Positions 1 through 43,124 of a stretch of 43,124 nt of DNA are shown one piece after another (positions within the stretch are counted from its first letter, which is position 1; each line of letters opens with the position of its first letter). The stretch comes from Nemertoderma westbladi. Lineage: Eukaryota > Animalia > Xenacoelomorpha. The notes beneath the pieces were generated by a model. It did no database searches. It was not told the origin of the DNA and saw only the letters and a list, made by a program, of their open reading frames with translations. The position numbers and the translations under genes were made by a program. The stretch is taken from contig JAUCBJ010005950.1 in assembly GCA_032718475.1 (NCBI GenBank), positions 1-43,124 of the forward strand. The letters run 5' to 3'.

Positions 1-470
1 GGGGGGGGGGGGGGGGGGTGAGCCTCCGGCCCGGCCGCAATATACAATAGATCCGGAATGTGTCGGACAGGATACATAGGGTGAATGACTAGATTGCATA
101 TTTCAATTACAGTCAGATATTGATTGACCCTTCCTTTTCTTATGTCTAAGTGGGGAAGTAGAGTTTTTATTTTTGTTCTCAATATTTAAGTACAGTAGTT
201 TTTCGCTTGTTCTTTTTTCCTTTTCCTTGTCGTTTAATGAATTAATATTCTGGAAAATTGTAGTGTTGTCCTATACTTAACAAGGTTATAATGTAACTAT
301 GTTCACACAATTTGTCCTGTAATTTATAGTGTCGTCATTCTAATTCATAGCGAAATGGATGCCCCCCCCCCCCCAAAAAAAAATAAATTAATTAATTTCT
401 ATAAATCGTAATTACTGTAGTAGTTCCAACCAAGATATGCTACTGTAAGGGTGCGTGCGTATACGTAAGG

Positions 471-3400
471 GGGCATTTGTAAAACGAGGATACCAGCAAA
501 ATCCGCGGATCCTGTTGCGGATAACCATAGAAGCAATGACGGATCCCAGTAGGATCCGCGGATCCTAGAAACCACGGATCCGCGGATCCAATAATAGTCT
601 ATGGTATCCGCATTATACAAATTTGTAAAACGCGGATCCCATAGAAAACCATTAAGGCAGCGGATCCCATAGACACCATTGAATAACCTTTACATGTCTC
701 TTATGGTGTCCGCTGTTTACAAATCTGTAAAGAGCGGATCCCGTTCAAACAATGCAATTGCTTGATTCTGTATGTAGGGCAATTGTAGGCCTACATACTC
801 ATACAGACATACCTTCATACCAGCATGTCAATGTAAATAACTTAATGAGGATGTGCGCCCTAATATCACCCCAGCACAGCAGTTGGATCTCAAACAACTC
901 CGAAATAACAAGAATTTAGCATTCCGTAAAGGTGACAAAACTGGTAATATTATTTTATTGGATAAATCTGCTAAGGAATATGAGATCCTTCGAATTTTGG
1001 GTGATAAGAAACATATGAGAAACTACGCAAAGACCCTACTGCACGATTTCGTGTTGAATGCCGATCGTTATTAGATTCCCTTGCTATTGGGAACCAACGG
1101 CTTCGCCATCACCTCTTCCCTAATACCTTCACTACCGGCCATATCTTTATAACTCTTAAAGACCATAAACCACGTGACGAATGGGTAACCCACCCTAATG
1201 GTGCCATAATCCCAAAAGGTAGACCTATTATATCTAATACGGACGCATTTTTTAAACCCTTATCCAAAATGATGCACTACTACCTGCACCCTTTAGTTAC
1301 TACTGCCGATAACTATCTAAAAAGCTCTTTGGATCTCAAACAAACCATGCCTACAACAACTAATAATTCCCATTTTACTTTAGTTACTATTGATGTAATA
1401 GACATGTTTACCGCCATCCCTCATGAATTGGGTATTGAGGCTACCATGCATGCACTTTCTGAGGATCCTACGTTACCTGAACGTTCTATTTTTACACCAA
1501 CTCAACTCGCAGCAATTTTACGGTTTCTTTTATACCACAACTTTTTCTGTTACTCAGAATATGTACTACCTGCAAATCGCAGGAGCACCTATGGGCGGTC
1601 ACCACAGTAGTGATTATTCTATTATCAGTTCGTACAAAGTACTCAAGAGGGCGATAACTATTTCGCTACGGACTCCTTCATTCTTTCGTACTCTGGTGGA
1701 TGATAGTTTCGCAATTTACGATGAGCGACTAACTGATGAGCATTTCGAGTTCATGAAGACCGCATTCAACTCAGCTTGTAGGAATTTATATAATAGTGAA
1801 TAGTGATGCCATCCAATTTAAAATGGAGTACTCCCATGCTAGTGTCGACTACCTCGATCTAACGATTGCTGCTAATGCCTACACCCTTAGAACTCGTTTA
1901 TTTAGAAAACCAATGGCTAATAAACTACCTATTATGTACTCTAGTTTCCACCATAAACCTACGTTACGGGCAGTGGTGAAATCTGAAATTTTGCGTATTC
2001 GCCGTTTAACTGACTCAAACCATTTGTTCACATGTTATAAACACCAGTACCTCGAGTTGTGTGAGAACCGAGGCTATCCGCTGGATTTCCTCCTCTCCCT
2101 CCATGCATCAAACCCAACACCTCTTGGTCCAGTGCCGATCACGCAGCAGCCGTCTTTACCAACAGAGGGGGATGGTCCATCAGCACCCCAAAATTTGAAT
2201 AAGACTACATCGAATGGGCCAAAATACACCTCTATATATCTCCCTACGACCCCACAGTTCCTGCCTGTCCTAGCGCCCGTTATCCGCAAATATAATGCTG
2301 ACTTGCGTTCGCTAGGTATTAGTGTCCTAAAATTAAAGTGTCGAAATTAAGTATAATTCATCCCTCTCCAGGGGAAATCGACGCTAATCACACCTGATTA
2401 CTCTCAAAAATAAAACTATCCTGTTCTATTGACTTTAGTTTATTGTTTTGGTTAGAATAACGTACTATTGTAACCTGCTCCCTTCCTTTAATTGATATTT
2501 AACATTGAGACAGACATTAAGCTCGCCGAGATGGGATTTGAGGCAACCCCCCCCCCCCCCCCCCCTAATTTCAAATTTACCCTAATATTTTATTTTTGAT
2601 AGCGTGCAACGCAATGAAATTCTTTGACTAGATGCTTTTTTATTATAAAGTTATATCCGGTTCACCCCTATTCGCCATATAGTATGTTATACATAGTTAT
2701 AAGAACCCTATGAGATTAGAGACATTCTGAAAAAGCCGCGAAGGATTACAGAGTCAGGCTATCACAATCGTATGAAGTAGATTATCACAACAATGCAAGT
2801 AAATAAATAGTTATTTCATTATTGTCATTCGTTATTTCTATGTTTGATTAGACATCGATATGTTTTGTTTCGACAAATATATTGATATACAAAATAAACT
2901 AAAATATCACTGTATTTTTTTTATATAAATCACGAATATAAACGAGACCAAACAGTAAATTACAATAATAATATAATATATAACATCTTGTGTACTGTAC
3001 ATCATGCCCTGGAATACAGTCTCATAATTAATTAACTACTAAAGTCTTACATAATACAAATCTTAATGAGATCGCTTTGGACGACCATATCCAGCTATTT
3101 CTCATCACATTCAGCATATTTGGAATCCTTGTTAATTAAGTCTACCACCTATTTCACAGTAACCAACGGTTGCTATAAGGTTGAGGAAAAAGGACTGGTG
3201 CAATATCGACGTACAGTAGTACTGGTACCTACAGCAAGGAGCCAATAATAAAGCCAAAAAAAATATAAAAGCCAAACGCCAGTAAATCATACTGTAACCG
3301 GTAGGCCTACCCCACGGGCTATTACCTCTCCGACAGACAGCGTAACAGCAACAGCCCCTATACTGCAGTACTGCTATACAGCTATAGGCCTATAGCAGCT

Positions 3401-3822
3401 GTACTGCAGCAGACTGTCAGACCTTTGCACTTTGCGGGCTTACTGCATAGCTACGGCTTGCTCGCTTATTATTATTATTATATGCTTAACTGTTAACTAA
3501 CTACATAATTAAGGCCTAACTACTGTACCGGTATTTGCATTGAATGAACGGGATCCGCTCTTTACAAATTTGTAAACAGCGGACACACCATAAGAGACAT
3601 GTAAAGGATATTCAATGATGTCTATGGGATCCGCTGCCTTAATGGTTTGCTATGGGATCCGCGTTTTACAAATTTGTATAATGCGGATACCATAGACTAT
3701 TATTGGATCCGCGGATCCGTGGTTTCTAGGATCCGCGGATCCTACTGGGATCCGTCATTGCTTCTATGGTATCCGCAACAGGATCCGCGGATTTTGCTGG
3801 GATCCTCGTTTTACAAGGGTAC
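471..3822. mobile_element. Non-autonomous Mutator/MULE-like DNA transposon with ~290-bp TIRs and 9-bp TSD
   Basis: 471-757 and ~3535-3822 are near-identical inverted repeats rich in GGATCC/CGCGGATCC; exact 9-bp direct repeat TACGTAAGG at 462-470 and 3823-3831; G..C termini. Long TIRs plus a 9-bp TSD fit MULE. No transposase seen. Confidence 0.8.
853..2350 (+). pseudogene. Frameshifted Penelope-like element reverse transcriptase
   Basis: Successive frames give PLE RT motifs: RKGDKTGNIILLDK, LKDHKP..GRPIIS, LVTIDVIDMFTAIP, YLQIAGAPMG, LVDDSFAI, FKMEYS..VDYLDLTI, LFRKP..YSSFH, NRGYP. Split over at least 4 ORFs; no GIY-YIG domain visible. Confidence 0.85.
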
Positions 3823-3969
3823 TACGTAAGGAGACTTCTTGATTAACTTTCGATAAGGCGTTTAACCGGTCCTACTAATTACCCCAACCTACCACAATCT
3901 ACCCCAACCTACCACAATCTACCCCAACCTACCACAATCTACCGCAATCTACCCCAACAATTCGATAGA

Positions 3970-5462
3970 GGCATCTAATTACCACAATATTATTTTACAA
4001 TGGCGTCTAATTACCACAATATACAGAACGCAAGTGTCTATTTACCACAAGACTACACTGCATCTAATTACCACAATATTATTTTACAATGGCGTCTAAT
4101 GTCTAATTACCACAATATACAGAACTCAAGTGTCTATTTACCACAAGACTAAACTGCATCTAATTACCACACAGCCACAATATTATTTTACAATGGCGTC
4201 TAATTACCACAATATACAGAACTCAAGTGTCTATTTACCACAAGACTACACTACACTGCAACTAATTACCACAATATTATTTTACAATGGCGTCTAATTA
4301 CCACAATATACAGAACTCAAGTGTCTATTTACCACAAGACTACACTGCATCTAATTACCACAATATTATTTTACAATGGTGTCTAATTACCACAATATAC
4401 AGAACGCAAGTGTCTATTTACCACAAGACTACACTGCATCTAATTACCACAATATTATTTTACATTGGCATCTAATTACCACAATATACAGAACGCAAGT
4501 GTCTATTTACCACAAGACTACACTGCATCTAATTACCACAATATTATTTTACATTGGCATCTAATTACCACAATATACAGAACGCAAGTGTCTATTTACC
4601 ACAAGACTACACTGCATCTAATTACCACAATATTATTTTACAATGGCGTCTAATGTCTAATTACCACAATATACAGAACTCAAGTGTCTATTTACCACAA
4701 GACTACACTGCATCTAATTACCACAATATTATTTTACATTGGCATCTAATTACCACAATATACAGAACTCAAGTGTCTACTTACCACAAGACTACACTGC
4801 ATCTAATTACCACAATATTATTTTACATTATTAGCATCTAATTACCACAATATACAGAACGCAAGTGTCTATTTACCACAAGACTACACTGCATCTAATT
4901 ACCACAATATTATTTTACAATGGCGTCTAATTACCACAATATACAGAACGCAAGTGTCTATTTACCACAAGACTACACTGCATCTAATTACCACAATATT
5001 ATTTTACATTGGCATCTAATTACCACAATATACAGAACGCAAGTGTCTATTTACCACAAGACTACACTGCATCTAATTACCACAATATTATTTTACAATG
5101 GCGTCTAATTACCACAATATACAGAACGCAAGTGTCTATTTACCACAAGACTACACTGCATCTAATTACCACAATATTATTTTACATTGGCATCTAATTA
5201 CCACAATATACAGAACGCAAGTGTCTATTTACCACAAGACTACACTGCATCTAATTACCACAATATTATTTTACAATGGCGTCTAATTACCACAATATAC
5301 AGAACTCAAGTGTCTATTTACCACAAGACTACACTACACTGCAACTAATTACCACAATATTATTCTACAATGGCATCTAATTACCACAATATACAGTACG
5401 GTAGTTAGTAATACTCAGTGTCTAATTACCACAAGACTTCACTAATGTCTAATTACCACAAT
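3970..5462 (+). repeat. 89-bp tandem repeat (three 26-32-bp subunits sharing TCTA(A/T)TTACCACAA), left foldback arm
   Basis: Unit = tctaattaccacaatatacagaacgcaagtg + tctatttaccacaagactacactgca + tctaattaccacaatattattttacattggca; roughly 16 copies, preceded by 10-bp ACCCCAACCT/ACCACAATCT repeats at 3880-3960. Confidence 0.95.
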
Positions 5463-5939
5463 ATATATACAATATATATACAATATATATATCGATATCG
5501 ATATATATATCGCTGAGTCGGTGCGACGGGTGCGGGGCCACCTTCGATTTAATGTAATTAATCACGTCCATTCTGTTGAAATTTGTACAGTATGAGGTTC
5601 ACATAATTTTGACTCTTGTCGCTGAAACTCTTCCACGAATAATGATGGATTGAAATAATTCTTCCACATATTTGCTACTGTAAATGTTGCTTATGATATA
5701 AATATCATTCTCCACCACCAATTGTCATCCTACAGTAAACTGTGCCCACATATCCCAGAGCACAACAGAACCCTTGCCCTTGGATTATATTTACAAGCCC
5801 TGCCCAGCTTACTGATCAATGCCCATTCAGAAAATAATCGTACAAATAATCGAGACACATCAATGAATCCGTACTTCGGTTGAGCGTTTAGATTTGTCAT
5901 TCCAATATATTTGTCAAACCTAAAAAATAATACTGTTGG

Positions 5940-6855
5940 GATTAGACACTTGCGTTCTGTATATATTGTGGTAATTAGACATTAGTGAAGTCTTGCGGTA
6001 ATTAGACACTGAGTATTAATAACTACTACCGTACTGTATATTGTGGTAATTAGACACTTGCGTTCTGTATATTGTGGTAATTAGATGCAGTGTAGTCTTG
6101 TGGTAAATAGACACTTGAGTTCTGTATATTGTGGTAATTAGATGTCATTGTTAAATAATATTGTGGTAATTAGATGCAGTGTAGTCTTGTGGTAAATAGA
6201 CACTTGAGTTCTGTATATTGTGGTAATTAGATGTCATTGTAAAATAATATTGTGGTAATTAGATGCAGTGTAGTCTTGTGGTAAATAGACACTTGCGTTC
6301 TATATATTGTGGTAATTAGATGCCAATGTAAAATAAAAAATAATATTGTGGTAATTAGATGCCATTGTAAAATAATATTGTGGTAATTAGATGCAGTGTA
6401 GTCTTGTGGTAAATAGACACTTGCGTTCTATATATTGTGGTAATTAGATGCCAATGTAAAATAATATTGTGGTAATTAGATGCAGTGTAGTCTTGTGGCA
6501 GTGTGGTAAATAGACACTTGAGTTCTGTATATTGTGGTAATTAGATGCCATTGTAAAATAATATTGTGGTAATTAGATGCAGTGTAGTCTTGTGGTAAAT
6601 AGACACTTGCGTTCTATATATTGTGTTAATTAGATGCCAAATGTAAAATAATATTGTGGTAATTAGATGCAGTGTAGTCTTGTGGTAAATAGACACTTGA
6701 GTTCTGTATATTGTGGTAATTAGATGCCAATGTAAAATAATATTGTGGTAATTAGTTGCAGTGTAGTGTAGTCTTGTGGTAAATAGACACTTGAGTTCTG
6801 TATATTGTGGTAATTAGATACCAATGTAAAATAATATTGTGGTAATTAGATGCCT
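5940..6855 (-). repeat. Same 89-bp tandem repeat in inverted orientation, right foldback arm
   Basis: Repeated TTGTGGTAATTAGA core; fewer copies than the left arm; followed by the inverted 10-bp repeats at 6865-6955. Confidence 0.95.
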
Positions 6856-7156
6856 CTATCGAATTGTTGGGGTAGATTGCGGTAGATTGTGGTAGGTTGG
6901 GGTAGATTGTGGTAGGTTGGGGTAGATTGTGGTAGGTTGGGGTAGGTTGGGGTAATTAGTAGGACCCCGTTTAACAGTTTGTCCCGCTTCCAACTGCCAG
7001 TTAGGGTAGGTTTCTTAAATAGGAAGTTTTTTTTTTCCTATATAGGAAAAAGTGCTTCCTATATAGGACATTTTTGCCATTTTTCTGAACATTTTCTTCA
7101 TTATCTTTTGAAATAAATTTTAGCGGCATATTTGAATTCCTGGCTCTATCCTGTTT

Positions 7157-8139
7157 CCAGGTTGGAATTTATGTAGAGTTTGCTCAACATGTGTGGCGCG
7201 GATTAAGGATCCTGGCGCGTAGTGACAGGGGCGTGTGGCGCGGATTAAGGATCCTGGCGCGTAGTGATATGGGCGTGTGGCGCGCATTGAGGATCCTGGC
7301 CTTCCTGGCGCGAATATGGATGTAGCGATGTAGGGTTAGGTTAGGACTTAGGACAGTAGGAGGTAGCGTAGCAGTGCACTAGCAACACATCCCACTCTAC
7401 AGCTCTATTTGAAATTATTCCATAGGTTTAAAAAGATTGAAAAATGTCCGCTCGCTTCGCTCGCGTTTATACTGCAAGTCTACTCTTAGTACTGTCTGGC
7501 TGTGGACAAATGGAAATGGACAGATTGAGCATGACCATTAAAAACATGACTTATTGTTTCAAAAGTTTTTCAATTGTCAGATTCTTCAAACCAATAAAAC
7601 CATGACAGCCTGCATGATTCAGCAGAATTTCCGTGCTCGCTACGCTCGCGCCAGCTCGCAATTTAATGACATCTGCATTTCTGTATTTGAAAACAGTCGG
7701 TTTGCCAACTTTAGGCCTAAATGTTAAATTTAAATGTTAAAATTTTCGTGCTCGCTACCTGGCTACGCTCGCATCTTGATCACATCTGCATTTAAAAATA
7801 GCCTAGTCAGTTGACGTTGACCTACTACTACAGTCAGACAGTACTACTACTACAACTACAGCACTATCTGACTATTGCTGTCGGACAGTCCAGACTGCAT
7901 TTATGTTAACATAATTGGAAAATTTCCGTGCTCGCTACGCTCGCATTTTAATGTTAACATACTGTAGGACTGTAGCGTACGGCTACAAAATTATAAACTG
8001 ATAAATTATTACAATTAAGCAATTACTGCAAAATTTCATAGTCAATTGTTGGCTTGGCGCGCATTAGATATCATGGCTGGCGCGATTTTCGTTTAACCAG
8101 AACGCGTGTGGCGCGCTTTTTGTCAGTATTCCATATAGG
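7157..8139. mobile_element. ~980-bp non-autonomous insertion with 8-bp TSD (hAT- or P-like) interrupting the left TIR of the 9.66-kb element
   Basis: TCCTGTTT at 7149-7156 and 8140-8147, single in the uninterrupted right TIR; imperfect ends CCAGGTTGGAAT / ATTCCATATAGG; subterminal GCGTGTGGCGCG repeats and four GCTCGCT(A/T)CGCTCGC motifs. Confidence 0.7.
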
Positions 8140-9480
8140 TCCTGTTTGGGGGCCTCCAGTCTGTGATTGTTGACAATCAGATCTGTTGTGCATTGTCACA
8201 TCTATACATCCTGACTGTTGATTCTCAATTAAATTTGGTTTTAAATTTGGTTTTCTATTCTACAACATTCCTCACGTTTATTGTTTTGGTTCCTTTCAAC
8301 TCGCCTCTGTAACCTGCTCCTTTACTAACCTGCCTGGTTTTGGAGGCCCCAAACAGGATAATCCCGAATTCCTGGTTATTGCAAGTTAATCTTTACTACA
8401 TTTGTTGTGAAAACTAGAAAAAAACTATCTGTGCGTTCGCTTTCTATAGCCATTTTAAAAACGTTACTTTTTCCGAGAATTTCTTATATAGGAAATATTT
8501 TTTGGACTTCCTACAGTATTTAGGAGTTTAACTTATTTCTTAATTAAAATATTTTATGTCTTGATTTTTCTTAATTAATAAAAATTATGACTTGCCAGTT
8601 CAATTTAAGGCGATGTTATTAATGTAGAGTGCGATTAATTACTGTAAACTTCGGAGCGCGAACTTTGTTCCTAAAATGTCTGAATGTGAAAATGCGAATT
8701 CACATCGAACTTTGTTCCTATTTTTGCGAATTTCGTTCCTATTTGAGTGAATTTTGTTCCTATGAAATTTAATTAGTCTGTCTGTCTCGCAAATCTATTG
8801 CGAATTTTGTTCCACTCACAATTACAGTACTGCAGTAGCTATACTTACGGTAGATGAAAAACAACAGGCATTCTGAAATTAACTTTCCCACGATTTAACA
8901 CAATAGTATTAGATTGAAAATGAAACTTTTACTTACTTCGAGAATCATTAACATAAGTTAATTTTGCTTTATAAATTATCTTACCGCCAGTATAGTGGCG
9001 CACATTGAGCGCAAGTGAAATAATTTATAGTTTATTGTTTTGGTTAGAAAACACCGCCACTGTAACCTGCTCCTTTCCATTAATGTTCTTAATTAAATGA
9101 AGCTAAATGCACAGGGGCAGCTGCCGGGGGCCCGTAAGTCGGAAGAGGCCCGCAAGTTGGGAGAAATTTACCGAACATTATCTCACCGATAAAACAACCT
9201 CATTTATTTATTAATTTCTGACTGTTCAATAAATATTTATATTCCAGTGGTGGAGGTGAATGTGCTGAGCGATGTGCCAATTTTAACAATGATAGTGCAT
9301 TGGATTGGTACGTTAATTATGAGTGTAGGCCTATTAAGCAGTTAAATGCTCATAATAGTATCGTATAATTATTGTTGATAATATTTTAATTATTTTAATC
9401 ACTGCGCTGAATCTTACGGAAGTAAATTTTATTTTGTTCCTTTCTAATTCTAATTATTAATTATTGTAAAAATAATATTG

Positions 9481-9676
9481 TGTAGTGATGGCGTCTAGCC
9501 ACGAAATGAAAACTTATCAAAACTCCAGTTCGAGTCTTTGCTGAAGGCATACTGCAGTACAGTCGTACCATTCTGTAGGTCGGCCTAATAACAGAATACT
9601 TTACTCTCTAGGGTTGCTAGGCAACCGTAATAACAAAGTTTTGAGACTGTATAATAATCTATGTGGGGCTGCCACA
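9481..9676 (-). repeat. Gypsy 3' LTR (polypurine tract at 9677-9694)
   Basis: 196-bp direct repeat of 13636-13831 with 2 mismatches seen; adjacent C run reads as a G-tract on the minus strand. Confidence 0.95.
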
Positions 9677-9708
9677 TGACCCCCCCCCCCCCCCAGTCTC
9701 GAAACGTA

Positions 9709-12700
9709 TTACAGATAATCAGGTGGACGGACCGTCCGGCCCGATCGAGTTTGTACGGGCGGTTGGGCTGGGGTTGGTGGTTTTTGCGTTAGTACCGGCG
9801 GTGTAGGAGGTACCGGAGGTGCATTCGGGGGTCGACCTCGGCGCCGCGGTTGGCCGAGAACGACCGGCTCGGTAAAATCGAGATGGGCCGGTTTGAGTCG
9901 GTCGACTGAAATCGTTTCAGTTCGACCGCCCATCTCGATCTTAAATGTTTTGGGTAAGGCCCCTCGTAGGGGCGTTCGAATGGCGTCCGGTGGGCGTCGC
10001 GCCGGACGAAAACGTAGGTAGCGTCATGGAGGTCCGGTGGAACCGACGACGGAGTCAGTCCGTGGCGTGACGTCGGTACCGGAGCGAACCGTCCGACCGT
10101 ATCCCGGAGTTGAGGGAGGACCGTGGACGGCGAGTGCTGGGCGCCCGTAGCCGGCGGAAGGAACTCGCCCGGGACGGTGAGGGGGGCACCGTATACCAGC
10201 TCGGCGGAGGAGGTCCCCAAGTCGTCCTTGGGAGCGGTCCGGATTCCGAGGAGAACCCACGGCAACTCGTCGACCCAATCGGGGCCGGTGAGCGAGGCCC
10301 GCATGCCGCAGGGCGGACTTTAGGTGGCGGTGGAAACGTTCCACCAGTCCGTTCGCCTGCGGGTGGTAGGCCGTGGTGCGTGGGTTGGGTGCCCAGCAGC
10401 TGGTTGATGGCGGACCAGAGCTGGGAGGTAAACTGCGAACCGCGGTCGGAGGAGAGATCCGCGGGGACGCCGAACCGAGATATCCAGTTGGAGATGAGAG
10501 CCCGGGCGCAACTCTCGGTGGAGGTCTCGGTGAGGGGCACGGCCTCTGGCCACCGAGTGAAACGGTCTACCATCGTCAGCAGGTGAGTGAACCCGCGCGA
10601 TGGTGGTAGAGGGCCGACCAGATCCATGTGGATGTGGTCGAACCGGCGGTGGGGGGTGGCGAAGGTGCCGAGGGGCGCGCGGACGTGGCGTTGCACTTTG
10701 GAAGACTGGCAAGGGATGCAGGTCTTCGCCCACTCGCCCACCTCTTTGCGGAGGCCGTGCCACACGAACCTGTTGGCGACGAGTTTCTTGGTGGTACGAG
10801 CGCCGGGGTGAGACAGGCCGTGTAGGGCGTCGGAGACGCGCCGTCGCCAGGCGACGGGGACGACGGGGCGCGGGTGTCCGAGAGAAACGTCGCGAAGTAG
10901 AGTGGCGTTGGCGGGGGCGAGCGGGACGTCTTCCAGTTGGAGGCCGGACACGGCGGAGCGGTAGGTTGGCAGCTCGGGGTCGGCGAGTTGGGCAGCCGCC
11001 ATAGCCGTATAGTCAAGGCCGGGGAGGAGGGTTCGAACCGCGCTGACGGTAGTCCTGGAGAGCGCATCCGCCACACCGTTGTCTTTGCCGGCGACGTGTT
11101 CGATCGCCGTGGTGAACTCGGAAATGTAGGCGATGTGCCGTTGTTGCCGATTCGACCACGGGTCGCTGATCTTGGCGAATGCGAACGTCAGGGGTTTGTG
11201 GTCTGTGTAGGCGGTGAATACGCGGCCCTCCAGGTAGTACCGGAAGTGGCGAACAGCGAGGTACAGCGCGAGGAGTTCCCGGTCGAACGCGCTGTACTTC
11301 ACCTCCGGGAGTCGAAGTTGGCGGCTGAAGAACGCCAGGGGGCGCCACGAGTCGCCGACGAGCTGTTCTAGAACGGCGCCCACTGCCGTGCCGGATGCGT
11401 CCACGGTGAGCGCCGTCGGTGCGTTGGCGTTGGGGTGGGCGAGCATCGTGGCGTTGGCGAGGGCTTCCTTGGCGTTCCGGAACGCCGCCGCCATGTCGGG
11501 GGTCCAGTCGAGGGACTTGGGTTTACCGGCAAGGGCCGTGTAGAGGGGCCGCATCATGGCGCCGGCCGCGGGTACGAACCGATGATAGAAGTTCACCATC
11601 CCCACGAACTCCTGCAGGCCCTTGACGGTGGTCGGCTGGGTGAACTCCCGGATGGTGGCGACCTTGTCGGGGAGTGGGACGGCGCCGTGGGCCGAGATTC
11701 GGTGGCCGAGGAAGTCGATGGTCGACCGACCGAACTCGCACTTGGCGAGGTTGATCACGAGGCCGTGTTCTTGGAGGCGTGTGAAGAGCTGACGGAGGTG
11801 GTCACGGTGTTCCTTGGGGGACCGACTCGCGACGAGGACGTCGTCTAGGTAGACGAAGAGGAAGTCGAGTCCCTGGCACACCGTGTCCATCAGTCTCTGG
11901 AAGGCCTGGGCCGCGTTCTTCAGCCCGAACGGCATTCGAAGAAATTCAAACAGGCCGAACGGGGTTATAACCGCGGTCTTGGCGATGTCGGCCTCGGTTA
12001 CGGGGATCTGGTGGTAGCCGCGCACCAGATCGATCTTAGAAAAGATCTTCGCCCCAGCCAGTCTGGAGGAGAAGTCCTGGATATGGGGGATGGGGTATCG
12101 GTCCGCAGTCGTGGCGTCGTTGAGGCGTCGGTAGTCGCCACACGGCCGCCATCCACCCGAGGGTTTAGGGGCCATGTGGAGGGGTGACGCCCAGGGACTG
12201 TTGGACCGGCGGATGATCCCCATCTCCTCCATCTTCCGGAACTCGTCCCGCGCGATCTTGAGTTTGTCTGGAGGCAGATGACGGGCGCGGGAGTAGACCG
12301 GGGGTCCCTCGGTGGGGATGTAATGTTCGACCCCGTGTTTCGCGGTGGGGTCGGAGAAGCGAGGGATCGTAATATCGGGGAACTCGGCGAGGAGCCGAGC
12401 GAACTCGTCGTCCGAGGCGGTAACAGAACCGAGGTGGGGGGCGTGGCCCGTAGTCCGCCCGCACGGGATCGAGGTCAACGTCTCGGCGTCGACCAGACGG
12501 CGGCCTCTCAGGTCGACCAACATGTTGTTCGCTCGGAGGAAGTCGGCTCCGAGGAGAGGCTGGGCGACGTCGGCCGCGATAAACTTCCACTGGAACCGGC
12601 GGGAGTGGAAGTCGAGTTTGACGGAGCGGTCGCCGTACGTTCGAATGTACGTTTTGTTGGCGGCGAGGAGGGGCGGCCCGTTCTGTCCCGAACGTTCCTC

Positions 12701-12852
12701 GCGAGTCGTCGCGGGAATAACGCTTACCTCCGCCCCGGTGTCGACCAAGAAGCGTTGCCCGGAAACGCGGTCCCAGGCTGCCAGGCAAACAGCAGCAGGT
12801 CGGTGTGGCCGGCCGTTGTAGCTGCTACAAACGGCCGGCCGGGGCGTTTCCC
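9709..12852 (-). pseudogene. pol: Gypsy pol polyprotein (protease, RT, RNase H, integrase) with frameshifts
   Basis: LVDTGAEVS protease, [21 protein letters not shown] RNase H, HGLSH..CIPC and DLVGP..SDRG..ERFH integrase; frame breaks near 12780, 10383, 10305 and 9955. Confidence 0.92.
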
Positions 12853-13529
12853 TGGTAACTGCAGGGCGGGCGGCACTTCCTGGCTGTGGGGCCGAACGTC
12901 TGGTGATAATAGCACCAGTCCGGGTTCGAGTTCGGGGCCCGCGGGGCGGGAGTCGACGCCGACGAGGAGTTCTTGCCGGTTCGCTGCGGCGGGACCGGCA
13001 TCGGTTTCCTGACGGCGTGGGCCGCGAGTGAGGTCTGCCGGGAGGCCTCCCACAGCGCGTCGGCCCGGTCCGCAACCCTGTCGAGGTCGCGGAAGTCCTC
13101 CTCCGTGAGTTGGAGGCGGATTGCGGCGGGCATCTGCCGGAGGAAGTCCTCCTCGAAGAGGAGTCCCGCGTTGTCGTCGCCGAGGAGCGCCTGCATTTCT
13201 CCGAGGAGTTGCGAGGGGCGCCGGTCACCGAGGCCGTCGAGGTCCCAGAGTCGGGCTGCGCGCTCGCGTCGGTAGAGCCCGAAGGCCTTGAGAAGTTGGC
13301 CCTTGAGTTTGAGGTACTTCTCAGTAGCGGGAGGGTTCTGGATGAGTTTTAGGAGGCGAGTGGCTGTCTCCTGGTCGAGGGCCCCCACCACGTAATAGTA
13401 TTTTGTAGCGTCCTCGGTGATGCTGCGAATGTGGAACTGTGCCTCCGCCTGGGCGAACCACACCTCGGGTTGGGTGGTCCAGAACGGAGGCAGTTTAATA
13501 GAAACGGCGTTGGCGGTCGCTTCGGCCAT
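12825..13529 (-). CDS. gag: Gypsy Gag (234 aa) with C-terminal CHCC zinc knuckle
   Basis: Intact [35 protein letters not shown]...[19 protein letters not shown]; first ATG at 13529. Confidence 0.9.
12846..12852 (-). promoter_or_regulatory. -1 ribosomal frameshift slippery heptamer G GGA AAC at gag/pol junction
   Basis: X XXY YYZ heptamer in the gag frame just before the gag stop; the -1 frame reads [24 protein letters not shown], which joins the protease once the 8-bp insertion at 12778-12785 is removed. Confidence 0.8.
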
Positions 13530-13620
13530 TGTCGTCAACACAGTTTCGGTCTGTCGGTGGCTGTTCCAGTTCGATTGCAGGATCGTGTTGCGAGTCGCGG
13601 TCTCAAGAGTTCGTCTTGAG

Positions 13621-13634
13621 ACGCTGGGTCACCA
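13621..13634 (-). promoter_or_regulatory. Primer binding site, tRNA-Trp-like
   Basis: TGGTGACCCAGCGT one base inside the 5' LTR; TGGTGACCC is complementary to the 3' end of eukaryotic tRNA-Trp, the primer typical of the CsRn1 clade. Confidence 0.75.
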
Positions 13635-13635
13635 A

Positions 13636-13831
13636 TGTAGTGATGGCGTCTAGCCACGAAATGAAAACTTATCAAAACTCCAGTTCGAGTCTTTGCTGAA
13701 GGCATAGTGCAGTACAGTCGTACCATTCTGTAGGTCGGCCTAATAACAGAATACGTTACTCTCTAGGGTTGCTAGGCAACCGTAATAACAAAGTTTTGAG
13801 ACTGTATAATAATCTATGTGGGGCTGCCACA
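13636..13831 (-). repeat. Gypsy 5' LTR
   Basis: 196-bp TG..CA repeat, ~99% identical to 9481-9676. Confidence 0.95.
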
Positions 13832-13833
13832 AT

Positions 13834-15669
13834 GGGGTAGACGACTCGGAAAAATTTTTTCGAGTTTTCGTTGGTTTCAAGGGAAAGAGCATGTGAAAAA
13901 ACCCAAGAGAGCAATTTGACTTCAAAAAAATTAATATTGGCCGAGTTATAGCGATTTTAAAACGCAAAACTAGCAACATCGAAAAATCGGGCCGTTTCAG
14001 AAACCTGCACTAGTGACGTCAGCGATAACACAGCAACAGTTGTCAAGCGCAGTTGATTGGCTAATATAAAGTATAATATTGCAGTATCTAAAATAAATCA
14101 AATAATAAATGTAGCTAAGTATTTATTTGGATGTGTATTTATGTTGTGTTAAGAATCGATTCTAGGACAGCCGTATGGAGGCGATTATTCTAGAATAATA
14201 TTTATTTCGCCCATACCTGTACCGTAGAGCTGTAGCTAAAAATAGATATAGCTAGCTAAATACTGCCAGGCGTTTCATTAATCTATTTTTTAATTGTTTT
14301 TACAGCGAATAATGCGGGATTGGTAGATTAGAACTAGATGGAAATTATTTCGTTTTTTTTTGTCAGTTCACTGTAAAGTGTTACTGGTACTAGTTGCCCG
14401 TGTCACCATTATTCTGCCTTTCATAATAGCTGTTTTGGTTTGACATCCAAAAATATAAAAATACCAAAAAATATCCAAAACATATTATTTTGGGCTATTG
14501 ATTTGTCATATTTGACATATTTTGGCTAGTTACATGTGAAAAAAAATGTTTTAAATAAAATAACAAATGTTTGTGGTAGCTAGTGTTTTCAATGGTATTT
14601 ACTGTTTTAATAATGTAGCTAGTGTTTTTATAAAATACCACAAAATCTTATTTTTTGATGCCATTCCAGATGCCATTACACCAACGCATGTGGTAGAAGT
14701 AAAATGTCCAACATCAAAACATGCCATTCAAGAATCGTATCTTTCACAATCGATCACAATCGTAAATTCATGGCACAAATCCAACTTCAAATGCATCTTT
14801 GCAATAAACAATTGGCCTTGTTTTGCGTCGCAGATCCATCTTTTGAAATAAATGGCGAAGTGAAAATAGTTGAAGTATCATATGATTCCATATACATGCA
14901 AAGTTTACTGAAAAGTAGTAGTAGCTTCTGGAAGGAATATATATTTCCCAAAATTGTGAAAAAATAGATGATTAAAAAATTTAAATTATAGTTATAGTTC
15001 AAATAAATTCTGATTAATGCTGATTGTATTGAGATGGCAGCTGAATATATTTTTACTATACGTCTTCAATTACAGCTACATGGACTAACTATCAATGCTA
15101 TTTGGAATTCAATAATTTAACTTATATAAAAATAATTGCAATAGAAAAAGTGCGAATCCACAATCTAATCCAAAGTAATCTAAGTTTTGAAGCTGAATAA
15201 AACATCAATAAGCTACTGTATTTCTACCACCTGGCAGTTTTAGCTACAAAATATGTTTTATTTTAATAGCTAACAACTGTACGGTTTGGGAGAAATAAAT
15301 ATTATTCTGGAATATTTAACTTGTTATGAATCAATTGCCGCCATAAAGATATCAAATAATGTATTCTTAACACAACACCAAAACACACCAAATAAATATT
15401 AGCTACATTATTTATTTTAGTTACTAAGAGATTTATATTGTACAGTATAGTAACCAATGAACATTTACTGAGCTGCACTAGTGACGTCACTAGTGCAGGT
15501 TTCTGAAACGGCCCGATTTTTCGATGTTGCTAATTTTGCGTGTTTAAATCGCTATAACTCGGCCAATGTTATTATTTTATAAGTAAAATTGCTCTCTGGG
15601 GTTTTTTCACATGCTCTTTCACATGAAACCAACGAAAACTCGAAAAAAAATTTCCGAGTCGTCTACCCC
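13834..15669. mobile_element. ISL2EU-type (PHIS group) non-autonomous DNA transposon, ~188-bp TIRs, AT TSD
   Basis: TIRs 13834-14021 and 15482-15669 starting GGGGTAGACG; AT at 13832-13833 and 15670-15671; internal YqaJ remnant. AT TSD plus YqaJ ORF are ISL2EU hallmarks. Confidence 0.8.
14650..14967 (+). pseudogene. YqaJ / lambda-exonuclease-like fragment
   Basis: DAIPDAITPTHVVEVKCP (PD..ExK) then, in a shifted frame, KFMAQIQLQMHLCNKQLALFCV...FWKEYIFPKI. Confidence 0.75.
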
Positions 15670-15674
15670 ATTGC

Positions 15675-16120
15675 ATCAATAGTTAATAATTATTTAAAAT
15701 ATTATTGCAAAGCAGCAAAATAATTATTAATTAAGCCTACTGGTATTGTAAAAATAATATTGCATGAATAATTATTAATCTGTTGATTATTACAAAAACA
15801 TTATTGCTTGATGCATAAATAATCATTAGGCCTACCGGTAATTATTATAAAATAACATTGCATTAATTATTATAAAAATAATATTGCATTAATTATTATA
15901 AAAATAATATTGCATTAATAATTTATTAATTATTTTAAAAATATTATTATAAAAATAATATTGCATGAATAATTATTAATCTGTTAATTATTACAAAAAT
16001 ATTATTGTTTGATCCATAAATAATCATTAATTATTATAAAAATAATATGCATTAATAATTATTAATTATTTAAAAATATTATTATTCAATAATTATTACT
16101 GTAATAATTATTGTAAAAAA
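15675..16120. repeat. Degenerate AT-rich minisatellite (AAAATAATATTGCAT..AATTATT)
   Basis: Repeated units; the same motif ends at 9480, so this array was the Gypsy target. Confidence 0.8.
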
Positions 16121-17271
16121 TATCCCTCTGTGTTGGAGGGATGTAGTTATTGCTGTATTATCTGAAACTGCAAACCATATACAGATATAGCCAGATAGAC
16201 TAGACAGGATGACGGGGTAACTAACAGTATCCCAGCCCCAGCCCTATCAGGTCAGCTCAGTATCTGGAATGAACTGCTGGAAATTATATATATTTCCTTA
16301 TTTAAGAAAAATATATACATAAAATTGTTTAAAAAAGTTAAAAATAAGTAAAGTAAAAAGAAATAAGTTAAACTCCTAAATAGGAAGTCCAAAAATATTT
16401 CCTATATAAGAAATTCTCGGAAAAAGTGTTTTTAAAATGGCTATAGAAAGCGAGAAAGCCTATCGGAACTCTGAATAGACTGGAGGCCCCCAAACAGGAT
16501 AGAGCCAGGAATTCAAATATGCCGCTAAAATTTATTTCAAAAGATAACGAAGAAAATGTTAAGAAAAATGGCAAAAATTTCCTATATAGGAAGCACTTTT
16601 TCCTATATAGGAAGAAAAAAAACTTCCTCTATTTATGAAACCTACCCTAACTGACTGCGTTATGGTATTCACAGTGGTCTTATCTTCTCGCTGGATCCAA
16701 TTCAACATTATATATATATATATATATCTGGGCGCCCTACATGTGCCGATGGACCGTTTCAGATATTGTGCCATGATTCCAAATCATTGTCCGTTCTTCC
16801 GGTCTACTACACAGACGTTCCACACCGAGGGAATATTGTTGTGCCATTGTTGAATAAAGTATTTCATAAAAGGTATAAATTGTTGATAATGCGCAATGCG
16901 CGTTAATAATTATTTGCAGTCGATGGGTTAAATGCCCGACTTCATTTAGATGTAAAAATGTCAAGGTCAAGGTCAATCGGACAATTGCTTTTATCTCCTT
17001 GTTGAGAATAATATATAATCTCGTGAGACCAAGTTTCTGAATTTCGCGAAAGATTGACAAATGTGAAAATAACAAATTTGATGTTTTAATATAATTTGGA
17101 AGGAGTTCCTGAACAGCAGGAATTAAGTAATTAATGGTAATTAATGTTCTTAATTAAATAAAACTAAATCAAAATATTGGGCAAATGTCCTATCTAATAA
17201 ACTAGCCTATCTGCCTATTGGTCAAGCTGTCAAGTGTCCTATTGGGAAAATGGCCATACCAGGATCTAGTT

Positions 17272-17520
17272 GGCACTACTGCATTATAACGACACCCCAG
17301 CACTTACCGGTATATAGTATACTCTGATATACATAATCTTGTATTACGTGTTAACATTCGTTTATTGTTTTGGTTCCCCTAACTCGCCTCTGTAACGCTC
17401 CTTTACTAACCTGCCTAGAGCCACATGTCTATTATCAAATTATAATGTAAAGTCTATTTTCAAATTATAATGTAAAATGCAGTGCTGGCGCTGGGGGTGT
17501 CGTTATAATGCAGTGGTGCC
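17272..17520. mobile_element. 249-bp MITE with 9-bp TSD (MULE-type)
   Basis: ~30-bp TIRs GGCACTACTGCATTATAACGACACCCC / GGGGTGTCGTTATAATGCAGTGGTGCC; GATCTAGTT at 17263-17271 and 17521-17529. Confidence 0.85.
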
Positions 17521-17893
17521 GATCTAGTTATTGGGGAAGTGTCTCCTAGGGAAAGTGTCTTTCTTTATACTGTTATAAGGTTTAAATATTATTGGGTAGT
17601 TGGGCAAAAGTCTCATTGGAGAAAGTCTCCGTATTGATTGGGCATCTGGCAGTAACCAGGTATCCAATGATTCGTCTGCTTGTTATAGTGCAAGTTACTC
17701 ATTGGGCAAGTGGTATATTGGGCAAGTCAGCAAGTGTGAAGTGACTGCACCCAGCTGCCCAATTGAACTGTGAGACTGAGACAGCTCGACAGCTGGACTG
17801 TCAACACTGTCTGACTGTTGCAGTGTTGTTTTAATGCTGATTGATATCCCAGTACAGTATACGGTACCGGTCAATTCTGCAATTAATTTCAAT

Positions 17894-18889
17894 ATGTTAA
17901 AACAACTCTCCGCCCGTATTATCCGTTACAACGACGACTTCTTGGCGATCGTCCAAGCGGTCGCGTTTATCGAGGATGCTGTCCGTTACCGGTCCATCTT
18001 CCACAAGATCGACGGACGTAGTCTCCGCATCTACCAATGCTACTACTCGCTGCTGGCCCGCTGGACCGTGCACCTCGCCATACTCGCCATTCTAGGCCTC
18101 GCTTTCTTCGAATTCCCCTCCAGTATGAGCCCAACAGCGGACCTGAAACAACCAGGACAATCCGTTGGGGTCGTCGTCCCTTGCGGTATAACCGAAGCAA
18201 TCGAACTCATCTGTTGGTTCATCTTCCTACTCGATCTCCTTACTAAATCCTACATAATCGGTACTAAACGCCTCCTAAACTCCCCGTGGCTGTTCGCTTA
18301 CGGCGTCGTACTTTCTGTCTACCTCTGCGACTGGTGCGTCTCCGTCGCTCTCATGTGCCAATACTCCTTCAGAATTCGACGTCTCATTCGACCGTTTTTT
18401 CTCCTACAAAACTCCTCGATGATGAAGAAAACATTCGACTGCATCCGTCGAACTCTCCCCGAGGTATTCTCCGTGCTAATGCTCCTATTCCTCCACTTAT
18501 ATTTCTTTAGTTTATTCGGGATGCTTTTGTTTAAAGACGTCGATAAACCCGGAAGCGTTAAACCATCCCCTTCCGACGAAGGGGTGAGTTACTTCTACGC
18601 CCTAAACGATTCAGTTCTTTCGCTTCTAGTTCTCCTCACCACCGCGAATAACCCCGATGTAATGATGCCGGCATACGATAAACACCGACTGAGCGCGTTA
18701 TTCTTCATTCTCTTCGTGTTTATCGGTACTTTCTGTTGTCTCAACATGCTGACCGCGGTTATCTTCAACCAGTTCCGGGGGTATCTCCTTAATTCGATGG
18801 GTTCTTCTTTGCGGCGGCGTCGGTTGGCTGTTCTCGCCGCCTTCTGGGTTCTCAGCCGCGACGCCATACGACTCAATGAGGTAGCCGAG
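17894..18889 (+). CDS. TPCN2: Two-pore channel 2, coding exon 1 (domain I)
   Basis: QAVAFIEDAVRYRSI, RIRRLIRPFFLLQNSSMMKKT, filter LLTTANNPDVM, QFRGYL..RRRL match animal TPC2. Donor GAG|GTAAAC in phase 0 (alternative donor after 18880). Start could be 17834 or an unseen upstream exon. Confidence 0.92.
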
Positions 18890-19719
18890 GTAAACCAATT
18901 AATTTCGATTTATCGCCTTCTTTACGTTTAGTACAGTACAGTAGTATGTTAAGTCTCAGCTTTATCGGCACTTGTCAGTTGCAGCGAGTTGTAATGAAGC
19001 AGATTACAATTTGCATCATTACATTACAACTCGTCGAATGTTTTACTTTGCAATGCTGCAATGGGGTGTGCTCTTAGTAAAATATGGGCAACCATATAAA
19101 ATAAAAGCTCGAGTTAGAAATTAATATCTAACGGTATTTAATAATAGTCCAGCAAAAACATGGTAACATAAGTAACAAGTGACTGTTTCGTCACCCTTTG
19201 GAACTAATATTGCGATAGTCTTTTTCTTTTAGTAGTTAACTTATAGATAAAGCCCCCCCCCCCCCCCCCCCCCCCTCTCCCTCTATATGGCAATTCATAT
19301 CAATCAGCTGAATGACTTCAGCTGATTAACGATTGCATGCAGCTTCTTGTTGCAACAGTTATTTTTTAGTTTGTCTCGCTTGTACAGATTGATATACAAT
19401 TTATTTACTTCTTACTTGCCTCGCATTCCCGGGACCGTCATACTACCCGTTCTTGCCTTTTCTTATGTAGTAGTCTCTGTTTATTAATGAGAGTTGGGGG
19501 TTATTGGTCTGGCATCAACCCTAATTTAAATGATATAGGCCTAATTTTCGTTGGGCTCTCTCAGCTTACCTGGCAAAGTGGAGTGAGTGACTAATGGTAA
19601 TTATTAATTTGTCATTGGACTAAATGATAATGTTAGACATTTTTAGCGGTAAGTCTTCACTATTTTGTATTCCAAGTTAATTTTCCAACAATAAATTAAT
19701 AAATTACTTCCCAATATAG

Positions 19720-20994
19720 GACCGCGAGGAGGCGGATTGGGACTGCGACGGGGACCGCGGCGACCCGCCGATCTACTACGGAGTCCCTACCAACCTGGCG
19801 CGCACCGTAGTCGTCAAGGCCACCATGCCGTCCCACAGCCGCGCGGCCATCCTGCGCGAGTTGGACACCGCGAGCTCCCATCTCACCTCGCGTCGGTTCT
19901 CCGAGATCCTCTCGCTGCTGGACTCCGGCCGCTCGGTCCGGGACCCGCCCCCCATCCGATGGGCAACCCGACCGCTCCTCCTCCTCCCTCAACGCGTATT
20001 CGCTCACTCCCGCTATATATATTTCTCCCTTCTCGTCTCCCTATTGAACGTTATATGTATGTCCGTCCTCATCGTGGTCCGCCAAGACGAAGCCTTCGGG
20101 TTGAACAACTCCGCACTCCTCCGTATCAACGCGTTGTTCACCGTCTGGTACGTCATCGAACTTCCGCTGAGGATCGCGTCGCTCGGCCCCCGGAAGTTCT
20201 TCTACACGAACGCGAATACCTACGATTGTATCGTTACTCTGGGGCTGTTCGCGATGGGTTGTTGGTACGTCATCGCTTTCGTGGCTCAACCTCACCTTCA
20301 GCAGACTTCGCAATCCGCGTCCCTCTACTTCCTAACTCGCTTCCTCAACATGCTGATACTCCTGCGTTTACTGCGGTTGATCCCCCATGTTAGTTCCATG
20401 TCTCTCGTCGCTTCCAGCATGCTCGATCTCTTCAGCAACATGCGCCCGTTCGCCGGTATTCTCATTATCGTTTACTACATATTCGCAGTCCTCGGGGTCG
20501 CTCTCTTTGAGGGCGTCGTCCAACCGCCCGCCAACGTCTCCAGTATCGTCTACGAGTGCGGCTCCTTCGAGCAACTCAACTACTGGGGTAATAACTTCAA
20601 CGAATTCTCCAGCGCGTTGGTCGTCCTATGGGATGTGATGGTCGTGAATAATTGGGGCGTCTTCTTGAAGGCTTTCAGTCGGTTCTCGGGGCCGTGGTCG
20701 CAGCTGTACTTCGTCGCGTGGTGGCTCGTCAGCGTCATCGTCGGGGTCAACCTCTTCGTGGCCCTGATCCTAGAGAACTTCGTGTGCCGCTGGGACCGTT
20801 GGAGTCAGCAGCGGCGGGGTCTGGGAGGCGCGGGCGAGCCGTCCGAGTTCGGGCAGAGCATCCACGAGGTGTTCCGGGGGAGTCTGGTCGAACCGGACGA
20901 GCACGAACTCCGGGTGGAACTGGCGAGCCACGCCTATCTAAAGGTGCCCCTCCCGTCCAGACAGTACGGCGCCTCCACTGGGGGGGACCTGTAG
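19720..20994 (+). CDS. TPCN2: Two-pore channel 2, coding exon 2 (linker and domain II)
   Basis: Acceptor TTCCCAATATAG| at 19719; phase 0 open from DREEADW to TAG at 20994; CGSFEQLNYWGNNF, filter VMVVNNW, WWLVSVIVGVNLFVALILENF. Joined product ~756 aa. Confidence 0.92.
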   Translation, partial: DREEADWDCDGDRGDPPIYYGVPTNLARTVVVKATMPSHSRAAILRELDTASSHLTSRRFSEILSLLDSGRSVRDPPPIRWATRPLLLLPQRVFAHSRYIYFSLLVSLLNVICMSVLIVVRQDEAFGLNNSALLRINALFTVWYVIELPLRIASLGPRKFFYTNANTYDCIVTLGLFAMGCWYVIAFVAQPHLQQTSQSASLYFLTRFLNMLILLRLLRLIPHVSSMSLVASSMLDLFSNMRPFAGILIIVYYIFAVLGVALFEGVVQPPANVSSIVYECGSFEQLNYWGNNFNEFSSALVVLWDVMVVNNWGVFLKAFSRFSGPWSQLYFVAWWLVSVIVGVNLFVALILENFVCRWDRWSQQRRGLGGAGEPSEFGQSIHEVFRGSLVEPDEHELRVELASHAYLKVPLPSRQYGASTGGDL

Positions 20995-21066
20995 TCGTCA
21001 TCGAGTATATTAATGAGGTGCTTTTATATATTTACATAATTTACATTTTATTGTGCAAAGGCAGTA

Positions 21067-21072
21067 AATAAA
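21067..21072 (+). terminator. Candidate polyadenylation signal of TPCN2
   Basis: AATAAA ~70 bp after the stop, followed by T/GT-rich sequence. Confidence 0.5.
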
Positions 21073-21457
21073 GGATAATTTATTTCCTTGGCTGTTTAGG
21101 ATTAGCAATTAGAATCGTATTGATTAGTTTTACTTAATTAAAAGAACCACCGATAATTTTTACAACAACATTAAACGACATTGCCTTTATTCAGATCAGG
21201 TAAACCACGAATTATTCTATTACTTTGAGTATCCCTTTTCACTTTGACACACTGCCACTCACACTTGTCAATATATTTAATCGCATTGAGGCAAACAATA
21301 ACAAAACAAATATTACCTCGACAGAAAGTATTGAGATTAAATAGTCACATTCTATTTAAACAAAACCCTTAGTCTCCGTCCATTTATAACTTATACAATT
21401 ATAATAATATTTGTTGTAAATATTAATACATTTCTAATCGGTTCGTTACGTAATTAA

Positions 21458-22360
21458 GGGGGGGGTACCCCCCCTTAATACCCTATATTTTCATGGCCAT
21501 TACTACTACTTTGAATGTAACTATGTATCTTTTGTGGGGTTCGAGCAACCACAGGGAGGTCAAATAATGATCATAAACAAAATATTTGTAATTTTACGTC
21601 GCCCTCTAGCGGGCAGGTGCGCAAATGCAAAATTCACTTAAAACGCTACTCTACCGTCAGTTTTGGTCCAAATTTGGTGGAATTAACACTATTTTCCTCA
21701 GGACGGTTCTGCACATGAAACATACTTGGCAGAAAATAAAATTTCGATTTAATTTTCATTTTATAATTAGAAATATTATTTTTCACTTAAAAATATGGGT
21801 TTTATCATGAAAAATGCCACATTGGAGCAGTTAGGAATAAAAATTAAAAAATGTGGCAAGTATGTTTTATTACTGACAGATGCAGCACCAATGTATAAAA
21901 AAATTATGAAAATTGGTTCAAAAATGGCGGAGGAGTAGTATTTTGAAAAATGGAAATATCGTGAAATGTAATTCCGAGTTAATTTGCTTTAAAATTTGAA
22001 CCTTCCCGCTCAAACCTGACTGTCTGTAGTCTGTTAACGGTCAGTAATGTTTGACACTATGTCGTCATACCAACTCACTAAAATTATCAATATGGGGGTT
22101 TTCGGGGTCGGTGATTTCATTTCTGATGTCTGTTTTAATGTTTGGTGGTATCTAATATGTCTGTCTGACAGCATGTCTGTCTGTCTGTCTCCTAAATTTT
22201 GACGGACAAACTGAAAGACGGAAAGACAGCGATAACTCGAGAACTAAAAAAGATCCCGCCAAACTGTTTCAAGATTTGAACTCCCCATTAAATTCTGCAT
22301 CAGATGAAATAGAAAACCCAAAATGTGAAAATTTGACCCAAGGAGGGGGTACCCCCCCCC
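21458..22360. mobile_element. Non-autonomous TTAA-specific DNA element, Kolobok-like
   Basis: TTAA at 21454-21457 and 22361-22364; short self-palindromic TIRs G8-TA-C7-TT / AAGGAGGGGGTA-C9; purine 5' end fits Kolobok rather than piggyBac. Confidence 0.65.
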
Positions 22361-24743
22361 TTAACGCGGTAATTCGTTAAGGTTGATGTCACATGATTTT
22401 ATATTTCTTATTTATATAGAATTCAACTATCTTATTACTTGTATTACTTGATTGACCGCTTATTATATTTTAATTGTGCTATAATTTGTTCCGTAGCTTT
22501 ATTTTTCGTAATAAATACATTGATGCCAAACAAATTAAAAGTTTTGGTAATTCAGGGAACGATATTTATTTTATTCTTAAATTGTTTCTTTTTCGCTCGA
22601 ATATACACCGAAATCGGGATAAAAAGTTGCACTTTATTCCCGGCGAAAAAAGTAAATTATTAATTTATTGCGTGGGAAAAAAGTAGAATATTTTTCACTA
22701 TTCTCGTGGCATTTTATTTACGGAGCCTCAGTGAGGTTAATAAAGGGTCGAGAGAATATTGAAAATAAAATGTTCTAAGATTTTTTTATAGAAACCGTTC
22801 TGTGAAACCGAATCCGTTCCTCGCTGTAGATCGGTAAATAAAACGCCTCGATAAAAGTGAAAAAAAGTTATACTTCTTCTCCGTGTAATAAAGAATTATT
22901 ACCCCTTAGTTTTTATGGGAAATTTAGTGCGGGGGTCCACTGAAAATACAATCATGTACATCAGAATATGGTCTACATTCTACAATAAATTATCACTGAA
23001 GAATATAGAAATTAATATAGAAATTATTTTATTCTAGAACAAATATTTTAAGATCATTTTATTATATGAAAAAATTGCTATAAGGGCACGGCAAAGTGTA
23101 AGAGTCCCCTAAATTTATATATGTCTTTAATGTGGTTTAAAAATGCATAGAAATTACGATATACCATCGAAAAGAGAATCATCAAAAGTAAATAAAAATT
23201 TGAATAAAAATGTTGTCTCCCCATAGCGGCCTGCGTGAGATCTTAAAAATTTCACTAAAAAGTTCACTACCGTTATTTTCAATTTTTATTTTTTGATACT
23301 ACATTTTTTGGAACCAGCACGTTTATTTTCATCATATTTTTGGCCACGTTTTGTATTTTCATTTTCTATTTCTGATAATGGGCAATTTTGTAAAAAAAAA
23401 AATTGAAAAAGTGGTAAAAGTAAAACCACTTTTTTTCTATTTATCATTAAAAAATTGGGAAATATTATTAAATCAAGAAAACTGTCCAAAATTTATTGAA
23501 GCTTGTGAAATTAGATTTCATATAAAGCAAAAATTGCAAAACGTTTAAGAAATGGACGTATTTTTCGTGTGAAAAAATGTCATTCTGTCCTTCAAAGCTC
23601 AAATCTTCCCGCGTAAAATTGCCTGTATGGGGTCTGGTTTGTTAATAGCAATAGTGTCTGACATGAAGGAGGTACACCACATGCACAATATAAAATAAAG
23701 AACAAATTTCTGGCATTTTTACCTAGGGGGGGGGGGGGGGGGGGGGGGTGGAGCTTCGTTCAGTGCACGTTCATAGGCCCTTCGCGCAGCACGAAATACA
23801 TTTCCTCCAACAAATCGTATATTTAGTCGCTCACGCAGTGCACGTTTGTAAAGTTTATGAACTTTTGATATACTACATTCATGTGGCGGATGCAGACTGT
23901 GGTCTAGTACATATCTGCCATGTTTCAGCGTGAACGAATAATTATAATCAAGGATATGGTAGAAGGTTTTTCTCTTAGATATCTCACCCGAGTAGCAGAA
24001 AAAAGAATTGAAGAAGGTGAGCAGTCATCACAAAGACGCAGCCTGCGTTCTAGTACATCTTCAACGTTTCAGTGCTTTTATGGAATTGGAAGAAGGAATT
24101 TTCATTTTCAGATATTTAGCCCTCTGGCGGCGGTTTGGTTACATTTCATAGAGGATTGACCGAGTTATTTACGTTCAAATATTTGGAACTCCAGACAGAC
24201 AGGTTGATTATGGTAATTACTTGGTCGCCCAACATCAATTCATCATCAGAAGATAAAGCCTAATAGCCTATTCTTTTAAAGGAATCTCGTATATTTGGAA
24301 TATGTATTCTTTGAACAATAAACCCAAAGATTTAGTAAACTGAACTAGAAATGCGTCTGGTATTGTTTGAACCAATTATCGAATTACGCATTCACATCAG
24401 ACAATACAAACACAAATTAATTTACCCAGCCACTATAAGTGCTTCCTAGTATTAAATAGTTTCTAACTCCAAGAATCGATGAGACTTTTGCGACCTAATT
24501 ACTTCCTGTCTCATTGGAAATGCTTTAACTCCAGACAAATAAACAATAGTCCAAGAATTTGAAATCGCGTGACCACGCCTTTCTCGGTAGTAACGATTAA
24601 ATGAAATTTGTTGTCTCCCTCTGTTTTTCTATAAAACCGGTTCTAATCTTATTCTTCTTCACTCTCCTACATTAAACAAAGTTTTAATAGTGAAAATCTT
24701 TAGGCTGAAGTAGTTCTTAACTTGAGTATGCCCTACTTATGCC

Positions 24744-25319
24744 TACTACTACTACTACTACTAGGATCGGCATGCTGCATTGCAGCTTCATTTTTAAGAA
24801 TGCTGTGCCGGCTTGTCAACAAAATTGCACCGCCACAACTCCCTATCACCCATGACATTTGCTAGATCATCCGCATCTTCAAGGCCAGTGTCCTTTTAGA
24901 TGCGTCTCAAGAAAGTCATGGGCTGTCCACCATGCTTATTCACTCCATGAGGCTGCCAAAGTACAAGATTATGCACTGGCTGGTCCTCACGGCGAAAGCA
25001 ATGTCCTGCAAAGCGGAGGCGATTTTGTTCTAGTGTCAAGCTTGGGGGAACCAATGAGACACTTCCAATGTTATATAGTGTCTGGTTGGAGATGTGTGCA
25101 TTGTACTTGACACAATGAACCCGGCGTAGCATTCTTGTGAATGTGCCATCCAGAGATTTGGTGTCCTCAGCAGTTAGAGCCCAGCATGGACTCCCATAGA
25201 GGAGTACTGGAACTACTGCTGCTCTAAATAATCGGACCTTAAGTTTCCGATTAATTCTGGGTGACTTCCAAATCCTGGAAAGCCTATTCAAGGCTGCCCA
25301 TGCCTTTCCCTTACGTATT
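24744..25319 (-). mobile_element. 5'-truncated RTE-clade LINE with (TAG)n tail and 12-bp TSD
   Basis: IWKSPRINRKLKVRLFRAAVVPVLLYGSPCW..RLRFAGHCFR is an RTE RT C-terminus; (CTA)7 at 24743-24763; CCTACTTATGCC at 24732-24743 and 25320-25331. Confidence 0.88.
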
Positions 25320-25750
25320 CCTACTTATGCCGGGGGGGGGGGGGGGGGGGGGGGACTAACTCTTAGATCAAAAATTTAAAAAATTTATTTCAATCTGAAT
25401 ATGCCATGCTAATAATGGGATGTTACTATGGTGACCCTGAGCGGAAAGTTATGTAATATTTTTCTTGCTTGCCCGACTTTTGCAAACTCGTTCGAATGAC
25501 TTTACAAAACTCGGGGAAACAAATCTAAATGTCTGGACGAAGTACAGTAGTAAGTTCCTTACTCCAACGAACCTAGTAAGTCACTGTAAATCCCGGTAAA
25601 AAGCACCTTAATTTGTTTGCTTGTGTTCTGTAAAAAGAACTATCCTACACAATAAGGTTAATAATAAAATAATATTGATAATCAAATTATTGCTACACTC
25701 TTACAAACTAACTCACTTACTGAATAATTAAATATTCAGCTCAGCTATCC

Positions 25751-25882
25751 ATGATGGCAGTACGTAATCGCTATTTGGAGATATTATCAGTGGTAATGGT
25801 TCTCGGAGGGATAGTGTTGGGTGGGGTTGTTCAAAAAGAGCAACCAAGGAATCCCTATGCTGATATTGTTGTCTGGTGGCCG
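25751..25882 (+). CDS. Putative secreted precursor, copy A, first exon (signal peptide)
   Basis: MMAVRNRYLEILSVVMVLGGIVLGGVVQKEQPRNPYADIVVWWP then donor GTTAGT; basic n-region, hydrophobic core; mostly conservative changes in copy B. Confidence 0.55.
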
Positions 25883-26179
25883 GTTAGTAGACCTTTTTAT
25901 ATAAAATATTTTTTTGAGAAAATTTGAATGAGTGACATATGCCAGCGAATATATAGGACTCTACAGGAAAATCTATCATTGTGAGTGAAATATTGAAACG
26001 AGGAACTGAAGTGTAATTTCAAACAATGTAAATTGTATTTATTTATTTTATTACCGGATTATGAGGGAAGTGGGTATATCCCGGAGGGATATATAGAAAG
26101 CACTTTATTTCCCGGCCATGGTGTTGGATTGAATGTGATTTACTTAAGGGGGGGGGGGGGGGGTGACTAGAAATTGTCA

Positions 26180-26800
26180 TCCCCTAAGTTTTCATATTTA
26201 GGCCATATCATCCACGAGACTAGGGATGATGACTACGACATTAAGAAATGTACAAGTTGTACAGTTTGTTCAGTCTCTGAGAAACACTAGATTGTTCCGT
26301 GCATTCATTACACCTCTATACTGTAACGCTTTATGGTCTCGTAGTAATTACTCGTCGTCAGTATATAATAGGATTAGGGTGGCCTACAACAATGCGGCAA
26401 GGAAGTTATTTTCAATTCCTCCGCTGTCTAGTATGTCACTATTTTTTGGTTCTCACAATTTGCCTTGTTTTGTGCACGTACGTCACCACTCTGTAACCAG
26501 TTTATTCTCTAGAATTGAATCATCCGTCAATCATGTTGTAGGCCATATTTTTCGTTGTACCGTAGGCTCAAGACTACAGTCCATGCGCAATAGTTACTTA
26601 ATATTTTGATTAATAACGATTAGACTACTTACCATAATATAAAATATGTGATATTTTTCATTCTACTTTAGTTACTTTCTACCGTATAACCTTATAGTCT
26701 GTTAGTTACACTATATTTAATATTTGTGCTATTATTATGTACTGTACACTGATATGAACCATAGTCGGTTTGGTGTAAATAAATAAATAAAATAAATAAA
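26180..26800 (+). mobile_element. 3' fragment of non-LTR retrotransposon (RTE-X-like) in an intron of copy A
   Basis: KFSYLGHII..DDDYDIK, LFRAFITPLYCNALW..NRIRVAYNNAARKLF; (AAAT)n tail at 26777-26800; absent from copy B. Confidence 0.75.
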
Positions 26801-26964
26801 TTAGCTATTAATGGTTTGAAGTTTTGAAAATAAATTATCTTAAATTATGTATAATTTGCAGAGTGAATGTCTAGTGCGGGAGTTTATTTATGTCGAGTGT
26901 TAATACTGTAAGGAATGCTATAAGCAATTTCATTTTCGTGTAATACGTAATTTTATTTCTACAA

Positions 26965-27441
26965 TTTTATTCCAAAATTGTAACATCAACGCCGTTAGTA
27001 TTAACAACAGCGAGTTGTTATTGAGCACTTTACAACCTTAGAGGACATTACAGCATTGTATTGGCCTGTACAATTAGTATTGTAGTGGGTGTTGAAAAGT
27101 CCCATGTTTATGTAGTAACCAATGACGGCGAGCTGTAAAGTTACGGCGTAAATGGTTACACGTAAACAATAGGTGGAAATTTGCCTGACATCCAGATAGG
27201 CCAACTGCAATACCTACCGGTAGGCAGGGTATAGCTATTAATAACCATAGTATAGGGCCTACTGTAGCTATATTATTATAACATGGCTCCAAACGCCACC
27301 ATAAATATAAGCTAACTTATTTATAACATAATTTATGTCACTTTTACATTTATTTATACAGCAACTAATTTAATTTGTGCAGTTTCTATCACTTATAATA
27401 TATATACAATCATTTCGCAATGTTACAATTTTGGAATAAAA
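26965..27441. mobile_element. MITE-like element with 22-bp inverted repeats
   Basis: TTTTATTCCAAAATTGTAACAT at 26965-26986 and its reverse complement at 27420-27441; region absent from copy B; no TSD resolved. Confidence 0.55.
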
Positions 27442-27465
27442 CTACATATATACTTGTTGCAAAGT

Positions 27466-27550
27466 ACTTTACAGTGTTCTGATCCTCGTGGCTTTATTTT
27501 CACTCATTCATTCGTGTAACAAAGCCACTCGGATCATCACACTGTAAAGT
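27466..27550. repeat. Short imperfect hairpin repeat
   Basis: ACTTTACAGTG..TGATCC..GTGGCTTT pairs with AAAGCCAC..GGATCA..CACTGTAAAGT. Confidence 0.65.
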
Positions 27551-27674
27551 GCTACTTTACACAGAAGTATGTAAATAGTTATTACTTATTGACTGGGGGT
27601 AATGTGCGATACTGTAAGGGTAGATTGTGAAGTTGTATTGGCTTTACCTTTTATATATAATTGATTTCTTTTAG

Positions 27675-27756
27675 AATGGGACAGTCGCTGCTGAATTTTC
27701 TTATTGTGGAGACGGAACGTATTGCACTTACGCGCAAATGTACGGAACAGGTGGAG
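27675..27756 (+). CDS. Putative secreted precursor, copy A, Cys-containing internal exon
   Basis: TTTCTTTTAG|...|GTACGT; phase 0 to 1 reads NGTVAAEFSYCGDGTYCTYAQMYGTGG; splice sites kept in copy B. Confidence 0.6.
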
Positions 27757-27944
27757 GTACGTGGAGAATTATGTGTTACACTCAAGGACAACTCTACTAG
27801 TAGAGTTGTCCTTGATTACTTATTTGCAAAATCATATTATTATTGTTACAAAAATTGGCGCTTTAGAAACTCTCACTTAGACCTAAGCCTACATGTAGCC
27901 CTACATAATTTAGTTTCAGTTTTCTATTTTTACCCAACGTTTAG

Positions 27945-28162
27945 GAAGAAGGAAGCGGAATACGATGGATCTGCCCGAAGGGGAATTATTGGATATGGAA
28001 GACATCGTTTTTCCGGGTGGTAATGACGGGAAGCTGATGATTGACGTGCGCACTGGCGGGGACGGTAAAATTGTTGTGGTCGATACACCACACGATGGGG
28101 CCAAAGTGATGGTCAATGGTGTCCCTGTTGATAACAACGGAAATCCAAATCGTCTTCAATAA
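27945..28162 (+). CDS. Putative secreted precursor, copy A, last exon (RRKR site plus acidic tail)
   Basis: Polypyrimidine tract and TTTAG acceptor; phase 1 join gives G-RRKR-NTMDLPEGELLDMEDIVF...NPNRLQ*. Confidence 0.6.
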
Positions 28163-29304
28163 CATTGTAAAGATTGTACTTGCTGTATTTACAGCCCGAT
28201 AACCTTGTTTTAATAATGTCAGATAGGGGGGATATCTTAAAGCAGGAAAAATTATGGTATTAATAGGCGTAAATCGCCGAAAACCGGATGGCCTACAATA
28301 CTGTTTGCTCAAAATTACTTTCGGATGTTGTAATATCTTTTATTTGTTGGAATCACCCTTTTTGTCAACAGAAACTAAAAAAAGTAAAGTTCGAAATACA
28401 TTCCAAAGTAATTGCCATAGCATTAATAATAATACTGCATTGATATAGACATTATGCGCTGATTAAAACAGGTTATTTAATATTCAAGAATATTATAATA
28501 TTATAAACAAAGTCCTTATTACTTATTTTGGATTTAGTTATGTAATTTCGCTTCGTTTCTAGCCCGGGTTCTAAGTCTGCTAAGTGTTTAGCGTTAGCGG
28601 TTTAAAGTTAGATCTACGAATCTACACCAAGTTCGCCTATTTATATGACCTGTGTGTGTGTAGGCCTACAGTACTTGCAGATTTTGGACCTAACAGCCTA
28701 AGTTCGCTAGGATCTAAGTTCACTAAAGTTCGGCCTTGCAAAATTTAAGTTCATGGTATTACCCTCCACACGAGGACGAGGTTCTCGGGATTTGGCCTTC
28801 AGTTTGGCTTTGGCCGATGCACTATCAAATTTCTCAAAATTCTTAAAAAAACATCTAATGTTAGGATAATTATGACACTTAAGGTCTGCTGCTTTGGATT
28901 TCCAACTGAAGCTATTATTGTTTCCATCATATTAAAAAAAATTCTAGAAACTACAGTAGAAACCAAGTTCAACTTTAGTGCATTGTATTTATGTAATGGG
29001 GATTATCCGGTTTGAAGGACCATATTTTAAATTTTTTCAAAATGCATAAAACACCATGCCCATTATTATTTAAGTTTTGATTTAATAACACTATATAGCA
29101 TGTAAAAATGTAAAACTGTAGCTCCTAATAATATAGTCTTGTAATCCCTAATAAGAAGTCCTAAAGTCCTATTACACTTTCCGACCTGGGGATCTCAAGG
29201 CACTAACGAATTACAAGTGAGTTGCACATGCTTCTTCAACATCCGTACAACGCGAAGCAGGGGCGTCACAGCCACCCCTGCACTCCAGGGGGGTGCAGGG
29301 CCAG

Positions 29305-29543
29305 CGGTATGCGTACATACCCCCCCTCAATTCCTCACGAGGCGCCCTCAGTGCCCACAAGTTTACTGTACTGTGTACCCTTCGACTACGGTATGCGTAC
29401 ATACCCCCCCCCCCCCCTCAATTCCTCACGTAGCGCCCTCAGTGCCCACAAGTGTACGGTACTGTGTACCCTTCGACTACGGTATGCGTACATACCCCCC
29501 CCCCCCCCTCAATTCCTCACGTGGCGCCCTCAGTGCCCACAAG
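29305..29543. repeat. ~85-90-bp tandem repeat x3, probably inside the BEL/Pao 3' LTR
   Basis: CGGTATGCGTACATAC(C)nTCAATTCCTCACG..GCGCCCTCAGTGCCCACAAGT at 29305, 29389, 29480. Confidence 0.8.
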
Positions 29544-29728
29544 TAGTGCGTATGTAAATTAGGTACGTTGGTACATTATTTTACCCGTCCGACGTACGTA
29601 ATTGTAACTACCTACACTTGTACTGTATATTATGTCTACAGCGTACCTTGGTACTAACTACTTATTTTATTTATTTGTTTATTTTATTTATTTTTATTTT
29701 TGTGTGTGGGAAGGGCGTCTCGCCCTCA

Positions 29729-31180
29729 TTCCCACCCCCCTCAGTCCAATATATTGGACGACTCAACTCTAGGGCGACCCTTCCTTCTTTCCTCCGTTCC
29801 TCACTTCCACGGATCTAATTCTTCCATCTTCGTCGGGGTAGGTTTCTACTACCCTAACTAATCTCCAGTGGTTATTGATAATCGTATCATCCGTGACGAT
29901 TATCAAGTCACCCTTCTTTAGCTCCCTTTGGCTATTCCTCCATTTACTCCTCTTGTGTAGTGTTGGAAGGTACTCTTGTATCCACCTTGTCCAATACTCT
30001 TCGGTTATCGCCTTAGCGACCTTCCAGCGTTGACGCGAATGTATATCGTCTGGATCCACGTTTCGCATGTCAATCGTCGCTGGTCTCTCCATCAGTAGGT
30101 GTGCCGGTGTTAAGACGTCTGATAAAACGTAATAATTCCCTCGCATTTCGCCAGCACAGTCCTCAGTACGTCCTCTGTGACCATATGATTATTCATCAGT
30201 TTGGTCATAAGTCGTTTGGAGCTTCCCACAAGTCGCTCTACACATACCAGCATATGTGGCGCGTATGGGGTTCTCCTCTCCCACCTGATTAGATGTTTCC
30301 TCATCGCCGCCTTGACATCTTCACCCTCCAGAATGTAAAGGGCCTCCGCTAACTCGTTCTCCGCGCCCACGAAGTTAGTCCCGTTGTCTGAGTATAACAC
30401 CTCGACTGTTCCTCCTCTGCGGGTTACAAACCTCTCGAGCGCATTAATAACTGCCGACGCCGTGGCGTCCTGTGCTAGTTCTATCCCCACCGCCCTCGTA
30501 TTATTGCAGACGAAGATAATGCCGTAGCGTTTCTCCGTATGCCGGATCACCTTTATCTTGATTGGCCCAAACATGTCCACGCCGCAGTGTGTGAACGGTG
30601 GGTCGTGATGCCTCACCCTGTTGGCTGTAATGGCGCCATCTCCTGTACGGCCCTCTCCTTCTTCGTCCGTCGGCAGGTCTGGTACTGCCCCACTACCGCC
30701 TTCACCACCTTTCTGAGTTGGATTACCCAGAAGTCTTCCGGATCTCCGTCAGGGTTTGGTTAGTACCCCCATGTAATATAGACTTATGGGAGTCCCATAT
30801 GATCTGGTGGACTATTGGTGACTTGTTTGGGATTATTATCGGTTTTGGTGACGGGGCTGTTGTTGTTTATCACCCTGGAGTTCATCACCAGGATCCCATC
30901 ATTGTCCAATTGTGGCGACAGCGCGTTGAGTTCGCTGTCTTGACGAAGGCGTTGTTGCTTGCTGACGCGGTTTACCTCGTCTCCGTACCCCTTCCTTTGC
31001 TCGTATCGTATCACGGCTTTGGCCGCCCCTTCCAGATCGATGGTGGATCTCGTTGTGGTATCCTTACCAACTCCCCTGAGGAATTATCCGTAGGCCCTCA
31101 GATATGCTACTAGCTTCTTAGTCTTATACCAGCTGGAGCTGTAACTGAGCAACCTATCCGTTGGGTTATCGCCAACGCCT
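29729..31180 (-). mobile_element. Degenerate BEL/Pao LTR retrotransposon 3' part (integrase, DUF5641-like tail, PPT)
   Basis: PFTHCGVDMFGP, FVCNNTRAVGIEL, LERFVTRRG, YSDNGTNFVGA, LTPAHLL, YWTRWIQEYLPTL, YPDEDGRIRSVEV; PPT GGGGGGTGGGAA followed by TG at 29728; several frameshifts. Confidence 0.9.
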
Positions 31181-31716
31181 TGATAGTGTAGTATAAATGT
31201 AGTCCACAATACAATATAATAAAAAAGAGTACAGTATAATTCTATCAATATAAAGGACGGTGTTGACCCCCCCCCCCCCCCCCCCCCCAAATTGTTGTTT
31301 TATGTCTTACAGCCTTGGAGTTTTATAGGCAATATACTGGTGACGTTCGTAACGTCCCGGCAGGTGAAATGCCAGAAATACCAGTTGCTCTATATTCCTT
31401 ATTTTAGTTCTAATGTAATCCGCCCTAGTCTATTACATTGCAATGGTGCCGGGAACTGGAAAGCAAAAGGGATGGATGTATTGAAGGAAATAATTTACTC
31501 CGTTTACATTTACATCAAATATGGAGAATATCATTATTATTATTATTATTATTATTACCCAAATATGTATATATTTTCCAAATATGCTTCGTTTCCTTTT
31601 CGTTTCGTTATGCCATCCATGCCTACAACTACCTCACAAATACTTCAACACTATTATACTAAAATCCGTATACAATAATCAGTAAAGAAGATTATTATGT
31701 TCCGAGTTTCCCTGGA

Positions 31717-31963
31717 GGGTCCCTCTCCATTCATTATTATTATCCTACAACAGTACAGTACACAGTAGAAAGCCTTACAGTATTACTAAAATTCATTCAC
31801 CTGGAATTAGTAATAATTAACATTCGCATTGGTATGTCAAGCTGGCAGTAGTTGGGTCCCTCTCCATACATTATTATTATCCTATAACAGTACAGTACTA
31901 CTACAGTTGAAAGCCTACATTATTAGTAAAATTCATTCACCTGGAATTAGTATTCACATTCGC
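31717..31963. repeat. ~110-bp local direct duplication
   Basis: GGGTCCCTCTCCAT..AAAATTCATTCACCTGGAATTAGTA..ACATTCGC at ~31717-31827 and ~31854-31963. Confidence 0.85.
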
Positions 31964-32672
31964 CCATACCTTTACTGAAAAGGCTATCACCTGTATGAAA
32001 TATTTAACACACACTAATGCTACCCTATGAAGAATTTCAAGTTTGTAAGGGGTGGAGTTTAGACAGTAGGGCCTAAGCAAACAGTATGGGTGTTCTAAGT
32101 ACAATAATCTTGGCAACCTCTATACTAAGCCTGAGTAGAAATCCATTACATAAGCCATTTTTCATCATGAACACCAGCTGTTATTGGTGTAATTTTACCA
32201 TTGCGTCTATGACACTTTTCGTCTATATCATTTTTTGCAAAAACTAATTACTGTATTTTTCTGATAATTACTTTATACAGAGCCCAGGACCACGCTGAAT
32301 CCAAATGGTATTTTCCTCATATCGCGAGAGCCAGTAGTTTAGGAGGAGATAGAGGAACAAACAAACATACATACATACATAAACAATTTTGAGCTTTAGA
32401 TATAGGCCTTCAACTGTAAATGGGTGTAATTAGAATCATGAGAGGGAAACGCATTAGTATATTAATTAATTAATATAAATTTTCTGAAGATTGAAGATGT
32501 ATATCCCGCGTGGTTGCACGCCACTAGTTGTTCAGTCAGGCATTGTAGTTAGTAGTACAGTAGTACTGCGCAGTACAGTTAGTGCCGAAAACCGTTAGTT
32601 AGTACAGATAGTTACATCATTAATTACAGTTGCAACAGCTCATCTCCAATTTATTTAATTAAATTCTTCCGG

Positions 32673-34170
32673 CTGCAGTTACTAAGTCCGCTGCCAGGAG
32701 GTAAAAGCAGTTACTCAGTCCACCGCTAGGGGGTAAAATCAGTTACTCATTCTGCCGCTAGGGGGTAAAAGCAATTACTCAGTCCGCCGCCGCTAGGGAG
32801 TAAAGGCAGTTATTCAGTCCACCGCTAGGGGGTAAAAGCAGTTACTCAGTCCACCGCTCGGGGGTAAAAGCAGTTACTCAGTCCCCCGCTAGGGTGTAAA
32901 AGCAGTTACTCAGACCGCCGCTAGGGGGTACGAGCAGTTACTCAGTACACCGCTAGGGTGTAAAAGCAGTTACTCAGTCCGCCGCTAGGGGGTAAAAGCA
33001 GTTACTCAGACCGCCGCTTGGGGGTAAAAGCAATTACCCAGTCCGCCGCCGCTAGGGAGTAAAAGCAGTTATTCAGTCCACCGCTAGGGGGTAAAAGCAG
33101 TTACTCAGTCCACCGCTCGGGGGTAAAAGCAGTTACTCAGTCCACCGATAGGGTGTAAAAGCAGTTACTCAGTCCGCCGCTAGGGGGTACGAGCAGTTAC
33201 TCAGTCCACCGCTAGGGTGTAAAAGCAGTTACTCAGTCAGCCGCTAGGGGGTAAAAGCAATTACTCAGTCCGCCGCCGCTAGGGAGTAAAGGCAGTTATT
33301 CAGTCCACCGCTAGGGGGTAAAAGCAGTTACTCAGTCCACCGCTCGGGGGTAAAAGCAGTTACTCAGTCCCCCGCTAGGGTGTAAAAGCAGTTACTCAGT
33401 CCCCCGCTAGGGTGTAAAAGCAGTTACTCAGTCCACCGCTCGGGGGTAAAAGCAGTTACTCAGTCCCCCGCTAGGGTGTAAAAGCAGTTACTCAGTCCGC
33501 CGCTAGGGGGTAAAAGCAGTTACTCAGACCGCCGCTTGGGGGTAAAAGCAATTACCCAGTCCGCCGCCGCTAGGGAGTAAAAGCAGTTATTCAGTCCACC
33601 GCTAGGGGGTAAAAGCAGTTACTCAGTCCACCGCTCGGGGGTAAAAGCAGTTACTCAGTCCCCCGCTAGGGTGTAAAAGCAGTTACTCAGTCCCCCGCTA
33701 GGGTGTAAAAGCAGTTACTCAGTCCACCGCTCGGGGGTAAAAGCAGTTACTCAGTCCCCCGCTAGGGTGTAAAAGCAGTTACTCAGTCCGCCGCTAGGGG
33801 GTAAAAGCAGTTACTCAGACCGCCGCTTGGGGGTAAAAGCAATTACCCAGTCCGCCGCCGCTAGGGAGTAAAAGCAGTTATTCAGTCCACCGCTAGGGGG
33901 TAAAAGCAGTTACTCAGTCCACCGCTCGGGGGTAAAAGCAGTTACTCAGTCCACCGATAGGGTGTAAAAGCAGTTACTCAGTCCGCCGCTAGGGGGTACG
34001 AGCAGTTACTCAGTCCACCGCTAGGGTGTAAAAGCAGTTACTCAGTCAGCCGCTAGGGGGTAAAAGTAGTTACTCAGGCCGCCGTTAGGGGGTAAAAACA
34101 GTTACTCAGTCCGCCGCTAGGTGGTAAAAGCAGTTACTCAGTCCACCGCTGGGGGGGGGGGGGGGGGTAA
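32673..34170. repeat. 32-bp GC-rich minisatellite, ~46 copies, with higher-order variant pattern
   Basis: Unit GTAAAAGCAGTTACTCAGTCCACCGCTAGGGG; a 34-bp variant (CCGCCGCCGCTAGGGAG) recurs every 7-9 units. Confidence 0.97.
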
Positions 34171-34877
34171 AAATTGTTAAGGGAAATCTGCTTATCTTTT
34201 GCTGGCAATTCTTTCAAGTTGACACTTAACGTACGTTTTTGTCTCGTGTTGCGCGAAGGCCTCATTTCCTATATGAGATCAGGCTGGCGACGCAACAAAC
34301 AACCTTCGTGAAATGCACAGTACACAGTCACGATGTGTGTCAGTAGTATAATAATGCAGCACTGACTAGCATTTTGCAATGCATCTGTGACTTTAATAAC
34401 CATAAATTATAATTCTTTCAGCGGTAAATATGCCGACTGAGTTCTTCGAAGGTAAACTTTTATTCATCACGCCGCTGCATTGTGGACAAATAAAACAAGA
34501 TATTAATAACAGTTCCACGACCATCTGTTTTTACTTTGAGTGTTTTTTTACTATTTCACTGCTACCAATCCATCGTGTTTAACCATAAAACTCAACACTG
34601 CCAGTAACAAAGTTTTTGCATTAAGTTATTAAATATAACAGAAGTGAATGCAAAAGGCCCGTGTCACACGTGAGCTTTCAACTTTCAAATAGCTACGTAC
34701 CGATTCACACAAACATTTAACTTTCAGCTCATAAACCATCACCTTGAAAACTGTTGTCATTTCTGGTAATTAGAGTCATTTTCTGATGATACGGACCCCT
34801 CTCCCCTATATTTTTCTATAAATCTTTACATTGTCGCTTGAAATAACTGTAAACACAACAATTTCAACACATTTATA

Positions 34878-35184
34878 TTTTGTCTCTAAAATAGCTGAGA
34901 TATAAGCGTTCCAAAGTTGTATGGTTTTGCACCTGTGCGAGGCTATTTTATTCTATTTAATAATAATTAGGGCCTACACCATATTCTGGAACCTTTTGTT
35001 TATGTATGAATAGCTACGCAATAGTATTATTAAAAGTATTTGGCATTGTTGTCCAGCTACGCAACGGATAAAGAAAATGTTCCAGAATATGGTATATGTA
35101 TTACAAGAATAATATAGACTCGCGCAGGTGCAAAACCATGCAACTTTTGAACGCTGCTCATATCTCAGATATTTTACGACAAAA
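34878..35184. mobile_element. ~300-bp imperfect foldback / MITE-like palindrome
   Basis: AGCGTTCCAAAGTTGTATGGTTTTGCACCTG pairs with CAGGTGCAAAACCATGCAACTTTTGAACGCT; inner CCATATTCTGGAAC / GTTCCAGAATATGG. Confidence 0.65.
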
Positions 35185-35670
35185 TTCAGATTGTCTTACA
35201 TATTTTAGGCCATGACCGTACTCCTAAGTCTAGATTAGTTATGTTTGTGTACTTGGCTGGATTTCCTCTACTTCTGGAGCCAGTCGGGGGTGTTACCACT
35301 ATCACATCTTCATTATAACGATCAAACAGCAGTACCATAATGTGAGAGGCCTGTACTGTACCGGTACTTTACAACAACTCGAAGTTAACGGCGTTTAGTG
35401 TTGGAAAATGTTGAAATTTTGAAATCAATTATGTAATCTTTCTTTTTGCATCCGAAATACTTGAAAATATTGAAAGTAATGAAAATATTTAATATAATAT
35501 ATTAAAACAATATATTTTTTACGCGTGTGAAGCAGTAGTGTATAAACCTCACCAGTTAGTTACTTTACTTCATACACAATATAAGTTAACAATATTAATA
35601 ATCAAATTATTGTAATAGGCCTACACAACACACTCTCTTACACAATAATTAATATTCAGCTCAGCTATCC

Positions 35671-38525
35671 ATGATGGCAGTACGTAATCACTATTTGGAG
35701 ATATTATCAGTGGTTGTGGTTCTCGGAGGGATAGTGTTGGGTGGGGTTGTTCAAAAAGAGCAACCAAGGAATCCCTATGCTGATATTATTATCTGGTGGG
35801 CGGTTAGTAGAACTTTTTATATAAAATATTTTTTGGAGAAAATTTGAATGAGTGACATATGCCAGCGAATATATAGGACTCTACAGGAAAATCTATCATT
35901 GTGAGTGAAATATTGAAACGAGGAACTGAAGTGTAATTTCAAACAATGTAAACTGTATTTTTTTAATTTTATTTCTAAATAAACATTGCCTTTCTTTACC
36001 GGATTATGAGGGAAGTTGCCGTATATCCCGGAGGGATATATAGAAAGCACTTTATTTCCCGGCCCAGGTGTTGGATTGTATGTGATTTAATTAAGGGGGG
36101 GGGGGGGGGGGAGGGTCACTAATTGACTGTAAATTTTCATCCTCTTATTTAGGAGACTGGACTTTATCCAAATTAATTGATTAATTAATTAATTGATGTT
36201 TTGCATACTTGTATACAGTAGGTGGATATAATTAATTTACATAATTTATGTAATTATTTTTTAAAATGCAAAGGAAGGATCTTAGATGGATGGTCTTCTA
36301 GTGTCCAAAATTTCATAATTTGTGCGCAATGGGGTCATGAAACGACTTTATTACCAGAATTTTGATAAAAGCTCATGTTCAAAAATTATTTGAAAGAAAC
36401 ATTTTTTTGCCACATTTTGCCTTTTTTTACCTAAATTTGACAATTTTTGACCTTTATTTCAGCAACCACAAACAAAATCAATCAAAACCAATCATTGTTT
36501 ATGTCATATTTCACGCGAATTCGTTCATTTATGGATAAGCCTTTCCAATTTGAAATTTATAAATTGCATTATTGCCAGAAAAAAAGCATTTTTAAAGTTT
36601 ATTGTTAGGATAATTAAATTAATTGAAATGTTAGAATACACACAACCCAGCTAAACATTTTGTTGCAAGGCTTTTCCGGGTCCGTGATTTTATTTCTGAA
36701 ATCAGTATTCTCATTTAACAGGGTCATATCTGTCTGAATTGCTGCCTGTCTGTCCATCAAAATATGACACAGCTGAACAGACAATTTGGATGAAAACTTT
36801 GAAACCCCCATAACCAATTTTTTAGCTAGTTGGTGTGCTTTCCTATTTCTTTGACAGACAAATCCCCGGACAGACACACAGTAGTAAGTTTTGTTAAAAG
36901 TGACAACTGACATCGGAAATCAGGATAACCCCCATGACAAAACTTTTATCTAGGATGAATGGTTTTTTTCATATTTTGACAGACAAACCGTCAGAAACAC
37001 AAACCCAGACAGACACTTTTCACAGACACTAACACAGAGTAGGCCTAAGGTTAACATTATAACTTTTGAACTACATTAGCTATTAATGGTTTGAAGTTTT
37101 GAAAATAAATCCTCTTAAATTATGTATAATTTGCAGAGTGAATGTCTAGTGCGGGAGTTTATTTATGTCGAGTGTTAATACTGTAAGGAATGCTATAAGC
37201 AATTTCATTTTCGTGTAATACGTAATTTTATTTATAAAATTGTACTTATTGACTGGGGCCACTGGGGGTAATGTGCGAAACGTTAGGGTTGATTCTAGAT
37301 TGTGAAGTATCATTAGGTCATGTTAGTGTATTGGCTTTACCTTTTATAAATAATTGATTTCTTTTAGAATGGGTCAGTCGCTGCTGAATTTTCTTATTGT
37401 GGAAGCGGAACGTATTGCACTTACGCGCAAATGTACGGAACAGGAGGAGGTACGTGAGGAATTACGTGTTACACTTATTAGGCAAAATAACATTATTGTT
37501 ACAAAATATTGGCTCTTTAGAAACTCTCACTTTAGACTCAGACTGATAATTTTTACAAATTGTTGTTGTTGTCGTTGTTTTGTCATGCTAATAACTTTGC
37601 ATAATTTAAAGCTATCAAGTTGAAAATGTGAACTACCAAGAGCTATCATTTTTGAGTGACTTTCAGACGACAACAAATCAATACCTTATCATCTACCGCT
37701 AGAGGGCTTTATGTCTAAACATTAAATGTGCCTCCAGTCCTTTACTTTTAATCCGTTAAAGCTGAAATTTTGCAGATATGTACTAGACAATTGGCAGTGT
37801 ATTCCGAAGGAGGACAATCTGCCTGTAGTTCTGTAGTCTGCCGATAAAGGGCAAAATGATTGAAAGTACAGTAAAGGGTCCACAGTTCCCAAGTCTACCG
37901 CAACGCTTGCGGAAGAAATGTCTAAAAGTGACAACCTTCCCCATTTCCTTGATCTTAACCTCTTTAAGCTGAATCTTGGAACCACATGCTGCGTCTTTGT
38001 GAGGGAGGTGATCGGTCTCAGTCCTCCAGGTATTCCGCGAGAAGGCGACAAGTCTAAAGACCTTCCGCAGTTTACTTGATTTTAATTAATCAGTTTAAGC
38101 TGATACCTGCGGATGGCAGATATAACGGTACCGGTACGGTACCGGCCAAACCATTATATTTTCTGCTTCTTTTTTCCGAACTCTAATCTACCCGCAGTTC
38201 TCCAGTCTACCAATAATAGTGGAACGGAGAATTGTCTGGAATGAAACCGTATTAATTGTTTATACTGCACGGTTGGCAGGCTTGTTGTTTGAAATGGAGC
38301 ACATTTTGTAAGTAGGTATGGTGAACCCAAGAGCTCTTAATGCACATCATTAGTAAGTATGCCTAAGCCTACATGTAGCCCTACATAATTTAGTTTCAGT
38401 TTTCTATTTTACCCCAACGTTTAGGAAGAAGGAAGCGGAATACGATTGATTTGCCCGATGGGGAATTTAATGACGGGAAGCAGATGATTGATTTGCGCAC
38501 TGGCGGGGACGGTGAAATTTATTGA
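35671..38525 (+). pseudogene. Copy B of the putative secreted precursor gene (C-terminally truncated; pseudogene or diverged paralogue)
   Basis: Exons 35671-35802, 37368-37449, 38425-38525 (plus candidate small exons 35887-35900, 37137-37182); RRKR kept, 33-bp in-frame deletion, then a frameshift giving early TGA. Confidence 0.55.
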
Positions 38526-38987
38526 TGCACAACACGATGGTGCCAAAGTGATCGTCGATGGTCCCAGTTGATAACAAATGAAAACCAAATCGTCTTCAAT
38601 AACATTGCTGAATTTACAGCGTGTTAACATTGTTTTAATAATGTCAGATAGGGTTGATATATTCTGTGCTGTAGGCATATGTTCTGTACATTAGATTTAC
38701 AGAATCAATAGAGTTAGTACAGGTGAAGGGGAAATTTGAATTATATATCTACTGAAAGAATAGGCCTATACATTCAATCATTTTAATTTCCAAGTGTTTC
38801 ACCCACCACCAGATACATTTCATTGCACTACAATAATAATGTTATAATTATAGACGTGGCCAGTGTGTATGATGGATGATATAGCGAGGAAATGGAGGTA
38901 ACACAGAAGCCGGAGCTAGAAGGTTGTTGCCTCTAGGGTGTTACGTGTTAGTAGTGATTATGTGAGTATGTGACAAGGATATGAATA

Positions 38988-39366
38988 GGGGCCGTCCAAG
39001 TATGACGTCAGCACTTTAGGGGGGGGGGGGGGTTGGGAAAATCTGATGACGTGCTGATGAGGGGAGGGGAGGGGGTCAGCCAAAATCTGACGTCAGCATG
39101 TTAATTTATAGGTGCTAGAAGAGATATAGCAGAAGAGTAAATAGCTTGCCTATTTTAATTGTTCGAAGCCCCCGAAGGCCCGTAGCACGACCTTCTGTTT
39201 CAGTTACCAGTCACCATGTTTCAGTGATTAGGACGCGAAAATTTTTTTAATCTGATTTAGGGGGGGGGGGGGGGGGGGTCAACGCCTATCTGATGACATC
39301 TGATTTAGGGGAGGTAGGGGGTCAACATTTTGGGGAAAAGTGCAGACGTCATACTTGGGTGGCCCC
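38988..39366. mobile_element. PIF/Harbinger (Tourist-like) MITE
   Basis: TIRs GGGGCCGTCCAAGTATGACGTCAGCACTTT / AAAGTGCAGACGTCATACTTGGGTGGCCCC; 3-bp TSD ATA. Confidence 0.8.
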
Positions 39367-40769
39367 ATATGAGTGAGGCCGAGGCGCCGAAAAGTTGTTA
39401 GTGAGTACAGTTTTTATATTAATCGAGAAACATTGAGCTGACTGACTTACGGCTTTTTATATTCAGACTTTGGTATGTTTATATCAGCATGTCAGGCCGC
39501 TGTAAGGCCGTGTATGCACGTAAACAGACCATGGCGAGCCGGGGGGGGGGGGGGGGGGGGGACCGCCCCGTGGCGCCCGCTCAAAGGGTGCCGCAGGCGC
39601 CCCTGTGGGATGAAACACGAAACGAAACCCAGGAAACCCATCCACAAGTTAATTCTATTTATAACTCCGTATTGTAAATGATATTAACGGGACAACTAAC
39701 TGGTGGAGAGAAATGAATAAGTTTGGGTAGTGCAATATACATGCAGTCATATACATATATATATATACATACACATATATACATATATATATATACATAC
39801 TGTATAAGTTTAAATTAAATAAAGAAAGTTAGGGAATATGACTGTAGGGTGTGAGATCAAGTTGTTTTAGTATAATAATATTTTAAGAATTCAAAAAGTG
39901 ACAACTTATATGATCAATCACTAAAAATTTATTTTTTTATTATTAGCTTTCGATAGCTCTCTCTATCCTTTTCAAACAAACGATATTCTAGAATTATTGC
40001 ACTACGTAGTCTTATCAACTCTCGCCCCGGAGCGCCACTATTCCTGGATACGCCACTGGAACTGATAACAGGAGGGAATATCTTAAAGCAGGAAAAATTG
40101 AGGTACTGTATAATACAGTGAACCTACCCAAAATCAGCAATTGTAAACATTGTAATACTTAGGGTATTTTTTTTTTTTTTATCTTTTAATAATAATATAT
40201 TATTTAAAATGGAGAAAAAGTGCGCTATACCGAAATGCCAAGGAAACTATTACCGTATGAGAGTGGAGTGGAGAGGTGGAGCGTCGTCCCAACACCGAAA
40301 CCGCCGCCACAACCAACCAGTGGATCGAGTGCTGCAGACAGGAGATCGCTCATAGGATGGCTAAAATGTCTGTCCTTATCTGATCTGACGGTATCTGACA
40401 CTTGTTCCACCTTATGTTGTGTTAATACGTATTAGTTTATACTTATATGAACAAGGTACGAAACGAGTACAGTATGTTTCGAGTTTTATAACGCCAATAA
40501 AACCAAAACGGTGACTCAGGATAAAACACAGGAATCACTATAGTAAATGCGCCCATGTGAAGTTTCACAGGATTCCATTTCCCAGCGAAAAAATATACAC
40601 ATCGGAAAGGAATGTGACCCATTCGCTATCATTATGGAACATTCCTATTTTCCCGTACTGCGCGAAGTCCTTTATTTTTTGAGGGTGATGATCTGTTGAT
40701 CAGTCAGTCGGACGGTTAGTAAGGTGGATGGGTGGGTGGATGGGAATGTGGGAAGGTGGCCGGATGGTT

Positions 40770-41050
40770 GTTTATTGTTTTGGTTAGAAAAAACAGCCTC
40801 TGTAACATTATCCTATCCCTCAATTGGTAGGTAACAAATTCGTTAATTGTTTTGGTTAGAAAAGCCAGATTATGTAAATAGCTTTATTCCTTAAATTGGT
40901 TACAACATCGATTATTGGTTTGGTTAGAAAATCCACCCCATATAACCTGCTCCTTTCCCTCAATTTGTAGGTAACAACATCGTTTATTGTTTTGGTTAGA
41001 AATTGCCGCCGCTGTAACCTGCTCTTTTCCTTCAATTGGAAGGTAACAGC
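40770..41050. repeat. Tandem array (~4 x 70 bp) of a short repeat also dispersed in the window
   Basis: TTATTGTTTTGGTTAGAA..CTGTAACCTGCTC; single copies at ~2440, ~8278, ~9031, ~17361. Confidence 0.8.
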
Positions 41051-42413
41051 GCTTATTGATTCCCACATTCCCATCCACCTTCCCATATTCCTTCATCGTT
41101 TGGGTATAAACTCCGATGTATCAGCTGGCAATCAGGGCAATATGGGTATGTTAAGTGTTTCGCCATATTTAGCAGTACAGAGATACCCCTTCCTGCCTTC
41201 CCTTTAGCGTAACAAACAAACAATAAATATTTTAAATGTAATATACTACGGGTAATAAGTATCATTATTTCATAATATTAATTATAATTAATATAATTAA
41301 CTTTAACTATTAATAATGATAACTATTAACAAGAAAGATTAGTAAAATATTGCAGCAAAGGCTGTATTGTTTTTAATAAATGTTTAATGTTTCAACACCA
41401 ACTAAATCGACGAAAGTTGTTTACATCTGAAACTATCCATCTTAGCTGGAGCAATCACGCAACTTTCATACCCGCCATCTTTCATCCTACGTACAGTATA
41501 TCGCCTTTTTAATACTGTAATATACAGTATAAAAACATGCCTTGCTGTAGGCCTATTGGCTGCATACCGGTATGCATGTACTGCTATGTCATATGATGAT
41601 ACAGTAATGAAAGTAACAGGGCAACCTGATCCCCTATTGGCTATTACTTAACAGACAGTTAGGTAAATACCATATATCTTTCTCCTGATTGGTTATAGGA
41701 TCAGATCAGATCAGATAAGTTCCATATCAGATAAGAAATTACAGCTTGCCAACACATTGTTACTTTAAGATCAGATAAGGACAGACGTTATATTCTACCT
41801 CGATCGCTCACTATACCCTGTAGATCCTTTTGTTGCCTTCTCAGTTCCGGACGCTCTCGGTCAGTCGGTTCAGTAGAGGAACTCCTAGAAGCAGGTCAAA
41901 AATTGTCGGATTTTATTTACTCGGATTGAAGAAAATCTAATCTAAACTGAACTGAGAAATATAGTTTTCAAACACAAAAGAAACATCTTTTGGATGAAGC
42001 CGTTGGTCAGTTAACTACGCTTAATAAGACACCGTGACATAAAGAAAGAGGAGATAATAATGCGAAACATGGAGTTCATCGGATTTCGTTATTTAGTTTA
42101 ATTTCGATATTAAGTTAAATAGTATTTGTTTGTTAATAGAATGAGTAAAACCAATATTAGACTTAGCTATTTTCATTTAATTTCATTCATCCGGTTTTGT
42201 TCGCCCCGGTGGCTTTATTGAGTAAAATAAATAAAATCGATATAAAATATCAGTAAAACAACATAAAATGGGAAGCTGACACAGAAGCTACAGTAAAATA
42301 AAGCTAAAATTTAATATGCGAGTCAATTATAATTATTAATATGGCTAATTACTGTACCTGTCCGGTCCGTGTCCTGTTGATCTGAGCTCTCCAGTTAGAA
42401 TCATAAATCAGTA

Positions 42414-42834
42414 AGGCCCCCCTCACACGGAGCAACTTGTTTCTGCAACTTGTTTCTGAAACTTGTTGCTGGACCCCCTCACACACAGAAACAAGTTTCT
42501 GCAACTTGTTTCAGCAACTTGTTGCTGGACCCCCTCACGCACAGAAACTTGTTGCTCAAGAAAAACAATTATTTCAAAACAAATAGCTAACATGTCCAGT
42601 GATTTATATATAATATCAAAACACTCAATTTATCGAATATTAGCTCTAATATAAAAATTGGATGTAAAAAGGGTTTTTAAAAAAGTCGCTGGGAATATAA
42701 TTTCCAGCAACTTGTTGCTGGACCCCCTCACACACAGAAATAAGTTTCGGAAACAAGTTGCAGAAACTTGTTGCTGGAGTCCTCACACACAGAAACAAGT
42801 TGCAGAAACAAGTTGCTCCGTGTGAGGGGGGCCT
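42414..42834. mobile_element. MITE with long repeat-containing TIRs (probably PIF/Harbinger)
   Basis: AGGCCCCCCTCACACGGAGCAACTTGTTTCTGCAACTTGTTTCTG and its perfect reverse complement, flanked by TA; internal CTGGACCCCCTCACACACAGAAA subrepeats. Confidence 0.85.
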
Positions 42835-43124
42835 TATGCACTGCTTACGAAGTATGAATTTCCCTTCCGCCGAGTTAAGTAGACGTAAAATACAGAAATA
42901 TATAGGTAGATAAAGTGGTCCCTTAAGGTTAGGCTGAATTTTGGAATATCTCGAAAACACGTTTTTAAATTGTACTGGTATGTTATAACGATGTTAATTT
43001 TGGTAATCCTAATTCCCAGGAATCGATATTTGTATTTATAGCTAACAACTCTATGGTAGGAATAGTATGGGAGAAATAAATATTATTCTAGAATAATTAA
43101 CTTGATATGAATCATTTGCCTCCA

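Follow-up and report, generated by a model that had tools for sequence, protein, structure and literature searches.

The locus and a candidate donor element

The window, the whole 43,124-nt stretch of Nemertoderma westbladi DNA that we analysed, carries a TPC2 gene, satellite arrays and a non-coding, non-autonomous CAG...CTG element at 6998–16653. This element has long inverted repeats and lies between identical copies of ACTGC (6993–6997 and 16654–16658), and it measures about 3.5 kb once nested gypsy and ISL2EU-like insertions are subtracted. The outer part of its left inverted repeat (6998–7156, forward strand) begins with CAG and is 95.7% identical to 16492–16653 over 162 columns. An interrupted inner part (8140–8541, forward strand) survives as pieces at 8140–8162 and 8437–8541, which match 16358–16499 at 100% over 23 and 91% over 105 positions by blastn, for a repeat of about 300 bp in total. 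The right inverted repeat (16358–16653, reverse strand) finishes with CTG. The ACTGC duplication is exact at 5 bp, with no sixth matching base, and the inverted repeat stops at it without continuing outward.

The first and last three bases of the element are the two trinucleotides found at the centre of a recurrent small motif described below, which we read as a scar. Judged from its ends, the element appears to be the donor type that these scars require; the preliminary description had predicted such an element, with CAG...CTG ends and a 5-bp duplication, and had overlooked this copy. As it is the one intact donor in the window, its 5-bp duplication rests on a single case, and ACTGC departs from the target bias of the scars at one position.

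A fixed trinucleotide between duplicated 5-bp words

The window contains 31 exact motifs in which CAG or CTG separates two copies of a 5-bp word, in about even numbers (14 CAG, 17 CTG). They include all 11 motifs listed in the preliminary description, each where it had been placed, and 20 more. Pairing the left arm of one CAG/CTG site with the right arm of another gave an expectation of 1.42±1.12 motifs (maximum 5 over 100 offsets), against 31 at 1,108 sites with the satellite at 32.6–34.2 kb excluded. Masking seven repeat regions left 28 motifs at 1,025 sites against 1.4±1.2 under the same control. Left unmasked, the satellite, in which the same CAG context recurs, raised the expectation to 12.3±6.2 (maximum 32). 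Local Markov shuffles of orders 1–3 yielded 1.2, 2.4 and 8.2 motifs, with a maximum of 17 (60 runs each).

The excess is specific to both arm length and centre. Enrichment of CAG/CTG centres with 5-bp arms, a check proposed in the preliminary description, held in the window (31 versus 1.4), whereas 4-bp arms showed no excess (4 observed versus 6.5 expected); 3-bp arms gave 26 versus 18.8 and 6-bp arms 3 versus 0.4. Motifs occurred at 25.9 per 1,000 CAG/CTG sites and at 11.2 per 1,000 for the next centre, with higher rates only in poly-G/C runs. Other centres with 5-bp arms also topped the permutation null, 2- to 4.5-fold, among them TGT/ACA (10 versus 2.2) and CAA/TTG (9 versus 2.2), so this null underestimates ordinary local duplication, and a fair estimate of the CAG/CTG excess is therefore about 5- to 20-fold. 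CAC/GTG centres numbered 3 against 1.2 expected. One-mismatch arms were in excess too (39 versus 17.6±3.4), which suggests older scars.

These controls bear on whether the motif could be imitated by slippage during replication, by templated insertions during repair or by stacked scars of the TA (Tc1-like) type. TACAGTA and TACTGTA are themselves in excess (26 and 25 versus 7.0 and 5.4), four motifs admit a reading as stacked TA scars, a fifth falls within a TCTG repeat, and the inflation at other centres points the same way. Such mimicry covers only about 5 of the 31 motifs, however, and leaves unexplained a fixed centre that is missing from the empty site and accompanied by varied 5-base words. 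The specificity for arm length and centre largely refutes it, and we rate it as very improbable.

Insertions of eight bases

Comparison with copies that lack the motif indicates insertion. Roughly 6 of the 31 motifs are backed as 8-base insertions by copies without the 8 bases, four of them by empty sister copies inside the window; the other 25 have no empty counterpart among window copies and sister contigs. CCACA-CAG-CCACA in the left satellite arm (4167–4179) has 24 empty sister units, TGTGG-CAG-TGTGG in the right arm (6494–6506) has 21–23, and GCTAC-CTG-GCTAC (7754–7766) has two empty sister copies that align with an 8-letter gap, in agreement with the preliminary description, which had called all three insertions. 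TTAAT-CTG-TTAAT (15976–15988), in an AT-rich repeat, has three empty-like units (9451, 16021 and 16056) and a second filled copy near 15771 with one mismatch. Read in one orientation, the word TGTGG carries CTG at 4167 and CAG at 6494. Since one word bears both centres, scars are favoured over slippage at 6494; the slippage within the satellite that the preliminary description had entertained there is disfavoured.

The two scars of the gypsy element sit where high-depth sister contigs come up shorter. CCAGG-CTG-CCAGG (12773–12785) lies where the pol-like frame changes in the ORF list, and over this stretch two of the contigs, record 13 of X2 and record 20 of X3, each lack 8 letters, their overlap pointing to the scar as the place; the earlier reading of 12773 as an insertion is backed in this way, with its position deduced. 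TCGGT-CTG-TCGGT (13546–13558) lies upstream of gypsy gag. A third contig (X1 record 5) lacks 16 letters over 12482–13615, with no gap over 13062–13517, which would place a gap at 13546. Gap positions in sister contigs were deduced from overall shortening, with indel rows listed for 12 of 162. Motif 7395 is apparently present in a sister contig as well (X4 record 23). In X3 record 21 (16629–16994) a gap of 8 letters may be the TA microsatellite and was left uncounted. For no site were the empty, occupied and scarred states all observed.

The empty sites also speak to NuwaI-type (PHIS) elements, which duplicate 5'-CWG-3' (PMC4482050) and might have produced the motifs by targeting CWG. The empty copies have no CWG; CWG belongs to the insertion, and it is the flank that is duplicated. 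CWG as a duplicated target is ruled out at these sites, and an origin from NuwaI-type elements is extremely unlikely overall.

Target words and clustering

The duplicated words are biased towards palindromy without symmetrising. G at positions 1–2 or C at positions 4–5 fills 6 of 124 cells against 19.7% locally (p=2e-6, for a statistic picked after seeing the data), and the middle position is A or T in 24 of 31 words. This bias bears on the idea that extremely truncated non-LTR retrotransposons, or another target-primed writer, left insertions ending in CAG or CTG. Decayed non-LTR elements are present in the window, seen as reverse-transcriptase-like frames by eye and as a DUF6451 match below the Pfam cutoff. 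Target-primed insertions vary in length; here, by contrast, the duplication is fixed at 5 bp and the insert at 3 bases, the target bias is palindromic and a matching DNA element is present. We hold such an origin to be highly unlikely.

The motifs are clustered. Eight exact motifs lie in the left body of the donor element between 7349 and 8837 (7349, 7395, 7754, 7830, 7863, 7993, 8675 and 8825), and seven lie upstream of or at the TPC2 start between 17206 and 17884 (17206, 17222, 17565, 17723, 17806, 17816 and 17872), where the density upstream of the gene reaches 5.6 per kb. A sister contig (X4) covering 17770–18825 is 8 letters shorter than the window. In a tree, the TPC2 of the window sits on a long branch within the bilaterian animals, with no supported group. 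The other exact motifs, spread over 3361–42900 (3361, 3374, 16177, 19051, 22176, 28689, 32553, 41188, 41510, 41857 and 42888), yielded no empty sister in a search of the window. Those at 3361, 8825, 32553 and 41510 could be stacked TA-type scars, and 22176 sits inside a TCTG repeat.

Two variants depart from the 3-base centre. CCGCA-TG-CCGCA (10299–10310), also noted in the preliminary description and present, lies in the gypsy integrase region at a reading-frame change in the ORF list and is a possible 2-base variant. A 2-base CA/TG centre is not established as a class of its own: its 16 cases against 6.6 expected (maximum 14) fall inside the inflation of the null. At 7601, within the left-body cluster, CATGA-CAGCCTG-CATGA retains both element ends.

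Such retention would also follow if the same elements were lost by transposase-independent deletion between their long inverted repeats, or by abortive gap repair after clean excision, with no unusual cleavage. The donor repeats, at about 300 bp, are able to fold back, and since C and G are common to CAG and CTG, deletion at a one-base microhomology could yield either centre. These routes predict varied retained lengths and a preference for the homology of the 5-base duplication, whereas the 3-base class alone is clearly in excess; longer centres show none (4-base 3 versus 1.5, 5-base 2 versus 1.4). We regard them as unlikely. Probably, the motifs are excision footprints of a DNA transposon with 5-bp duplications in which the cut on the non-transferred strand falls three bases within the element, and the likely source is a cut-and-paste family like the element at 6998–16653.

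Comparison with known transposons

The footprint combines features of separate superfamilies. As described in PMC6943129 and PMC7351741, the canonical Sleeping Beauty/Tc1-mariner footprint is TA-CAG-TA or TA-CTG-TA, and Tc1/mariner excision leaves the terminal 2–4 bases between both target copies (PMC6943129). The scars here likewise keep both target copies with a terminal CAG or CTG between them, an arrangement due in those systems, on the same accounts, to a cut of the non-transferred strand 3 nt inside, and their centres are the donor's terminal three bases. In contrast, the target is not TA: the duplicated word is variable, with 31 varied 5-bp words of palindromic bias and ACTGC flanking the donor, and the net gain is 8 bases rather than 5.

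The hAT5 group within the Blackjack lineage shares the 5-bp duplication (as outlined in PMC9004415 and PMC12730594) and the G at the third position of hAT ends (as given in PMC1131882), here in CAG. Other hATs that have been studied excise through flank hairpins and leave joints that are flank-copied or deleted (PMC5499845, PMC3499496); here, in contrast, element ends are retained and just 2 of 31 centres match the flank in reverse complement, the other 29 not being flank-copied. We found no hAT5 footprint data in the literature searched. Transib, RAG-like and wider CMCT-clade elements also make 5-bp duplications, and the clade has CA...TG ends. Transib itself, as portrayed in PMC1131882, PMC12730594 and bioRxiv 2023.08.20.553239, has RSS-like CAC ends, GC-rich targets and flank hairpins, unlike the CAG ends and mostly A/T-centred targets (24 of 31) seen here. 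Ginger2/TDD ends are TGT (PMC2836005), whereas the donor ends are CAG. By sequence, the donor ends fit hAT5 and fail Transib (CAC) and Tc1/mariner (TA).

A proposed excision pathway

The scars can be accounted for in four steps. The element sits between two copies of its 5-bp target, as seen for the copy at 6998–16653. Transposase would then cut the transferred strand at the element end and its complement three bases into the element, leaving a 3-base 3' overhang on each flank. The next step is modelled on Sleeping Beauty: the CAG overhangs would anneal around a mismatched middle base, and end joining would fix CAG or CTG between both target copies, adding 8 bases net. Rounds of insertion and excision at favoured places, such as upstream of TPC2, may finally have piled scars up over a long time. 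The sequence fits two forms of second cut: hydrolysis, the Tc1/mariner mode, or a looped hairpin that is opened again at that position. Near 8511 one inverted repeat differs from the other by 5 inserted bases, a TA-type scar, so this host mends 3-base overhangs in this way.

Excision chemistry is known for few eukaryotic transposon superfamilies and follows three pathways (PMC5499845). Studied superfamilies with 5-bp duplications excise through flank hairpins, and the 5+3+5 scar departs from that: it implies a hairpin-type lineage (hAT5, for instance) whose first nick has shifted into the element, a Tc1-like lineage that dropped TA, or an unstudied superfamily that cuts in this way. We give roughly even chances to a lineage outside Tc1/mariner, hAT5 or unclassified, having switched to a mariner-like cut three bases inside its ends while keeping 5-bp duplications, and acting in this animal as a standing +8-base mutator, responsible for about 1% of the window and for several scars per kb before a gene. 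We found no description of a 5+3+5 footprint for elements with 5-bp duplications in the literature searched; hAT5 reports or a supplement may hold one.

Scars of this form are easy to count and would serve as searchable fossils of germline transposition and target preference, including for families otherwise known just as unclassified elements. Exact motifs and the one-mismatch excess together give about 50 scars in 43 kb. They are a notable source of small insertions in the host: they can shift reading frames, and they cluster ahead of a gene.

Search for a transposase and an autonomous partner

Pfam searches found no transposase among 83 ORFs, comprising 81 frames of at least 66 aa and two TPC2 exons. 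The set was drawn from 161 stop-to-stop frames outside gypsy, TPC2 and satellites, leaving out 12 frames in LTR, BEL-like and tandem stretches. Nor was one found in six frames of the element's left body (7160–9480) or in 21 read-through frames from that body, the ISL2EU-like body and metagenome locus L013. The 24-base end had no match in prokaryote genomes, and a degenerate end matched 12 loci in viral contigs, all chance-like. In metagenome contigs the 17-base end occurred at 21 loci, all of them lacking a partner end downstream, and 20 of these look like chance. Positions 1–320 of L013 resembled a hAT C-terminus by eye, but searching gave 0 hits and the assignment is not supported. L013 carries two related ends that face outward.

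Excess of duplicated words around CAG and CTG

The window combines an excess of 5-bp words repeated around CAG or CTG, insertion of such motifs at several sites, and a donor element with matching ends and duplication. Scanning the whole window for a word, three bases and the same word yielded 31 exact motifs centred on CTG (17) or CAG (14), comprising all 11 named in a preliminary, sequence-only description and a further 20; only poly-G and poly-C runs out-counted these centres. The proposed spacer preference held within the window, with 25.9 matching 5-bp arms per 1,000 occurrences of CAG/CTG and 11.2 for the next non-homopolymer centres. When left and right arms were taken from different CAG/CTG sites and one satellite was excluded, 1.42±1.12 matches were expected (maximum 5 in 100 offsets) against 31 observed among 1,108 sites. 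Masking seven repeat regions gave 28 of 1,025 against 1.4±1.2; with the satellite kept, the expectation was 12.3±6.2 by permutation and 1.2 to 8.2 by local Markov shuffling. Because other centres, too, reach as much as 4.5 times the permutation null, we set the fair excess at about 5- to 20-fold. The feature is real.

The proposed specificity for 5-bp arms held within the window: 4-base arms showed no excess (4 versus 6.5 expected), and 6-base arms numbered 3 versus 0.4. Under the permutation control, 2-base arms around CAG/CTG numbered 152 versus 83.7, 51 of them TA. Arms with one mismatch (39 versus 17.6±3.4) or two (120 versus 99.6±9.0) are as expected if scars build up over time.

Ordinary Tc1-like TA scars are also abundant window-wide relative to an order-2 expectation: TACAGTA (26 versus 7.0), TACTGTA (25 versus 5.4), TACCGGTA (7 versus 0.7), TAGGCCTA (12 versus 0.5) and TAGCTA (21 versus 7.7). 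Comparing the donor's two inverted repeats reveals one such 5-base insertion, TA to TACAGTA, near 8511. Since these scars occur beside the 5+3+5 motifs, two scar-making families appear to have been active in the host. A fold-back element at 3868-6966, which we take to be Mutator-like, has arms of 89-bp satellite arrays and an 8-bp flanking duplication, CGTTTAAC. Numerous poly-G/poly-C runs of 12-22 bases across the window often border repeats or truncated retroelements.

Motifs as insertions

Repeat copies without the 8 bases identify individual motifs as insertions. As first proposed, the motifs at 4167 and 6494, in satellite arms, have 24 and 21-23 empty sister units in the window, and that at 7754 has two; the motif at 15976 has three empty-like units. 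The pol-like reading indeed shifts frame at 12773, and changes frame a second time at 10299. Five public sequencing runs contain part of the window, and we compared contigs of four (X1-X4) over 6900-20000. High-depth gypsy-family contigs were 8 letters shorter in X2 (12545-13030) and X3 (12675-13424), and 16 shorter in X1 (12482-13615). Because these differences overlap and 13062-13517 is gap-free, one 8-letter gap would fall at 12773 and the other most likely at 13546, judging from the 12 of 162 indel rows listed. The window and compared contigs yielded no counterpart lacking the 8 bases for 25 of the 31 motifs; the 7395 motif is seemingly present in an X4 contig.

A candidate donor element

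The predicted CAG...CTG element with a 5-bp duplication is present at 6998-16653, flanked on each side by ACTGC, and is the only perfect-ended pair with matching flanks that our search of the window found. Its inverted repeats share 95.7% identity across 162 aligned columns and extend to about 300 bp, the left one interrupted. A gypsy element whose LTRs lie at 9481-9676 and 13636-13831 is nested within it, as is a GG...CC element (13833-15670) with AT on both flanks; without these two, the donor measures about 3.5 kb. The GG...CC element directly adjoins the end of the gypsy LTR, carries an exonuclease-like remnant by eye with no Pfam match, and is ISL2EU-like as judged from its duplication. 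The left inverted repeat is split by a repeated, CpG-rich insert (7160-8140) that carries six exact motifs and apparently an 8-bp duplication, TCCTGTTT.

Contig depth, which does not equal copy number, is well above that of the TPC2 gene (17780-20994) at the donor ends, and so hints that they belong to a repeated family. At 16524-16653, a very deep contig of the cDNA-like run X4 begins with adapter at 16524 and reads outward across the right inverted repeat, which suggests a strongly expressed transcript starting within this repeat family.

No transposase was found by Pfam in 83 of the window's 161 reading frames outside gypsy, TPC2 and satellites or in the six frames of the donor's left body, and end searches of metagenome contigs, viral contigs and prokaryote genomes found no coding partner with donor-type ends. 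One metagenome contig, L013, has two donor-related ends (610-700) that face outward 9 bp apart, with shared subterminal repeats. Its 1,425 bases also contain one 5+CTG+5 motif (at 945), and its flank had no protein match. L013 offers a hint that the family may occur in another organism.

Motif anatomy and proposed mechanism

The duplicated words vary but seldom have G in position 1 or 2 or C in position 4 or 5 (6 of 124 cells versus 19.7% nearby; p=2e-6, for a statistic picked post hoc), and the middle base is A or T in 24 of the 31. Such palindromic bias is of the kind expected from a dimeric transposase; the donor duplication ACTGC is one position off it. Motifs cluster, with 10 of 30 gaps at most 150 bases (3.1 expected, p=0.0002), and their density per kb is 5.6 upstream of TPC2, 3.2 in the donor left body and 0.3 over the window's right half. 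The 17206 motif overlaps a donor-end look-alike (17199-17213) matching at 13 of 16 bases by eye, and may be a solo right end instead of a simple scar.

That the motifs are excision footprints of a 5-bp-duplication element is well supported and quite probable. Excision, cut position and repair route are what we infer: a cut 3 nt inside the non-transferred strand would leave CAG overhangs, repaired to 5+CAG+5 or 5+CTG+5. Sleeping Beauty, according to PMC7351741 and PMC6943129, is cut 3 nt inside on that strand, and its donor CAG overhangs are repaired to TACAGTA or TACTGTA. Just 2 of 31 motifs have a centre that reverse-complements the flank, so the centre is not hairpin-copied sequence. Longer retained ends show no excess in the window, the single exception being CAG-C-CTG at 7601. 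The product would be identical if the nick lay three bases inside and a looped hairpin then formed and reopened there; if the excision reading is right, the sequence therefore tells where the nick falls, not which chemistry makes the second cut.

The donor passes in full as neither hAT5 nor Tc1/mariner: ends and duplication alone would place it near hAT5, whereas the footprint behaves like that of Tc1/mariner. According to the literature, transposases of the hAT, Transib and MULE groups generate hairpins on the flanking DNA, and those of Tc1/mariner make two cuts (PMC5499845); the hAT element TcBuster leaves small flank-copied insertions plus deletions (PMC3499496); hAT5 duplicates 5 bp (PMC9004415, PMC12730594); the third end base is G in hAT and C in RSS-like Transib (PMC1131882); ITm duplications are generally TA (PMC10045372); Ginger2 ends are TGT (PMC2836005); and NuwaI duplicates CWG (PMC4482050). 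PMC7481187, PMC4455052, PMC6004678 and bioRxiv 2023.08.20.553239 contributed nothing decisive, and full-text literature outside Repbase Reports and most subscription papers yielded no description of a footprint of 5+CAG/CTG+5 form. A rough split would give hAT5 about one third of the weight as transposase source, a TA-less Tc1-like lineage about one quarter, and other or unclassified candidates the remainder.

Sample differences near TPC2

An 8-letter between-sample difference exists close to the TPC2 motif cluster, since over 17770-18825 the X4 contig is 8 letters shorter whereas X1 matches the window exactly; the difference is one of length and is not assignable to a particular motif. X1 may be the source of the window sequence. 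In X2 and X3, which come from one sample, gaps over this stretch add up to 21 letters, with a net gain of 5. X4 behaves like cDNA, with adapter and a GT..AG joint at 18887-19718, apparently the only intron of the two-pore channel 2 gene. In a tree of 35 from the 120 TPC2 matches listed, the gene sits on a long branch among bilaterians; the host is accordingly a bilaterian animal, with no close relative among the 120. About 250 bases of the TPC2 intron are absent from X2 and X3.
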